Shown here: one piece after another, positions 1 through 64,000 of the stretch
How positions within the stretch are numbered: the stretch's first letter is position 1
How the letters are laid out: every line of letters begins with the position of its first letter
Source of the DNA: a virus
Lineage: Duplodnaviria > Caudoviricetes
Reading direction: 5' to 3' (one strand)
Length of the DNA stretch: 64,000 nt
IMG/VR virus record: IMGVR_UViG_2923084042_000004
Span: 8,768-72,767 of that record
Position numbers and translations under genes: made by a program
Notes under the pieces: generated by a model
Database searches by the model: none
What the model was told of the DNA's origin: nothing
What the model saw: the letters and a program-made list of their open reading frames with translations, nothing else

Positions 1-809
1 AAGTAGCCGCATTCATTTCCTTTAACCGGCGCTTTGTTAGTCGGATAGATACGCCAAGAATCGGCCGAAGCCGGAAGGTAAACGTATTTCTTTCCTTTAG
101 AGGTCGACGTTGAACCGCCTTTAAGCTTGAGCACCTGGCCGACCGTAATTTTATTCGCGTTCTTGATACCGTTGTACGATTGAAGCTTCGTTACACTTAC
201 GCCTGTTTTCTCCGCTATTTCGGAAAGTGTGTCGCCTTTCTTGACGGTATAAGTAGACCCGGAAGCTTTTGGCGCTGATTTCTTCGCGGATGAAGATGAC
301 GTTGATTTTCCGCCGAGCGCTTTAAGTTCCGCCGCGATTGCCGCCTTTACAGATTCCCAACGTCCTTCAGCGAGCACGCGATGCGGACAATATTTGCCGG
401 ACCAATCCTGGTGCTTTCGGACACGATCAACGCCCCAGCCGCGCTCTTTTAACAGTTGCGCAATAAACTTAATCGCCAGCTTTTCGGCCGCTTTGTACTT
501 AGCGCCTCCTGATTTCGAATAACAAACCTCTACGCCGATAGACGTACGGTTTCCGGAATTTGATCCGTTACCGTCTCCGGTATGCCACGCGTTACGATCC
601 GTCGGAATTCCTTGAACGACTTCCTTATCGTCCACCGCGAAATGGTAAGATACTTCGTTGTTGTTTCCGATCATATACCGGATTTCTGCGTCTGCTGATG
701 CGTCGTTCGCCGTATTGTGGAACGTAATGTATTTCGCATCCATAGAATACGGACACTTAACGGAATACTTACTTGATGCGACGAGATTCTTGCGTACTGA
801 AATCGCCAT
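1..809 (-). CDS. Endolysin, N-acetylmuramoyl-L-alanine amidase (Amidase_2) with LysM; XlyA/XlyB-like; 3' end runs off the window
   Basis: Read manually (absent from the ORF track): MAISVRKNLVASSKYSVKCPYSM..ITFHNTANDASA..SYHFAVDD..AWHTGDG..SIGVEVC..HQDWSGKYCPH, then LysM YTVKKGDTLSEIA..GQVLKL; SD GAAAGGAG upstream. Confidence 0.95.
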   Translation of the reverse strand, partial: MAISVRKNLVASSKYSVKCPYSMDAKYITFHNTANDASADAEIRYMIGNNNEVSYHFAVDDKEVVQGIPTDRNAWHTGDGNGSNSGNRTSIGVEVCYSKSGGAKYKAAEKLAIKFIAQLLKERGWGVDRVRKHQDWSGKYCPHRVLAEGRWESVKAAIAAELKALGGKSTSSSSAKKSAPKASGSTYTVKKGDTLSEIAEKTGVSVTKLQSYNGIKNANKITVGQVLKLKGGSTSTSKGKKYVYLPASADSWRIYPTNKAPVKGNECGY

Positions 810-831
810 TATATCGTCTCCTTTCGAATTT

Positions 832-873
832 AAAAAAGCCCGCCGGGACTCTCACCTGACGGGCGCATTGCGT
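832..873 (-). terminator. Intrinsic terminator-like hairpin between holin and endolysin
   Basis: GCCCGTC-AGGTGAGAGTCCC-GGCGGGC followed by TTTTTT on the minus strand. Confidence 0.6.
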
Positions 874-881
874 TTATTTGG

Positions 882-1085
882 TTATTCTCTTCCGCGAAAT
901 TTTTCTTCGAGTCTATCGATCTTATCGATGATGACATCATACTTATCGCTAAACTTATCGAGTAGATCCTGCAGCCTTGATTCGCGTTCCCGGTTCGACT
1001 TCATGACGTAAATAAGAAGCCACGTAAAAAGGACCGCGAAGGGCCCTTGCGTTAAAAAATATTTAATTACGTCTAGTTCGCCCAA
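882..1085 (-). CDS. BhlA/UviB-family holin
   Basis: 67 aa with QGPFAVLFTWLLIYVMKSNRERE motif and one TM segment; directly upstream of the endolysin. Confidence 0.92.
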   Translation of the reverse strand: MGELDVIKYFLTQGPFAVLFTWLLIYVMKSNRERESRLQDLLDKFSDKYDVIIDKIDRLEEKFRGRE

Positions 1086-1109
1086 TTATGGCGCCCTCCT
1101 TTCCGTTAA

Positions 1110-1280
1110 TTAAGCAATATCTTCACTAGGCGGATTATCCGGATCGTAAGGATCTCCAGTGATATCTTCGTATTGTTCCGGTGTGATCCGTCCTACTGCG
1201 ACGACGTCGTGGACCTGCTTTTTCGTCCAAAGGCCGTTCTCATAAAACCCTTTAATATACGTAAACCAATCGATTGTCAT
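1110..1280 (-). CDS. XkdX-family small tail-associated protein
   Basis: Read manually: MTIDWFTYIKGFYENGLWTKKQVHDVVAVGRITPEQYEDITGDPY..., a typical XkdX pattern. Confidence 0.88.
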   Translation of the reverse strand: MTIDWFTYIKGFYENGLWTKKQVHDVVAVGRITPEQYEDITGDPYDPDNPPSEDIA

Positions 1281-1574
1281 TTACGATCCTCCTAACGCGA
1301 TTAAGTAGTATAGATCCGCCACTTGTTTCTGAAGGACTTCGATTTCTGACGGCCCGGGGTCAGGAGGCTGTAAGCTGTCGATGTATTCTTGTGTAGCTGT
1401 TTCGCGCCATTCCGATTTGCCTTTATCGAACACCGGTTTATACATGCCGGAGCCGTCGGGATTAACAGGAGGGATATCTGTGTACCCTTCCGGAATATCC
1501 TCGCCGTTATTGATAATCATATTTTCTGACGGCACATAATTCATTTTGTTGTCGTATTTGTATATTTGTTTCAT
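1281..1574 (-). CDS. Tail fibre assembly/chaperone-like protein
   Basis: 97 aa with GYTDIPP..YKPVFD..W motifs; sits between the fibre gene and XkdX. Confidence 0.65.
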   Translation of the reverse strand: MKQIYKYDNKMNYVPSENMIINNGEDIPEGYTDIPPVNPDGSGMYKPVFDKGKSEWRETATQEYIDSLQPPDPGPSEIEVLQKQVADLYYLIALGGS

Positions 1575-1589
1575 TTGATAACGCCTCCT

Positions 1590-2813
1590 CTACAACGCTT
1601 TAAATGCGAAATCAAATTTAATATAGTTCGTGTTACTGGATACGCTTTCTACGATGACTTCACCAGTAGATTTGTATGCAATCCGAGCAACCTGTGCCGA
1701 TCCTGATGCTATTTGTATACAACCCATAGATCGTGGCGGCCGCATGTTTTCAGGGAGTGTAAAAACAGTCGTTCCAACAACGCCTCCTTTTGCTTCCCCT
1801 CGCACCCATACTGTTTTCGACGCGTCAATTCCAAAAACTACATCTTCGCCGCCGTTGTAGTGAGACCAGCCGTTCTGCAAAGTCGCAACAACCCACGAAA
1901 AGTTAGATACGTAAGTCTTGGCATCAGCAAGCGCCTTATCCGCTTTTTCTTGCGCGCCCTTCGTTGTTTCTTTAGCGTTCCAAGCTGTGCGCTCATCAGC
2001 CGTGATATGCCGTGTAGTATCGTCGTCATGTTCCTTAAATTCTATCTTACTCGCCTGCTGCACGTCATCTACATTCGATAAGCCAATCTGCGCTTTTGTC
2101 ACAGCGTGTGGGTTACTCGTGTCATTGACATGGTTATCAAACTCAGTTTTCTTCGCTTGTTTGACATTATCGACGTTAGCTAACCCCACCTGAGCTTTCG
2201 TTACCTTGTGAGGATTGTCCGTCTTAGCTGCGTGTTCGTCCGTATAAGCCTTCGCATTAGCTTCCGCTGCATCTGCCTTTTCTTGCGCTCCCTCTTTCGT
2301 TTCAATTCGGTCGAGATCAGAGAACTTCGCTTTTAATTCGTCGAGCATTGCTGTTTCTTCGTCATACATCGCTATGATTAACGCCTTTAATGATTCGAAA
2401 TCATCGACGTAATATTCTGCGAGAGGTGCGATGTTTTGATCCGCAAGACTTTGCGATATTTCAAACCCGAATTTGTGAGCAGAGAGTGATTGCCCGTTCG
2501 TATATTTCAGAATGAGTTGACAGTTGAATTTGCCGTACATTTTGATTTCATCCTCATCTAAAACATACTCTGCGATACCTTTCAACGGATCAACTATCGT
2601 GACATCTCGTATTCTCTGCTTACCGCTGGACGGAACGAGGATTACTTTTCCGGTCACGGCTGATAGTGGCAATGGGATGCCGTCCTTGCGTAAATAAAAT
2701 ATCAACTTTGCCGTATTAATATCTTGCGTTGAAAATATAAAAGATGATTGGTAATTCCCTTCTGTTATTGCGTTTATATCGAACGCGTAAGAGCCGTTTT
2801 TATAAATAGCCAA
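1590..2813 (-). CDS. Baseplate upper protein (BppU/DUF2479 N-terminus) / tail fibre
   Basis: N-terminal STQDINTAKLIFYL motif; tandem NPHxVTKAQxGLxNVD repeats; C-terminal LQNGW..FTLP..RP domain. Confidence 0.85.
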   Translation of the reverse strand: MAIYKNGSYAFDINAITEGNYQSSFIFSTQDINTAKLIFYLRKDGIPLPLSAVTGKVILVPSSGKQRIRDVTIVDPLKGIAEYVLDEDEIKMYGKFNCQLILKYTNGQSLSAHKFGFEISQSLADQNIAPLAEYYVDDFESLKALIIAMYDEETAMLDELKAKFSDLDRIETKEGAQEKADAAEANAKAYTDEHAAKTDNPHKVTKAQVGLANVDNVKQAKKTEFDNHVNDTSNPHAVTKAQIGLSNVDDVQQASKIEFKEHDDDTTRHITADERTAWNAKETTKGAQEKADKALADAKTYVSNFSWVVATLQNGWSHYNGGEDVVFGIDASKTVWVRGEAKGGVVGTTVFTLPENMRPPRSMGCIQIASGSAQVARIAYKSTGEVIVESVSSNTNYIKFDFAFKAL

Positions 2814-2849
2814 TATCCGTTACCTCCCTTTAAATAGTCGCCACTTACA

Positions 2850-4427
2850 TTAATTCAAATACCATTCAAAAATAATCGGGTACCAAGAATTTACATCAGG
2901 TGTAGGGTGCCGTGTGGACAATACTTTCACTTTTCCATTAGGTTGGATTTGACAAACGGCATTGTACCCTCCTGATGTTGGAATTGTAAAGGGCAGCACT
3001 CTATCGGGCGACCAATCAGGATAATAGCTTATATACTCTGTGTCCATAGTTGTTACGCCTTTTAGTTCAGCTTCTAGTCGTATTTTATTTCCTATTCTTC
3101 GTATTCTTGGTTTGCGTTCTGGAACGTAGGCAGTCGCACCATTTAATAATTCTATGTCCATCCATCCCGTATCTTTGCGAGATTGGTTTACGTTTACATC
3201 CAAGGAATATCCCAGCATTCGATTATGCCGTACAAGAACAACATCGGCGTTATTCACGACCTGAACTGCAACTAAATCTCCTTTGTACACACAGCACGAT
3301 TCATTTTCAAAGTTATAGTTGTAAATATTCGGAATGAAGTTAGAAAACTTTTTATTGATCGCACTAGCGAGTGAGTCTTTTGTGTAAATATAGTAATTCA
3401 AAAGCTCCCCAGTTAGGTTGTACACGGATATAGCTGGTCTCCCGTTGCTTTTACCGTGTGACATGAATAGGAATCCATCATTTAAGGTCATACCTTGTAC
3501 CTTCTCTAAATGAGGAATATAGTCTACAGTAAAATCAGTGTATAGAACGGGATTCCCCGACTTTATCGATTCCCAAGTGTACACATAAGCATGAATGCTG
3601 GATTGATTTACGGTTATCGAAGCAAAATAATATTTGTTAGCCGCGTATTTACTACTTACATCAGCTATAATTAAATCCGAGAGCTCTCCTGTATCGTAAT
3701 TAAAAATGTTATATCCAGACATTTTCGAAGCTTTAACGATAAAGCATAAGTTACCTTGGTCATTATAAAAAAATGACAGCCCCTCAGTGTATGCGCCAGA
3801 TTCTATAGGGATTGATTTTCTTTCTTTGAAACTCCCTGTATCAAGATCGCGAATTTCAATTCTCAGTTCTGTTCCTTCATTTTCTTGGGAAGCAACATAG
3901 ATTTCATTTGTCAACTCGTTTATATTTGCAGATTGCGGCCAAAATAAAGCTTCTTCCCGCGCCTTAAATGTAGTCATCGCTTCCACATTATTCAAATAGC
4001 TTAAAGCATCCTGCGAATTGGTTATTAATTCAACCGTCTTGTACATTTCTGCTAGTTGATTCTTATTTGCTTCCAGTTGAGTCTTAATTTCTCCCTTATC
4101 TGCATCCAATCTTTCTTTCAATACAGGATACACAAAACCATCATCGTCTACGCGTGCATCCACAACCTCTTTTATGTTGGTTCCGTCAGCATTTAAAATT
4201 AAATTGTTTATTCGGTTTTTCGCTTTCTCAATTTCGTCTGAGACTGTTAATCCGTCAAAATGGATTATTTGCTCGGACGTATGGGCTGCAGGACCTTTAA
4301 TGTGAGTCCTTAGATCGCCGTATGCTCCGCTAATGTCTTCCGCAATATCTTCTAGATTGTCATTATAGCTGTTTCTAAAATTACGATCGAAAGCGCTGCC
4401 CGCTTTTTTGTAAGGGTAATTCGGCAT
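2850..4427 (-). CDS. Putative receptor-binding tail protein (EVVDAR shoulder, beta-propeller-like middle, fibre C-terminal domain)
   Basis: KEVVDARV..YPVLKERLDA motif; propeller-like motifs PQS..YV, EGL, VQGM, ENE; AT-rich relative to neighbours. Confidence 0.7.
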   Translation of the reverse strand: MPNYPYKKAGSAFDRNFRNSYNDNLEDIAEDISGAYGDLRTHIKGPAAHTSEQIIHFDGLTVSDEIEKAKNRINNLILNADGTNIKEVVDARVDDDGFVYPVLKERLDADKGEIKTQLEANKNQLAEMYKTVELITNSQDALSYLNNVEAMTTFKAREEALFWPQSANINELTNEIYVASQENEGTELRIEIRDLDTGSFKERKSIPIESGAYTEGLSFFYNDQGNLCFIVKASKMSGYNIFNYDTGELSDLIIADVSSKYAANKYYFASITVNQSSIHAYVYTWESIKSGNPVLYTDFTVDYIPHLEKVQGMTLNDGFLFMSHGKSNGRPAISVYNLTGELLNYYIYTKDSLASAINKKFSNFIPNIYNYNFENESCCVYKGDLVAVQVVNNADVVLVRHNRMLGYSLDVNVNQSRKDTGWMDIELLNGATAYVPERKPRIRRIGNKIRLEAELKGVTTMDTEYISYYPDWSPDRVLPFTIPTSGGYNAVCQIQPNGKVKVLSTRHPTPDVNSWYPIIFEWYLN

Positions 4428-4444
4428 TTGTCTCCTCCTTCATG

Positions 4445-5980
4445 CTAAATTTTAAATTGCGTATTTATCGCGATGAAAGCGTTCGGAGTCGGGTTGGTAC
4501 TACTCTCTACGCACACATCCCCGTTCGTCTTTACAACTCCGGTGAAAATATAACCCGGTCCAGCCGAACCGCAGAAATAATACGGATAAGTAGGTCGATA
4601 TTCTATAGGCAGCGTATAGATTGGCGTAGATGTCCCGATCGTCCCATTCGCGACAACACCCCGTAACACTACCGTCCCTACCATATCCTTGCCGAATTGC
4701 ACTACGGAGGTTCCGCGGGCGTCCGAGTATTGACTCCATCCGTTTTTAAAAGTCGGTGCCGTCCAGGTTATATTCGTTAATCGCGCTTCTAGTGCGGCGG
4801 CCGCTCCTCCAGCTTCCTTTGAATCCCATGTTAATTTTTGCGCTGCAGTTACGTGGATGTCCGTGTTTTTCACGTGAGCATCTAAGTCGCTCTTAAGTGC
4901 TAAACCGGACGTGTTGATCGCGCTTGTTTTAATGGTACCGGTCGAAGGATCGATTACTTTATCAACCGTTTTCTTAGTCGTATCAAAGTCCGCGATTAAG
5001 TCCGAAGCCTTTTTCGTAACTGATCCGAATGTAAATACCGGCGGCTTTTTATCGTTTGAATAGTCTTCGATAGTTAAGACACGCAGTTGAACGTTTATAT
5101 CAAACGGCTCAATAACGCACCATAAATAATCGCCTTTTCTTACGTCTGTAATGCCCATACTTGCGAGTTCAATAGCCGTGAATGTAAGCGATATTTCCAT
5201 ACTGTCGCCAAGTTTGCTTTTCATCTCCGCTAGTAACGAAGCTTTATCCGTAAATCTCTCGTCCTTGACCGGTTCAGCGTGCTTTATTCCGTAGATCGAT
5301 GCTAAGGGACTTGTATACTCCGCCTGGACAACATAGGTGCCGTCCTCTCTTTGCTTACCATAACCGCGAATGTATGTCGCAAAGCTACTCGTATCAATCT
5401 CTTTCTCCGGCTCACTGACGTTGTATTTATACCGCAGGAAAGGTTCGTCTTTTTTGCTGCCGATCTTCTTCGCAATGAAAATGTGCTTTCCGACGTAATC
5501 AAATTCCGCGCCAAACTTTTCGAGAATGCTTCGCAGTAAAGCTAACGAATTATCCCAACCGAAGTTCTGAACCTCAACCGATGTCGGCAGGTCCGTATTA
5601 TCCACCTCGTACGTATAGCCGGTGCCCTTTAACGCAAAATCGAGCATCGCATTTATTCGCAGCGTGCCCGATTTCTCTTCGTAAACTCGATAGTTTATCA
5701 AGTCGTCAAATATGCGATGAAGTGCCGTCACTTCGACGCCCACACCGTTTTTAAACGTTTTTTCCTTATGCGTTTTGATCACGTACTCCTCGTCTTTATA
5801 GATGAGGATATTTTCGTTTTTCACGAGTTTATAGCCGTGCTGATTAATCTCCGTCTTATAGCCCGTCACACTTAACGTCTTCTCGCCTTCGACACCGTTA
5901 CTTCGCGTTACATAAAATCCCGGCAGAGGTTCGGCGATTCCTGATATGTCTTTAACAGCTAATATAGCCATCGCATACAC
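4445..5980 (-). CDS. Tal/baseplate hub ('prophage endopeptidase') tail protein
   Basis: Follows Dit; TYIRGYGK and YGIKHAEPVKDERFT motifs. Confidence 0.85.
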   Translation of the reverse strand: MYAMAILAVKDISGIAEPLPGFYVTRSNGVEGEKTLSVTGYKTEINQHGYKLVKNENILIYKDEEYVIKTHKEKTFKNGVGVEVTALHRIFDDLINYRVYEEKSGTLRINAMLDFALKGTGYTYEVDNTDLPTSVEVQNFGWDNSLALLRSILEKFGAEFDYVGKHIFIAKKIGSKKDEPFLRYKYNVSEPEKEIDTSSFATYIRGYGKQREDGTYVVQAEYTSPLASIYGIKHAEPVKDERFTDKASLLAEMKSKLGDSMEISLTFTAIELASMGITDVRKGDYLWCVIEPFDINVQLRVLTIEDYSNDKKPPVFTFGSVTKKASDLIADFDTTKKTVDKVIDPSTGTIKTSAINTSGLALKSDLDAHVKNTDIHVTAAQKLTWDSKEAGGAAAALEARLTNITWTAPTFKNGWSQYSDARGTSVVQFGKDMVGTVVLRGVVANGTIGTSTPIYTLPIEYRPTYPYYFCGSAGPGYIFTGVVKTNGDVCVESSTNPTPNAFIAINTQFKI

Positions 5981-6799
5981 CTACTTATATAGAAAGTGGA
6001 AATCGAAAGATATTTCGAAGCTTCCCGACGTGCCGGAAAGTTCAACCTCGTTCCAACCGGGCGCAAGCGAAATATAACCTCGATTCGTATTAGCGTATAT
6101 GGTCGCGCCGTTCTTTAAATGGCGAAGGCCTTCGAGTGTGATCGTATCGCTAGTTCCGGAGCTCCCCGTATATGATACCGCTTGGTTTGTCGTTTTGTTT
6201 GTAATCGCGAAGTTATTTGAAGCGCCTTTATATACGATATTTAACGGAACGTCTTCGGAGGGATCTACGGTAACATTGCCGGCATTATAGACACGAAACC
6301 TAGTCGTTGTGAACCGATATTTCATATCGTCAGATAAAATCATCCCTTGCGATATTTGCCACTTATCGGAATCAAACGTTAACGGGTCGAGCGTCGAACC
6401 TAAAGAAGCCGCAAAAGGAAAAGCAGCCGTAAACTCAACCGTAAGTTTCCCGCTCCTGGGCGTGATGTATTCCGGTTCGTACGTGCTGCTTACCTTTACG
6501 GACCAAACCTTTCCGGGCTGTCGCGAATCTATTATTTCCATTTCGTTCTGCGTCGCGAATAAATCGTACACCTCGTCTAATAGTAAATGATAATCGATAT
6601 GATCGACGCCTTTAAAAAGAAAGACGGCCGTTAGCTTACGAACATCGAAGGTCGTACCCATATCGATTGATCCGTTGCGGCCGTCTACTTCCTGAAGATC
6701 TGTACGGTGGGTTAACGAGTCCTTGCGAAAACTAAGGAGACGCAAACCGAAATTACGGTGATCGATCGTTTCACCGTTTTTTATAATTATTAGATGCAC
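5981..6799 (-). CDS. Distal tail protein (Dit)
   Basis: EVDGRNG, YNAGNVTVDP and LAPGWNEV motifs; directly after the tape measure gene. Confidence 0.88.
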   Translation of the reverse strand: MHLIIIKNGETIDHRNFGLRLLSFRKDSLTHRTDLQEVDGRNGSIDMGTTFDVRKLTAVFLFKGVDHIDYHLLLDEVYDLFATQNEMEIIDSRQPGKVWSVKVSSTYEPEYITPRSGKLTVEFTAAFPFAASLGSTLDPLTFDSDKWQISQGMILSDDMKYRFTTTRFRVYNAGNVTVDPSEDVPLNIVYKGASNNFAITNKTTNQAVSYTGSSGTSDTITLEGLRHLKNGATIYANTNRGYISLAPGWNEVELSGTSGSFEISFDFHFLYK

Positions 6800-9700
6800 T
6801 ACCGATCACCCCTAAATAATCTTTTCATCGTAGCTTGTTGCGCTTGCGAGCTGTCGACGTAGTTAGTTAAAGCGTCCTTGTCTACGCGTACGCTCGGATC
6901 TTTTTGCGCGATTATATTAAGTGCCGCCAAAGATCGTTGCTCAACGCTAACTAAGCGCTCAAGTAGGTTCGCTACAACCGTCTGATCTGTTCCACTTTCT
7001 ATGCCTAATTTCTTACCAGTTTCTTTATAAAGCTGAAGCGCTCGTTGACGGTTGTTCTTTAACGGAATAACAGCTTCCGGACCTTCTTCCGCAACCCAAG
7101 CAAGCTGTTTCTGCGTTACGATGTCGCCGATTTTGTAACCTTTATACGGGCCACCTGCGCGCATTGACTTGATGCCCGGCGTATTGAATACTGTTCCGTA
7201 GCGCGAAATGATGTACCGGATTGCTGCAACCGCATTGTGGACCGGATTCATTATATCGCCCATGCCTTTCATCTTATGCGAATCAAACGTTGTTCTAATT
7301 GTCTGCATAAGCCCCATCGACGGTGTTCCGCGCTTCCAGTTGCTATCCCATTTGTTGATCGTAGAAGGTCCAGTACGTCCTCCTGATTCCTTCATCGCCA
7401 TGGTCGTTAAAGGACCGAACCAATTGCTTGGAACCTTCGTAATCTCCATCGCTTTCCGAATCCACTGCTTAACGTTGCCTGTCGCTTTTTCTCCGCTTCC
7501 GAAACCGCCGCCAAAATCATCTATTTGCTTCTTGACGAAGCCGACCATTGACGACTTAATCTTTTCATAGGCCCCTTTCGCCATACTACCGAATACGCCA
7601 GAGATTTCCGGAAGTTTTAGGCCGAGACTGTCGGCAACTTTCGAGACTAGTTTCTTCGGATCTGAAACGTAATCCCATACGTCAAAAGCGAATTCTTTGA
7701 CTTTGTTAACGGCACCTTTCGCGACATTAACGACGGTGTCTTTCGCACCTGAAACTGCGTCGACGCCTTTTTCGAATAGGTTTTTCTTCTTCGTACCTTT
7801 CTTAAAGGCCGGGATACCTTGCGCGATAAGTTTTTTCGTCATGTTATGCGGAAGGACTTGCGTTCCTTTCGGCAAATTAAATAGCGTATCTCTGCCGGGA
7901 CTTAGGCCGGTAAATCCGGAAGGTGTACGGAATAATTCAGGACCACCACCATCGCCGAGGATTGCTGGACCGCCTGGATGTCCGCCTGCTGACGTACCTT
8001 TCGCGTATCTAGGAATCTCTAATTTCGGAATGTAATGCTTTTTGTCAACGCCGATTAGCCCTAGAACTTTGTTGATTCCGTTCTGCGTTAAACCATTGAC
8101 AATTCCTTCGATGCCACCAAGAAGTTTATTACCTAAAGATTTAACTCCACCCATAGCCTTATGCGCCATGTTTTTAATTCCATCGCCTATCTTACCGGGA
8201 AGTTCTTTCGCATTTGTAACCATCTTGTCAAAAGTTTCAACCGCAAAATCTTTTATTCGTTTAAAGAATTTTTTAGTATTTCCCCACAAAGAGTCCCAAG
8301 CATTTACCGCACCGTCGACTACTTTTCCTGCCAGGTTTTTAACAGTTCCCCATATACTGTTCCATATACTCTTCAGAAATCCCCATATCGCATTAAAAAC
8401 AGAAGAAGTTACAGACTTTATTAGGTTCCACGCAGTTGTAACAGCTAATAAAACTAAGTTAACGGCACCTTTTATAACAGAACCAATAATTGTCCACACG
8501 CTCTTCAGTATCCCTAAAACCGCATTCCAGACACCTTCCCAATCCCCTTTAAGTAAAGATGAGAACAGATTGATAATGTTTGTAACAATGCCCAGAGCGC
8601 CTTTTATTACACCAACAATAACAGGGAATACTATCTGCACGACTTTGAGTATGAATTGTATTGCAGGTATCAAGACATTTTGAATTATAAAAGAAACAGT
8701 TTGAAGTATTGCTACAATAACTGGAACTGATGCTTGTATAACAGCCAAAACTATTGGAAATACTGCCTGCACTGCACTAAGAATGAGTGGAAGTATATTA
8801 ACTGCTAAATCATTTATTACTGAGGCGAATAACTTAATTATCGTTAAGACAACTGGCATAACCGCTTGGATTATTGACAGAATAACTGGAAAAATTGTTT
8901 GAACTGCGCTCGATAGCAGTGGTAATAAAACGCTCGCAATTACTTGAATTACAGGAACAAACGCTTTAATGATACTTAATATTGGTGGAAATACTGATTG
9001 AACAATGCTCAGTATCGGTGGAAGTAGTGACGTAAACCCTTGAACAAGTATCGGAATTACTGCCGTTACGATTTCTGTAACGACCTGTAACAACGTGCCT
9101 TGGACCTGCGCCCACACGCTTACTAGTCCACCAACCAAGCTTATGATTCCCGGAAGAACCTGCGCAAAAGCACCCGCCAATTCTCCGAGTAAAGGCGTAA
9201 TTTGAACAACCACATCAGAAAACGCAGCTCCTAAAGAACCCGCTAAACTTACAAACGTCGTACCTAATTGCGCGAATGCCGGACCGAGCTCTGCAATCGC
9301 TGCGCCTAAATCCGCAAATGCCGGCTTTAACGTAGCAAGACTCGTAACCATAACGTTCATCGTTTCCGCAAACTGTGGCGCTAGTTCAGCCGCAATCTGG
9401 CCGAAGTATTGACTAAACGCGTCAAACACCGGTTGCAACGCCGTCATTGCGCTGCTAATAACGCTTGATACTTGCGACCAAACAGTCGTAACCGAGTTGC
9501 GAAATTGTTCGTTAGATTGGTAAAGTCGGAATAAGAATCCGGCCAAGCTGACCAACGCTGTAATCGCGAAGCCAATCGGCCCAGATACGCCCATTAATGC
9601 CAAACCAAACGCTGTGATCGTCGGCGCAACGATGGAAATAACGCCGCTTACGCTTGAGAATGCCGTTTTAAGCTGCGCGAAGAACACGCCCGCAGCTTCC

Positions 9701-12291
9701 GATACTTTAGCTCCGATTCCTTGAGCGAAAAACTCCGATGCTTTCTGGCCGATTGAATAAAAGAACGATCCGATTGCGCTGATAGCCGCATTAAATCCGC
9801 TTTGTATTGCGGTACCTATGTTAACTGCTCCCGCTGCAAACCCGTTCCACATGGCCGGCCCTTTTTCGAGCAAATACGCTGCTACGCGATCGACTGCCGC
9901 TACGATTCCGTCAAAAGCTACCTTCGCGCCGTTATATGCGACTAAGGCTCCGGCTTTGATTGCGTTAAACACTACGCCGAGAAGTTTCTGTAACTGCTCC
10001 GAGTGTTTGTATACGAGAACAAAGACAGTAACTAGTGCGGCTATGCCCGCTATTGTTAACGAAATTGGACTCGTTAGGGCCGCTAATATCGACGTAAATA
10101 TTCCCATCATGCCGCCTGCCGCCGCAATCTTAACCGACAAAAGCCCCCACGCGATTTGTAAAGAACCTAAACCGACGAGTGCGCCTCCGATTCCGGCTAG
10201 CAAAACGCCAAGTACAGTTATAACGCCGAGAATGGCCGCAGTCGCCGCTAGCGTGATAGCAACGAATTTCTGCATACCTGGCGATAGATTATTGAACGCG
10301 TCAACGACCTTTTGAAGCACGGCAACTAACGCCGATACGACCGGAGTTAAGGCTTTACCGATGTTAATCTGCGCTGTTTCGAATGCGCCCGAAAGCTCTT
10401 CGATCCGACCTTTAAGGTTATTCATCCGCTCAGCCGCAACATCGGCCGCTTTGATTTTTCCCATCGCTTTCGCCATGTCGTTAAATCCTTTAGAGCCCTC
10501 TTTTCCGAGGATCAACGCACCGCGGATTGCGTCAGAACCGAATATTTTATACAGCGCTTCTTGCTTATCCTTCGCAGTCATGCCGTCAAGGGCTTTCGAA
10601 AGCTCTCCGGAGATTTCCGTCATACTTTTGATGTTCCCTTGCGCATCGAAAAATTTGTTATCCATTATGCCAAGTGCGTTAGACGCCTTAGAAAACGCCT
10701 TTTCGAAGCTGTCCGTTCCTTTCTTAAGTCCGGTACTTTTTTCTACGTACTTGTCTAACGCATTATATACGTCGCCGAGGTTCTTGCTTGCCGGCTTAAA
10801 TCCTTCCTTAGAAAGGACATCGAACGCCTTATTCGTATCCAACGTTACTAGACCGAGAGATTCCATCGTCGTATAAGCGCCTTCAGTCATCGGCACTAAA
10901 CGGCTGAGCATCGTTTTAAGTGACGTACCCGCATCCGATCCTTTAAGACCGTTCTGCGCGAAAACAGCGAGCGCCGTCGCCGTATCTTTAAACGTCAGCC
11001 CCATTCCGGCAGCAACCGCAGAAGTCATCGATAACCCGTACTTCATCTCTTGTACGTCGGTTGCCGAAGAGTTGGCCGCCCCTGCCAGAATATCCGCTGC
11101 TTGCGCTACGCTGAGGTTATCGTCCTTAAACGCATTAAGCGCAGTCGAAGCGATTTCCGCCGCATCTGCCAATTCAAGACCGCCCGCCGTTGCTAACGAT
11201 AGCGCTCCGGAAAGACCGCCGTTTATAATATCCTGCGTAGATACACCGGCTTTAACGAGTTCTTCCATACCCTGCGCTGCCTCTAGCGCGCTGTATTTCG
11301 TATCAGCACCGAGTTTGACCGCTAGGTTCGTTAAAGCATCGCTGTACTTATTCGCTTCTTCCGGATTCATAACCGATTTAACGTTCGACATTTGCTGTTC
11401 GAAGTCCATCGACTTTTTAGTCGCAAGGCCGAGCGCTCCGCCAACCGCTAAGGTAGCCGCGCCGAATGATGTCGCGATTTCCGAGCCGATCGACTGTAAG
11501 TTTCCTCCGACCGTCCGAAGGTTTTCGCCACTTTCTTGGGCTTGCGTTCCCATGCGATGCCATGCGTTGGCTTGCTGATTAATTTGCGTCGTAGTCGATC
11601 TTAATTGCGCCTGCGTTTCGCGTAGTTGTGCGGTCGCTTCGTTCATACGAGCGCTAAGTTCCTGCGTTTCTTGTGCGTCCTCGCCTTTTGCGCGTTTAGA
11701 TTCGAGATATAAACGGCGAAGGTCTTTAAGGCGCTGCTGCTGAAGATCAATCGATTTGTTTAAGTGGTCGGCTTTCTGCCTCAGTTGGTCCGAGGTCGAT
11801 CCGAAGTTATCAACGCCAGCCGTTGACGCTTTGAACGCAGCATCAAGCGCACGCATTTTCGTCGTGATCGTATTGACGCTCGCGTTTAGCTTAGCGCCTA
11901 GCTGTGCGAAACCTGTACTCTGTTCCTTAATCCGTTTGTTGACGAGATCGAGTTGGTCCTCGGTTTTCCTCATGGCCGCTAACGCTTTGTTGTACTGCGT
12001 TAGTAACTTAACGGAGGCAGCCGCATCTTTTCCTTTTGTCCGCACGCTTTCTTCGTACTGTCGCTTAAGATCGGTTAGTTTCGCTTTGTGTACTTGTAGC
12101 GTCCGATTTAGTACGTTCGCTTTCTGATTAAGAGTATCGAGACTATTATCGAATTTACCTGCGCCAGCCATAGTCGCCTTGAATTCGCTATTAAGCGCAC
12201 CGAGCTTTCGGTTGATATCTGCAAGGCCACGCGTTAGGTCTGCGCTTTCTAGTCCGATACTGACTCGCAATGAGCCGAGTGATTCCGCCAT
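6799..12291 (-). CDS. Tail tape measure protein with C-terminal lytic transglycosylase
   Basis: 1830 aa; TP901-type TMP core (DFEQQMS..A..LGADTKYSA); C-terminal KESGG..GLMQT..NAVAAIRYI SLT domain. Confidence 0.96.
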   Translation of the reverse strand: MAESLGSLRVSIGLESADLTRGLADINRKLGALNSEFKATMAGAGKFDNSLDTLNQKANVLNRTLQVHKAKLTDLKRQYEESVRTKGKDAAASVKLLTQYNKALAAMRKTEDQLDLVNKRIKEQSTGFAQLGAKLNASVNTITTKMRALDAAFKASTAGVDNFGSTSDQLRQKADHLNKSIDLQQQRLKDLRRLYLESKRAKGEDAQETQELSARMNEATAQLRETQAQLRSTTTQINQQANAWHRMGTQAQESGENLRTVGGNLQSIGSEIATSFGAATLAVGGALGLATKKSMDFEQQMSNVKSVMNPEEANKYSDALTNLAVKLGADTKYSALEAAQGMEELVKAGVSTQDIINGGLSGALSLATAGGLELADAAEIASTALNAFKDDNLSVAQAADILAGAANSSATDVQEMKYGLSMTSAVAAGMGLTFKDTATALAVFAQNGLKGSDAGTSLKTMLSRLVPMTEGAYTTMESLGLVTLDTNKAFDVLSKEGFKPASKNLGDVYNALDKYVEKSTGLKKGTDSFEKAFSKASNALGIMDNKFFDAQGNIKSMTEISGELSKALDGMTAKDKQEALYKIFGSDAIRGALILGKEGSKGFNDMAKAMGKIKAADVAAERMNNLKGRIEELSGAFETAQINIGKALTPVVSALVAVLQKVVDAFNNLSPGMQKFVAITLAATAAILGVITVLGVLLAGIGGALVGLGSLQIAWGLLSVKIAAAGGMMGIFTSILAALTSPISLTIAGIAALVTVFVLVYKHSEQLQKLLGVVFNAIKAGALVAYNGAKVAFDGIVAAVDRVAAYLLEKGPAMWNGFAAGAVNIGTAIQSGFNAAISAIGSFFYSIGQKASEFFAQGIGAKVSEAAGVFFAQLKTAFSSVSGVISIVAPTITAFGLALMGVSGPIGFAITALVSLAGFLFRLYQSNEQFRNSVTTVWSQVSSVISSAMTALQPVFDAFSQYFGQIAAELAPQFAETMNVMVTSLATLKPAFADLGAAIAELGPAFAQLGTTFVSLAGSLGAAFSDVVVQITPLLGELAGAFAQVLPGIISLVGGLVSVWAQVQGTLLQVVTEIVTAVIPILVQGFTSLLPPILSIVQSVFPPILSIIKAFVPVIQVIASVLLPLLSSAVQTIFPVILSIIQAVMPVVLTIIKLFASVINDLAVNILPLILSAVQAVFPIVLAVIQASVPVIVAILQTVSFIIQNVLIPAIQFILKVVQIVFPVIVGVIKGALGIVTNIINLFSSLLKGDWEGVWNAVLGILKSVWTIIGSVIKGAVNLVLLAVTTAWNLIKSVTSSVFNAIWGFLKSIWNSIWGTVKNLAGKVVDGAVNAWDSLWGNTKKFFKRIKDFAVETFDKMVTNAKELPGKIGDGIKNMAHKAMGGVKSLGNKLLGGIEGIVNGLTQNGINKVLGLIGVDKKHYIPKLEIPRYAKGTSAGGHPGGPAILGDGGGPELFRTPSGFTGLSPGRDTLFNLPKGTQVLPHNMTKKLIAQGIPAFKKGTKKKNLFEKGVDAVSGAKDTVVNVAKGAVNKVKEFAFDVWDYVSDPKKLVSKVADSLGLKLPEISGVFGSMAKGAYEKIKSSMVGFVKKQIDDFGGGFGSGEKATGNVKQWIRKAMEITKVPSNWFGPLTTMAMKESGGRTGPSTINKWDSNWKRGTPSMGLMQTIRTTFDSHKMKGMGDIMNPVHNAVAAIRYIISRYGTVFNTPGIKSMRAGGPYKGYKIGDIVTQKQLAWVAEEGPEAVIPLKNNRQRALQLYKETGKKLGIESGTDQTVVANLLERLVSVEQRSLAALNIIAQKDPSVRVDKDALTNYVDSSQAQQATMKRLFRGDR

Positions 12292-12305
12292 GCTTTACCT
12301 CCTTT

Positions 12306-12871
12306 CTAAAAACCGAGTACCTGATCGATATAGACTTCCTGCTTCCCGCCGCTTGAATTGCTGCGCTTGTTTTTACCGCTATCGGAATATTGCATGAGCT
12401 CGAAGAACCAGCCGATGTCCATTTCGTCCAGGTAATAGATATCCTGCGGACGTTCCATACTGTCGAGATAAAGCTTTTTAATGTCGTGTTCGAGCTTTTC
12501 GAGGAAGTCTAATGGGAAAAGGTACCCCGGCGTTAGTTTTTTGCCGGAGTCTCCGCAGTGGCTTCGCCTTCACCTTTCGCAGCTTCTGACGGTTCAACGC
12601 CTGCATTAACCGTTCCTACGACGCCTTGGATCGTATCGGAAATAGTTGAGATCATCTTTTCGGAAGAAATGCCGTCGTAGAATTCGTCAAGGGAGAACTG
12701 ACCGTCATAAACGCGAACAACGTAATCAACGAGGTTGTCAAGATCGCCAACGTCCAGGTCATCGAAGTTGCTTGTTTTCGAAAGTTTGATAGCTTCGCGA
12801 AGCATTCTTCCTTTAATGAATGGCGCGCTAAATACTTTTTCTTCACCGTTGATTAGTAATGTAATTTGCAT
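12306..12871 (-). CDS. Frameshift-extended tail chaperone (gpGT-like), -1 shift at A AAA AAC (12536-12542)
   Basis: The -1 frame stays open for ~76 codons: LTPGYLFPLDFLEKLEHDIKKLYLDSM..DEMDIGWFFELM..YIDQVLGF, ending just before the TMP RBS. Confidence 0.85.
12533..12871 (-). CDS. Tail assembly chaperone (gpG-like)
   Basis: 112 aa between major tail and TMP genes; ends on slippery GCA AAA AAC TAA. Confidence 0.85.
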   Translation of the reverse strand: MQITLLINGEEKVFSAPFIKGRMLREAIKLSKTSNFDDLDVGDLDNLVDYVVRVYDGQFSLDEFYDGISSEKMISTISDTIQGVVGTVNAGVEPSEAAKGEGEATAETPAKN

Positions 12872-12952
12872 ATAAACACTCTCCTAGTTTTTGTTTTTTA
12901 AGTAGTCAAATAAAAAGAGAGCCGGCTTGCGCCGAACTCTCCGTTGAATCTA

Positions 12953-13555
12953 TTAATCTCCTGTATTTTCTTCCGGCGCAGGTGCAGACGTAGAAGGCTC
13001 GTAAACTTTCTTAAACCAATCGTTAATGACCGTCTGATTAACGCCTTCACCTTTCGTGTAAACTGAACGTCCCCAAACGCCGTCAAATTCACGACGCATA
13101 AATGTTCCGGAAATTGAATCCGTCTGGAATTCCGGACTATCCGTTTTAGTTGCGAATTCTTCTTCTTGAAGCTGGAATTTACCTTTATATAACGCGTAGA
13201 GTTTATCGCCGCCGCCCGATACTTGCGACTTAAAGAGCAACGCACCATATGGCGCCAAGTCAGTGTCTTTCTTTTCGAGTACACCGTCAGCGTTAATCGT
13301 GTGGCCGAGCAATAACGCCTGGATATCGTGAGATAATTGGTCAACTCCGATTTCTACCTCAACGCCGCCGAAAGCTGTTTCGATTTCTGACGGACCATCA
13401 TCCGCGTTCAAAGTTTCGCTGTTTGTATTCGGTGAAATAGATGCCTCGATTGCCTTACCGACCTTAACTGGCGTATCGTAAGTGGCACCTGTAGCATCGT
13501 CCTTAATCAATTTCGCAAAGTAAATATCGCGTAATCCCATGCGTGTTCCTGCCAA
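12953..13555 (-). CDS. Major tail tube protein
   Basis: GLRDIYFA..LNADDGP..YGALLFKSQ..LYKGKF pattern; followed by a hairpin terminator at ~12912-12945. Confidence 0.9.
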   Translation of the reverse strand: MAGTRMGLRDIYFAKLIKDDATGATYDTPVKVGKAIEASISPNTNSETLNADDGPSEIETAFGGVEVEIGVDQLSHDIQALLLGHTINADGVLEKKDTDLAPYGALLFKSQVSGGGDKLYALYKGKFQLQEEEFATKTDSPEFQTDSISGTFMRREFDGVWGRSVYTKGEGVNQTVINDWFKKVYEPSTSAPAPEENTGD

Positions 13556-13557
13556 AT

Positions 13558-13902
13558 TTATTCCTCCTCTGTATTTTGCGCATAATAAAAACGGAGCACC
13601 TTGTGGTAGATCTCCGTTTCGTTTTCATATAGGTCGTACTGCCCTAAGCGACCAAAGCCCGCAGCAACGAGCTGTTTCTTAACGCCGGTTTCTAGTCGTG
13701 CGTATTCGCTAGGGTCTTTCGTATAAATATCAACTTGAACGTAAAAGCCCGTCGCTTCCTCGGCATCTTCCGCATTGAGTGCGCTCTTTTCGTCGTAGAA
13801 GAAAAAACGGATATACGTTTCGTCCTCTCCGCGATACTTCAGAAAAACAACGGGCACGCCCAACGGTTTAAGCGCCGAATTAACGATTGCCCGTGCACTC
13901 AT
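13558..13902 (-). CDS. Tail completion/terminator protein
   Basis: YVQVDIYT and DLYENETEIYHKVLRF motifs; gene order. Confidence 0.75.
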   Translation of the reverse strand: MSARAIVNSALKPLGVPVVFLKYRGEDETYIRFFFYDEKSALNAEDAEEATGFYVQVDIYTKDPSEYARLETGVKKQLVAAGFGRLGQYDLYENETEIYHKVLRFYYAQNTEEE

Positions 13903-14327
13903 CGCAATAACTCCCTTTCTAAATAGCGTCTAATTTCGCGCTGTGCTTCGTTCTTTTTCGCGTTGAAAGACGGCTCAATGAAGGGCATCGCTTGGTGTCC
14001 GGGGTGGTCGACTTCTCTTCCGTAAAACGTAGAACCATCGCTCATGACTTTTTTGTTCTTCGCTTTCTCTAAGTGAGGACTAGTGCCGAACTCAGCGAAT
14101 CGCGATATAAAGTCGAGGTCGCTCGGTCCGATTTCGATAATGTCGTTCTTAACGTCGCTGACTAGGATCTTGCTTTGCGCACTAGGTTTTCTCGCTTCCA
14201 TCTCGTCAAATACCGGTTTTGCGCCGGCTTCGAGAGCGCCTTTCTTAACGGATTGCGCTTCGCGCCCCAGCCGATTAAGCCGCGCCATTAGTTCGCGCAT
14301 TCCTTTTACGTTTGATCTCGAACTCAC
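13899..14327 (-). CDS. HK97 gp10-family neck protein
   Basis: VKGMRELM..AL.AGA..FAEFGT..PFIEPSF. Confidence 0.88.
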   Translation of the reverse strand: MSSRSNVKGMRELMARLNRLGREAQSVKKGALEAGAKPVFDEMEARKPSAQSKILVSDVKNDIIEIGPSDLDFISRFAEFGTSPHLEKAKNKKVMSDGSTFYGREVDHPGHQAMPFIEPSFNAKKNEAQREIRRYLERELLR

Positions 14328-14665
14328 TTAACGTTGACCTCCTCCCCAATAATCGTGAAGGTAACGTTCGCTTCGTTATCGTTGATGATGCTTTTAATCT
14401 CGAACTCGCGTCCGCCATATTTAACGCGCATCTTATTGTTGAGCAGCGAATTCATCCGCTTTGAGTACCGAATGATAAAACGGGTCGTTCTCTCGGCCTG
14501 AATCGTAGCCGCCGCGATATATTCCCGGCCCTGTAACGTCTTTACTGCCGCCCATACCGTAGCAACTGGCGTCCAGCCGTCGATCTCAAACCCTTCGTCA
14601 TTCGTTGTGTTTGCGTATTGTAAAAACGTGATTCGCTTGTCTAAACTTCCGATATTTACCGCCAT
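14324..14665 (-). CDS. Head closure / head-tail joining protein
   Basis: GSLDKRITF..TVWAAV..GRE..FIIRY..MRV.Y. Confidence 0.9.
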   Translation of the reverse strand: MAVNIGSLDKRITFLQYANTTNDEGFEIDGWTPVATVWAAVKTLQGREYIAAATIQAERTTRFIIRYSKRMNSLLNNKMRVKYGGREFEIKSIINDNEANVTFTIIGEEVNVK

Positions 14666-14669
14666 AGCC

Positions 14670-14909
14670 TCACCTCAATTGAAGGATCATACCGGCGATT
14701 TTTGTGCCGCTGTTGGCTGTCGTCCTATTTTCGTAGGCATCCGCGACAAAGATTAGCGCCGCCATTTTGTATAGGTCCGATTCGGTATCCTTTACGCCTG
14801 CGTTTTCCATGTGCTTGGCTGCTGCGGAAATAAAAAAGGAGACGAGGTTATCGTCCTCATCTCCGTCAATCCGCAAGTATTCTTTTGCTTCCTCAAGCGT
14901 AAGAGCCAT
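14670..14909 (-). CDS. Head-tail connector (gp6-like)
   Basis: TLEEAKEYLRIDGDEDD..YENR. Confidence 0.9.
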   Translation of the reverse strand: MALTLEEAKEYLRIDGDEDDNLVSFFISAAAKHMENAGVKDTESDLYKMAALIFVADAYENRTTANSGTKIAGMILQLR

Positions 14910-14911
14910 CG

Positions 14912-15400
14912 TTATTCACCTGCCGGTGGTGTCGGTTCGTTAACCGTGATTGCTACCGTTTTCTTAACCGAAGGTTTCGACTTAGACGCGATAGTGATCG
15001 TGGTTGTGCCGGCCGCTTTAGCCGTTACTAAGCCTGAGCTTGATACGGTTGCTGTTGCGGTGCTACTAGACGTATAGGTCACGTTTTGGTCTGCGCCTGC
15101 TGGCGAAACCGTTGCGTTAATCTGGTACGTATCGCCGACCGTTAATGTCTTAGATGATTCCGTTACATTGACGCTTGTAGGTTCGGTCGCTAACGTTGTA
15201 ACCGAAAGCTCGGCGCTAAGTGGTGACGGATCACCGACGTTAGGAATTGCGCGAACCTGGTATTTATACGTTGTTAATTGCGTCAAGCCGCTATCTGCAA
15301 ACGATGTTCCTACGCGTGTTCCGATTGATACTCCGTCTCTATATACTTCGTATTCTTTGATGCCCCCATTAAAGGTTACGGCGTCCCAACTAAGGGACAC
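14912..15400 (-). CDS. Fibronectin type III plus Ig-like (Big_2) module; probably a frameshift extension of the capsid protein
   Basis: LSW..YEVYRDG..TSFADSGL..TYKYQVRA (Fn3); LTVGDTYQI.ATVSP..VATVSSSGLVTA (Big_2); frame is open back to the capsid CCC TAA. Confidence 0.85.
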   Translation of the reverse strand: MSLSWDAVTFNGGIKEYEVYRDGVSIGTRVGTSFADSGLTQLTTYKYQVRAIPNVGDPSPLSAELSVTTLATEPTSVNVTESSKTLTVGDTYQINATVSPAGADQNVTYTSSSTATATVSSSGLVTAKAAGTTTITIASKSKPSVKKTVAITVNEPTPPAGE

Positions 15401-15440
15401 CGATGTGTCTTTAGGAGTCGCCGTTAACCCTTGGGGCGCA

Positions 15441-16595
15441 TTAGGGCGAAGTTACGACGGACGCGATACGGAAAGCAGATTTAAGTTTGATTTTGTGATC
15501 GAACCAAGCAGTCAGTACGAATAAGTTTTCGCCTGTGCTGATGTCTTTGTCGCTTTCGTAAGTGATCGCTGGATCGTAGTTAAAGTGAGAGTAACGGAAG
15601 TCACCGACGATTGGTTTAACCGCAGCATCAGAGAATACAACCGGTTTACCGATGATTTGCTCTGGCTGAGCGTTGTAAAGAGTTGCGCTGCCGTTCGCAA
15701 GAGTTTCGATCATTTCAAGGTAATCAGAGTAGCGCATCATAACTTTTGCGTTATCACGGAAATCTTCTGCAAGATCAGCGATCGCCGCTTTGATTGCTTT
15801 ATATGTGCTATCTCCCGGGACTTCTTTGATTCCAGCACCGTAGAATGACATTTCTTCTTCGCCAGTTTTCGGAGTCACAGCGAAAGAAACTTTCTTTTCT
15901 TTGGCAGCCAAACCGGATTGAAGCGCTCTCTCAACAGTAGAAACCAAGTCAGTATCAGTTGCAGCCAAAATAGTTTCAGAGATTTTAGCTTTAACTTTGA
16001 ACTTGCGACGGCCGAAAGTAACGACTGAACCTTCAACTTCTAATTCCTTAGCAGTCTGTGTATCTTGAATGAAGTCGTCATCATCTAAAGAAAAGTCCAC
16101 TTTAGGGATCTCAAGATTTGTAACGTTAGTGTAAGTTGATACACTGCGTAATGGGTTTGTTACAAAAGGCTCGTGTAAAAGCTCTTGTGAAACTGTTTTA
16201 GGAAGGAGTTTTTCGCCACCAGTTCCATTGTTGTCCCCTAAAACCGCTCTAACTTCTTGTGCAGGAACTTCTTTACGTACAGCTGCGCGAATGAATCCGG
16301 CTTTAGCTGAGATTTTTTGTACTTCAGGATCGTTACTGGATAGCCCCGCAGATACGCCGGCTTTTGCTTTTTCTAAGCTCGCTTGGATTTTCGCTTTCTG
16401 TTCGCGCTCTAAAGAATCATGTTGGTTTTGAAGGATGTCCATACGCTCTTTAAGGTCCTCTCTTTTTCCTTTAAGTGCTTTAACATCGTCGATAGAGATA
16501 GTTGGATCTGCCGCTTTATCCATGATTTCTTTTTCAACTGCCGCTAATTGTGTACCTACTGTGTTTAAGTGAGCCTTCAGATCAAATAGTTCCAT
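15441..16595 (-). CDS. Major capsid protein, HK97 fold
   Basis: N-terminal coiled-coil delta domain; GGEKLLPKTVS..NPLR; IIGKPVVFSD..GDF. Confidence 0.95.
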   Translation of the reverse strand: MELFDLKAHLNTVGTQLAAVEKEIMDKAADPTISIDDVKALKGKREDLKERMDILQNQHDSLEREQKAKIQASLEKAKAGVSAGLSSNDPEVQKISAKAGFIRAAVRKEVPAQEVRAVLGDNNGTGGEKLLPKTVSQELLHEPFVTNPLRSVSTYTNVTNLEIPKVDFSLDDDDFIQDTQTAKELEVEGSVVTFGRRKFKVKAKISETILAATDTDLVSTVERALQSGLAAKEKKVSFAVTPKTGEEEMSFYGAGIKEVPGDSTYKAIKAAIADLAEDFRDNAKVMMRYSDYLEMIETLANGSATLYNAQPEQIIGKPVVFSDAAVKPIVGDFRYSHFNYDPAITYESDKDISTGENLFVLTAWFDHKIKLKSAFRIASVVTSP

Positions 16596-17365
16596 TAAAT
16601 AATTCCCCCATTTTTGAGTTTTAGTAAGTTGGTTTGTGCTTCCGCGATTAATTGCTCGCGTTCCAGGCGCTCTCTTTCCGCCTGCTTTTCGTCTTCTTGC
16701 GTCTGATTAAGTAAAGCGTCCGGAGTATTCCGGTAACTCGCGAATAACTTCGTATCTACTTTCGCGGCCACTTGCTTAGGTGCTTCAATGCTGTCGCAAA
16801 GCCCTAATTCGAGGCATTCTTGCGCTGTAAGCCACGTTTCAGCGTCTAAAAGCGCGATTAATCGGTCGCGATCAAGCTTTTCGCCTGCTTTTCCGAGATA
16901 AGCCTCGATAATACTTTCGCGAATACGGTCCATGTCATCGGCTTGCTTGCGGAGTTCAGTCGAGTTTCCGATTGCGAATGTCCACGGATTGTGAATCATC
17001 ATCATCGCGTTTGCGGGCATAAAAATAGCGTCACCAGACATTGCGATGACGCTTGCGATACTGGCCGCCAGCCCGTCGACATAAACGTTAACGCGGGCTT
17101 TGTGCCGCTTTATAATGTTGTAGATCGAAGTTCCCTCGAAAACGGACCCGCCAGGCGAGTTAATATAGATATTTAGCGTTGAAACGTCGCCAAGTTCGTC
17201 TAAATCCGCCTTAAAAGTCTGCGCTGTTACTTCGTCGCCCTCAAATTGAGCCGAACTGATTTCGCTGTAAATGTAAACTTCGCCAGCTTTAGCGTCATTC
17301 TTCGCCGCTTTGATTTCCCAAAACTTCTTTATCGTCCTCACCTCCTTTCGAGTCTTCGTTATCAT
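16595..17365 (-). CDS. ClpP-like prohead protease (real start probably ATA at 17332)
   Basis: INSPGGSVF, DGLAASIASVIAM, MMIHNP and ETWLTAQEC motifs. Confidence 0.95.
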   Translation of the reverse strand: MITKTRKEVRTIKKFWEIKAAKNDAKAGEVYIYSEISSAQFEGDEVTAQTFKADLDELGDVSTLNIYINSPGGSVFEGTSIYNIIKRHKARVNVYVDGLAASIASVIAMSGDAIFMPANAMMMIHNPWTFAIGNSTELRKQADDMDRIRESIIEAYLGKAGEKLDRDRLIALLDAETWLTAQECLELGLCDSIEAPKQVAAKVDTKLFASYRNTPDALLNQTQEDEKQAERERLEREQLIAEAQTNLLKLKNGGII

Positions 17366-18593
17366 CTTCGTTAGTTTTTAACGTTGGAGGCGTTGGCGCG
17401 TCGGTGCTCGTGATTTTCTGCTGTGCGACTTGATCGATCGGGAATAAGTCTTTGCTTAAATAAAGCGTATCTCCGCCCTTTTCTGGCGGTAGATCCTCCC
17501 ACGCACGCACCTCATTCGGCTTAAACCAGCCGCTCCGGATGCCTTTTTGGTAGAAATCTCCGCGAGTCCTCATGTCCCCCCGCAATAACGCGTTCATGTT
17601 GAACTTAAAATAATAACCGGACTTGCGTTCCTTTTCGGTCAGCAGCTTCCGGTTAAATTCCTTTTCGTATTGAGCTGCGATAGGCATCAACGTGCCTTGT
17701 ACATAATCGATGTAAAGTTGCTCCATGTTCGATACGCTGCCTTGCGTTTCACCGAGCATATATAACGGAATGTTAAAAGCCTGCGCAACCCTTGAACGGG
17801 TCACTTTTTCGACCTCGAACGCCTTTGTATCGATGAATTCCTTCTTTAAATCCTTAATTTCAACGCCAGGTTCTTGAATTAGAATGCCGCCATTGTTCGA
17901 ATAGAAGTTCCGGAAGTTCTCTAACATCGCTGTTTTCCGATCATCATCGAGTTGGTTGGCAACTTTGAGAATGAACGATATCTTGGCACCATCCATCTGT
18001 TCGAGACTGAACGTCCTTACATCGCGATCAAAGTCGAGCGCGTTCCGTAGTACCTTTAACGGCGAGATTCCTTTCAGTCCGTCAACTGACGTATACTTAA
18101 CGTGAATCATATCCATGTTGTGAACTAAGTAGTTTCCATTGTCTCCGAATATCTCGTACCAGAGCTCACGAGACGTTTCTTCAATGACCGGTTGCACTCT
18201 CGAAGGATCTAGAACGTCCAATCCGACGACTTCGTAACGAATGTTGTACCGTTTTATCGCGTAAGCATTGCCGTAAACAGCTCGATGCGTCTCTAAAAGT
18301 CCGATCAATTCACCGGAAGTCATGTTATGGTTCGGCGCGTACGTTAATAGTTCGGATGCCTGCGACTCAATCGGCTGATAATTTTTGTACGCTTTGATCG
18401 GTAAGCTCGCCATCGTATTTGATAGCCGCGATACAGCCGAAAAGACCGTTTCGTTATCCGCCAGCGCATGTTCTCCGTAAGTTCCAAACAATGTAGCGCG
18501 AGGAATAAACCAACGCGTTAAATCCTTTTTAACGGCCGCCTTTGCTTCGGTTGCGCCTCCGAAAAAGCTTCGTACGTTGCTCCAAAAGCCCAT
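17295..18593 (-). CDS. Portal protein, HK97 family
   Basis: ASLPI, YGNAY, GISP, AFNIP and NEVRAWEDLPP motifs. Confidence 0.95.
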   Translation of the reverse strand: MGFWSNVRSFFGGATEAKAAVKKDLTRWFIPRATLFGTYGEHALADNETVFSAVSRLSNTMASLPIKAYKNYQPIESQASELLTYAPNHNMTSGELIGLLETHRAVYGNAYAIKRYNIRYEVVGLDVLDPSRVQPVIEETSRELWYEIFGDNGNYLVHNMDMIHVKYTSVDGLKGISPLKVLRNALDFDRDVRTFSLEQMDGAKISFILKVANQLDDDRKTAMLENFRNFYSNNGGILIQEPGVEIKDLKKEFIDTKAFEVEKVTRSRVAQAFNIPLYMLGETQGSVSNMEQLYIDYVQGTLMPIAAQYEKEFNRKLLTEKERKSGYYFKFNMNALLRGDMRTRGDFYQKGIRSGWFKPNEVRAWEDLPPEKGGDTLYLSKDLFPIDQVAQQKITSTDAPTPPTLKTNEDDNEDSKGGEDDKEVLGNQSGEE

Positions 18594-18604
18594 TTTCTCA
18601 CCTC

Positions 18605-20395
18605 CTAACCGTTTAATAGATCGTTAATCGAGATAAATCCGACGCTTCCGCCTTCAACCGGCTTCGTCATGTCGAGATATACCTGCGAATGGGCGTTCAG
18701 GAACGCAGCAAAGCCGTCTATTTTTCGATAGCGCGTCTGTTTGGTCGGCAGCCAGTTTCCGTTACGATCTTCGACCAGCTTGACGTTGTTTAAATACCAC
18801 GTAAAGAGTTTGTTTTCGTTATATACGACTCTTCCGTCGAGCAGTAATTCTTTAACGTTCTTCAACGGATCACTTAGCGTAATGTAACCCTGCCGCACGA
18901 CCTCCGTTTGGAAGCCGTAGTTCTGCAGGTCTTGCACCAACCGCATCGCATTCGCCGGGTCAAACGTGATCTTTTCGATCTGATATTTGCGCGACATTTC
19001 CACGAACCAATCGTAAACGTACTCGTATTCAACGTATTCGCCCGGAATAATCGTCAAATAACCGTCGGCCTCAAACCCACGGTAGTCAATTTTTTCGTTA
19101 TCTTTTTGTACTTTTGCCGCCGGGACCCACGAATGAGACAAAACAAAAACGCGATTATCCGGCAAAATAAATTCCAGACACGCACTCGTAAAGTCTTCCG
19201 TTTGTGATAAGTCGAAGCCGCCAATACATCTCATGCCGCGCAACGATTCCGGATCTACATGTCCGTTATTGCGCTTAATGACTTCGAAGTCGATAAAGCT
19301 TTCCTCGCCGTTGTCAACGAAGATATTGAACCGCTTGACCAGCCAATCGTTGTATTCGCGTGGTACGTGGCGATCCGCGTTAAAGTCTTGGATCATTGAC
19401 GGAATATCCATCGTTACACCGATGTTCGGGTTCGCTTTGATCCACATTTCTGGGTTTTCGACCTCGGATATGTCGTCTAATTCCGCCATAAAGTAGAAAT
19501 TTCGTTCTTGAACGTTGCTTCCGTCAAGAACATCGGAGGCAATTTCGTAATATTCGACTAAGGGACCGTCCAGCTGATAGCCTGCCGTCGTAATGTAAAT
19601 GATTAACGGCTGGGTCCGCGCAGCCCTTGAGTTCTTGATTACGCTTATAAGCTTCGAATCTTTAAATTCGTGAATCTCATCGAAAATACCGAGATGCGTG
19701 TTCAAACCGTCCAACTTTTCGCTATCTGACGCCCGCGCTTCGATTTGACTCATTGACGCGTCGTGATAAATGCCTTTCTGATTCTCGCGAATATGTTTCC
19801 GTAGCTTTGGCGATTTTCTAATCATGGCGCGACTCTCTTCGAAAAGCACGCCCGCTTGCTGCTTCGAGTTGGCTAAAACGTAGGCTCTGGCGCCTGGTTC
19901 ACCGTCTTTTGTTATCGCAAAGTTGGCTAATCCGCTGATTTTCGTTGTTTTTCCGTTCTTACGGCCGACAAATATAAGCCCTTCGCGGAAACGCCGTAGC
20001 CCAGTGTCGCGATGAACCCAACCGTATAGCGATCCAATTACGAAATGCTGCCACGGCTGAAGCGTTAAGTTTGAATACCGACCTTGCGATGGCTTACAAT
20101 ACCGTTCGATAAATTGTATTGGTCGGTGCCCTTTTTCCTCATCAAAGACGTAAGGGAATTCGTCTGTGCCGGCGCGTTCAAGATCGCGAAGGTGACGTTT
20201 GCAAGCGAGAATGTTTTTCTTACTCGCGACTATTTCACCCGACGCTACCTTTTCCGCATACCAAGTCGTTAGCAACTTTTCGGACGGTTTTTCGCGTATA
20301 AATCCGGCTATTTTTTGCGTTTTTAGCCAGTTTTCGTACCATTTTTCGACCTCTGTGGCGTTAGAATTTACTGAAATCGTCGTCATCGTCATCAC
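18605..20395 (-). CDS. terL: Terminase large subunit
   Basis: LQPWQ, Walker A GRKNGKT, Walker B IFDE, coupling motif ITTAG, nuclease GFDLS..D and KIDG. Confidence 0.97.
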   Translation of the reverse strand: MMTMTTISVNSNATEVEKWYENWLKTQKIAGFIREKPSEKLLTTWYAEKVASGEIVASKKNILACKRHLRDLERAGTDEFPYVFDEEKGHRPIQFIERYCKPSQGRYSNLTLQPWQHFVIGSLYGWVHRDTGLRRFREGLIFVGRKNGKTTKISGLANFAITKDGEPGARAYVLANSKQQAGVLFEESRAMIRKSPKLRKHIRENQKGIYHDASMSQIEARASDSEKLDGLNTHLGIFDEIHEFKDSKLISVIKNSRAARTQPLIIYITTAGYQLDGPLVEYYEIASDVLDGSNVQERNFYFMAELDDISEVENPEMWIKANPNIGVTMDIPSMIQDFNADRHVPREYNDWLVKRFNIFVDNGEESFIDFEVIKRNNGHVDPESLRGMRCIGGFDLSQTEDFTSACLEFILPDNRVFVLSHSWVPAAKVQKDNEKIDYRGFEADGYLTIIPGEYVEYEYVYDWFVEMSRKYQIEKITFDPANAMRLVQDLQNYGFQTEVVRQGYITLSDPLKNVKELLLDGRVVYNENKLFTWYLNNVKLVEDRNGNWLPTKQTRYRKIDGFAAFLNAHSQVYLDMTKPVEGGSVGFISINDLLNG

Positions 20396-20684
20396 CGCCC
20401 GCGTTTAATTCCTTGCGTTGTGCCGGCGTTAGATCGAGCGACTTCAGAAGGTTATTTAACGTTGTAACCGTCTTCGTAAGCTCAATCGCTAACGGATTTT
20501 TGACGAGGTTTTCCGCGCCTGCCTTGTTCGTATGCCGCATCATTAAAGGGTTTTCCGCCACTTCCTTTTTTAATCGGCGGTAGAACTTATGCGTATCGAT
20601 ATAAAGTTCGATAAGCTCTTCGTCCGATTCCGTATACCTGTCGCCAAGATATTCGCGCAGCCTTTTCGCAGTGGGTACCGCCAT
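20361..20684 (-). CDS. terS: Terminase small subunit (P27 family)
   Basis: VKNP..LLKSLDLTP..R motif; upstream of terL. Confidence 0.9.
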   Translation of the reverse strand: MAVPTAKRLREYLGDRYTESDEELIELYIDTHKFYRRLKKEVAENPLMMRHTNKAGAENLVKNPLAIELTKTVTTLNNLLKSLDLTPAQRKELNAGGDDDDDDFSKF

Positions 20685-20699
20685 ATGATCGCTCCTTTC

Positions 20700-20805
20700 A
20701 TCCGGGGATTTACCCCCTTTAATGTAAAATTTCCGGTCGCGCTACAAGCGAAGGGGCCCCGCCGGTCCCTACGTTTTTGCCTTCGAAATCCCAAGGTACG
20801 GGGGG
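20700..20805. other. Probable cos packaging site region
   Basis: GC-rich non-coding gap between HNH and terS (minus strand GGGACCGGCGGGGCCCCTTCGC), the usual cos location in HK97/phi105-type phages; exact overhang not determinable. Confidence 0.55.
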
Positions 20806-21147
20806 CTATAGCTCCGGATTAGCCTGCGCCTTCACCACGTTTATTCTGCGCTTCTTAGCCGTTTTCGCAGCCGATCCAGCGCCTTTTTCCGAGTGCCTTC
20901 GGTTGTGGCACGGATTGCACAAACTTACGAGATTTTCGAGCGTTAGCGCTAATTCCGGATGATCTCGTAATTCTTTGATATGATGAACCGTCTGAGCCTT
21001 CGTTATCTTACGTTCTTTGAGACAGTCTTGGCATACGTTGTGGTCGCGCGTAAGAGCCAACGCTCTGCATTCCGTCCATGCCTTCGACTTATAGAACGCT
21101 CGCGCTTCGGGATCGCGTTTATGTTTGTCGTAGTAGTTATGCGCCAT
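20806..21147 (-). CDS. Packaging-associated HNH endonuclease (HK97 gp74-like)
   Basis: FYKSKAW..R..L.RD..CQDC..VHHI..NLVSLC..CHN..H. Confidence 0.93.
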   Translation of the reverse strand: MAHNYYDKHKRDPEARAFYKSKAWTECRALALTRDHNVCQDCLKERKITKAQTVHHIKELRDHPELALTLENLVSLCNPCHNRRHSEKGAGSAAKTAKKRRINVVKAQANPEL

Positions 21148-21148
21148 G

Positions 21149-21331
21149 CTATAGATCAGCTCGCAACGTAAAGTCTCGGTATGTTCCCGTTACTTCCGTA
21201 TCTGTCCTACGCACATACAGATCATAAGTACCGTCTAGCTCCTTCGTAACTACACACCGGTCTACATCGCCGTCTAGTATCTCGTCTAATACCCCGCGTA
21301 TATTTGCCTTCTGCTCATCTGATAGATACAT
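21149..21331 (-). CDS. Hypothetical protein
   Basis: 60 aa ORF with GGAGG SD, coupled to its neighbours. Confidence 0.6.
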   Translation of the reverse strand: MYLSDEQKANIRGVLDEILDGDVDRCVVTKELDGTYDLYVRRTDTEVTGTYRDFTLRADL

Positions 21332-21333
21332 CG

Positions 21334-21642
21334 CTATCCCTCCGTTTCCTTACGTTTATAATGTAATTCGAATGCTCCATCGCCACTCTTCGTGAAGATA
21401 AGCTGGATTGCCTCATCGTTTATTAGAGCGGATACGTACCTTTTAATGAATTCTCGTTCTCCTTCCGTAGTGAATCCCGGAAGCTTCACCTTTCCGTAGT
21501 CCTCGTACGCCGAGACAGCTAGTGTAATAGGTTCTGTATATCCGGGATAAGCCCTAATATATGCAGGCGTTATATCGTAGTTGCGATTATATAAATACCT
21601 AACGGAATCGAGCGCATTATTGATCGGGTTATCCAACGTCAT
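21334..21642 (-). CDS. Hypothetical protein
   Basis: 102 aa ORF with GGAGG SD. Confidence 0.6.
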   Translation of the reverse strand: MTLDNPINNALDSVRYLYNRNYDITPAYIRAYPGYTEPITLAVSAYEDYGKVKLPGFTTEGEREFIKRYVSALINDEAIQLIFTKSGDGAFELHYKRKETEG

Positions 21643-21667
21643 CCTCCGTTCTAATAGATATAAAACC

Positions 21668-21876
21668 TAGCGCCCATTCCGGTCGCTTACGCTCCCTACA
21701 TGTACGCAGATATTAATACCTTGATCGCGATTAGTAATAATAGTGGATTGCAAGATCCACAAGATAAAGAGAAGAAATCAACCGAAAACAGGCGCCATCC
21801 TTACAGCGCCAAGGCTTCGATCCACTTTCGATTGGTGCAGTTTTCGCCTTATATTCGGGCTTATTGGTGCAGTTTT
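21668..21876 (-). repeat. Origin-like element A (conserved core plus direct repeats)
   Basis: Two copies of ATTGGTGCAGTTTT (21831, 21863); core CTAATCGCGATCAAGG..ATTAATATCTGCGT..GAGCGTAAGCGA..GGCGCTA shared with 25700-25792. Confidence 0.6.
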
Positions 21877-21882
21877 GACCGC

Positions 21883-22707
21883 CTATTTACGATCGGCCCG
21901 ATGCTGCGCGAACATCTTCCGCACTGATTGCGTCCAGTCTGTCTCGATAGTCTGACGGAACATCACATCCGGATGCACTAAGTACCGAACCGTCCGCCCA
22001 CTCTTCGTACTCAGGATCGCGCCCTTACGTTGCAGCTTCGCAATAGATGCCGTAACTGTATCGCGGTCATGTCCGATCTCCTTTGCGAGTTGGTCGCGTC
22101 CAAGGTGTTCGATTACTTCCGGATTCTCTTCGTCCGGATTAGCGCAAAGGTAGTATTCGCTAAAGTGAAAGAACGGTAGTATCTTATAGAGCAGCCCGAT
22201 CTCGCTAAGTCCGAGGTCTGCGATAATCTCGTTCGTCTTTACCTGATATAGCTTCGTAAAGCTTGCGCCTTCTTTCGTATCGCCCATCGTATGGAACTCG
22301 GCGCTAATGTAATACTCGTTGCTTCTGCCGCGTTGCACGACTTTAATAATGCCGAGCGCTTCCAGCCGTCCGAGTATCGTATTAGTTGCCCGCCTCGACT
22401 TGCCGATAATGCGTTGTATGTCCGCTTGCTTTAACGGCTTGCCACCGTTGATGAGTTGGCCGTCGCTCTTGAAACGCAAATAAGGCAGCAGCTTAACGAT
22501 AGCCCCCGCCTCAATTAACGATAGATCTTTGATGACTGCGCGTATTGGATCGTGATAGCTCGCGACCCAGCGCTTTGTATTAGTCGACTTATAACGTTCT
22601 TGCTCGAGCTTCTTACGATAGGCTTCGTCTTGTTTGCGGCTCCTTAGCGAATACAGATGCGTAAGGTCCTCACCCGTCTCAACGTCAATCAACCGTTTGT
22701 CTCCCAA
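21883..22707 (-). CDS. Tandem winged-helix, RepL-like DNA-binding/replication protein
   Basis: Two wHTH-like repeats (LKQADIQRIIGKSRR..L..LE..GII; LGRDQLAKEIG..TV...I..L...G.I) ending in YLVHPD. Confidence 0.6.
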   Translation of the reverse strand: MGDKRLIDVETGEDLTHLYSLRSRKQDEAYRKKLEQERYKSTNTKRWVASYHDPIRAVIKDLSLIEAGAIVKLLPYLRFKSDGQLINGGKPLKQADIQRIIGKSRRATNTILGRLEALGIIKVVQRGRSNEYYISAEFHTMGDTKEGASFTKLYQVKTNEIIADLGLSEIGLLYKILPFFHFSEYYLCANPDEENPEVIEHLGRDQLAKEIGHDRDTVTASIAKLQRKGAILSTKSGRTVRYLVHPDVMFRQTIETDWTQSVRKMFAQHRADRK

Positions 22708-22895
22708 TTCCGTTATCCCCTCCCGAATAAATACGAAAAGGCTGGCCGGAACATACCCGACCTTGCCTCAGCCCTTTCGGAATTAATCGGTTGGGCTATC
22801 GTTGAGACCTATCGTTACTATCTCCGTAGAAACTGGACATTGACCGCCCTCTTCATCGATAAGAAAAAACTTTACGACGTCCGTATTTGTACTAA

Positions 22896-23063
22896 TCACT
22901 CTGCGCCCCACTCCTTCCGAATCAATCGCTCGGCTTCTTCGAAAGAAAGGTCGGCGTCATTCGGAAACTCAAACACGGCTTGTGCGCGATTACCGGATTC
23001 AAATTCGATAGTGGCTTCGACTTTTGTTCCTATACGCTCCATCTGATTAACGTTTATGTTCAT
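22896..23063 (-). CDS. Small hypothetical protein (55 aa)
   Basis: Read manually: MNINVNQMERIGTKVEATIEFESG..; ATGA overlap with the upstream gene; SD GGGAGG. Confidence 0.6.
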   Translation of the reverse strand: MNINVNQMERIGTKVEATIEFESGNRAQAVFEFPNDADLSFEEAERLIRKEWGAE

Positions 23064-23944
23064 CGACGCCCTCCCTTTCCGGAAGCTTTACCGATTTCCT
23101 TTCCGTCCAGATAAACCGTAGGCTCCGTGATAGGTACGACCTTCTCTCCTTCGTCTAACCATACGAGCTTCTTTCCGTCTACCCTTTCGCCGGCGATATA
23201 GCCTTTGTACGGACCCTTCGCCTGTTCCTCTCGCAATTCAGCCAACGCCTGCGTCGCCGCCTTTGCTTCGCGCTGTAACGCTTTTAGTCCGGTTATGGCT
23301 TCGGATACCTCTACGTTTACATTTACGTTGATCTCTCCAGCCGGCGTTGATTCCGGAGCAGTAGCGCAATAATGAGCGTTTACTAACGCGTTGATACCGG
23401 CAGTGCTCTCGCTTAATCTTCGTCTTCGTGTGCCGCGCAAATTCTCTAAACTAGGCTCCCGCATAATCTTAGAGTTTTTGATATACGTCTCAAACAACGT
23501 ACCGGAGTAAGATATTTTCGGCATTAATTCGCTCAATGAATAAAGCGTCGGTTCTACGTTACTTCTCGACTGAGTAATCGAGACTGTTTCGAAGCCCTCT
23601 TTCTCCAACTCCCGTGCGATGAATGCGCAACTGTAAGGATCGTATCCAATCGTTTTAATGTCGTAATTTTTACGGATGTCAACAAACCACTCAACGATCG
23701 GCTCCCAACTGACGAGATCTTTTTCGACCATATCGAGCTGTCCGTCCTCCATATAAGATCTTCGCGCAGGATCTCCTAAGCTTTCTAGGATCGCCTTATT
23801 TGTCGCCCAAGAACGCGATAATACCTCGATAGTTCCGTCTGACTTAAATAATTCGACTACCGCAACGGTAAAGTCGCCTTGACCGTTATACTCCAGACCT
23901 CCGACTGCTTTATCGATTTTCTCTTTGATACGCGTTTCCGCCAT
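23060..23944 (-). CDS. Stand-alone, degenerate terminase large-subunit nuclease domain fused to a coiled-coil tail
   Basis: Collinear with TerL residues ~390-575: VGGLEYNGQGDFT/IGGFDLSQTEDFT, VLSRSW/VLSHSW, IVEWF/VYDWF, IGYDP/ITFDP, GFET..ITQ/GFQT..VRQ, GINALVNAH/GFAAFLNAH. Confidence 0.8.
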   Translation of the reverse strand: MAETRIKEKIDKAVGGLEYNGQGDFTVAVVELFKSDGTIEVLSRSWATNKAILESLGDPARRSYMEDGQLDMVEKDLVSWEPIVEWFVDIRKNYDIKTIGYDPYSCAFIARELEKEGFETVSITQSRSNVEPTLYSLSELMPKISYSGTLFETYIKNSKIMREPSLENLRGTRRRRLSESTAGINALVNAHYCATAPESTPAGEINVNVNVEVSEAITGLKALQREAKAATQALAELREEQAKGPYKGYIAGERVDGKKLVWLDEGEKVVPITEPTVYLDGKEIGKASGKGGRR

Positions 23945-24033
23945 TCACATCGTCTCCTTTTCGTTTCTTATTCGCTCGCGTACCGGAAGGCTCGGAAGCC
24001 TATTCCGGTCGGCCCGTAGGCTAACGCAAGCAC

Positions 24034-24065
24034 AAAAAGACCCCCGCCGTGGTGGCGGAAGCCTC
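24034..24065 (-). terminator. Intrinsic terminator closing the putative ncRNA
   Basis: GAGGCTTCCGCC-ACCAC-GGCGGGGGTCTT followed by TTT. Confidence 0.75.
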
Positions 24066-24377
24066 GTTCTGATTGCGTTTGGTAGCCGACTGCCTTATAT
24101 CTATCCGCAGTCAAGACGGGTATAGCGTCCCTAAGACGAGGGAATGCGAAGCTACCTATCGCAGATATACGCGACAATATTACACGCTTTCCGGTACGTA
24201 TTTAACGTCCCCACCGGCGGAGAATCCGACGTCGCTATCGGATATGCGGACGAGGATTTGCACCTCGCATACTGGTTATTCCGGGCCGTGTGTGCTTCGT
24301 ATACCAGCAAAGGCAGGAGTCTTTCACTCTCTCGATGCACCCGCGAATTTGCGTCTACCTATTCCGCCACCGCATCC
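24034..24377 (-). ncRNA. Putative structured non-coding RNA with a 5' tRNA-like domain (24240-24377)
   Basis: Leu/Ser-type D arm TGGCGGAATAGGTAGACGC; T arm CGAGG-TGCAAAT-CCTCG; acceptor-like ATGCGG/CCGCAT; further helices downstream; no ORF with an RBS. Confidence 0.6.
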
Positions 24378-24469
24378 GTGATTGAATCGCATTATATATG
24401 CGTGATTTGCCCGTATATTAACGAGCGAAGTAAATACCCTCCGAATGGATTAAAACGGCTGTGGCGCGC

Positions 24470-24634
24470 TTATTTCGCTTTTCTAACGTTAACGATTTCG
24501 CAAATGTATATGTCCGTTTCGTCCCAGTAATCGTCTTTTTCGCGCTCATTAAGATCCGCGAGCGCTTCCTCGTAGGTGGCGTATGAGCACAGCGCCGGAT
24601 CGATAATAGAATCGCTAAATACTACGTACTTCAC
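24470..24634 (-). CDS. Small acidic hypothetical protein (54 aa)
   Basis: Read manually: MKYVVFSDSIIDPALCSYATYEEALADL..; GTGA overlap with the upstream ORF. Confidence 0.5.
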   Translation of the reverse strand: MKYVVFSDSIIDPALCSYATYEEALADLNEREKDDYWDETDIYICEIVNVRKAK

Positions 24635-24807
24635 TCGCGAATGCCATTCGGTTGAAAATAACGGAATTCTATCTGCACCACTACTTCGTTGTATTCGTCT
24701 TTATTGCAAGTTATACATAGGCTACTATTACGTTCGAGGAGCTCATCGAATTTCTTCCGTAGAAAATCTTTTTGATCCTCCGGCATTTCTCTGGTTTGTA
24801 TATACAC
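24631..24807 (-). CDS. Small hypothetical protein (58 aa)
   Basis: Read manually: MYIQTREMPEDQKDFLRKKFDELL..; SD GGAGGTG. Confidence 0.55.
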   Translation of the reverse strand: MYIQTREMPEDQKDFLRKKFDELLERNSSLCITCNKDEYNEVVVQIEFRYFQPNGIRE

Positions 24808-24940
24808 GCGAACACCTCCGTTTGATATACCGCCGCAATATGTATTAAAAGGACGCCAAGTTGCGGCTAGTGCCCGTTGTTATTCCGTAGGGGTGGCGTC
24901 CTTTACCGTACATACTGCGTGTTGTACGGTTGTTAAATAA

Positions 24941-25525
24941 TTAAAGGCCTCTTCGTATCATGAGGCCCCGTTTCTTAGCGTATTGCTTTTTCAGTTCGTC
25001 TTTGAGTTCTTCTATCCTCCGATTTATATAAAGAACCTCACCGAGCTGCACTTCGTTTAATGGTTCGCAGTCAGCCGCAACCTTGTAATCGGTGATAAAA
25101 TCGGTCTCTGCTGCTTCGCCATATGTCTCGGCAAGTTCCTCCTGTAATTCGTGTATTTCAGCGATTAAGTCCTCCGCACGAACCTCGATTTCTAAAAGCG
25201 CTTCTTCAACTTCTTTGCGTCTATGGTACATTTTCGCTTTGTTGTATAACGGGTCGAACTGGCGAATCATTTCCGTTTCATAAATATCGCGTTCATAATC
25301 GTTATCCACTTCGTAAAGTCTTACGTAACTAGCGAGATAATAAAATTCGCTGTTGCGTGAATGGTCAATGAACCTACGTTTGAAACTAACGGTTTTCCCT
25401 ACGTAGAGTGGCGTGTCATCTGCGTCAAAGAATACGTAAACACCTGCGCGATCATAATCTTTCTTGTTCTTTATTTCTCTGGGTCTAGCAGTCTTATAAT
25501 TCTCAGGAATAGTAATTTGGATCAT
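24941..25525 (-). CDS. GIY-YIG nuclease-domain protein with C-terminal coiled coil
   Basis: AGVYVF..LYVGKT..KRRF..H..YE..MI..FDPLYN (UvrC N-terminal type). Confidence 0.85.
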   Translation of the reverse strand: MIQITIPENYKTARPREIKNKKDYDRAGVYVFFDADDTPLYVGKTVSFKRRFIDHSRNSEFYYLASYVRLYEVDNDYERDIYETEMIRQFDPLYNKAKMYHRRKEVEEALLEIEVRAEDLIAEIHELQEELAETYGEAAETDFITDYKVAADCEPLNEVQLGEVLYINRRIEELKDELKKQYAKKRGLMIRRGL

Positions 25526-25665
25526 ACGGTGCCCTCCTCGTTATTGATAGAGGTTGTTCGGAGCTTACCCGAATCTGTCATGATCCTCCACCGGGTTTCA
25601 TAACGTAAGACAGCATATTGGGCACTTTAACAAGTATTTTTCAAATAAAAAACCAAATTATTTTC

Positions 25666-25904
25666 ATCCAGTAAAAATCACCGGACAACGTAATTTGGCT
25701 TCTCTTTGTATTATTAAATTCTAATCGCGATCAAGGCACTAAGTAATTAATATCTGCGTCCGCTAATGAGCGTTAGCGAATAGTGGCGCTATTATTTAAG
25801 TAAGTCTTTATAAGTAAGTATATATAGTAAGTCTTTATACGCAGTGAAAATCACTGGAACGTCCAGTAAAAATCGCTGTATGATCCAGTGAAAATCACCG
25901 GACA
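25666..25904. repeat. Origin-like element B with iterons at 22-bp spacing
   Basis: CAGT(A/G)AAAATC(A/G)C(C/T)G at 25669, 25842, 25864 and 25886; AT-rich AGTAAGTCTTTATA repeats; conserved core shared with elements A and C. Confidence 0.7.
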
Positions 25905-25911
25905 AATCAAC

Positions 25912-26847
25912 CTATGACCGCATCGACAGTATTTTCCCCGCCAAGAACGCCTTCCGCTTTAGCATCGCCAGGTACAACCGACGCGCCAAACTTTCCTCGT
26001 GCTGCAACGTTATCTCTACCGCCTTCCCTACGTTCGGATGCTCGACTATACGTTCAATCAGCGCTAACTTTTCGCGCATCCCTTTATCGCAGCCCGGCTT
26101 GAATTCGTTCTGTATACATCCGTTTACCGCGATATAACACTTCCGTCGCGCCAGATCCACCGCAACCTTCTCGTCGTACAAACCCCACCGTTTCGCGTAC
26201 GTTTCTAGCGTATTGCCGTTTATGTAAGAATCGAATAGCTGCGGGTTGTATTTGCGCATCAAGCTCTCGTCGTTAATCTGCCGGTAATGATACAACGCTT
26301 TATCGATATAATAAGCCGTCTTAAACAGCCAATCTTCGCCGAGATACTTGCCGTCAGGGAACGCTAGATCATACGTTTCTAGCCGGCGTATAGAAAATCC
26401 GTCAGTATCTCCGCCTTGATCGCGTCACGGTCCAACGGCGTATTTGCTTTTGCGCTATAGCTTTTCGATGCATCTTCGTATTCCCAACGCATGTCTGTAA
26501 ATACAATATCGGCGTTATTTTCAAGCGCAGCTTCGTACATTGTCGCGTAAGTTTCCCGATCGACCCAAAAACGCCATGTACTCACCCTTCGCCTGCTTTA
26601 GTGCGTTATTTCGCGCCGTGGCCGGACCTTGATTTGCTTGGTAGATCGGCTTAACGCGTTCGTCGGTGGCTTCGTAGTACCTCAAAATAGTACGTGTTGA
26701 ATCGGTTGAACCGTCGTCTACGATCAAAACTTCGATATTCTTCAACGTCTGTCCGAGCACACTATCTAAACAGTCGCGCAGGTATTTCTCGCCATTGTAT
26801 ACCGGTATAATAACGCTCACTTTGACTTTCGGTCTCATTTCGTCCAC
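25912..26847 (-). pseudogene. Family 2 glycosyltransferase pseudogene in three frames
   Basis: VSVIIPVYNGEKYL..CLDSVLGQT..VDDGSTD..ARN..GEY; frameshift where D-x-D should be; later GEDWLF and LYHYRQ motifs in other frames. Confidence 0.85.
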
Positions 26848-26935
26848 CCTTTCGGTTCGGGAATTCCCGAACTCATATCGATAGGATAATTATACCAACG
26901 CCCTGCCGAATTTCAAGACGAAAAAAAGACGCCGA

Positions 26936-27166
26936 TTATTCAGCGTCCTCTTCCGTTTCTTTTACTTCGAATAATTCTTCATATTTGGCTCCGGTTGCTT
27001 TCATTATCGATGCGACATGCCAATCGTAATGCCTTTCGGAATTATCGAACCGAGAAATCGACGATTGAGATACGCCGGATCTCCGAGATAATTCGGATTG
27101 GGACCACCCTAATTTCGAAAGAACCGCGCCAAGACGAGGTTTTACCGTAAGTTTCATTTCGATCAC
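26936..27166 (-). CDS. XRE-family HTH regulator
   Basis: WSQSELSRRSGVSQSSISRF; own TTGCGG-17-TATAAT promoter (27176-27204, minus strand). Confidence 0.88.
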   Translation of the reverse strand: MIEMKLTVKPRLGAVLSKLGWSQSELSRRSGVSQSSISRFDNSERHYDWHVASIMKATGAKYEELFEVKETEEDAE

Positions 27167-27210
27167 CTCGCGTTAATTATACGCCAGAGAATATTTTTCC
27201 GCAATTACTA

Positions 27211-27239
27211 TTGACGTAGTCTATGCGCTAGCGCATAAT
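27211..27239 (+). promoter_or_regulatory. SigA-type promoter with overlapping palindromic operator
   Basis: TTGACG-17-CATAAT; perfect palindrome TATGCGCTAGCGCATA at 27222-27237. Confidence 0.75.
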
Positions 27240-27267
27240 AGAATTATAGAAAGGAGGGAAAAACGAA

Positions 27268-27369
27268 TTGAACGCGGAAACGGTACTAATAACTTCGTCA
27301 TTGCGCTAACGAATTTGGCAACCGCCTGCGTTAACGCAAAAAAAAACGCTAATCGCAAAAACGACTAGC
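27268..27369 (+). pseudogene. Frameshifted small hydrophobic peptide (type I toxin-like)
   Basis: Strong SD AAGGAGG + TTG MNAETVLI; continuation NFVIALTNLATACVNAKKNANRKND lies in another frame. Confidence 0.4.
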
Positions 27370-27464
27370 GCCAGAAACGTTGATACGGGGATAGATGTGA
27401 GAGTCCTCCCCGTGTCTCCTATAGTACCGTATCAAAAACGAAAACACAAGGAGGCGAGCGCGCC

Positions 27465-27554
27465 ATGTTAACGGCTTTATCAATCGTAATTACGGCGGCG
27501 GCCCTGATCGTTGCGGTCGTGGGGTTAACCGTCGCACTCAAACGGAGGCGATAA
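27465..27554 (+). CDS. 29-aa single-TM peptide with basic tail (type I toxin/holin-like)
   Basis: Read manually: MLTALSIVITAAALIVAVVGLTVALKRRR; SD AAGGAGG. Confidence 0.7.
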   Translation: MLTALSIVITAAALIVAVVGLTVALKRRR

Positions 27555-27558
27555 CGGT

Positions 27559-27762
27559 ATGCAGCAGCTTATGATTCGCAAAATATGGTCGGATACACCG
27601 GCACTTACACCGCAGCAGGAAGCGCAGATCCTCGATCTATACGAGCGCCCCGCCGCCAATTTCGGTCGATGTGGGCGCGCTTACCAAATTGGGATCAATT
27701 CGATGTTACAATATTTCGGCTATCGGATCGAAGTCGAAACGGAGGCTATGAACGATGATTGA
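27559..27762 (+). CDS. Hypothetical protein
   Basis: 67 aa; GGAGG SD; operonic. Confidence 0.65.
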   Translation: MQQLMIRKIWSDTPALTPQQEAQILDLYERPAANFGRCGRAYQIGINSMLQYFGYRIEVETEAMNDD

Positions 27763-27871
27763 ATACGCTTGTAACGAATGTAATTACGCAAGACTTGACG
27801 TAAAAATAGAGCCTGACGCGTGCTGCCCTACGTGTGGAGCGCGCCTGCAGGTCGAGGAGGAAATCGTATGA
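27755..27871 (+). CDS. Small zinc-ribbon protein (38 aa)
   Basis: Read manually: MIEYACNECNY..CCPTCGARL, two CxxC pairs. Confidence 0.65.
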   Translation: MIEYACNECNYARLDVKIEPDACCPTCGARLQVEEEIV

Positions 27872-28305
27872 AACGTTTATTTAAATCAATCGTAATCACC
27901 GCGGCTTTATTGACGAGTACTATCGCCTTAGCACCACAAGCAGACGCAGCATGGTCGGGATGGCAGACGGAGAAGTTTGGACATAAAGCGCGCGTTTATA
28001 CGGATGCGACTACGTATACAAGCAGCGCAAAGTCGGTCGATTGGAAAGCCGAAAAGAAAGGCGCGGCCACGCTTTATTACACGGCCGGCGTATATAAAAA
28101 GCGCTCAGGTGGCGGGCTGACCGATACGGGTTTAGTGCAGCGCGGAAGCTTTAAGACCGAAACGCCGCTGAAGTCGTTTAGCGTAAAGTCGATTCGCGGT
28201 AAGACTGGCGCCGGTAGCTACGTGATCCAGGTCGATTGTTATACGGATTCGGGCAAGAGCCACTATATCGGAACTTTTGAGTCGGCGCGTTTTAACGTGA
28301 AATAA
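27868..28305 (+). CDS. Secreted basic beta-rich protein of unknown function
   Basis: True start ATG 27868 after GAGGAGG; Sec signal MKRLFKSIVITAALLTSTIALAPQADA with A-D-A cleavage site. Confidence 0.8.
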   Translation: MKRLFKSIVITAALLTSTIALAPQADAAWSGWQTEKFGHKARVYTDATTYTSSAKSVDWKAEKKGAATLYYTAGVYKKRSGGGLTDTGLVQRGSFKTETPLKSFSVKSIRGKTGAGSYVIQVDCYTDSGKSHYIGTFESARFNVK

Positions 28306-28447
28306 GCGTGTGTGAGCCGTTTTAAGCTGCGAGGTACTTAGTGTACCTGATCGGCGCTAAGGCGGCTCTTTCGCTTTGATTTCGTGGTATAATCGTTCTA
28401 TACGGAGGTTGAAGCGATGGAAACGAAAGACTACGAAAAATATTTAA

Positions 28448-28490
28448 ACGCAAAAATAAAGACGCCTTAACGGGCGTCCTTTTTCGTTTT
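28448..28490. terminator. Bidirectional intrinsic terminator
   Basis: AAAGACGCC-TTAAC-GGGCGTCCTTTTT with A/T runs on both sides. Confidence 0.8.
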
Positions 28491-28578
28491 ATGCTCCTCT
28501 AACGATACCCTCTAACGGACTAGCTCCTCGCGGCATTCCGTATAATTGCGGCCCTGCGCCCGGATTTAATTCTCCCAT
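28489..28578 (-). CDS. Orphan arbitrium-peptide concatemer MGELNPGAGPQLYGMPRGASPLEGIVRGA (no signal peptide)
   Basis: Read manually; SD GGAGGTGA 5 nt before ATG; extended -10 TGGTATAAT at 28607-28615; terminator directly after the stop; contains GMPRGA (28522-28539) and C-terminal GIVRGA (28492-28509). Confidence 0.88.
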   Translation of the reverse strand: MGELNPGAGPQLYGMPRGASPLEGIVRGA

Positions 28579-28607
28579 TCGACTCACCTCCGACCTACAT
28601 AGTAAAA

Positions 28608-29051
28608 TTATACCACGCGCGCTTTCCTTTTCGCACCTATATTCGACCATATCGCGTCCTGCTTCCGTTTATTCTCGGCAGCCTCCGGAAACATGCGAAA
28701 AAACTCGGCTTCGTCTTCGATCGGCTTTCGGAAATAATAGACGAGGTTCTTCGCGCCACCTCCGTTCTCTACCGTCTGTATAAGTTGCGCCTGGACTAGC
28801 GTTTTGACCGCGTTACGATACGTTGAGTCGCTTATAGCCAGCGCCCTAGCCGCCTGTTCTTGCGTCGGAAAGGCGTAACCGTAGTCCGCGTTATAAAACT
28901 TCAGCAGAAACGCGTATACCAACACGGCGTTACCGTTCAGCTTCGGAAAGTATTGATAATGCGTAAGAATAACGTTAGGTATGCCCGTATAGCCCGCCGC
29001 AGTATCAAACGGTAGGGCCTTCGCTTTATCGCTCATATAATCGTCCTCCAC
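28608..29051 (-). CDS. Helix-turn-helix (HTH_36-like) replication-initiator-type protein
   Basis: GYTGIPN..LVYAFLL..GYAFPTQEQAARALAISDST...VKTL...LI. Confidence 0.8.
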   Translation of the reverse strand: MEDDYMSDKAKALPFDTAAGYTGIPNVILTHYQYFPKLNGNAVLVYAFLLKFYNADYGYAFPTQEQAARALAISDSTYRNAVKTLVQAQLIQTVENGGGAKNLVYYFRKPIEDEAEFFRMFPEAAENKRKQDAIWSNIGAKRKARVV

Positions 29052-29067
29052 TTAAATAATATTCGAC

Positions 29068-29247
29068 TTAAGCCGGCTTACGGCGCTGCCACTCCGTCAA
29101 TAAACGATCGAGTTCGGGCGTACGCGCATATTGCCAAAACTTCCGTAAAGTATTTTCGTTCAGGCCTACGCAGATATAGCGTTGGTTGTGGTCGCGCAGG
29201 AATTCGTATAGATTCGCAGAATAGCAGTAATAATAGCCGTTTTGCAT
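29068..29247 (-). CDS. Small protein of the type often found upstream of Firmicute HTH rep genes (DUF5659-like)
   Basis: Read manually: MQNGYYYCYSANLYEFLRDHNQRYICVGLNENTLRKFWQYARTPELDRLLTEW; SD GGAGGTG. Confidence 0.65.
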   Translation of the reverse strand: MQNGYYYCYSANLYEFLRDHNQRYICVGLNENTLRKFWQYARTPELDRLLTEWQRRKPA

Positions 29248-29314
29248 TCGGTCGCACCTCCGTAAATATATAAATAAAAAGGCGCCTATGCGCCCGTATG
29301 CGTAATTCCCGCAA

Positions 29315-29779
29315 CTACATGAAATTATATCTAGTTATCTTATTTTTTAAACTTTTATCGAATTTATTTGTAATATAGTTAAATAAATCCACTGTATCTT
29401 CATCAAAATAACACCAATCCCGTTCATTTTTAGGATCTTCCCTATTCCAGTAATTTCTCGACCACTCATTTAACGATTCTTTTTCAGTTACTTTATATTG
29501 GTTTTCTTTAGTAGGAACCAGTAAGTAGACATACTCATGATTTCCGCAAACAAAATAATTATCAACAAACAGAAGTAAGTCTGAGTACATTTGCTTTCGG
29601 TAATCTCTGTACCTCATGTCTGCGTAGTCGTCTTTTTCTAGTCCTGCATATTTATTTAGTTTTTTCAGTTCATTAGTATTAATCAATTGATTCTTTTCGA
29701 AAACCTCGGTCTGTGAGAACCCGACAATAGGACTGTTCTTAACCAATTTATCTACGTGTTTTCTATATCTACTCTTCAT
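29315..29779 (-). CDS. AT-rich hypothetical protein
   Basis: 154 aa; SD AAGGGGAG; composition unlike the flanks. Confidence 0.65.
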   Translation of the reverse strand: MKSRYRKHVDKLVKNSPIVGFSQTEVFEKNQLINTNELKKLNKYAGLEKDDYADMRYRDYRKQMYSDLLLFVDNYFVCGNHEYVYLLVPTKENQYKVTEKESLNEWSRNYWNREDPKNERDWCYFDEDTVDLFNYITNKFDKSLKNKITRYNFM

Positions 29780-29812
29780 AGGATCTCCCCTTACTTTTTA
29801 GGTTTTAAACCG

Positions 29813-30451
29813 TCACCACGCAAGTGAGTTAGGATGCTCTACCCTTTCGCCTGTTGCGATATTGACCGTAAACTGGCCGTCCGTACGTCCGTTGATAAAA
29901 TCGTTGTAGCGCTTTCGACGTTGTTTGTTGAGCGACTTGGCGCGCGCATCAACGAAAATAGATTCGTAGGTTGATAACGACCGGCGCTTTGGTTCGGCAC
30001 GATTGCGACCGTTCTGATCGTATTCTTCCGCCAGCTTGCCGGATCGCTCTCCGTTCTTGCGCGTCGTTTCCAGGCGTTCGCTCATGATCGGATATTCCGC
30101 CTTCATTTTATTTTTATTCGTATCGGTTAATTCTTCGAAAAGTACGAGATCTGCCATGCGATCTAACGCGATGGAGTCCGGTTCTTTGTCAGTCGCGTCC
30201 ATATAAGCGTCAGTAAGCGCTGTGATTCGTTCTAAGCGCGCTACACGATCGGGGATATAAATGGACCGCAAGCCAAGGCCGGCGTGATCTTCCGACTTAT
30301 ACGCAACAATTTCGCCCCCAACCAACACGCGATCGCCTTCTTGCGGCTGGCCGGAAACGCAGCGCCAAGCTAATGGGCCGCCCGTCTTATAATCGTGTCT
30401 GACGTCGAGCTGCAATTCCGTAATCATTTCGTGCAATAAAGCGTTATCCAT
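29813..30451 (-). CDS. Hypothetical phage protein
   Basis: 212 aa; coupled to the upstream sigma-region-4 gene. Confidence 0.7.
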   Translation of the reverse strand: MDNALLHEMITELQLDVRHDYKTGGPLAWRCVSGQPQEGDRVLVGGEIVAYKSEDHAGLGLRSIYIPDRVARLERITALTDAYMDATDKEPDSIALDRMADLVLFEELTDTNKNKMKAEYPIMSERLETTRKNGERSGKLAEEYDQNGRNRAEPKRRSLSTYESIFVDARAKSLNKQRRKRYNDFINGRTDGQFTVNIATGERVEHPNSLAW

Positions 30452-30834
30452 TAATTCGTCCCCCTTATCGCGTAGCCTTCGCCGTGGCTCGCCCAGTAGT
30501 AATAAACATCCGTTAAACTATCGACAGCTGCGTTTAAGTGAAATACGACGGCTTGTTGCGTAATGCCCATCCGTTCGCCCGCCTCGGCTTGCGTTAGTTC
30601 GCCGAAGTAAACGAGCTCGATCGCCTGGCGCTGGCGGTCCGTTAAATTCGCTAATTCGAGCGCCTTGTGAATATCGATAAGAATCGTAGCCGCGTCGTAA
30701 TCTCCGCATCGCTTACGGCTGATGAACTTCTGATAATCGGCGAGTAATAGCTTAACGCCTTCTGCGTTATCGAGCGCATAGGCTGAGTCGAATTCTCGTT
30801 CCTTTCGGTGTAGATCGACTTTTACTGAACCCAT
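30451..30834 (-). CDS. Sigma-70 region 4 HTH protein (probable late activator)
   Basis: LTDRQRQAIELVYFGELTQAEAGERMGITQQAV. Confidence 0.85.
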   Translation of the reverse strand: MGSVKVDLHRKEREFDSAYALDNAEGVKLLLADYQKFISRKRCGDYDAATILIDIHKALELANLTDRQRQAIELVYFGELTQAEAGERMGITQQAVVFHLNAAVDSLTDVYYYWASHGEGYAIRGTN

Positions 30835-30869
30835 TCGTAATTCCTCCTGTCTGCAATTTAGTAATCGCG

Positions 30870-32180
30870 CTATCTATCGAAATAATTGCGAACGATTTCG
30901 TCCTGCCAATCGAAATCAAATGAGCTCACCATACGTCCATTCCATTCGATCTCATCACCGGCGCCTAACGTTAACTCGTTCCATCGGTAAGGGCCGTCTG
31001 AGAACGTTCTTTCCGCATCCCTCAGTCCGTCACATTGACCGTTACCGTGTGAGAAGAAAAACGCTTCAGTTCCCTTGTCGATTCCGTGCCAGCTCGGTAA
31101 ATGCGGGTATAGATTTTCGCGCATAAGGTTATCGTCAGTGAAATCGTCAACAAGTTCGTCAAGTTGCGTTAGACCCTCACCCGACGCATCTGTTGACTTT
31201 CCTTTCGCATCCCATCCAATATCTATTACTTGCGCAAAATAAGCAGGCGGCTGACCTTCGAGAAATTTTGCGTTATATTCCGATATGTCGGTGTCACCGC
31301 CTCTTCTGAAATTTGAGCGCCATTTCGTAGTTGCCGGCGGTATTAACTCCGTTCTAGGTGGTGCTTTACGCAGTATTAATATCTGCGTAGGAATCGTAGT
31401 ACCTACGTGTTGGAACGTTTCTCCCGGAAGTAAAATAGTCGCGACCTGCCAGCACGTTTCGTGCATGAGCTTTCGAAGTTTGGTCGCATAATTTCCGTAG
31501 GATAATCCCAATGGAAGTACAAACGCAATATAACCGCCGGGCTTAACCGTTTTGATAGCGAGTTCGATAAAAGCAACCTCCGACTTGCCTCCGTATTCTC
31601 CCTTCTTTTTAGTAATTGACCGCCACTCCTCGCCTTCTTGCGGCTCGAACTTAACGTTTACTCCATATGGCGGGTTGCCGATTACCAGATCGTAATAATC
31701 TCGGCGACCATGTACTAGCGCATTCCCTTCGATAATCTCAGCGTCTGGATATAACAGCGTTGTTACTTTCGCGCTTGTACTATCGAGTTCTAACGCTGTG
31801 ATGTCGGCGGCCTTCGGTGCATGTTCGAGAAATACACCGGCACCAACGGAAGGTTCCAGAACCTTCGGAGTCTCAGGCAGCCGTGGCTTTAACACATCCC
31901 ATACGAACTTTGCAATGTGAGTAGGCGTGAAAAAGGCTCCACCGCTAAAGGCATTCGGTAGTAACCCGCCTGCCGACGTATAATTTTGCCGTAAGAATTC
32001 GATATCTTCTTCGGTTATTTGGTCGCGATCCTTCGCGATGATTTCCATCGACTTAACGTTTCCTTCCCAGCGTTTACGATCGGCTTTTCCTATAACAATC
32101 GCCCCCTTATCGTTTGACTTTCGCCCTGAAAGCGAATATAATTTCCGTATAATGTATAACCGAGGTGGTTTCCGTGGCAA
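30870..32180 (-). CDS. N6-adenine DNA methyltransferase (gamma-type; real start probably ATA at 32093)
   Basis: AFFTP, VLEPSVGAGVF (motif I) and VIGNPPY (motif IV). Confidence 0.92.
   Translation of the reverse strand: MPRKPPRLYIIRKLYSLSGRKSNDKGAIVIGKADRKRWEGNVKSMEIIAKDRDQITEEDIEFLRQNYTSAGGLLPNAFSGGAFFTPTHIAKFVWDVLKPRLPETPKVLEPSVGAGVFLEHAPKAADITALELDSTSAKVTTLLYPDAEIIEGNALVHGRRDYYDLVIGNPPYGVNVKFEPQEGEEWRSITKKKGEYGGKSEVAFIELAIKTVKPGGYIAFVLPLGLSYGNYATKLRKLMHETCWQVATILLPGETFQHVGTTIPTQILILRKAPPRTELIPPATTKWRSNFRRGGDTDISEYNAKFLEGQPPAYFAQVIDIGWDAKGKSTDASGEGLTQLDELVDDFTDDNLMRENLYPHLPSWHGIDKGTEAFFFSHGNGQCDGLRDAERTFSDGPYRWNELTLGAGDEIEWNGRMVSSFDFDWQDEIVRNYFDR
32114..32142 (+). promoter_or_regulatory. 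Near-consensus SigA promoter for the plus-strand gene
   Basis: TTGACT-17-TATAAT. Confidence 0.75.
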
Positions 32181-32554
32181 TTAATTGGATATCAGCGCAG
32201 AATAACGACGCATATATAACGCTTGATTCGCAGAGAAGAATTTACATATCGTCTGGCGCTCGTAATATTATCGGGCTTCCTAACAAAGCACCGTTTTATT
32301 TAACGCTTGGATACGACGAGGAATCACGCCGGCTTGTTTGCGCAAAGCCCGAGAACGTAAAAGCTGACGTCGCACCGTTCAAATTCGATAAGCGTTCGTA
32401 TAATAAGGCCGCCAGCAAAGTTCTACAAACCGCAGGATTCCGCGAAGAAGACTTACCGTTGCGCTTCTACATGGTCGGCGAAGGTGAAGCCGCAAAACAG
32501 GCGTACGTGGCGTATCCTGAAGGCGTTTATGCTTTCGAGTTAAGTCGTATCTGA
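32174..32554 (+). CDS. Hypothetical protein with AbrB/MraZ-like N-terminus
   Basis: GTG start after GAGGTGG; ITLDSQRRIYIS...RNIIGL swapped-hairpin pattern. Confidence 0.6.
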   Translation: MAINWISAQNNDAYITLDSQRRIYISSGARNIIGLPNKAPFYLTLGYDEESRRLVCAKPENVKADVAPFKFDKRSYNKAASKVLQTAGFREEDLPLRFYMVGEGEAAKQAYVAYPEGVYAFELSRI

Positions 32555-33780
32555 TCCGCAAGCGCCCGTCCGATATACCACGCAACGCGCGAAGCAATTC
32601 CGTTCCCAACGATCCGATATTGCGCCGTTAAGGAAATATCGTCTGGCAGGACGTAAGTGTCTGGCGCAGATTGGATTCGGAGACATTCCCGGACGGTGAA
32701 ACGTCGGATTAGTCCGTCTATATTTGTTATTTCATTCGGTTTCTTCGCTGCATATGAAGCCAATACTGTCCTTGCTACGGTAGAACCATCATTAATCGGC
32801 ATTTTTCCAAAATTCGTCTTAGATTTGCCGTCAATCACGTTCTGGACGTATTTAGGAAGTCTATCTTCTGGTGTATGGTTTGGACAAGGCTCCGGCAAAT
32901 CCCCGATCACATCCCGTAACACCTGCGTTTGATAATCGCCTTCTAACGGCTTCGGAAACTCGAATGTGAAACCGAGGTCATTCCGCACACCAACTATAAA
33001 CACTCGCTCACGCTTCTGCGCTACACCGTAATCCCATGCGTTTATTACTTGCCAGCTAATCTCGTAACCTATTTCGTTAAATTTCTCGATAAGCGCATCG
33101 AATGTAGGACGATGGCGCTTCGTTATCAACCCTTTTACGTTTTCAAATACGAAGGCTTTCGGCTGCTTGTGTTTAATAATTTCGAGGTAACGCCATACTA
33201 ATTTACCACGTTCACCGTCAGCGCCGGCGCCTTTGCCTGCAACCGAGAAGTCCTGACACGGAGGACCACCGAATATAACGTCTGTGTTCGGCAGGTCATC
33301 GATATCAATTTCGTTAATGTCCGCCTGTTCTACGTAATCACCGAAGTTGTGGCGGTAGGCTTTGACGGCATTCTTATCGAAGTCCAACGCCTTCACGATA
33401 TGGTAGCCGGCCGCTTTGAATCCGATTGCGCCAAGTCCTCCTCCGCAGAATAGTTCGAGTACCGTCAGTCCATTTGCCGGCAGTTGCGGCGTTAAGTTAA
33501 AGTCGCCCATATATTCGCTCCTTTCGATTGATTCATTCGGATGTAAGTGGCATGTAGCTTTCGCCATTACCGACGCCGTGATCGTCAAAGCCGGCTCATC
33601 CCAAGACATTTTACGAAGATATGTCGTTTGACCACCTCCGCTATAAAACGCCCCTCTCATAAACGCCTTCTGTTCTTCTTCCGGAAGATCGCGCCAGTTA
33701 CCACCATCCGGAATCTTGTGCGCATAGGGTTTCTCATCATTTCGTAACCCGTATCCGTAATGATTCGGTATATTCATCAA
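32527..33780 (-). CDS. C5-cytosine DNA methyltransferase with an extra N-terminal TRD-like segment
   Basis: ELFCGGG, GGPPCQDFS, FENV, QKRERVF, RRFTVRECLRIQ, YRIVGN. Confidence 0.96.
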   Translation of the reverse strand: MMNIPNHYGYGLRNDEKPYAHKIPDGGNWRDLPEEEQKAFMRGAFYSGGGQTTYLRKMSWDEPALTITASVMAKATCHLHPNESIERSEYMGDFNLTPQLPANGLTVLELFCGGGLGAIGFKAAGYHIVKALDFDKNAVKAYRHNFGDYVEQADINEIDIDDLPNTDVIFGGPPCQDFSVAGKGAGADGERGKLVWRYLEIIKHKQPKAFVFENVKGLITKRHRPTFDALIEKFNEIGYEISWQVINAWDYGVAQKRERVFIVGVRNDLGFTFEFPKPLEGDYQTQVLRDVIGDLPEPCPNHTPEDRLPKYVQNVIDGKSKTNFGKMPINDGSTVARTVLASYAAKKPNEITNIDGLIRRFTVRECLRIQSAPDTYVLPDDISLTAQYRIVGNGIASRVAWYIGRALADQIRLNSKA

Positions 33781-34346
33781 ATCAACACCTCCGCCATCAA
33801 CGCGTCCAGTTTCGCGTATAATTCATCGATCGTACCATCGTTTGTAATTTCGTAATCAACTTCGAAATCCAGCAACGCAAGCTCGGTCGGATGCTTCAAC
33901 GCCGCCAAGTCGAAGTCATCACCGGCTTTTCTCGCGCGTTCAATCCGTATGTCTTCCGGTGCCGTGATGCGTATTAACTTAAACCCTTCGGAGCGCAGAC
34001 GGTTGTATTCGTTTAGCTGCCGGCAGTCCTCGACCAGTACGCGGTTCTTTAGCATTGGCGCTAGGCCGCCACCGCAGTCGCAAGTATGACGCGCCAAGTA
34101 AGCGTCCACCTTCGTCATAGTTGCGTTAACCCAGACGTCCTCGCCGAAAGCTTCTCGCGCCCACTGACCGAACTTTTGATAATACGCGCGTGGCTTCGGC
34201 TTTTCGGGTACGGTAGGGAATGCGCGATGGAAGGCGGCTTTGAGTTCGTCGCCGAATGCGAACGGATGGAAATCGTAGTGGAGCGATAAGTAACCGGCGG
34301 CTTCCGACTTGCCAGCGCGTAATGGCGCGGTTAGGGCGAGTTTCAT
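33777..34346 (-). CDS. Deoxynucleoside monophosphate kinase
   Basis: P-loop-like APLRAGKS; FGDELK; EDCRQLNE; ITNDGTIDEL. Confidence 0.8.
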   Translation of the reverse strand: MKLALTAPLRAGKSEAAGYLSLHYDFHPFAFGDELKAAFHRAFPTVPEKPKPRAYYQKFGQWAREAFGEDVWVNATMTKVDAYLARHTCDCGGGLAPMLKNRVLVEDCRQLNEYNRLRSEGFKLIRITAPEDIRIERARKAGDDFDLAALKHPTELALLDFEVDYEITNDGTIDELYAKLDALMAEVLI

Positions 34347-35101
34347 GGGCGCATCAACAACCTTTCGATAATTGCCGCCAATTCATCCGCGGTAAATAAC
34401 TTTTCGCCTTTAACTCCGGTCACACTTTCCTTTAACCGCGCCAATTCCTCGCCGAGCGTCAGGTTGTCTTTGTGTAGCGTGTCGATTTCGTTTTCGAGGC
34501 GTTCAACTGTGCGCTTCAATTTCGCAACTTCTTGCGCTACGTTGCCGATAGCGAAAACCGCATCGACTGGCTGCGGTTCGTCGGCTTCGGTGGATTCGAT
34601 CGGGACGAGTACGCGATAATCTTCTTCAGTTCCGTCTAAGTACGTCTCACCATTTTCCCCCTCGACTAAATAAACGGAACCATCGACATAGTCGCTATCC
34701 ACCTCTTTAACTGTATCGACATGCCCAACCGCATAATCATAACTAGCTGTTACGATAACCATATCGCCTTTCCGCGCATTGTCATTATCCATTTCGTAGC
34801 GCTGACCGCCAATGCGAACGATGTCGGTCGGTTCGAGTACGTGGTATTCGCGATCATATAAGGCGACCAATTGCCCATTTGCGAGTATAGATTCCGCATA
34901 ATAACCGAGTCTTGAGTCGTCTTTTACGAATCGACTGACAAACGCCATATCACCGTTTCTATATTCGGATTGACAGTCAGCCTTAACAATAATTATTCTT
35001 TCGCCAACCTCCGCCTTCCGATCGACCTCTACGTATTCGCGCTTGATGCCGCCAAGTGTTTCGTCAGCCAGCACGTGGATTTTTTCGTTAGTTTCCGCCA
35101 T
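34343..35101 (-). CDS. Hypothetical phage protein (repeated SH3-like modules plus coiled coil)
   Basis: EVDRKAEVGERI / NARKGDMVIV repeats. Confidence 0.7.
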   Translation of the reverse strand: MAETNEKIHVLADETLGGIKREYVEVDRKAEVGERIIIVKADCQSEYRNGDMAFVSRFVKDDSRLGYYAESILANGQLVALYDREYHVLEPTDIVRIGGQRYEMDNDNARKGDMVIVTASYDYAVGHVDTVKEVDSDYVDGSVYLVEGENGETYLDGTEEDYRVLVPIESTEADEPQPVDAVFAIGNVAQEVAKLKRTVERLENEIDTLHKDNLTLGEELARLKESVTGVKGEKLFTADELAAIIERLLMRP

Positions 35102-35116
35102 TTATTCCGCCTCCCG

Positions 35117-35707
35117 TTAATTTATTACGCGAACCTGAACCGACTGCCGCCCGAACTGAACCGCGTCGGCTTCGTCCGCAACTAATACGTCAATCTTGGC
35201 GCCTTTAATGTAGCCGCCCGTATCCTGCGCCATGGCTTCAAACGTCGTGCCGTCCGCCTGTTTTATTTCAACCGTCGAACCCAACGCAATCACAGACGGA
35301 TCGACCGCTATAATACGCTTGCCGGCGTGGTAGATCGTTCCGGTTACGTCTAGGCCGGTCGCTGTTACGCCGCTACAACCTTCGGGGCAATCCGCCGTAT
35401 AAGCCGAAGCCTCGAACGTTTGCCATGCGTTTGGCGTTTCGTTAACACTTTCGTTATTCACCTTCGGTTTTGAGCGCTCCTTCGGCTTCGCATTGACCTC
35501 CGCCTTCAACGTCGCAACTTCGTCCTCAAGCGCCTTTATGCGTGCGTCCGCCTTCTGCAGCGCCGCCTCTTCTTCGGTAATGCGCGGCGGGTCTGGCGGC
35601 GGTGGCTCGGGCGGCTTGGCGGTCGGGTTCGTAAGTAATTGCGTTGACATCGCTAGATTCGTTAGTATACCGATGCTTACACCTCCTCGAAAAACTGGTC
35701 CGTCCAC
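35117..35707 (-). CDS. 3D-domain (MltA-like) cell-wall protein (real start probably ATC at 35674)
   Basis: ASAYT..TATG..IAVDPSVIALGS..AQDTGGYIKG.KIDV..FGRQ. Confidence 0.9.
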   Translation of the reverse strand: MDGPVFRGGVSIGILTNLAMSTQLLTNPTAKPPEPPPPDPPRITEEEAALQKADARIKALEDEVATLKAEVNAKPKERSKPKVNNESVNETPNAWQTFEASAYTADCPEGCSGVTATGLDVTGTIYHAGKRIIAVDPSVIALGSTVEIKQADGTTFEAMAQDTGGYIKGAKIDVLVADEADAVQFGRQSVQVRVIN

Positions 35708-36498
35708 GGCTCCACGTCGACCACTTCGCGTCTTAGCGTTTCGGCCAGTTCGGTAATTTCCGCCTGTGCGCCGCGCCCTTTTTTGCGTTTAGAATAAAAC
35801 GAAAGCAACGCGGTCAGATTCGCAGTCATTACGAGATTCGTTGCGGCGGCGTTCGGTAGGACAGCGCGGGCATCTTCGGCGGGCACTCCGGCCTCTCGCA
35901 ATTTATCGTAGGCTTGCTGCGCTATTTCCATAGCCTCCGCGAATATATCCGTAGCTGGACGATCAGTAATTGGCGCTCCGTATACAAAGTCGTACATGTT
36001 CGCTGTTTTATCACTCGTAACTTTATCCGGAACCACATAATCAAACCCGCCGATCTTATCATCGCTTCCCATCCGTACATACCGCTGTGACTGGACGCTG
36101 AAGCTGAAACCGACTCTGTGGCGTGTAAGCTGCGCCAATAACGCTCGGCTGACGCCCTCAATCGCAAAGGTGAACGTTAGATGTTCGAGGGTCGACGTAT
36201 GTTTGGATGCGAAGATATGTCGGAATAACCGGTCTGCGTCGGTGCCTGCGCCGCCATCTGACGCTTTGGAGCTGAAATACTTGGCGCCTTCCTTTGCGAC
36301 GATTTCGGTCGGTTTGTTTGCGCTATAGCACGATCTGATTGCGGTCAGGGCGACGAGCTTTCCGTCCGTCGTGTCGAGTTTACTGAGATAATTAAAATCG
36401 TAGTTACCTACGCTATCTAATTCGTCAAAGCTATCGTAAAATTTATCGCTTAATTGCGTATGTGCGATTAGCTGTACGTTCATTTCGGTTTCCGCCAT
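35677..36498 (-). CDS. thyX: Flavin-dependent thymidylate synthase
   Basis: HTSTLEH, VSRALLAQLTRHR..SVQSQRY, EDARAVLP, AQAEI. Confidence 0.96.
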   Translation of the reverse strand: MAETEMNVQLIAHTQLSDKFYDSFDELDSVGNYDFNYLSKLDTTDGKLVALTAIRSCYSANKPTEIVAKEGAKYFSSKASDGGAGTDADRLFRHIFASKHTSTLEHLTFTFAIEGVSRALLAQLTRHRVGFSFSVQSQRYVRMGSDDKIGGFDYVVPDKVTSDKTANMYDFVYGAPITDRPATDIFAEAMEIAQQAYDKLREAGVPAEDARAVLPNAAATNLVMTANLTALLSFYSKRKKGRGAQAEITELAETLRREVVDVEPWTDQFFEEV

Positions 36499-37058
36499 TT
36501 ATTCTCCTCCTTATTAACAACTCTTATGAACCTTCCAGTCTCGCTATCTCTTGGTATAGTTTTATTCCTATTGTGCAACGAAGAGTGTTCTGACCTAGTG
36601 ACTAACTCAAGATTACTAACGTCGTTGTTAAGTTTATTTTCGTCTTTGTGATGAACATGCTCACCCTCTTTCAAAGGTCTTTTTAAGTACTCGGACATTA
36701 CATACCTGTGCTCAAGAATATATCCATCCTTCTGGGAATTTGGATGATGAGGTTTGTAGATTAGTTTGTACCCATAACGAGAAATCCTCACCCCCGACTT
36801 AAATAGAGGATTTTTAGGTCCCCTATTTCCATAGTTAGGATTACTTGCCCCTCTTTGTGTAAGGCTCTTCCTCTTCGCAGCGCACTCTCGGCTACAGGTT
36901 TTTCTTCTCGAATAATGACTAGCCTTCACATACATCTCAGACCTACATATTTCACATATTTTTACGCGCTTATTGCTTAGAGGCATTGTAACCTTCCTTG
37001 CCAGTCTTTCCTTCTTGTCTATCGTGATTCTCTGCATTTTTCTTCTTGTATATTTCAT
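36480..37058 (-). CDS. Free-standing HNH homing-type endonuclease with Zn finger (start probably MPLSN)
   Basis: CEIC..CSREC; YILEHRYVM..L.RPL..EHVHHKDENKLNN..NLEL..EH..H; AT-rich. Confidence 0.88.
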   Translation of the reverse strand: MKYTRRKMQRITIDKKERLARKVTMPLSNKRVKICEICRSEMYVKASHYSRRKTCSRECAAKRKSLTQRGASNPNYGNRGPKNPLFKSGVRISRYGYKLIYKPHHPNSQKDGYILEHRYVMSEYLKRPLKEGEHVHHKDENKLNNDVSNLELVTRSEHSSLHNRNKTIPRDSETGRFIRVVNKEENKWRKPK

Positions 37059-37335
37059 GAATACTCTCAGGAGTTAATCCAACCACCCGTGACAACGACA
37101 GCAAGAAATGCCACATATCAATGACCTCATATTGCAACGCTTCTTTGTTTACTTCTTTCGGGTTCTTCCACCACTTCCAGTTAATCTCGCGTCTGATTTC
37201 ATCGATCTCTGATTCCATCGCTAAAGTTATCCCGATTACCCACTCATCGTGGGTTTTATCGACAGACCTCTCCGAAATCACTCGTTCATCTAATGCAGTC
37301 TGCATGGTAAACATCTCATTTAATCTATCGTTCAT
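36970..37335 (-). CDS. dut: Dimeric (all-alpha) dUTPase
   Basis: Q..LD; E..E....WKWWK; EVIDMWHFLLS; Y.KKN.EN..RQ. Confidence 0.9.
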   Translation of the reverse strand: MNDRLNEMFTMQTALDERVISERSVDKTHDEWVIGITLAMESEIDEIRREINWKWWKNPKEVNKEALQYEVIDMWHFLLSLSRVVGLTPESIHEIYKKKNAENHDRQEGKTGKEGYNASKQ

Positions 37336-37440
37336 TTCGTTTCCTCCTTCGTAACGTCCTCATATATAACTGCGTATCAACTTTCCGTATGGCACAACGC
37401 CTTCATAAATAGATGCGTATAAAGTTCGGAGTCCGGACGC

Positions 37441-38424
37441 TTATTCCCCGAAATAAAAGTCCGAATCTTTAAGCGCCTCGACCGTCGCCTTCTTATAGCC
37501 GTTACCCTTCTGCGAAAAGAAGTCGTGCGATTTGGTTTTCGTACTAAGTCCGTTCATCACGATCGGATTCGGCGTTTCGTCTTCATAGTACGGATCGAAC
37601 GCGAGGTTTTGCAACGCTTTATTCGCGTTATAGCGCATGAATCGTTTAACGTCGTGTGTCAGACCGACCGCATCGTAAAGATCCTCGGCATATGCGACCT
37701 CGTTATCGTATAGCTCCGTTAGTAAATCAACCGCAAAATCGCGTAATTCTAACTGAACGCGATGAGCTTGGCGGTTATAAATTTCCTGCGCGAGCAAGCC
37801 GGTATAAACGCCGTGGATCGCTTCGTCGCGAATAATAAGCGATATGATTTCGCCGGAGTTCGTTAGCTTGCCTTGGCCCGCGAAATATAACGGATAGTAA
37901 AATCCGCTGTAGAACAAGAAGCTTTCGAGATATACCGAAGCGACCAGCGCCTTATACAGCGAAATATCATCGCCCGGCTCAATCGCGTTATACAGGTCGA
38001 CGATACGCGCCGCTTTCCGCTGCAAGTACGGATTGGTCTTAACCCATTCGAAAACTTCGTTAATTGTTTCGGTAGGTGCAAGCGTCATAAAGATATTCGA
38101 ATAGGATTTCGCATGGACGGCGTTCTCCATCATCGCCATGAAATTAAGTACGGCTTTGCGTTGGTGGCCGGTGATGTGTTGCGCGATGATAGGCATACCG
38201 GTGTTTCCCTGTTCCGTATCCAGAAGCGTTAGGCCCGCAAGATCGCGCATGTATACGAGCTGCTCGGTCGGGCTTAGTGCCTTCCACGTTAGGAGATCGC
38301 CATTTAGCGAAATCTCTTCCGGAAGCCAGAATTGCTTAACGTTCTGCGCGTAGAACATTTGCGTAAAGTCGTCTTCATGGCGTGACCAATCGGCCGCCGT
38401 ATGGATTGCGTTTGCGTTCGTCAA
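37441..38424 (-). CDS. nrdF: Class Ib ribonucleotide reductase beta subunit
   Basis: [44 protein letters not shown]. Confidence 0.97.
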
Positions 38425-38678
38425 TTATTCGTCCTCCTTTTAGCGTGTCTGCTTTTACGTTTAACTACCGCCAGCACTTCCGACGTTTTAATAACGTCTC
38501 TGTAACCTAGTAGGCGATTTAGTATCGGGAAGTCTTTGTGGCGTACTTCAATGTACCCGCCTTCATACGTTTGAATAACTACCGCTTTAGGCATAGAATA
38601 TCCAAAGTGATAAAGAATTACGTCTCCACGTTGGATATTCTTCTGTCGCTCCTCGCTTAAACCACGCATGATAAGCAT
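38421..38678 (-). CDS. Hypothetical protein inserted between nrdE and nrdF
   Basis: 85 aa overlapping both neighbours. Confidence 0.5.
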
Positions 38679-41600
38679 CCCTCCTGGCCGGTGTCTTTTG
38701 TTCGCGCATAATATAACGTCTTAATCCCTTTGTGGTGCGCGTATAAATCAATCCGGTTTAGATCGCGCGTCGTCATCGTATCTTTCAAGAACAGCGTAAA
38801 CGAAATACCTTGGTCGACGTGCTGCTGAATCGTTGCGATCATATCGACGACCTTAAACATATCCATGTCGTACGCTTCCTTGTAGAAGAACCAATTCTGC
38901 GGCGATAACCCCGGCATAGGATAATACGTCTTCGAATTGCCATACGTACGCTCCTCAATGCGCTCCATAATCGGCATGACCGACGCTGTAGCCGACTGCA
39001 CATACGAAATTGATCCCGTCGGCGCAATCGCAAGTCGGTACGAATGATAAAGTCCGTATTTGCGTACGCTGTCTTCCAGCCGAGCCCAATCGATCGGAGC
39101 CGGAATCTTCACGCCTTCAAATAGCTGCGCAACCTTTTCCGTTTTAGGTCGGAAATCTCCCGCAACATATTTATCGAAGTAACTACCGTCTGCATACGTC
39201 GATCCCTCAAATCCCTCGTACGTGCTGCCGGTTTCTTTCGCTATTTCCATCGAACGTACGAGCGACCAATAATTCACCAGCGCGAAGAATACGTTAGCGA
39301 AATCGCGCGCTTCTTCTGATTCATATGCGATGCCATTCTGCGCTAAATAACCGTGCAAGTTCATCGCGCCGAGCCCAATCGAACGCATCTCACGGTTAGC
39401 TCTTGCGACGGCCGGCGCGTTCTTGATATTCGAAGTTTCCGAGACTCGCGTTAGAGCATCAACGGATAGCTTGACGATTTTTCCAAAGTCGCCGTTTTTC
39501 ATTACGTTTGCAACGTTGAGCGATCCGAGGTTGCACGAAATATCGAGGCCGATTTCGTCCGGTTCGCCATAGTCGGTGTATTCGGATACCTGCGACGCTT
39601 GAAGCACTTCGCTACAGAGGTTCGAGAACTTAACCTTCGAAATGTGATTGTTCGCGTGAGTCGCGTTAACGTTGCCTTCGAACATGATGTACGGATATCC
39701 CGATTCGAAGCGCAACATGGCGATCTTTTCGAGTAATTTCCGCGGGTTGATCTTTTCTTTACGGACCGCCGGATTGTCGACGAGCTTATCGTACATCTCT
39801 CCGATATCCATTTCGTCTAAGTGTTGGCCATACGCTTTGTAAACGGTGTGCGGATAGAAAACGTAAGCCGGCCGATCTTCTCTCGCTAGTTCAATGAATT
39901 TATCCGGAATGACCACGCCGATTGATAACGTTTTAACGCGTACGTCTTCATCTGCCGAGATTTTCTTCGTATCCAAGAAATCGTTAATGTCCGCATGGAA
40001 TACGTTAAGGTACGCCGCGCCGGAACCTTGTCTTTGCAGACCATTCGGACGTGTTCGCTAGGCACGCCCCGCCTTTCGGCTGCTTCGTGTTACCACGAAG
40101 ATTAGACTATATCTTCGCCCACTTGGGGCGCCTCCCGTTTCGACCGCCAATCGCTTGCGGCCTACGCCTTTCGGCTAGTCGTTGCACGTTCAAGACGTTT
40201 GGTCTAGGTGTTTCCACCGCTGCCTACAACAAATTTTATCTACGATAGATTTAGTCGCGTATGAGTGCTTAATTCGCACCTCATTAAGTGAGAGACCACT
40301 GTGGTAATCCGAAAGTATTTCTTGCGCTTGTTTCTCCGTAATTTTTGAAGCCCTATGATGTTCGCCCTTCCGCAAAAGACCGGTTCTAGAGGCATGTTGC
40401 GCATTTTCTTTCGGGGTTACCCATTCTAGATTTTTAATGTCGGCGTTTGCTTTGTTACCATCAATATGATTAACCATCGGTAAGTTCTTAGGGTTTGGGA
40501 TGAAATGAAGCGCAACTAATCGATGAACATTTCTTTCGATGCGAACCTTATTACGGAAAAGAACAACTTTTAGATAGCCTGTTCCGTCAATTTTAGGTTT
40601 AACTTCAGTCATTGTTCTTAAATTAACAACGCGACTATGATTAGTTATTCCGTATTCTGGTATACCAACTATTGGTCTTAGTTCTTCTCCATCTCGCAGT
40701 TCAAATGGTATCTTTGTTTTTCTAAGACCCATACGTATAACTCGATGATTAATCGCTTCCCTAGACACTCCTAATATCTCACCGATCTCTCTAGCACTCA
40801 TCTTGTGGTAATTTTCGCGAATAAAATCTTCGTCTATCTCTAATTTGTTGTGAGGTGTCCGCCTTGCTTCGCTCATGATTGTCCTCCTTTAGTAGTTTGT
40901 GGCCCTACCGCTTCGAGGAGTTCCCATGAATTAAAGAGGTTTTCGATCGCCATTGCTGACGAAAGGGGCCAATTTAACCCATCTGATCCGCATAACGGAA
41001 CGCATTATCGAGCAGCTTCATAACGCCAACAACGCCCTTCGTCGCGTTCTCTACGTCTTTGATCGCCTCGCCTTTCGCTCTGAGCTTCGATAAATTAAGC
41101 GACACGCCGCCGCCAAGCTTCGAGAGCTGCATCGAAACATCAATTGCGCGACTAATATCGTTAAGCGAATCGCCCACTTCGAGCAAGAAACACGAAACTA
41201 ATTCGCCGCGTCGTTTACGGCCCGCATTCAAGAACGTCGGCGTTGACGGCTGATATTCCTGGCGCATCATTAGATCGACGTACTCGAGCGCCTTGGCCAC
41301 GTCTCCTTCCGCGAAGAACAACGCACAACAAGCGACCCGATCTTCGTAGCGTTCGAGAATCTTCTTCCCGTCGTTCGTCTTCAGCGCATAGTCGTTATAG
41401 AATTTGAACGCGCTCATGAACGAAGGGAATCGGAACTTGTGCGCATAAGCCGCTTTATAGACCGCCTTTATTTCCTCGAAAGTATAGGCGTCCAGGAATT
41501 CGGTTTCGTAGTAATCGTTATCGCGTAGGTAGTCGAGCTTTTCGCGAAGGTCGTGGAAAAATACGGTGTTTTGATTTACGTAGTCAATAAAATAAGCGCG

Positions 41601-41690
41601 GACGGCTTCGAGATCCTTTTCGAATTGGAACCGGCCGTCCTTCTGTAGCATAATTTCGTTATTAAGTTCGATATAATTCGTCAAGCGCAT
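38657..41690 (-). CDS. nrdE: Class Ib ribonucleotide reductase alpha subunit, split by a group I intron (exon 1 41690-40977, exon 2 40036-38657)
   Basis: Spliced junction reads RYADQMG|QRQGSGAAYLNVFH; motifs STPTFLN, SCF, SNLCSE, APTGS and terminal CxxC. Confidence 0.95.
40037..40976 (-). mobile_element. Group I self-splicing intron (940 nt) in nrdE
   Basis: Exon ends in U with P1 GGGU/GCCC; terminal G; core 3' elements ACGACTA (R/P7) and AAGATATAGTCT (S). Confidence 0.92.
40190..40876 (-). CDS. Intron-encoded HNH homing endonuclease (NUMOD4-like plus HTH)
   Basis: GYLKV.L..VHRLVA..FIPNP..VNHIDGNK.N...NLEWVT..EN..H. Confidence 0.92.
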   Translation of the reverse strand: MSEARRTPHNKLEIDEDFIRENYHKMSAREIGEILGVSREAINHRVIRMGLRKTKIPFELRDGEELRPIVGIPEYGITNHSRVVNLRTMTEVKPKIDGTGYLKVVLFRNKVRIERNVHRLVALHFIPNPKNLPMVNHIDGNKANADIKNLEWVTPKENAQHASRTGLLRKGEHHRASKITEKQAQEILSDYHSGLSLNEVRIKHSYATKSIVDKICCRQRWKHLDQTS

Positions 41691-42030
41691 TCACCCTTTC
41701 GATAAATTGTCGTACATCTGCGTCCGTTCCCGCTAATTCAAAGCGCCAGATCACCGGCACGCCGTATTGCGCCGCTATCAAATCCGCCGCCTTTGCGTAA
41801 TTACCGCCCCAGTTGCGATTGCCCGATGCAGCCACGCCCGCCAGATACGCGCCATTAGCCGCAAGGAAATCCGCAACCGGCCGCGCCACCTGACCGAAGC
41901 CGTACGTCCCAGTCACGCAAACGAACGGTTCGGATAGCGTTATGTCAGGCGTGATCCCAACGGCGGGCAAGCCGGTCTTTGCGATGAATCGGCGTACGTT
42001 GCCGGTCCGCGAATAATAGGCGATTAGCAT
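41662..42030 (-). CDS. nrdI: Flavodoxin NrdI
   Basis: YYSRTGNVRRFI..TYGFGQ..SGNRNWG..FELAG. Confidence 0.96.
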   Translation of the reverse strand: MLIAYYSRTGNVRRFIAKTGLPAVGITPDITLSEPFVCVTGTYGFGQVARPVADFLAANGAYLAGVAASGNRNWGGNYAKAADLIAAQYGVPVIWRFELAGTDADVRQFIERVNALDELYRT

Positions 42031-42191
42031 ACGGCGTCCGCCACCAAGACCGCGAGAGGAATCGCGACCAATAGAACGAATACGATCTTTGCCACCTTCG
42101 CGCTAACGCTCCCTCCGTTTTTACCTGATACGTCCGCACTTACTGCAAGCAAAAATAACGCGACCAAACATCCGATTGCTAAGTACGTCAT
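42024..42191 (-). CDS. Small two-TM membrane protein (55 aa)
   Basis: Read manually: MTYLAIGCLVALFLLAV..KIVFVLLVAIPLAVLVADAVC; overlaps both neighbours. Confidence 0.5.
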   Translation of the reverse strand: MTYLAIGCLVALFLLAVSADVSGKNGGSVSAKVAKIVFVLLVAIPLAVLVADAVC

Positions 42192-42854
42192 CTAACCGAC
42201 CCCTTCCGTCTCTCGATTTCTTCTTCCAGTGCCGCTATATTCGCAAGCCGCCGATCCCTTTCGATCCGCAACTCCATTAACTGCCGTTCATGCCGACTGA
42301 TTTCGTAATCATCTTCGGCAAGTCCTTCGCGATGAATCCGTAACATCTGCTGTAGCTGTGCGTCCGTCGCTGATCCCATCATTCGACCGGTCCCTCCGTT
42401 TCGCGCTTGGCGTCCGCCTGAATCCGCTTGTGATTGCGATAAGGTTCAACGATCAGCCAGTTGATGAATTCGATGATTAACGATACTGCGAGAAGAAGTA
42501 CGCCCAGTACGAAGATCACCCCAAACGTCGCGTTAGCAATCGGAAAAGTCGATAGCCAATTGACGAATGAGAAAAACCCTACGAAAATACCAATCAATAT
42601 CGATAACGCAATTAAGCCAGATATGGACGCAATTAGCCTTTCTTTAAACATTCTCATCATTCCGCCTCCTCGATAGCCACGTTATCATCGATTCGGTCGA
42701 CGGTTTTGGTGACATAAAAGATCGAATAGCCCTCGTGTCTAAGTGAGTTAACAAGGCTCTCTGCATCGATTTCGGAGCCGCAACGAAGAATTTTAGCATC
42801 CTCGTAACTAAACCCCTCCGTTTTACCGGCGATTAAAAAATATCCTTGATCCAT
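42188..42854 (-). CDS. Three small coupled hypothetical genes (42188-42382 coiled coil; 42379-42660 two-TM; 42657-42854)
   Basis: ATGA-type overlaps and SD motifs. Confidence 0.6.
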
Positions 42855-43391
42855 CTATTCGTCCTCCTTCGGTTTATCTATTACGCCTTCACGAATCAGA
42901 TACGAAAGCCCAATCGCCGCCGCGTCCGATTCATCATCCGTACGAAACATAAAGTCATCTGATAGCGCAAGCATACGCCGCACGCCTGCCTCTACTTCGT
43001 CCTTTGATGCGCTGCCTTTTCCGGTCACATCCCGCTTAACTGCGGTCGGCTGTATCTCAACGTCCGCCTTGTATCCGTATTTACCAAGCGCCATATCAAT
43101 GACCGCCCATGCTCCGAACACTGTTTGCGTCGCCCTCTTATTTCGCCCGCCCGTGAAATGTTCGCGGACAACCACGTCAAACGGTCCATATTCGTGTAGA
43201 ACCATCGTCGTTGCGGCTTCGATGTAAGAGTACCGATGGCTGTCCGGCGATTGGCTTGTCGTGCTGACAGACGTTACGTGAACGAGGTTGATACGCGGTC
43301 CAGACTTTAGGCGCTTAACTTCGAAGACTGCGAAGCCTGGATTCGTTGATATGTCTAACGCAAGGATGCGGATGGGCTTGACGCTACTCAT
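42855..43391 (-). CDS. RuvC-like Holliday junction resolvase
   Basis: ILALDIS..PG; VVREH; PTAVK..VTGKG.ASKDEV; DDESDAAAI. Confidence 0.9.
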   Translation of the reverse strand: MSSVKPIRILALDISTNPGFAVFEVKRLKSGPRINLVHVTSVSTTSQSPDSHRYSYIEAATTMVLHEYGPFDVVVREHFTGGRNKRATQTVFGAWAVIDMALGKYGYKADVEIQPTAVKRDVTGKGSASKDEVEAGVRRMLALSDDFMFRTDDESDAAAIGLSYLIREGVIDKPKEDE

Positions 43392-43603
43392 CGGAGCTCC
43401 TTATAAGCAACTACTAACACTCTCTCGCGAATTCCACCGTAGCCACCTGAGCCTTCAAACTCTCCATAAACTACACTTTTGTGATCCCGCACTGTAACAA
43501 TCAATCCTTCAGCTGTACATTCGTCAATAAACTTTTGTAAGTTTTTATTGAAATTTTCAAAACAGCCCCCTATAACTTTCGCTTTAGCAACTGTCCTCAT
43601 CAA
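43388..43603 (-). CDS. Hypothetical protein
   Basis: 71 aa; coupled to neighbours. Confidence 0.55.
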   Translation of the reverse strand: MMRTVAKAKVIGGCFENFNKNLQKFIDECTAEGLIVTVRDHKSVVYGEFEGSGGYGGIRERVLVVAYKELR

Positions 43604-44658
43604 ACCGCCTCCCCTTTGCGTACTTTTTCGATAAACTCTAACGCCCCGGCGTACTGTTGCTTAGTAGACGGGTACACATTCGATCGCATGACCCGTGAAA
43701 CTTTATCGCGTACGTCCTCCAGTTCTGCGTCCGTAAGCGATTTCGCACATTCCGTTTTATATCCGTTAAATGTCCATCCGTTAAGGTCGAGCTCCGGCGG
43801 CTTTCCTGCGTTGATAGATGCTTGGATATCTGCGAATCTATCAAGAACGGAATTAATCTCGGACTCTCCGATCTCTAATCCGAAAGCGCGAATATCCGGT
43901 GACTTTTCGAACTCACCTTCGTCATATTCCCACGCTTTCTTCGAACCATTAACGTAAAGGATTACGTAAAGATCAACGTCATACATAACCGCGTATGAGT
44001 AGCATTGTTTTACGTGCTTTTCGTCCGGCTTTTTCAGCGAGTAATAAGACGTCCGCGCCGCGCTGGTTTGCTTCGACTTGATTTCGAGGCCGACTCGTAA
44101 GACCTCTCCGTCCTCCGTTACATAGCGCATGATCCCGTCACATGTTCCGAAAAGGTGAAACGACTGTCCATTATGCGTTACTAAGTGATTCTTTTTCGCG
44201 AAGTCCTCAAACATCGGCGTGCCGTCCTTGTTACGCTCAAAACTAAACGGACACGGTCGTCCGACTAACTTTTCGAAATGTTTTTCCATGAATAAAATAT
44301 CGCGTTGAATAACGTCCCCAATTGCGGTACCGATTCGTTGCCAGCGTCCTTGATATGGCGGTATCTTGAATTTATCTTTCTTTCCGTACTTTGCTTTATG
44401 GTATAATTCGCGAGCACATGCGTTAGCAGACGAAGGTGAGAAATACGGAAACTTCGGTTTGATATTCGGAGCGTCTGCGTACCATCGGTGTATCTGCGCA
44501 TCCAAGGCGTTATCCCACGTTTCCGGAAGCGAGTGCCATTCGTTTAAATATTCGATGAGTTCATCCGCAATCTGCTGCGCGTATGTGGTCGGCTCGGGCG
44601 CCGGCGCTAATTGGGCGCGCAGTGAATTTGCGGCTGATCGTGCGTTTGCGTTCGTCAA
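43600..44658 (-). CDS. PD-(D/E)XK (Cas4/RecB-like) exonuclease
   Basis: FSPSS..C.R; GT.CDG; LEIKS; Q...Y. Confidence 0.82.
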   Translation of the reverse strand: MTNANARSAANSLRAQLAPAPEPTTYAQQIADELIEYLNEWHSLPETWDNALDAQIHRWYADAPNIKPKFPYFSPSSANACARELYHKAKYGKKDKFKIPPYQGRWQRIGTAIGDVIQRDILFMEKHFEKLVGRPCPFSFERNKDGTPMFEDFAKKNHLVTHNGQSFHLFGTCDGIMRYVTEDGEVLRVGLEIKSKQTSAARTSYYSLKKPDEKHVKQCYSYAVMYDVDLYVILYVNGSKKAWEYDEGEFEKSPDIRAFGLEIGESEINSVLDRFADIQASINAGKPPELDLNGWTFNGYKTECAKSLTDAELEDVRDKVSRVMRSNVYPSTKQQYAGALEFIEKVRKGEAV

Positions 44659-46944
44659 TTAATCGTCCCCTTTCGTTTTAAACCATTCTTCTAAGGGCAC
44701 ACCTTCGCCCCATTTGCGCATGACTTCGATATCCGTTCCGTTCGGCACAACGTCACCCCATCGGTAAGAATTAAGCATGATATCGCGAATTTCTTGCGCT
44801 TCTTCCCACGTAAAATCTTCCGGAACTTCGAAAATTAGTTCGTCATGCACCGTTGACCACAGCGCCCATCCCGGTTTGTTAGCGCAATACTCGTGCGCTT
44901 TAATCATCGTGACTTTCGTTTGAATAGACGACGATCCCTGCACGCGGGCATTTGTCGCTTGGCGTAAAGCGCGATTAATTCGAGAGTTGTGTTTCCTTGC
45001 GGCATCGTATTTCGGATCATTCCATTTTCCATACGGAATGTTTTTGCGTGGTAGTTTAGCGTCGGGAAGCCGACGTTTTCGCGCTTTTAGATCTGCCCAA
45101 ACATATCCGTTCTTTTTCACAAATTCTTCGTTTTCTTTCAGCCACGCAGATAACTTCGGCATACTTCCGAATAGCTCTTCTTTGAACTCGGTCGCCTCTT
45201 TTTTATTAACGCCTAGCATATCCGCGAGAGAATAATCACTCATACCGTACAGCGTCGCTAACCATACGACTTTCATCTGCTTACGCTCTTTCGTGTCAGA
45301 TCCGTCAGGTTTTTTATAGACTTCCTCATACGGCCGCTTATAGAAGTTGGATGCCATCATTGCGTATGGATCGCGTTCTTCTAAAAACGCGTTTATTAGT
45401 ACTGGCTCGCCTGATAAGTACGCCACGCATCGTATTTCCTGCGCTTTAAAGTCGGCGCCCATTAGCACCTTTCCGGGAGGAGGACGGAACATTGGACGTG
45501 CTTCTTGTGGCTGGTTCTGTACGTTAAAACCTTGTTCCGTCTTGTCTTCTTCGTCTTTACCGGAACTGAATCGACCCGTCACAGTTCCCATAGGATTGAA
45601 ACGGGAATGCCAACGCTCAGTTGTCGGATTCTGCTTCGTCGGCAGCGTATCGATATACGTTCCGCTCAGTTTAACGATATTCTTATACTCTAGGAGTTTC
45701 GCAATGACATTGTAGTCGTCTTTCAGCGGCTTGAGTGTTTTCTTCGCGTCCATATTCGGTAGCTCCTTGCCGATTGCCTTAGAAAGTGCGGGGCGCATCT
45801 GCTGTGTCGAGTTTAGATTTATCGGTTCGTCTCCTTCATGAAACGGCGCCAACTCTGCGACCAATTCCCGGCGCAACTCTTCTGCGCGCCTATGCAACTT
45901 TTCCCCGTATTCTTTCGCGAAATCCAAGTCGAGGATATAGCCGTTAGCTTCTAAGTCCACGATTACGTACAGCATCGGAACTTCAACGGTTTGGTAATAT
46001 TCTAGAATCGTAGGCATTTTCGCCATGTGGTGACGTTGAAATTCGTATAGCTTCCACGTTAATTCGGTATCCTTCGCAGCGTAAACTAGCGCTATATCTA
46101 AAGGGACTTCTTTAAATTGCGCATTCCTGCCGAACAAAGCATCGAAAGTATCTGCCGGTGTTTTTAAATATTTAGGCGCCAGGTCTTTCAATTTAAACGA
46201 GCCTGCTCCGCCTAAAGAACGGTCACGCTCGTTTTCGTTCAGCAAATGCATCGCTATCTGCGTATCCCAAACGACGCCTTTAAGATCGAATCCATGCCGC
46301 CGAAGCATCGCAATATCGAATATCGCGTTGTGTAGTACCTTTCCGATTGATTCGTCGTTAAATACAGGCGCCAGACCTTCGAGTACGTATTCGCGACTTA
46401 GCTGCTCGCAGTCAACGTGATCCACCGGTATATAAACGTGCCAGTCAGCGTTTGGTAACGTCAGCGAAAGCCCGACGATTACGTCCGTATAAACATCTAC
46501 GCCAGTTGTCTCGGTATCAACTGCGATTATTGTTTCGTTACCCAACGCATCGATCAGCGCCTGAAATCGTTCCTCAGTCGTAATTAATGCGTAATTATCC
46601 GGCGTATTCTCGACCATCTGCCGCAAGGTTTCTTCGCGCTGGGCTTCCTGTAGCGTCTTCCAAAGCCGGAGCGCCTCCGCCTTGCTGAACGCTTTAGGGT
46701 TGCCGGCCTTATTAACGCAGTCAGCCGGATCGCGCGCTAGTTTGCCCGCATCCATAGCCGCCTTGACTTCGGTTAGCCGTTTGCGGTCAGCATCCGATAG
46801 CTTCATCGCGAATATCTTGCGCCAGCTTTCCTCGATCGGCTCGGCGGTTTTGGCTTTCGCCTTCCGCTTGGCCGTCGCCTGGACGGCGTCCGTTTTCGGT
46901 GCCGCCGACTTAAGCGCGTTCAAGTTTAACCGTAAGCCTTCCAT
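44659..46944 (-). CDS. polA: Family A DNA polymerase with 3'-5' exonuclease
   Basis: AVDTET, HNAIFD, YAAKD, TGRFSS, ADFKAQE, R..K...LA..YG, VHDE. Confidence 0.96.
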   Translation of the reverse strand: MEGLRLNLNALKSAAPKTDAVQATAKRKAKAKTAEPIEESWRKIFAMKLSDADRKRLTEVKAAMDAGKLARDPADCVNKAGNPKAFSKAEALRLWKTLQEAQREETLRQMVENTPDNYALITTEERFQALIDALGNETIIAVDTETTGVDVYTDVIVGLSLTLPNADWHVYIPVDHVDCEQLSREYVLEGLAPVFNDESIGKVLHNAIFDIAMLRRHGFDLKGVVWDTQIAMHLLNENERDRSLGGAGSFKLKDLAPKYLKTPADTFDALFGRNAQFKEVPLDIALVYAAKDTELTWKLYEFQRHHMAKMPTILEYYQTVEVPMLYVIVDLEANGYILDLDFAKEYGEKLHRRAEELRRELVAELAPFHEGDEPINLNSTQQMRPALSKAIGKELPNMDAKKTLKPLKDDYNVIAKLLEYKNIVKLSGTYIDTLPTKQNPTTERWHSRFNPMGTVTGRFSSGKDEEDKTEQGFNVQNQPQEARPMFRPPPGKVLMGADFKAQEIRCVAYLSGEPVLINAFLEERDPYAMMASNFYKRPYEEVYKKPDGSDTKERKQMKVVWLATLYGMSDYSLADMLGVNKKEATEFKEELFGSMPKLSAWLKENEEFVKKNGYVWADLKARKRRLPDAKLPRKNIPYGKWNDPKYDAARKHNSRINRALRQATNARVQGSSSIQTKVTMIKAHEYCANKPGWALWSTVHDELIFEVPEDFTWEEAQEIRDIMLNSYRWGDVVPNGTDIEVMRKWGEGVPLEEWFKTKGDD

Positions 46945-47127
46945 CCGTCGTCCTCCTTCCTCGCGAAGTAATTGCGGGTTACTTTTCGTTATTGCCTTCG
47001 TAAATTAAGTAAAATCCGTTCAATAGAAGAAGCATCACGTTCGTCGCAACTAACGGCCAATTTCCGTCGATTATCCAAAAGACGAGACATATCGTGAATA
47101 TCACATTCGTCGCGTAGCACAGCGTCC

Positions 47128-47307
47128 TCATAAATCGACCGCCTCCGCCCATCTTCGTTTATACTCCGGTTCGTTTGCCGCATACCACTCCGACCAACAC
47201 GTCGCATCGCACGCATATACCTCGAAGAGCGAATCGTAAATGGCGGATCGCCCTTCGTAGAGGTTAGCGTTGCAATTGGCGCAGACGGCGGCCGGCTTAG
47301 AGGTCAA
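47128..47307 (-). CDS. Small Cys-rich (zinc-binding) hypothetical protein
   Basis: Read manually: MTSKPAAVCANCNANL..YACDATCWSEW; followed by a 50-aa membrane ORF at 46979-47131. Confidence 0.55.
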   Translation of the reverse strand: MTSKPAAVCANCNANLYEGRSAIYDSLFEVYACDATCWSEWYAANEPEYKRRWAEAVDL

Positions 47308-48562
47308 AGCGCGCCTCGACTGGCGTAATGAGCGTTAAATCGCGACTATACTCGGACGTAGTTCCGTATTCAGCGTGCAAATGCTTGAATCCGTAAGTGT
47401 TGCCGACTATATGTTCGGTAATCTCACCGAAGAAAATACCGCCACTTCTGAGTGTTAGTTTTACGAAATCGCCTTTCTTATACTCGCCAACCTCGCGTCC
47501 GATTTCCGCCCATTTCTTAAGTTCGGCGGCTTCCTCTTCGGATAAAATTTCGAGTTGATCCGGCGTTGCAAATCCATATACTTCGCGTGAATCGCCACCT
47601 TCGATCGCAATACGTCTTCCCAACCGATGGTTGAAGTTGATATTGGCAACCTCGTAAATCTTACCGTTCTCGAAACCGTTAAGAGGGTATTTTTCGCCGC
47701 CCGATTTCAGTCGAACCTTTGCGCCTTCTTTAAATTTCGCTAATTCTGCCGCGCGTTTAGCTTCGGTAACTTCTTCGTCAGTAGCGCGGACGAGTTCGTA
47801 TTCGTGAAACCATCCTGCACTATTTCCGTTTAAGTGTTCGGATAAGAACGGGGCTGCCGATTTATCATCCTCGATGATTCTTACGATATCACCGCGTTTA
47901 GATACACCATTGCTAACGTCGACCACCTTCGCATAATCACCGACCTTCAGACGCTCAGGCTTCGGCTCGGCCTCTACGCTTGAGGCGCTGACTTTGCGGT
48001 AGACTTCGTACGTGTCATCCGATTGAGCATAATTCTCTTGGTCAATATCGTCAGTGAACACCGGATCGCCATCGCAATCAATCGCTTCAATTTCGTACAG
48101 CTTTCCAATTGTTATATCCTCGTCGTCAGTCTCGATAAACTTTACGTAATCGCCCACCTGCGCTTCGCTTTTGGCGATACGCTCATATTCCGCTTCACCC
48201 TTCAACGCAGCCACGTCGGTTTTTAACGATTCGATTTCGCCCTCCGCCTTTGCTACGCGTTCTTCTACGGTCGGATTGGTGCTGGCGGCGACTTTGCGGA
48301 ATATTTTAAGACAATGCTTATATGACGATGCTTCGCAAGTGTTTCCGTCCATACCGACAATTTGATCGAAAGTGCCGGATCTCGTGTAAGTCACAACGAA
48401 AAACTCTCCGACATTTTGGGCGCCCCACGCTTCCTTAACGAGTACAATATCGCCCTTCTGCGCCTCGCCTTCCACGCGTTCGTATTCCGTACCACAATAC
48501 GCAACCTTCGTAATTTCACCGTTCACCATATCGAGAGTCTTAACGCCTTCTAATTTCGCCAT
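47297..48562 (-). CDS. Multi-module hypothetical protein (repeated KOW/SH3-like 'VGDxV' units)
   Basis: Start MAKLEG after AAGGAGG; repeats KGDIV, VGDYV, VGDYA, KGDFV. Confidence 0.7.
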   Translation of the reverse strand: MAKLEGVKTLDMVNGEITKVAYCGTEYERVEGEAQKGDIVLVKEAWGAQNVGEFFVVTYTRSGTFDQIVGMDGNTCEASSYKHCLKIFRKVAASTNPTVEERVAKAEGEIESLKTDVAALKGEAEYERIAKSEAQVGDYVKFIETDDEDITIGKLYEIEAIDCDGDPVFTDDIDQENYAQSDDTYEVYRKVSASSVEAEPKPERLKVGDYAKVVDVSNGVSKRGDIVRIIEDDKSAAPFLSEHLNGNSAGWFHEYELVRATDEEVTEAKRAAELAKFKEGAKVRLKSGGEKYPLNGFENGKIYEVANINFNHRLGRRIAIEGGDSREVYGFATPDQLEILSEEEAAELKKWAEIGREVGEYKKGDFVKLTLRSGGIFFGEITEHIVGNTYGFKHLHAEYGTTSEYSRDLTLITPVEARFDL

Positions 48563-48575
48563 CCGTTCGTCCTCC

Positions 48576-48848
48576 TTATTCGAACCAGCAAACAATGGCC
48601 GGCTCTTCATATTTAAAATCCGCAAGGAATTCCGCGTATGTCATGTATTCAAATCCACCCGTTTCCGTCTCGAATTTCTCGACGGTGTCCGTATCAATCT
48701 CGGAAACTTCCGGCACTTCATCCACCGAATAGTGATTCGGCTCGACTAAGCTTAGCTGATGCGCCAGTGCTTGCTCCTCTGTTTCAGCGGCAATAATGTC
48801 GTAATCACCGTTTAAGCCGACTTTGAACAGTTTATATTCCGCCATCAT
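48576..48848 (-). CDS. Acidic hypothetical protein
   Basis: 90 aa; GGAGG SD. Confidence 0.6.
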   Translation of the reverse strand: MMAEYKLFKVGLNGDYDIIAAETEEQALAHQLSLVEPNHYSVDEVPEVSEIDTDTVEKFETETGGFEYMTYAEFLADFKYEEPAIVCWFE

Positions 48849-49279
48849 ACCGCCTCCGCTTCCGTTTTTTCTTCGTACATATTTCGGTTGAGTGACAACG
48901 GCAGTTCAACCCACCGTTTGCTCGCCTGTATCGTAGATTTCGCCCAATATTCGCGCTGATTCGGTTCGTTCTCAAACATCCAGACGCGAGGGGGTTCGCC
49001 AGGATCGCCCAATACGCCAACAAAATAATCAACGTCGGACCGATCGTAGCACTGCCCCCTTCCGTTAGTCGTATAGAGAACGAGCTCGTTATTGCGATCG
49101 TGTCTGCGCCGGAACGTTTTCACCTGAACTTTATACTCTTTGCCGGTAATAGGATCTTCCGCCTTAAAGTCGTATGGCTGAGCAAGTTGCGGACGGGAAA
49201 CCGCAAAACCGTTCGCAAGCAGTGCCAGTTCTGCGACAACCTCCGAATACTTGCCGACAACTTCGGTTAAATGCGCCAT
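48845..49279 (-). CDS. PD-(D/E)XK endonuclease (group I intron-associated family)
   Basis: G..SE...L...G..VS.P....YDF..KVQVKT..Y....VDYF. Confidence 0.85.
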   Translation of the reverse strand: MAHLTEVVGKYSEVVAELALLANGFAVSRPQLAQPYDFKAEDPITGKEYKVQVKTFRRRHDRNNELVLYTTNGRGQCYDRSDVDYFVGVLGDPGEPPRVWMFENEPNQREYWAKSTIQASKRWVELPLSLNRNMYEEKTEAEAV

Positions 49280-49313
49280 CTAAGCGCCTCCTTTTCGTTT
49301 GGTTGATACGTGA

Positions 49314-50072
49314 TTAGAACGGTAATTCTTCGGAAGCAGGTTCGTTAGATTCGGCAGCCGATTCTTTATCTGCTGGAACTGGAGGTAACTTAGCGCGATC
49401 AATCTTCGCATCCTCATCAGCCTCGTGTAATAGACCGATAATATCCGCTTCTTCTCGGAAGTTGGCGAGTTCTTCGTACCCGTAATCAATTCCGATAAAC
49501 TTCTTCGCTTCAGCCAACTGTTCCTCCGTCGCGTCTCCCGATTCGATAGAGAACGTTTTATCTACCTGCTTGATATGGATCGCCTCTCCTACGAGTGAAT
49601 AATCCGGATTAAACTTGCGGCCCATCTTTTCGGCTTTGTCATAGTCGGCTACAAGGTTGTTGATGTGGAAATCCTTCGTATCAATTACGCGATATGTTTT
49701 ATATTCGAGATCATAAACCGGAATCATTGCGTAAAGCTTACGTGGTGCTCCGACTAAGCAAGACGGGCAAACTTCCGGATTTGGTTTTTTAAATGCGCCG
49801 TGATCTGGACGGATTGCTTTCGGCGAGTGCAGACAAGTATGCTTACGGAAGTGATAAATATTTCTCTGACCGTTGTAAGTGCTGTGTTCGTGGACGTAAT
49901 ACGCGAACCAATCGTCTGGATCTGCGAGAATAACGAATGTACGACCTTCCGCGTTCACTTCTCCGTGCTTACCCATACGAACATATCGAGTTACACCTTC
50001 CGGAAATTCACCACCTGATTGCGCCGCTTCACGTTGTGCCTCACGTTGTTTCAAAGTATCTCTTAAGCTCAT
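49314..50072 (-). CDS. Putative single-stranded DNA-binding protein (gp32-like, Zn-binding)
   Basis: H..C..CPSC, IPVYD, acidic tail ending EELPF. Confidence 0.65.
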   Translation of the reverse strand: MSLRDTLKQREAQREAAQSGGEFPEGVTRYVRMGKHGEVNAEGRTFVILADPDDWFAYYVHEHSTYNGQRNIYHFRKHTCLHSPKAIRPDHGAFKKPNPEVCPSCLVGAPRKLYAMIPVYDLEYKTYRVIDTKDFHINNLVADYDKAEKMGRKFNPDYSLVGEAIHIKQVDKTFSIESGDATEEQLAEAKKFIGIDYGYEELANFREEADIIGLLHEADEDAKIDRAKLPPVPADKESAAESNEPASEELPF

Positions 50073-50316
50073 TCGTTTTCCCCCTACGATTTAATATTGA
50101 GTGTTAAGCCCTCGCAAAATGCCGGTATCTGCGCCCGAAACGCCGCCAGCGCTTGGCAGTAGCGACGCGACCCGAATTACTTAACGGCCACCCCGACATT
50201 CTCCGAGGGCCTGGCGCCCTTACTGCGTTTTCTTTTCGTCTTCGTCTATTTGCGTCCACATACCGCCGATAATGACCACGCTGATAATCACGACAATAGG
50301 AACGATCCATACTGCG

Positions 50317-50835
50317 TCAGACATATGCCGCCACTCCTTTCGCAGCTTTCGTAAGCTTGCGTTTCAATTCGAAGGACTCGGCGGGTAATTCATCTATCCG
50401 CATCTGAACCGCATTGATTCTCGCTTGGTACGCCATCTTCTTCGCTTTTGATCGCGTTCGTTTAAGCTCGGTCGTCAGCTGCGCAATTTCTTCGTGAAGT
50501 TCTGCGGCATAACTCTCGTTATTCTGAACCGCAGCTTCAACGGTTTTTCTCATTTCGTCAAACGACGCGCGAAGAAATGCTATTGCGGTATGTTTTTCAG
50601 GCGGATGAACCGTAACCACATGATCGCTATTTAGATCTAAAAGGATAACCGCACCTCTACCGCCAAACATACGAGCTTCATTGCCTTTAGTGTCTACGGT
50701 GATTCCGAGGTATTTAGCGCGCTTTAATTTAGTCGCGATCCATTTCCGTGCTGCATACAAATTCGTTACATTGAAATGCTCTTTAAGACGTTGACGGGCG
50801 TGGACTGAAAACGTAACCTGTTCGGCTGTAATCAT
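50317..50835 (-). CDS. Hypothetical protein (HARQR nuclease-like N-terminus plus coiled coil)
   Basis: FSVHARQRL..VVTV motif. Confidence 0.6.
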   Translation of the reverse strand: MITAEQVTFSVHARQRLKEHFNVTNLYAARKWIATKLKRAKYLGITVDTKGNEARMFGGRGAVILLDLNSDHVVTVHPPEKHTAIAFLRASFDEMRKTVEAAVQNNESYAAELHEEIAQLTTELKRTRSKAKKMAYQARINAVQMRIDELPAESFELKRKLTKAAKGVAAYV

Positions 50836-51129
50836 CCGACGCGCACCGCCTTAATGGTCGGATAATAATCGGCTGGGTCTTCGTCGTGCGGCCATGCGCC
50901 TTGATAAATAACTTCGGTAAGTTTGCGCTCATCTAGCGCGATTAGCGTTTGGATTTCGTTAGGATTGGGTAAATTTGAAGTAGTCATAGTACGTTAGCCT
51001 CCGTTTAAATTGAGATTATCGTACTAGGTCGCGGGGATGCGTTCGTATATTGTTCGCTTGAATCCGTTGGCAACAGATTGTATTATAGAGGAGTAACGAA
51101 CGTCCTCGGACCTAGTTACGTATAGCGTG

Positions 51130-51765
51130 TTATACAGCTAGAAAAGCGTTAAGTTCGCCGTGTTGAGAAGCGTCGTAATTTTTCGCTAAACCTTTGATCA
51201 CACGTTCTACTTTTTTGTAGTGAACGCCTACCTTACTGCCGATCGAAGCGTATGTAGGTCGCTCACTCGAAAGATGCTCATTAACGATTGCAGTCGTTAT
51301 GGCATCGGAATTTACTGTTAGGGCCTTGATAAGTTGCAGCTTATCTTGGTCCGTTTTTATTTCTCCATCTAATTGAGAAATCACCTTATCTTCTATATGG
51401 ACAACAGCGCCAGATTCGAATGTTGCAGCATTCTCTTCTGCGGTTGAATCCATTAATTTATGTCGTTTAACATATGTTCCATTCTTCCCGCGAATAATAT
51501 CTATAGATGATTTCTTTAGTTCGTAGATTATCGCGTTTTCCGCGTTTTTTATTTTTTTTGTATCGACTGATGAAGACCACTTCCAAAGTTTTTCGTGTAA
51601 GGCACTAAGTATGTCTTCGCGAATAACTTGTCTAGTTTTAGAAAAATCAGATAAAACCTTAGAAATTAAGTCTCTTGATTCTTCAAATAGTAGGTTGAAG
51701 TCCTCATCCTGCCTAGTTATTTGATAGGCGTTGATTAGCTGTATTAACTTTTCGTGTTTCTTCAA
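51130..51765 (-). CDS. Divergent sigma-factor-like regulator
   Basis: Region 2-like LINAYQ..EDFNLLF..EDI.S..LWK..I..EL...IDIIR; C-terminal HTH TYASIGSKVGVHYKKVER; SD GAGGAGG. Confidence 0.6.
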   Translation of the reverse strand: MKKHEKLIQLINAYQITRQDEDFNLLFEESRDLISKVLSDFSKTRQVIREDILSALHEKLWKWSSSVDTKKIKNAENAIIYELKKSSIDIIRGKNGTYVKRHKLMDSTAEENAATFESGAVVHIEDKVISQLDGEIKTDQDKLQLIKALTVNSDAITTAIVNEHLSSERPTYASIGSKVGVHYKKVERVIKGLAKNYDASQHGELNAFLAV

Positions 51766-51934
51766 CTAAAATCCCTCCTCATTTATTGATGCGTATAAAC
51801 TTTCCTTTTTGGACACCATTTCATAAAAGAAATAATATTTTCTTTCATGTCCATATATTAGCATGTCTAACATTATAATTATCTAAATAGGAACAATATT
51901 TTGATTTAGCAAACTTGTTCAGGTATGTAAACAA

Positions 51935-51968
51935 AATAAAAAGCCCACCTACCGTGAGATGGGCTTTA
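51935..51968 (-). terminator. Terminator after aimP
   Basis: AAAGCCCATCT-CACGGT-AGGTGGGCTTTT followed by ATTTT. Confidence 0.8.
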
Positions 51969-51972
51969 AAAC

Positions 51973-52092
51973 TTATCCTCCGATCGCGTTGATTGCTACT
52001 TCTTCACCTGGATCTGATACCTGATTACTATACAGCAACCCTAGAGCTAACACACTCACCAATGTTAAAACAACTAATAAAGTCTTCTTCAA
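51973..52092 (-). CDS. aimP: Arbitrium pro-peptide; predicted mature peptide INAIGG
   Basis: Read manually: MKKTLLVVLTLVSVLALGLLYSNQVSDPGEEVAINAIGG; signal peptide, EVA cleavage context, SD AAAGGAG; overlaps the aimR 3' end. Confidence 0.9.
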   Translation of the reverse strand: MKKTLLVVLTLVSVLALGLLYSNQVSDPGEEVAINAIGG

Positions 52093-53266
52093 AAACAACA
52101 TCTCCTTTTTTCGATGAGGTTCCCCTCAAGTTTATTGTCAGGTTTTTGATGAAATCAGTACATTCGCCTGCCTCCATCAAATCCCTTACAATTATAGATG
52201 CGTAATACAAATTAGAATCGGACACGAAATCGCAAAACTTTTTATAAAGGCTTTTCCGATCTCCTGAAATCGCCTCAAAATATCCGGTAAGGTCAGGGTC
52301 GCCCATTTTCCCAACGCAATCTAGTGCATCTTCATAGGAGACTTTTCCTTTTCTAAACCCCTCAACCTTTTTCAAAACATCGGGTGCACTTTCTTCAACT
52401 TTCTTTGATAAGAGGATTCTAGCAAAGTTATAATTATAAACCGCATACCCTTCTAATCGCTCGTTTTTTAATTCTTTAGCTACTTCGACACTGTCTTTTA
52501 AGTATCTCAAACAAATTGATTCATCTGTTTGCAGGTAAGTCATGCCAATGATGTACAAAGCGTCTGAATTCACTCTCTTGTTAATATTAGCATTGAGGAG
52601 AATATTTGAGTAGCGTCTAGCTTCTTCTAAGTTGTTTGAAAAAAGGTGTGCATATGCTAAAATCTCAGATAGCCTATACAAATAACACTCTTTTAAAAAC
52701 AGATGAGATTTATCATTCAATCCATTTATTTGAACTTCGAGTTCTGAAGCTTTGTTTATTACATATGAGAACTGTCTTTTATGAAGTAAAGTGATGCAAC
52801 CGTAGATGTCTACAAGAATTTTAAGGATTGGGTCGTTGAGGTTTGATAGTTTGTCTAGTTCTTCGTTCATTGAATCGAACTTAACTTTTCCGTGCATGTA
52901 CTTACTGATAAAAGAATACACCTTGACGTACTTCTCGATAATATTCCGCTTTTCGCATTTATAAGTCTCGATATGGTTATCCAGAAGCTCGATATCTCTA
53001 GTTATAGCAGCATACTCAAAAGTCTTTCTTATACAATCGGAGCTCTCGGTTAATTGAGGGCATACGTCTCTCATAAAGGATCTATAATTTTCAGGATCTG
53101 CTAATTGCGAAAGGACAAGAAGGCTTCTTAATGTCAGTTTCCGCTTTCCAGCTCTAAGGTTTCCTACCTGTTTTGTAGACAGTTTTAAATATGACGCGAT
53201 TAATGAGTCATTTAAATCATCTCTGTCCGAAATACGATCAAATAGAAAGTTTCTAACTTTGTCCAT
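52028..53266 (-). CDS. aimR: Arbitrium receptor (HTH plus TPR, RRNPP family)
   Basis: N-terminal HTH; FEYA motif; Y..RL.E.L....L..N..EEAR.Y; A.YIIGMTYL..D...L..L; adjacent pro-peptide; start MDKVR after GGGGTG. Confidence 0.9.
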   Translation of the reverse strand: MDKVRNFLFDRISDRDDLNDSLIASYLKLSTKQVGNLRAGKRKLTLRSLLVLSQLADPENYRSFMRDVCPQLTESSDCIRKTFEYAAITRDIELLDNHIETYKCEKRNIIEKYVKVYSFISKYMHGKVKFDSMNEELDKLSNLNDPILKILVDIYGCITLLHKRQFSYVINKASELEVQINGLNDKSHLFLKECYLYRLSEILAYAHLFSNNLEEARRYSNILLNANINKRVNSDALYIIGMTYLQTDESICLRYLKDSVEVAKELKNERLEGYAVYNYNFARILLSKKVEESAPDVLKKVEGFRKGKVSYEDALDCVGKMGDPDLTGYFEAISGDRKSLYKKFCDFVSDSNLYYASIIVRDLMEAGECTDFIKNLTINLRGTSSKKGDVVFEEDFISCFNIGECVSSRVAV

Positions 53267-53336
53267 GTTGTTCACCCCAGTTTTAAGTAAATGAATGACA
53301 TTTCCACCACGTTTAAGTATAATTGAATTATAGCTC

Positions 53337-53360
53337 ATATGTTTACGTATGTAAACATAT
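53337..53360. promoter_or_regulatory. Palindromic operator between divergent aimR and XRE genes
   Basis: ATATGTTTAC-GTAT-GTAAACATAT; degenerate copy TTGTTCAGGTATGTAAACAA at 51915-51934. Confidence 0.7.
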
Positions 53361-53381
53361 TATTAGGAGGATTTTTAAAAA

Positions 53382-53591
53382 ATGATCGATTTTTCCCCTT
53401 TGATGGAGACTTTAAAAGAAAAAGAAATGAATCTGAGTGATTTACGTCAGGTTATGAGTTCAGCTACTCAAGCTAAAATAAAGAAAAATCATAAAGTGTC
53501 TGACTCTAAAATGCGTTTAGGAACTATTGAAAAAATATGTTTATTATTAGACGTTCCCGTGGAAAGAGTCATTAGGATTGTCAAGGAATAA
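53382..53591 (+). CDS. Cro/CI-type HTH regulator
   Basis: IDFSPL..L..K.M..L..SSAT.AKI..LGTIEKIC..LDVPVE.VI. Confidence 0.9.
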   Translation: MIDFSPLMETLKEKEMNLSDLRQVMSSATQAKIKKNHKVSDSKMRLGTIEKICLLLDVPVERVIRIVKE

Positions 53592-53622
53592 ATATTGGTA
53601 AATGTTCTTTATATAAGTTAAA

Positions 53623-53889
53623 ATGTTACGGACACCTTTACGAATGGAGGTGTTTATTACGTTTAAGGTCGGCAAATGCCGGATACCCGAATTATGCAAA
53701 GATATCGGAATTGAACACGCACAACTCGCAGCCAAGGTCGGACTAGATAAATCGCGTATTTCCGATTACGCCAGTCTTCGCAATATACCGAATATCGAGC
53801 TCGCCTATAATATCGCTCGTGCACTCGGCTGTAGACTCGAAGACTTATACGAATGGGTAGAGGTATCCGGCGACGAAACGGAGGGTTAG
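53623..53889 (+). CDS. XRE-family HTH regulator (probable repressor; start near 53656)
   Basis: QLAAKVGLDKSRISDY..PNIELAYNIARALGC.LEDLYEW. Confidence 0.9.
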   Translation: MLRTPLRMEVFITFKVGKCRIPELCKDIGIEHAQLAAKVGLDKSRISDYASLRNIPNIELAYNIARALGCRLEDLYEWVEVSGDETEG

Positions 53890-54899
53890 ATCCTCCGGCC
53901 GACCTGAAGTTCGGAAATTCCCGAACCGACACGTAATGCAGGACGTACACCCTCCGCACGATCATAAACGTTTCTCAACGCCTCTGCACCGCGCTTTACC
54001 AATAGTTCATTAGCGTCTTTCACCTCCGTTATATAACCGTGCGCAAGCCGCACCTTTCCGTTTAAATAACGCTCAATCGCCCCACGTAATTTATCGCCAG
54101 CTTTGTCGTTATCTGTAACTACCGTTAAATATTCGATAGGTGACTGCGTAATTATGTCCGCCTTTTTCAAATTAAATGCGCTGCCGCCGGTTCCAATTGC
54201 CGGTACCCCCACCGAACGCCACGCCATAGCATCGATTTCCGCCTCGCAGATCACCGCGTGCTTTAGCCGCTGCGCATAAACGAGGTCCATTCCGTAGACT
54301 AAATCACGAATAGGCCATCCGCCTTTTACGTACCAAAAAGCCTTGCCGCGCGTTGAACGATATTTCACGTTGGCTAAACGTCCATTCGGCAACCGCCACG
54401 GAATCGCGACCGCATTACCTACGAGCCCTACGCCGGCCTCGCGCTGTACTTCAGCCGATATGCCGCGTCCGGTTAGATAATCGTTAGGTCCGGCCTGAAC
54501 GTCCACCAGTAAAGATTCCGGCAAAGGTTCCGGTTTGGATACGGCTTTAAGTTTCGGAAGGCGAAGCGTTAGGCGCCCGTCTCTAGCCGTCGGTGCATAC
54601 GTTTCCAATAAGTAATCGACGGTTTCGTCTTCGGTTTCAGCGCGCAGGAAAGCGAGTAATTTAACGAACCCACCGCGCGCAAACTCAGCATCATAAGCGC
54701 CTGAATCGCCCCAATAGCCGGCTTTTGCGGACGCTGTTTCCTCGAGATAAACGTAGAAGCTCGGCGTTCGATCGTAACGGAAAGGACTGGCTGCGAGCAA
54801 ACGATCTTCCGTCCATGTAGGCCGCGTCCATTCGAATTGTTCGAGTTCATATCGGATATCTACGTCGACGTGGCGTCCGTTTAGTATTAAAGTCGGCAT
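53886..54899 (-). CDS. DNA primase (TOPRIM)
   Basis: SPFRYDRTPSF; ICEAEIDA; TDNDKAG; KDANE. Confidence 0.9.
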   Translation of the reverse strand: MPTLILNGRHVDVDIRYELEQFEWTRPTWTEDRLLAASPFRYDRTPSFYVYLEETASAKAGYWGDSGAYDAEFARGGFVKLLAFLRAETEDETVDYLLETYAPTARDGRLTLRLPKLKAVSKPEPLPESLLVDVQAGPNDYLTGRGISAEVQREAGVGLVGNAVAIPWRLPNGRLANVKYRSTRGKAFWYVKGGWPIRDLVYGMDLVYAQRLKHAVICEAEIDAMAWRSVGVPAIGTGGSAFNLKKADIITQSPIEYLTVVTDNDKAGDKLRGAIERYLNGKVRLAHGYITEVKDANELLVKRGAEALRNVYDRAEGVRPALRVGSGISELQVGRRI

Positions 54900-55010
54900 A
54901 CTAACACCTCCTAAAGATGTATTTGTAAAACATATTACACGAATGTTACATTTTATACAGTCGGTTTTTTGTCGAAACTATTCAGAATTTTATATTAAAT
55001 TCTTTCCATC

Positions 55011-56405
55011 TTAGAAATCGAACTGTGCTGCCGCTGCTTCTCCGGCTTCTGGCTGTTTCACGACGCCGATTTGCGGTAAGTAGATAATCTCCGCGGACTC
55101 TCCTTCGCCACCGTCGCGCCCTTTATTTAAGCCGATCATGCCGCGCCCTTCCTTTGCGTTCGTATCAACCGCGATCAATAGCGCAGCATCTTCGAGCAAG
55201 GCTTTCGTTTTCTTAACGTCTTTACGCTGCGGTAGTTTAAGTTCTCGCTCGCCATCTTCGACCGCCTTTTCGTCTTCCTCGTCCGCCTGGGTAAGCGCGA
55301 ATATCGTCGCCTTAGTATGGCCGGCTAAACGACGTAGCTTTTGCGATGTATTAGCCGCGTCTCCACCCGCCGTCTTAGACGTATTGGCTTCGTAGTCTAA
55401 ATAATAAAAGGGATCTACGAGCACGACGTCGGCTTTCGTTTCGATAATGTCCGATTTAAGATCGCGCAATGTACGAGAACCAAAGTCTTCGTCATCCACG
55501 CCGCGTACCGTAATGTTTCCCGGCAGTATATCGTTAAGCTGTCCGAGGAATTCCATAAAGCCCGCTTCGAATTCTTCGTTTAGGTTTCCCTGGCGAACAT
55601 CGCGTGAATTAAAGCCGGCTTCCATATTGACGCCGTTAAGAGTCGCAGTCGTAACGCCCAGGCTTCCGGAAATTGAAACGTACAGGCGCACCAGGACTTC
55701 GTACCATCCCATTTCCATCGACCAAATAAGAACGTTCGCGCCCTGCATCGCACAGTTAACGACTTCCTCCAACGCAATGGCCGACTTACCGCGCCCCGAC
55801 TTACCGTAAATAACGTAAACGTTAGATGAAACGTAGCCGCCCATAGCCCGATTAATAAAGTCGAACTTGCTGCTCCAGATCCGGAAAGACTCGCCGGCCT
55901 TGCGGTTTTCGTATTCGGCTTTGAATTTATCGATGTCGCGCTTGATGTCCGTTCCAACCGAATTTCGAACGTTTGTTCTCATTTTAAGACTTTCGGCCTG
56001 CTCTGTCAACCACTCGAAGAAACTTCCCATATCGCCGCTTTTTTGCGCTTCAATAAATCGTTTTTCTAGTTGCGGCTCCTGCACTTGGCGTCCAGTTTCC
56101 GGATCGATACGACCGCTAACAAGCTCGATAAATTGGCGTTCTGCCGACCGGTCTTTAAGGTTTTTCGCGAGGTAATCCCAGCTGGCCTCGATACTAAAGT
56201 CCGGTTCGAATTCCGGAACTTCATTCGTAACCATTTCGGCAGTCGGCGCTTGGCCTCGGTGCTGCTCCGCGTATTGCATGACGTACCGGAAGGCTTTGCG
56301 TTCGCCTTGCGTTGGTAGGTCGTTTTCAGCGATATTAAAGCGCAATAGAGCGTTCGGGTCGTTCGCTTCGATGGCTTTCGATATTAGTAAATTTCCGTAG
56401 TTCAT
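55011..56405 (-). CDS. DnaB-like replicative helicase
   Basis: GKSGRGKS, SMEM, VLVDP, LTQ, KGRDG. Confidence 0.92.
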   Translation of the reverse strand: MNYGNLLISKAIEANDPNALLRFNIAENDLPTQGERKAFRYVMQYAEQHRGQAPTAEMVTNEVPEFEPDFSIEASWDYLAKNLKDRSAERQFIELVSGRIDPETGRQVQEPQLEKRFIEAQKSGDMGSFFEWLTEQAESLKMRTNVRNSVGTDIKRDIDKFKAEYENRKAGESFRIWSSKFDFINRAMGGYVSSNVYVIYGKSGRGKSAIALEEVVNCAMQGANVLIWSMEMGWYEVLVRLYVSISGSLGVTTATLNGVNMEAGFNSRDVRQGNLNEEFEAGFMEFLGQLNDILPGNITVRGVDDEDFGSRTLRDLKSDIIETKADVVLVDPFYYLDYEANTSKTAGGDAANTSQKLRRLAGHTKATIFALTQADEEDEKAVEDGERELKLPQRKDVKKTKALLEDAALLIAVDTNAKEGRGMIGLNKGRDGGEGESAEIIYLPQIGVVKQPEAGEAAAAQFDF

Positions 56406-57115
56406 TCGTCCGCCTCCTTATACAACCGTTTGTATTCAAAAACAACACTGTGTTCGAATAAATTATCGCTGGTCACTTTTGGTTCGTACGCTACAAAGAT
56501 CGGTATGTCATCGATGTGTAATTCTTCACTACGATCTACTTTGCGGACTATTTTCGCTCGGTTTGGCACTTCGTTAATAGGCACGTTAAAATGCTCGAAT
56601 GCCTTTTTATATTCGCTTTCCAGAAACTCTACGTGAGAGGTTACCGCGCTTTCTATCTTGTCGGTCAAAGAATTTTTAGGTTCAACTATCCGTTGATTTA
56701 CCGGATTAATTAAGTTCCAACGTTTATACTCTGACGTTACATACCGGTCAACCATTATTCCCTCCTCCAAAAACTCAGGATCTTCATAAACGTTGCCGAT
56801 TATCTCTAATTCTGCCGTTTCACTAAAAAGGAAATTTGAGACCTCATTCGACTCGTCAACTACCCAAAAAGATCCTTCCGAGTATTCAACAACCCCAATA
56901 ATATCGTCGGCCCCTCCGATGCAAGTTTCTTTATAGTCAATAATATCTCCCTCGTAAATGTCGTTTCCATTTACATCCTTTAATCCGGTGTACTGCATAA
57001 TCCCTTTTTGGGTTAATAAGTCCGTCAACGGAGCGTATTCCTCGAAAGCCAACGCATCACCCGGAATCATTTCGCCTTCTTCGAAATCCCACTTTCGGAA
57101 CTTAATCTCTCTCAT
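56402..57115 (-). CDS. YopX-family protein fused to a second domain
   Basis: MREIKFR.W..MQYTGLKDVNG.DIYEGDI..EIIGNVYE; internal GGAGG-ATG before MVDRY. Confidence 0.85.
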   Translation of the reverse strand: MREIKFRKWDFEEGEMIPGDALAFEEYAPLTDLLTQKGIMQYTGLKDVNGNDIYEGDIIDYKETCIGGADDIIGVVEYSEGSFWVVDESNEVSNFLFSETAELEIIGNVYEDPEFLEEGIMVDRYVTSEYKRWNLINPVNQRIVEPKNSLTDKIESAVTSHVEFLESEYKKAFEHFNVPINEVPNRAKIVRKVDRSEELHIDDIPIFVAYEPKVTSDNLFEHSVVFEYKRLYKEADE

Positions 57116-57624
57116 TCGCCAGCCTCCCGTCTCAATTCCGCCATCACACCGTCAGCCTTCGTTTTATATTCCGCATCCCCAAACGCCTCGTGTAGACGCA
57201 TGTAATCGTTATATTCGTCTAGTAACCCGTCAGTCTCTCGCTTGCGTTTCGCCACCTCTTGCGCACTTGCCGCCCGCGCCGTCTTCGGCGTTTCTTTCGG
57301 TTCTCGCGCCATCCCAACCGCCTCCTCTTTCGCGAAGTTGATTTCCGTAAAGTGAAGCGCCGCGCTCGTCGGCTCCGGATAATTCGTCATGTCATACGTC
57401 ATCAAGAAATCTTCCGACGCTGCCTTCCGACAGACCAAACGCAAATCGTCGCTATCGGCTTCTAACCATTCTCCGTTAATCGCGTCGGTCAGGTCGTACT
57501 CGACGTAATCAAAGGCGCCATATTCTTCGTGCTGCGTTACTTCGCGCCAGCAATCTACATAGAAAATCCGATCTTTGTATCCGTCTACTGCGACAATATC
57601 TCCGATAGCGAATCTCGGCTTCAT
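57112..57624 (-). CDS. Hypothetical protein (YodN-like architecture)
   Basis: KPRFAIGDIV N-terminus; D.LLDEYNDYM.L...FGD.EY C-terminus. Confidence 0.6.
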   Translation of the reverse strand: MKPRFAIGDIVAVDGYKDRIFYVDCWREVTQHEEYGAFDYVEYDLTDAINGEWLEADSDDLRLVCRKAASEDFLMTYDMTNYPEPTSAALHFTEINFAKEEAVGMAREPKETPKTARAASAQEVAKRKRETDGLLDEYNDYMRLHEAFGDAEYKTKADGVMAELRREAGE

Positions 57625-58421
57625 CTACGCGTCCCCCTTTTCGATTTACCTACGAATTCAATCTCGCGGCAAAGGTCGCCAATACGGTCGGCTAAGCGCT
57701 TCTCCTTGAAAACATCCGCCAACGAATCGAGCGCAATGTTACTCGTATAGATAGTCGGTAATTGATTTGTTACCCTTGCATTTATTACGGCGTGTAGATA
57801 TCCACGAAATGCAGGCGTGCAGTCTCGTACCCCTATATCGTCTAGGACCGCAAATGGGGTCGTCATTGCTAGCTTCATCTTACGTTGAAATTCCGTCATG
57901 CCTTCGTCGTCATTCGCCATCGTCGCCAAGTTAAACTCCGTCTGCCATTCGTTCATATCGAGGAAATATGCTGGACGCTGTAAAGGTGTTAACCCCCGGC
58001 GCAAGGAGCCGCTATAATGGACGCGTAGCCATTCGTTAAGAAGCGCCGCTGCTGTCGTCGTCTTGCCTGTTCCGGGCGATTCGCTTACGAGATATAGCGA
58101 TTTAATGCGCTCAACTGGCGATATCATTCCAGTTTCCTGGTCGAACTGCCGCTTGAAAGATTTAACATAAGCTTCCGCCATAGTCGTTACGCTCTCTTTT
58201 ATCACAGTCGGTTCTCGTTCCTCTATATAAATGGCACCGCGCGCCGGCGAATTCTGTAGCGTCACAAGCCGGTACTCACGCGGAAGCCCTGCCGCTGCCG
58301 ACCGTCCTCCGTTTCCGCTGACGCCGTGCATTGCGATGAAATACGGACAGTGTTGCGTACAGGCGCTGGAGCCCGCCGCTTTACATCCGTTAGCAAGTAC
58401 GCAATTATTTTCGTTAGTCAT
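57621..58421 (-). CDS. DnaC/IstB-like helicase loader ATPase
   Basis: N-terminal Cys cluster; PGTGKT; VLDDIG; INAR..PTIYTSN; RLADRI. Confidence 0.9.
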   Translation of the reverse strand: MTNENNCVLANGCKAAGSSACTQHCPYFIAMHGVSGNGGRSAAAGLPREYRLVTLQNSPARGAIYIEEREPTVIKESVTTMAEAYVKSFKRQFDQETGMISPVERIKSLYLVSESPGTGKTTTAAALLNEWLRVHYSGSLRRGLTPLQRPAYFLDMNEWQTEFNLATMANDDEGMTEFQRKMKLAMTTPFAVLDDIGVRDCTPAFRGYLHAVINARVTNQLPTIYTSNIALDSLADVFKEKRLADRIGDLCREIEFVGKSKRGTRR

Positions 58422-58440
58422 ATTCGCGGACCTCCTTTCG

Positions 58441-59285
58441 TTAGATCAACTCCGCCAACAAATGCGTTATTCGTTCGACTCTTCCGCGCTGGTCATACGA
58501 GCCGATGTAATAGTCGCTGGAATATAGTTCTTCCGTCAAAGCTTCGATCTTATCGATCAACCCATCCGTATGTCCTTGCCTTTCGGCTAACTTCGTTATT
58601 CTTACGTACTCCTGCGTTCCAAACGTTAGCTGTCCGATTTTCATTCGCCCACCTCTTCGCGTGAGTCGTCGATGATTCTATAGCCGTATTTACGCGCATC
58701 TTTCAAGTATAATGCTGCACCACCGGAAAAAGGCGGCCAACTGTCGTCTTCAATAACTAGTGCTTTGTGAACCCCGCTATCATCCGATATAAAATCGCCC
58801 ACACGAACCTCAGTCGGCTGCGGAGCGTTCAAGTATTCGTCTGGCACCGCCAAGCCTAGCGCACGTCTTAGCGCGATTGCTTTACCGATGTGAACGTTGA
58901 AGCAGTCGGACGGTGCGGCTTTGGCGATGCCGCGTTTATAGCGTTCACCTGTACGAACTCCCCGTAAGTCACACGCAACCGTACGGTGTTCTTTATTCAC
59001 ACGAAAACTAGCGTAACAACTGCACGGATATCCTTCGTTGTCCTCCGTCTGATAAACCGGACCGTCTTCGTCAGCGAGGTTTTCGAGGTCCGCCTTCGCC
59101 TGCTCAACGATTTCATCACGGCGGGCTTGGGCGCTTTTCTCGGCGTTCATTTTCGCCAACTTGCGCTGAGCCTGTTTAGCGCTTCGAAAACCTTCCTGAA
59201 ACATGCGCTTTTTAATCGCCTCCAATACCGCATCACCGTGCGCCATTAACTCGTCGTATCCCATTGCGTTCAAATCGATTTTCAT
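58441..59285 (-). CDS. Two hypothetical early genes (58441-58644; 58641-59285)
   Basis: Coupled ORFs; the second has GIAK..P.D.FN..IGKAIAL.RA, common in phage proteins. Confidence 0.65.
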
Positions 59286-59313
59286 TTCGTCAGCCTCCTC
59301 GTTTTTGTTTTCG

Positions 59314-59697
59314 TTAAAACCACGTATTATCTACGCCTTCATTGCGCTCGGCTCTTTGCTGTTCGGCCTTTAATTCGTTAACAGCTCGCTGCAAATTCCG
59401 TCCCATCCACTTTCGCATCCAACCGAAGCTGACGCCCGGCCATTCAAGCGACGGTTTGTATTCCGCGAAACATAGATCGATGAAACGTTTCGTAACTTCC
59501 GGGCCGTACTCGCCTGGCTTGCGTTTTGTACCGACCCAGCGACCAATAAGTCCCGCCTCCGCCTTCCACGGATCGCGAACAGGCATCGGAACATAAGGGA
59601 CGCCGTAGATCCGTTCGTGCTCCGCTTTGAGGTACGCCTGGAAATCGCGCGTATTCCACTTGGCGACCGGCTTTGATTCATACGTTGTCAAACTCAT
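59314..59697 (-). CDS. Hypothetical replication-region protein
   Basis: 127 aa; possible loader partner by position only. Confidence 0.55.
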   Translation of the reverse strand: MSLTTYESKPVAKWNTRDFQAYLKAEHERIYGVPYVPMPVRDPWKAEAGLIGRWVGTKRKPGEYGPEVTKRFIDLCFAEYKPSLEWPGVSFGWMRKWMGRNLQRAVNELKAEQQRAERNEGVDNTWF

Positions 59698-61337
59698 CCC
59701 ACCCTTCGACGTCTACTCCGAATACTTTCGAAGCTTCCTTGATTCCGAAAGCCTTACCTAAACTTAGATTAGTTCCTTCGTCAGTGAACGAACATGCCGC
59801 TTCATGTCGATGATGGTTATATAACTCCCGCACCTTTTCCTCCGGCGTCTTCTTGACTTCGTATCCGTTGACCAATGCGGCTGCTAGCGTTAGGATGTCG
59901 AGATCATTTAGCGCACTACACGATTTACCCCAATCGACCGTAAGGTGGTAAATTAGGATGTCATCTCTCGTCCACCCCTCGGAGTACAGTCGTAATAGTA
60001 CATCCGCCTGTTCCTTCGTGATTGTCGGCTTCATTTTAGCGCCTCCTTTGCGATTCTATTGATTTCCCTAAGAACGATATCTCCCGTAGAAATGCTCGAT
60101 ACGGTCGCGATTGTACTAAGCGCAGGACACATCGCCGGAGTTCCTTATTCCGTAGTTCAAGCCGTTCATTCTTCGTCTTCAACCGCTCATTCTCACCAAT
60201 CAAATCCGCCACAGCACAACGCAATCGTTTAACTTCTTCGGTCATGTTTTCGCCGCCTCCCTAATAGTAAAATCCGCCAGATTGGCAACCGCAAACCTCA
60301 AAGTTATCATCTACGATCAATTCGGTTCCTAAGAGTGGATGTCCGAATGGATTATAAACGGCGACAAGAAGATCGCTTCCGTCCTTTAATCGGATGGTAT
60401 ATTCGCGAGTATTCGGGTTTTTCCAGATTGCGAATTCTTCTCCTTTACGCAACCAAACGACCCGCTCCCCGTTTTCAATTCCGTAGTAATCATTCAGCGC
60501 TTTAAACCAAACCCGGTCAGGACCGCCCGTTCTCTCCGTAATGACTGCGTCTGATTTAGCGCATTCAGATACGAACTCCTTAACGTTTGCGTGCGCTCTA
60601 TCCCGTTTGTCTAAGCTTAGGTATTCGCTAATAAATCGATGGGATATCGCTGACATCCGCTTAATAAATTCCTCTACGTCCTTTAAGCGTTCGTTCTCAC
60701 GTTTAAGTGTGCGTAATTCATCTGCGATATTCTCCGCCATTCTTACGTAATCATTATCCATGTTTTCGCCGCCTCTCCGCCGTTTTATCGTCTACCCTAC
60801 CGATTGCCCTCGACCGTCAGTAACGCCGCTAATTCGCCGCGAAATTCCCGTATTGATCGTGCTAATTCCGCCAGCGATTGCGCATCCGAAGCACGCAGCC
60901 GCCGATTCATTACGTCCATCAGCGCGCGTTCGACCGTCGGGTGATACGCTACCTCGCGCCACTTTTCCTGCGGAGTTGGGTCGGCTTCCGGATTTTCGGC
61001 TAGCCGCTTCGCCCAGTTCGGCGCTTTCGTCGGGTCGCTGAAGTATCGCTCCTTTACGATGATATTGCGTTCGTCTGACGTGAGTTGGTAATCGGGTGAT
61101 ACCGGAATGTTAATCGTCATGGTTATCGTTACTCCTTTCGTTAATTAGTCGTCGCGATTCGAGGATCTTTCGGGCCTTTTCAAGTTCTTCTTTTTCGCGC
61201 TGGGATTTCGGCAATTTAATCGGGACAGTTTCAAGAATTTTCCGCGCCTGTTCTTCAGATAAAGTTGAGTTACTTCCGTACATATTCGCACTCCATTCGT
61301 TATTTAATAGACCTAGCAATCGTTCGCCTTCGCTCAC
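59678..61337 (-). CDS. Run of small early hypothetical genes (59678-60034 DUF1642-like; 60036-60245; 60261-60761; 60797-61120; 61110-61337)
   Basis: Co-oriented ORFs, most with SD motifs; LAAALVNGYEV in the first. Confidence 0.6.
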
Positions 61338-61522
61338 TCTTGCAGATATTCTTTATCGCGATAAGATTCTATTAATTAATGAATATCTGCGCGAAAGGTT
61401 TTTAATTGAGCGCTATTATTAGTTTAGTTAAATAAGTCTAGTTAAATGAGTTTAGTTCGTCTTCAAACTGTGAAGTACCTTACTTCAAATCTTGCAGGGG
61501 GCTACTATCGTTTTTTGAAGTG
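61325..61522. repeat. Origin-like element C with ~22-bp iterons
   Basis: CTTCAAA..TG(A/C)AG units at 61461 and 61483, degenerate at 61505; TAGTT repeats; GCAGATATT..ATCGCGAT..AATATCTGC core. Confidence 0.65.
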
Positions 61523-61857
61523 CCGCCCACCACGAACCAATCCGGAGGCTCCCATAGCGTGTATTCATTAGAAGTCTGACCGTTACCATTTTTGCGTTCT
61601 TTGACGTCAATAAGTTCGAGTTCCTTCAGCCTACGTAACGCTGACCGCACCGTATTCGTTGAACATCGGCATTTATCCGCGATCGTTTGGACGCTTGGAT
61701 GCGACTTCTTACTCGTATTGTCTGCGTGGAAACAAAGTACGGCGTATACGAGTTTCTGTACTGGCTTATCTAAATACGTTTCGTCTGCGATAACCGACTT
61801 CGTAACACGTACGAATCTGTGGTCGTGAAAGTCGATCGGTCGCTTTGCGTTTGTCAT
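61480..61857 (-). CDS. HTH_36-type replication initiator N-terminal protein
   Basis: KLVYAVL..HAD..SHPSVQTIA..C.CS.NTV...L..L..LI..SNEY.L. Confidence 0.85.
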   Translation of the reverse strand: MTNAKRPIDFHDHRFVRVTKSVIADETYLDKPVQKLVYAVLCFHADNTSKKSHPSVQTIADKCRCSTNTVRSALRRLKELELIDVKERKNGNGQTSNEYTLWEPPDWFVVGGTSKNDSSPLQDLK

Positions 61858-62852
61858 GCCACATCGACTCCTCTCTTCATTTTTATTTCCTCGGATTTTA
61901 GTTCCGCCAAAAACGAGTTTAATCGAGAAACTAGTTCGCTATTTCCGTTCTTCAAAAGATTTGGGATGAACTCGCTGATGTGTGTAAGAGTAACGTTAGG
62001 ATGTGCGAAACTACCTTCGGACTCTTTGGCGTAAATGATCGTAAGATGATCCGTATGGCGCAAATACTTGTCGAACGTTTTACTAGCGCGATTAAATGCG
62101 GTATTCTCGCTTAACTTAGCATCGATCCATTTAGTTCCGTCAACAATGAAATCCGGGATACAATCATAAATTCGCTTTTGTTCCTCGACCGATCCGGGAT
62201 GTAGCGCCTTGAGAACTTCACCAACAAGCAACTCAAATTTGCGTCCCTTCGTTATATAGAAAGATGCGTAAGATTCGTTGATAAGTTCGTATGACAATCC
62301 CCATTCTTCGCATAATTTCCTAACACTATGGCCGTAATATTTCCGTAAGTAATTTTCGATGTGCCACAGTTTATTTCCGTAAATATACTCATGTCTCAAA
62401 CCATGCGGAAACGTAGCTCTAACGTAGGCATCCAGCGCCTCTTTTTCGAGGTTTTCAAGAACCCCTTTTCTGTATTCGCGAAACTTTGTATCCGAAATGT
62501 TGTACAATTCTTTTACTTCTTCAGAAATAAATTTGTTCTCGGATACTTTATACTCGTCGTCGATGTAGAAACATCTTTCAATTTCCAGATGAGAAGGTTC
62601 TGCGACTTGCTCGCAGAGACCGTATGCAATTAGAGAGTTTTTCATACCGCCGAAAGCCCTCTCCAGACGCTTTCTCACAGCGTTGTAATTGTATTTTGTG
62701 GAGTTCATCAACTCCTTCCTTAAGTTAGTTACATCAATACCATCATCTATTAAGTCATCTATAAGAAGTAATGCGTTTTCTTGTGTTTGTGTAAGAACCA
62801 TCTTTTTTTCACCTCTCATACATAACTGCGAGTTTAACTTCCAGAATGGCAC
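61854..62852 (-). CDS. Hypothetical protein with C-terminal PD-(D/E)XK nuclease domain
   Basis: KG.KFE..IPDF..WIDAKL..KY; AT-rich; likely start MVLTQ. Confidence 0.6.
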   Translation of the reverse strand: MPFWKLNSQLCMRGEKKMVLTQTQENALLLIDDLIDDGIDVTNLRKELMNSTKYNYNAVRKRLERAFGGMKNSLIAYGLCEQVAEPSHLEIERCFYIDDEYKVSENKFISEEVKELYNISDTKFREYRKGVLENLEKEALDAYVRATFPHGLRHEYIYGNKLWHIENYLRKYYGHSVRKLCEEWGLSYELINESYASFYITKGRKFELLVGEVLKALHPGSVEEQKRIYDCIPDFIVDGTKWIDAKLSENTAFNRASKTFDKYLRHTDHLTIIYAKESEGSFAHPNVTLTHISEFIPNLLKNGNSELVSRLNSFLAELKSEEIKMKRGVDVA

Positions 62853-62941
62853 ATCTTTTCACCGAAATTTATTCCGTCACTTATAGATGCGTACGTACTT
62901 CGGAAAATGGACAAAAAAAATAACCCGGCCGTTAAGCCGAG

Positions 62942-64000
62942 TCACTTTCTTCGAGTTTTTCGTTTTTTGCTTTTATTCTCCTGTATCTGAAGTAACGGCG
63001 AATGCTTGCTATGCTCCTCCGTAAGTGCTTTTTTCGACAGATGAGTATAGCGCATCACCATTCGTAAGTCGCTATGTCCGAGGATCATCTGCAAGTGCCG
63101 GATATCTCCTCCATTCTCTAAAAACATAGTCGCGCCCGTATGCCGAATTAAATGCGGATGTACACGCTTTTTCACCCCTGCTCTTTCAGCGTAATTGTTC
63201 AGACGCTGTCTAAAATTATTCGTAGTCATCTTTTCGCCGTAGTTCGCTAAAAATACGTACTCACTATCGAAATCCTCGTTCTCCTTTATTAATTCACGCA
63301 ATAGGCGTAATGTCTTGTCCTCTAATGGAACGAAACGCCCTTTGCGGTTCTTTACGTCTTTACCTTCGAGAACCAACATCTTAGATCCGAAATCTATACT
63401 CGTTTCTTTAATCGATAATACTTCACCCACCCGCATCATAGAATCAATTAAGCACGTAAGCGCAACGTAATCCCTAAACTCCACGTATGAGCGCTGATCC
63501 ATTACGTTAAGTATAGCGCGCATCTCCTCGGGAGAAAGAATGTTAATCGGATTCTCCGGGTCTGTTATCAGCGAAACCTCTTCGAAAGGGTTCTCGTCCG
63601 CATAGCCTTCTTTGATCGCGAAACGGAAAAATGTTCGAATCGTCTTAATGTAATCGTTAACTGACCGCGGAGAAAGGCCTTGCGTCTTATGCTCGTCCAG
63701 CTTGAACTTATGACCCTCGAATTTAACCTTATCGTTAATCAGCCATGAAACGAATCCGCGCGCAAAGTCAACGTCTATATGCCGAATGTCTGCGGGCAGA
63801 CCGATCTCTTCCGCATAGTCCGAAAGATATTGGCAAGCACGCAAGTATTTATCTATCGTAGCCTGTACGACATTATCCGCGCGTTTAGCATCGCATAGTC
63901 GATCGAATATGTAATCGAGTTCATACGTACCTTTGCGAGTTGTTTTTACGGAGGAGCGTCCGGACTTAACGCGTTTCCCCTTCCGGTTTTCTGAATGCAT
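62942..64000 (-). CDS. int: Tyrosine integrase/recombinase
   Basis: SAM-like N-terminal region; MRVGE, K..K.R.VP, HLIRH, LGH, RY catalytic set; terminator at ~62914-62941. Confidence 0.95.
   Translation of the reverse strand: MHSENRKGKRVKSGRSSVKTTRKGTYELDYIFDRLCDAKRADNVVQATIDKYLRACQYLSDYAEEIGLPADIRHIDVDFARGFVSWLINDKVKFEGHKFKLDEHKTQGLSPRSVNDYIKTIRTFFRFAIKEGYADENPFEEVSLITDPENPINILSPEEMRAILNVMDQRSYVEFRDYVALTCLIDSMMRVGEVLSIKETSIDFGSKMLVLEGKDVKNRKGRFVPLEDKTLRLLRELIKENEDFDSEYVFLANYGEKMTTNNFRQRLNNYAERAGVKKRVHPHLIRHTGATMFLENGGDIRHLQMILGHSDLRMVMRYTHLSKKALTEEHSKHSPLLQIQENKSKKRKTRRK

What the first reader, a model, noticed from the sequence alone, without database searches (positions are those of the whole stretch)
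28448..28615. Orphan mini-gene encoding other phages' arbitrium signals in tandem (GMPRGA + GIVRGA): candidate signal-spoofing system
Seen: a self-contained minus-strand unit missed by the ORF track. It has an extended -10 promoter (TGGTATAAT, 28607-28615), SD GGAGGTGA, the 29-aa ORF MG-ELNPGA-GPQLY-GMPRGA-SPLE-GIVRGA and an immediate terminator. Established: GMPRGA is the mature AimP of SPbeta and GIVRGA that of the SPbeta-like phage Katmira; peptide-bound AimR is inactivated, which favours lysogeny and dampens prophage induction. Two exact known hexapeptides in 29 residues is not plausible by chance (each is 1 of 20^6 possible hexamers). This phage's own AimP ends in a different peptide (INAIGG) and lies 23 kb away; the mini-gene has no signal peptide and no adjacent aimR. 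Inference: the lysogen constitutively makes a cytoplasmic multi-signal decoy that shuts off AimR of incoming or co-resident SPbeta-like phages, forcing them into lysogeny or blocking their induction. Alternatively it is released at lysis and matured by extracellular proteases. ELNPGA may be a third cassette aimed at another AimR clade.
Basis: partly seen in the sequence, partly recalled or inferred. Interest (0 to 1): 0.96.

Follow-up and report, generated by a model that had tools for sequence, protein, structure and literature searches.

The report
Phage gene forging rival phages' signals
A Bacillus prophage carries a tiny gene, with no export signal and no receptor beside it, whose 29-residue product strings together the exact six-residue "go dormant" signals of three other phage lineages but not its own, so it probably serves to manipulate competing phages.

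Summary

- **Cassettes.** The product is M-G-ELNPGA-GPQLY-GMPRGA-SPLE-GIVRGA. All three hexapeptides are exact C-termini of real, signal-peptide-bearing AimP propeptides of other phages: SPbeta type, Goe11/Katmira type, and a ~36-kb provirus type that has its own AimR.
- **Own signal.** The phage's own AimR/AimP (INAIGG) lies 23 kb away.
- **Family.** A search with the conserved leader found 16 more copies, giving 14 distinct peptides of 17-39 aa. These are modular strings of GMPRGA, GIVRGA, SAIRGA, SASRGA, SPSRGA, SIIRGA and others.
- **Not a remnant.** Flanks are not shared with real aimP genes.
- **Translated.** Codon changes are mostly synonymous: 27 against 17, where 25% synonymous is expected, p=3e-7.
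- **Non-self.** 0 of 13 carriers encode their own signal in the mini-gene.
- **Accessory.** Close relatives have clean empty sites.

Best reading: a leaderless, receptor-less gene that supplies rivals' AimR ligands and pushes those rivals towards lysogeny or dormancy. How the peptide is delivered and cut is unknown. Solved AimR structures hold both free ends of the peptide, so cutting is needed. Timing of expression is also unknown.

I found nothing like it in print. Earlier notes of this scan describe the same kind of gene on other DNA.

The parts
28489..28578 (-). Mini-ORF of 29 codons plus TAA, reading M-G-ELNPGA-GPQLY-GMPRGA-SPLE-GIVRGA
   Evidence: 16 further copies with the same leader; coding constraint
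28555..28572 (-). Cassette 1, ELNPGA: exact C-terminus of a signal-peptide AimP next to an AimR in ~36-kb proviruses
28522..28539 (-). Cassette 2, GMPRGA: the SPbeta-type arbitrium signal
28492..28509 (-). Cassette 3, GIVRGA: the Goe11/Katmira-type arbitrium signal. It ends at the stop codon, which gives a free C-terminus
28584..28591 (-). Shine-Dalgarno GGAGGTGA; GGAGG lies 8 nt before the ATG
   Evidence: conserved in all 17 copies
28607..28615 (-). TGGTATAAT, a -10-like box that overlaps the stop codon of the upstream gene. Promoter status is uncertain
   Evidence: not called by the scan; GGTATAAT is in 16 of 16 copies with upstream sequence, and the TG in 4 of 16
28448..28481 (-). Intrinsic terminator (stem 28481-28458 plus T run). 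It is bidirectional and is also present at the empty sites of relatives
28608..29051 (-). Upstream gene (context): 147-aa HTH / DnaD-N-like DNA-binding protein. Its stop lies inside the -10-like box
52028..53338 (-). The phage's own AimR (context for the non-self argument)
   Evidence: PF22871, E=1.2e-24
51973..52101 (-). The phage's own AimP: 42 aa, with a signal peptide, ending ...EVA|INAIGG

Best explanation
The mini-gene is a translated accessory gene of a family of ~65-72-kb temperate Bacillus phages that have their own arbitrium system. Its product is a leaderless poly-signal: a chain of exact mature arbitrium peptides belonging to other phages. Most come from SPbeta-like clade-2 phages, and one comes from a smaller provirus lineage.

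Proposed mechanism:
1. The chain is cut to hexapeptides. Removal of the initiator Met before Gly and the stop codon already set the outermost ends.
2. The hexapeptides occupy the AimR receptors of rival phages.
3. Those rivals stop expressing aimX, so they lysogenise or stay dormant while the carrier phage replicates.

What is shown: the gene, its modular variants, the coding constraint, the identity of the cassettes to real signals, and the absence of the carrier's own signal.

What is inferred: translation in vivo, cutting, the delivery route, and the effect on rivals. Delivery could be inside a co-infected or polylysogenic cell, or by release at lysis followed by extracellular proteases and Opp import.
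For: 1. Exact real signals.
- The window's three cassettes equal real AimP termini.
- Across the 14 variants, 31 of 34 RGA-type cassette instances are documented signals (my hand count).
- 27 of those are verified here against annotated or AimR-adjacent AimPs.
- The 4 SIIRGA instances rest on passages of bioRxiv 10.1101/2025.10.13.681967.

2. A family with variable cassettes.
- 15 of 20 leader matches in IMG/VR are mini-genes, and 1 metagenome contig adds another.
- That makes 17 copies and 14 distinct peptides.
- The protein collection adds 2 more variants.

3. Coding constraint.
- At least 27 synonymous against 17 non-synonymous changes over 39 columns.
- The expected synonymous share is 0.248; binomial p=3e-7.
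- Variable sites by codon position are 11/11/24.
- Non-synonymous changes cluster at the specificity positions.

4. Not an aimP remnant.
- Real AimPs have a signal peptide and an invariant VA| before the hexapeptide.
- The mini-gene has M|, Y| or E| there.
- blastn of the locus against 50,697 phage records matches only the terminator.

5. Non-self.
- 0 of 13 carriers with an identified own AimP (INAIGG, ANQLGG, DIRVGA, ELRPGG, EIKVGG) have it in the mini-gene.
- 0 of 2 second arbitrium modules in carrier records (SAIRGA, GFGRGA) are represented either.

6. Accessory module.
- Clean empty sites in phages 268TH007 and phi18-2 and in G016, whose AimR is 99% identical to the window's.
- 0 of 12 further records of the same AimR clade carry the mini-gene.

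7. Registration of the ends.
- All 14 variants start with MG, and 7 of them start with M-GMPRGA.
- In every variant the last cassette ends at the stop codon.

8. The payoff is plausible.
- Added cognate or cross-reacting peptide blocks induction.
- In a double lysogen, one phage's AimP cut the other's particle yield about tenfold (PMC13220667, passages).
- Signal emitters gain fitness (abstract of bioRxiv 10.1101/2025.10.13.681967).
Against: - No direct evidence of transcription, translation or peptide release. Contigs of an RNA library cover part of the gene, but DNA carry-over cannot be excluded.
- AimR grips both free termini of the hexapeptide (PMC6458997), so the uncut chain should bind poorly. 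No protease is known for the E|S, Y|G and GA|S junctions.
- One natural variant has SPLQ instead of SPLE, which weakens the idea of a Glu-specific cut.
- There is no export signal, so the route to other cells is unexplained.
- Some cassettes have no known real counterpart: SIVRGA, GPVRGA, GPVRGV, EIKPGA, EIRPGA, EIKLGA and ELKPGG. For EIKPGA, 0 of 7 IMG/VR hits are AimP-like.
- In the two records that hold a second arbitrium module, that module's signal is not among the cassettes. There is therefore no sign that the gene is tuned to a co-resident rival.
- The substitution count ignores phylogeny and recombination.
Confidence: 0.6

Rival explanations
1. Prophage-encoded protection of the lysogen. 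The gene is expressed in the lysogen, and the peptides act in the cytoplasm on the AimR of incoming SPbeta-like phages. Those phages then lysogenise instead of killing the cell. This is a sub-variant of the main reading with a different beneficiary and timing, and it is the first reader's version.
For: - No export signal.
- A perfect TATAAT is conserved in 16 of 16 copies with upstream sequence.
- Met removal would expose the exact N-terminus of GMPRGA in 7 of 14 variants.
- The locus borders convergent moron-like genes.
Against: - No -35, and the TG is present in only 4 of 16 copies. The TATAAT is largely made by the upstream stop codon.
- The gene ends a block of methylase, sigma-factor and DnaD-like genes, which look like lytic-programme genes.
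- Both free ends are needed for native AimR binding.
Confidence: 0.2
2. The peptides act on the host, not on rival phages. For example, they might compete at Opp or at Rap-type receptors, or trigger the host response reported for SAIRGA.
For: The abstract of bioRxiv 10.64898/2026.08.23.746533 (search listing) reports that SAIRGA alters Bacillus subtilis colony development and sporulation.
Against: - It does not explain why the cassettes are an assortment of exact signals of different AimR specificities.
- It does not explain why the carrier's own signal is never included.
Confidence: 0.08
3. A non-functional by-product: a recombination scar made of aimP 3' ends, a chance ORF, or a cis-acting RNA or leader element in front of the terminator.
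For: - It is very short and has no profile match.
- Copies differ by in-frame deletions between repeated units.
- One database ORF looks frame-disrupted (P0008).
Against: - Flanks differ from real aimP genes.
- There is an excess of synonymous changes and of third-position variation.
- The SD and ATG are conserved in 17 of 17 copies.
- All indels are in frame.
- Shuffles give 0.055 hits against 4 observed.
- No Rfam family reaches threshold; the best match is 18 bits against a gathering score of 50.
- No gene follows in the same direction.
Confidence: 0.05
4. Extra signals for the carrier's own receptor: a second, leaderless AimP for self-communication.
For: The first unit of 7 of 14 variants (ELNPGA, ELKPGG, EIKPGA and others) resembles signals of the carriers' own AimR clade, such as ELRPGG, EIKVGG and DIRPGG.
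Against: - 0 of 13 carriers have their own hexapeptide in the mini-gene.
- Most cassettes are clade-2 RGA signals.
- The carriers' AimRs are only distantly related to clade-2 AimR: PF22871 E of 1e-20 to 1e-28, against 1e-72 to 1e-96 for clade-2 copies.
Confidence: 0.04

Closest known systems
AimP, the arbitrium pro-peptide (SPbeta yopL type, phi3T_90, Goe11 aimP; NCBIfam NF033802)
   Same: It encodes the same mature hexapeptides that bind AimR (GMPRGA, GIVRGA, SAIRGA, SASRGA, SPSRGA). The last unit lies at the C-terminus.
   Different: - No Sec signal peptide and no VA| cleavage context.
- Not next to an aimR; the nearest is 23 kb away.
- Several different signals in one chain.
- None of them is the phage's own signal.
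- No NF033802 hit, while a real AimP scores 70 bits.
- No DNA similarity to aimP genes.
Tandemly duplicated Phr propeptides of phage Rap-Phr systems (phi3T, phi105; PMC11343458, abstract and passages)
   Same: One precursor holds several pheromone units that must be released by proteolysis.
   Different: The Phr precursors are secreted, sit beside their cognate Rap receptor, and carry identical or near-identical units for that one receptor. Here the units belong to different, foreign receptors, and there is no signal peptide.
Arbitrium cross-talk through canonical AimP (PMC13220667; bioRxiv 10.1101/2025.10.13.681967)
   Same: One phage's peptide drives another phage into lysogeny or blocks its induction, to the emitter's advantage.
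   Different: Cross-talk is a side effect of a phage's own secreted signal resembling another phage's. Here a separate gene encodes the rivals' exact signals and not the phage's own.
Leaderless short RRNPP pheromone genes of streptococci (ComS/XIP, SHP).
   Same: Very short precursors without a classical Sec signal peptide, with the active peptide at the C-terminus.
   Different: Those are hydrophobic, are exported by a dedicated transporter, pair with an adjacent cognate receptor, and hold one signal.
Prophage LuxI/LuxR systems that push co-resident prophages to lysogeny (PMC13345283; abstract in the search listing only)
   Same: A signal of one prophage activates the lysogeny programme of a rival.
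   Different: That is a different chemistry (acyl-homoserine lactones). The signal there is the phage's own, and it has its own receptor.

Membership tests
AimP arbitrium pro-peptide family | N-terminal Sec-type signal peptide (MKK plus a hydrophobic stretch) | tested here: not met
   8 of 8 real AimPs aligned have one. The 17-39-aa mini-gene products have no hydrophobic stretch.
AimP arbitrium pro-peptide family | Encoded directly downstream of its cognate aimR | tested here: not met
   The upstream gene is an HTH/DnaD-N-like protein. The only AimR in the record is 23 kb away.
AimP arbitrium pro-peptide family | One mature peptide at the C-terminus, preceded by an xA| maturation site | tested here: not met
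   VA| is invariant, and TA|/VA| occur. The mini-gene has M|, Y| or E| before its cassettes and holds 2-4 units.
AimP arbitrium pro-peptide family | Match to the curated profile NF033802 | tested here: not met
   No hit at E<=10 for the window product (28 of its 29 residues were sent) or for the 39-aa variant. An SPbeta-type AimP scores 70.1 bits against a cut-off of 35. The window's own divergent AimP also fails, so this negative has limited weight.
AimP arbitrium pro-peptide family | The mature peptide is the ligand of an AimR | tested here: met
   This is met by sequence identity only. GMPRGA, GIVRGA and ELNPGA equal real AimP termini. Binding of GMPRGA and GIVRGA to their AimRs is published.
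AimP arbitrium pro-peptide family | The signal is cognate to the phage's own receptor | tested here: not met
   0 of 13 carriers hold their own AimP hexapeptide in the mini-gene.
Tandemly duplicated RRNPP propeptides (Phr3T / Phr105 type) | Several pheromone units in one precursor | tested here: met
   2-4 units per chain in 14 variants.
Tandemly duplicated RRNPP propeptides (Phr3T / Phr105 type) | Secreted precursor beside its receptor, with units serving that one receptor | tested here: not met
   There is no signal peptide and no adjacent receptor, and the units belong to different AimR specificities.
Functional forged-signal gene (proposed here) | The product is made, cut to hexapeptides, and inhibits foreign AimR | not testable with these tools
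The RNA data are contigs only.

The most novel reading that the evidence does not exclude
Temperate Bacillus phages carry dedicated signal-forging genes. These are compact, receptor-less, leaderless cassette arrays that broadcast the exact 'lysogenise / stay dormant' peptides of several rival phage lineages at once. The cassettes are swapped, deleted and mutated as the rivals' signals diversify. Arbitrium diversity would then be driven partly by an arms race against deliberate forgery, not only by accidental cross-talk. Phage communication would have a dedicated offensive gene class.
Probability: 0.5. Interest if true: 0.95.

Novelty: new variant of a known kind. Interest (0 to 1): 0.9.

Why it matters
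Arbitrium is the model for communication between viruses. Work from 2025-26 shows that non-cognate peptides can steer another phage's lysis-lysogeny choice and that the emitter benefits.

A natural gene whose only content is rivals' exact signals would show that phages evolved tools to exploit this. Its features are several signals per chain, variable cassettes, never the phage's own signal, no receptor and no export signal.

If the reading is right, it would:
- explain part of the rapid diversification of AimR-AimP pairs;
- give a directly testable case of signal forgery between viruses;
- provide a compact natural part for holding SPbeta-like prophages dormant in Bacillus subtilis;
- show that 17-39-codon genes, which gene callers mostly miss, can carry decisive functions.

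Tried and rejected
- **tblastn of the product against GenBank phages:** no match. The query is too short, so this is uninformative.

- **Degenerate two-hexapeptide pattern in genome contigs:** 0 hits.

- **Leader pattern in genome contigs:** 106 hits, of which 0 are mini-genes (80 checked, 26). These are chance matches in unrelated taxa. That collection holds one genome per species.

- **First metagenome pattern:** I gave it the wrong spacer length and it found nothing. The corrected pattern found 1 contig.

- **A real AimP ending in EIKPGA:** 0 of 7 hits are AimP-like. Only TAA stops were covered.

- **A real GIVRGA aimP in IMG/VR with a TAA stop:** none apart from the mini-genes. The real gene was taken from the Goe11 record instead.

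- **RNA evidence:**
  - All runs are kept as contigs.
  - X3, a true RNA library, has a 337-nt contig covering 28439-28536 with no differences.
  - X1, which is probably DNA, has a contig covering 28390-28613.
  - Contigs show neither strand nor level, and DNA may be present, so there is no verdict on expression.

- **Complex prediction (AimR plus the uncut 39-aa variant):** No verdict.

- **Glu-specific maturation idea:** E precedes most internal cassettes, but one variant has Q. I have no tool evidence for any protease. Any protease names I could offer would be recalled, so I give none as evidence.

- **Rfam:** only a sub-threshold terminator-like match.

- **One-mismatch scan of the record:** one extra hit, at 37469-37489, in a 7-codon frame without a start codon. 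I judge it to be chance.

- **Literature:**
  - Searches (too loose to be useful; swamped by one bad term) found no paper that prints these junction strings or describes such a gene.
  - One search listed 40 of 140 papers that hold 'arbitrium' from 2022 on. I read titles and abstract starts only.
  - Subscription journals and supplementary files were not searchable and may hold relevant lists of AimP peptides.
Full report
**1. Observation**

- TGGTATAAT at 28615-28607;
- GGAGGTGA at 28591-28584;
- ATG at 28578-28576;
- a 29-codon ORF, M-G-ELNPGA-GPQLY-GMPRGA-SPLE-GIVRGA;
- TAA at 28491-28489;
- a stem-loop with a T run at 28481-28458.

The exact ORF range is 28489-28578. Some of my early calls began at 28575 and so lacked the Met.

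GMPRGA is the SPbeta signal and GIVRGA the Goe11/Katmira signal. This rests on passages of PMC13220667 and of PMC9232636. It also rests on translated aimP genes of Goe11, SPbetaL4 and an SPbeta-type provirus.

The phage's own arbitrium pair is present. AimR lies at 52028-53338 (PF22871, E=1.2e-24). A 42-aa AimP with a signal peptide, ending ...EVA|INAIGG, lies at 51973-52101.

**2. It is a gene family, not a one-off**

Searching IMG/VR for the pair of hexapeptides gave two more contigs. One holds a shorter form, M-GMPRGA-SPLE-GIVRGA.

Searching for the conserved leader gave 20 stretches, of which 15 are mini-genes. A corrected metagenome scan added one more. With the window that makes 17 copies and 14 distinct peptides of 17-39 residues.

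The products are modular:
- an optional first unit, G-E(I/L)x(P/L)G(A/G);
- an optional GMPRGA;
- then one to two units chosen from GIVRGA, SIVRGA, SAIRGA, SIIRGA, SASRGA, SPSRGA and GPVRGA;
- the units are joined by S/N-P-L-E or G-P-A-E spacers, or abut directly.

The large protein collection adds two further variants. None of them carries a functional name from any source.

Species-representative genomes gave only chance leader matches: 0 of 106. GenBank phage records match only the terminator.

**3. The cassettes are real signals of other phages**

The following all end in the corresponding hexapeptide after a signal peptide and an invariant VA:
- the annotated aimP of Goe11 and of phi3T;
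- the AimP-family peptide of BUCT082;
- the aimR-adjacent ORFs of SPbetaL3, SPbetaL4 and SPbetaL5;
- two IMG/VR proviruses.

This verifies GIVRGA, SAIRGA, SASRGA, SPSRGA, GMPRGA and GFGRGA. SIIRGA is a clade-2 signal according to bioRxiv 10.1101/2025.10.13.681967 (passages).

ELNPGA, the window's first unit, is the exact terminus of a 52-aa propeptide that has a signal peptide and reads ...FKVA|ELNPGA. This propeptide occurs in three contigs. In L247 it overlaps the end of a 412-aa AimR (PF22871, E=3.1e-19).

So all three cassettes of the window are real signals of three different lineages. By my hand count, 31 of 34 RGA-type cassette instances in the 14 variants are documented signals. Without SIIRGA the count is 27 of 34.

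The following cassettes have no counterpart that I could find:
- SIVRGA, GPVRGA and GPVRGV;
- the first units ELKPGG, EIRPGA, EIKLGA and EIKPGA, which lie one or two residues from real signals of the carriers' own clade (ELRPGG, DIRPGG, EIKVGG);
- for EIKPGA specifically, 0 of 7 pattern hits were AimP-like.

**4. Chance and remnant explanations fail**

- A catalogue of 16 real termini hits the six frames of the 72.8-kb record four times. Three hits lie in one frame within 81 bases and one in the own AimP. In 200 shuffles the mean was 0.055 and the maximum 1. ELNPGA entered the catalogue post hoc.
- The residues before each cassette (M, Y, E) differ from the VA of real propeptides.
- The coding DNA has no blastn match to any aimP.
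- Across the 14 variants there are at least 27 synonymous and 17 non-synonymous changes in 39 aligned codons. About a quarter synonymous is expected (binomial p=3e-7), and variable sites fall 11/11/24 by codon position.
- The scaffold (MG, P-L-E, R-G-A) is kept through synonymous changes, while the replacements sit at the specificity positions.
- This count ignores phylogeny and recombination and depends on the alignment.
- All length differences are in frame.

**5. Context**

All 13 near-complete carrier records have one AimR of a divergent clade, with own signals INAIGG, ANQLGG, DIRVGA, ELRPGG or EIKVGG. None of the 13 has its own signal in its mini-gene.

Two records hold a second, clade-2 module:
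- G008 has an AimP ending GFGRGA.
- G002 has a broken aimR with an intact SAIRGA AimP, a few kb from a mini-gene identical to the window's.

Neither of those signals is among that record's cassettes.

The mini-gene is accessory:
- Phages 268TH007 and phi18-2 go from the stop codon of the upstream gene straight to the same terminator. So does provirus G016, whose AimR is 99% identical to the window's.
- 0 of 12 further records of the AimR clade carry it.
- It occurs behind two different upstream genes and in front of at least three different downstream sequences.

In the window it ends a minus-strand block with a methylase, a sigma factor and a DnaD-N-like HTH protein. It meets convergent small genes at a bidirectional terminator.

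The -10-like box overlaps the upstream stop codon, lacks a -35 and has its TG in only 4 of 16 copies. An own promoter is therefore unproven.

**6. Mechanism**

Shown:
- a conserved, constrained ORF whose content is foreign AimR ligands;
- outer ends that are pre-registered, with Met before Gly at the N-terminus and the stop codon after the last cassette.

Established elsewhere:
- Mature peptide bound to AimR shuts off aimX and favours lysogeny.
- Added peptide blocks induction.
- In a double lysogen a cross-reacting AimP lowered the other phage's yield about tenfold (PMC13220667).
- Emitters gain fitness (abstract).

Inferred:
- the chain is translated and cut;
- the hexapeptides reach rivals' AimR, either in the same cell (a polylysogen or a co-infection) or in neighbours after release at lysis, extracellular proteolysis and Opp import.

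The SPbeta AimR structure holds the peptide's amine (Q299, E300, M296) and its carboxylate (R228) (PMC6458997, section 11). Uncut internal cassettes should therefore bind poorly, and the cutting step is the weakest link. The RNA data are inconclusive.

**7. Comparison with what is known, and novelty**

The gene works like an AimP, as a source of AimR ligand, but it fails the defining features of the family. It has no signal peptide, no adjacent or cognate receptor, no VA| site and no NF033802 match.

It resembles tandemly duplicated Phr propeptides only in holding several units (PMC11343458).

I found no description in the searchable library:
- The junction strings occur in 5 unrelated papers.
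- SIVRGA and GPVRGA did not occur in any of the papers listed by the search.
- The recent arbitrium titles and the two cross-talk papers do not mention such a gene.

Subscription journals and supplements were out of reach.

Earlier AI notes of this scan report the same kind of gene on other genomes, and reciprocal leaderless mini-genes in SPbeta-like prophages. I treat these as leads. The former agrees with the variants that I found independently.

**8. Verdict**

It is a real gene family. Its most likely role is forging rival phages' arbitrium signals (confidence about 0.6). The delivery route, the processing and the timing remain open.

Noticed in passing
L220 and L221 (IMG/VR loci; AimP ORFs listed): Secreted AimPs of the carriers' AimR clade that hold the same hexapeptide (SDKVGG) twice in one signal-peptide-bearing propeptide. 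This is a natural tandem duplication inside a canonical AimP.
   Followed up: no
L078 1675-2834 (record G002, a few kb from a mini-gene identical to the window's): A phi3T-type arbitrium remnant. The aimR is broken by two stop codons, but an intact AimP ending ...VTVA|SAIRGA and a 51-aa AimX-like ORF follow it.
   Followed up: partly
L079 1462-2595 (record G008, 95.5 kb): A second, clade-2 arbitrium pair (AimP ending GFGRGA) in the same provirus record as a carrier phage with its own DIRVGA system. This is either two adjacent prophages or one phage with two systems.
   Followed up: no
window 28439-28536, run X3: A 337-nt contig from an RNA library matches the terminator and the 3' half of the mini-gene exactly. 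It then continues upstream of a short-type start (ATG GGG) with letters unlike any leader seen in the 17 copies. This is either a further genomic context or an assembly or adapter artefact.
   Followed up: no
proteins P0004, P0006 and P0008: One natural variant has the spacer SPLQ instead of SPLE before SIVRGA. P0008 shares the upstream out-of-frame part but diverges where the mini-gene should start, so it may be a frame-disrupted copy.
   Followed up: no
window 27465-28305 (+): A convergent cluster of small genes meets the mini-gene at the shared terminator. It comprises a 29-aa hydrophobic peptide, a 67-aa ORF, a 38-aa four-Cys ORF, and a 161-aa protein with a signal-peptide-like N-terminus (phrog_8287, function unknown). 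This part is shared at about 90-93% identity with phages 268TH007 and phi18-2.
   Followed up: partly
window 26521-26847 (-): A 108-aa ORF matching only the N-terminal ~90 residues of GtrB-like glycosyltransferases of about 300-830 residues. It is probably a truncated moron gene.
   Followed up: no
window 37469-37489 (-): A stop-adjacent GDGRGA, one residue from the real signal GFGRGA. It lies in a 7-codon stop-to-stop frame without a start codon, and I judge it to be chance.
   Followed up: partly
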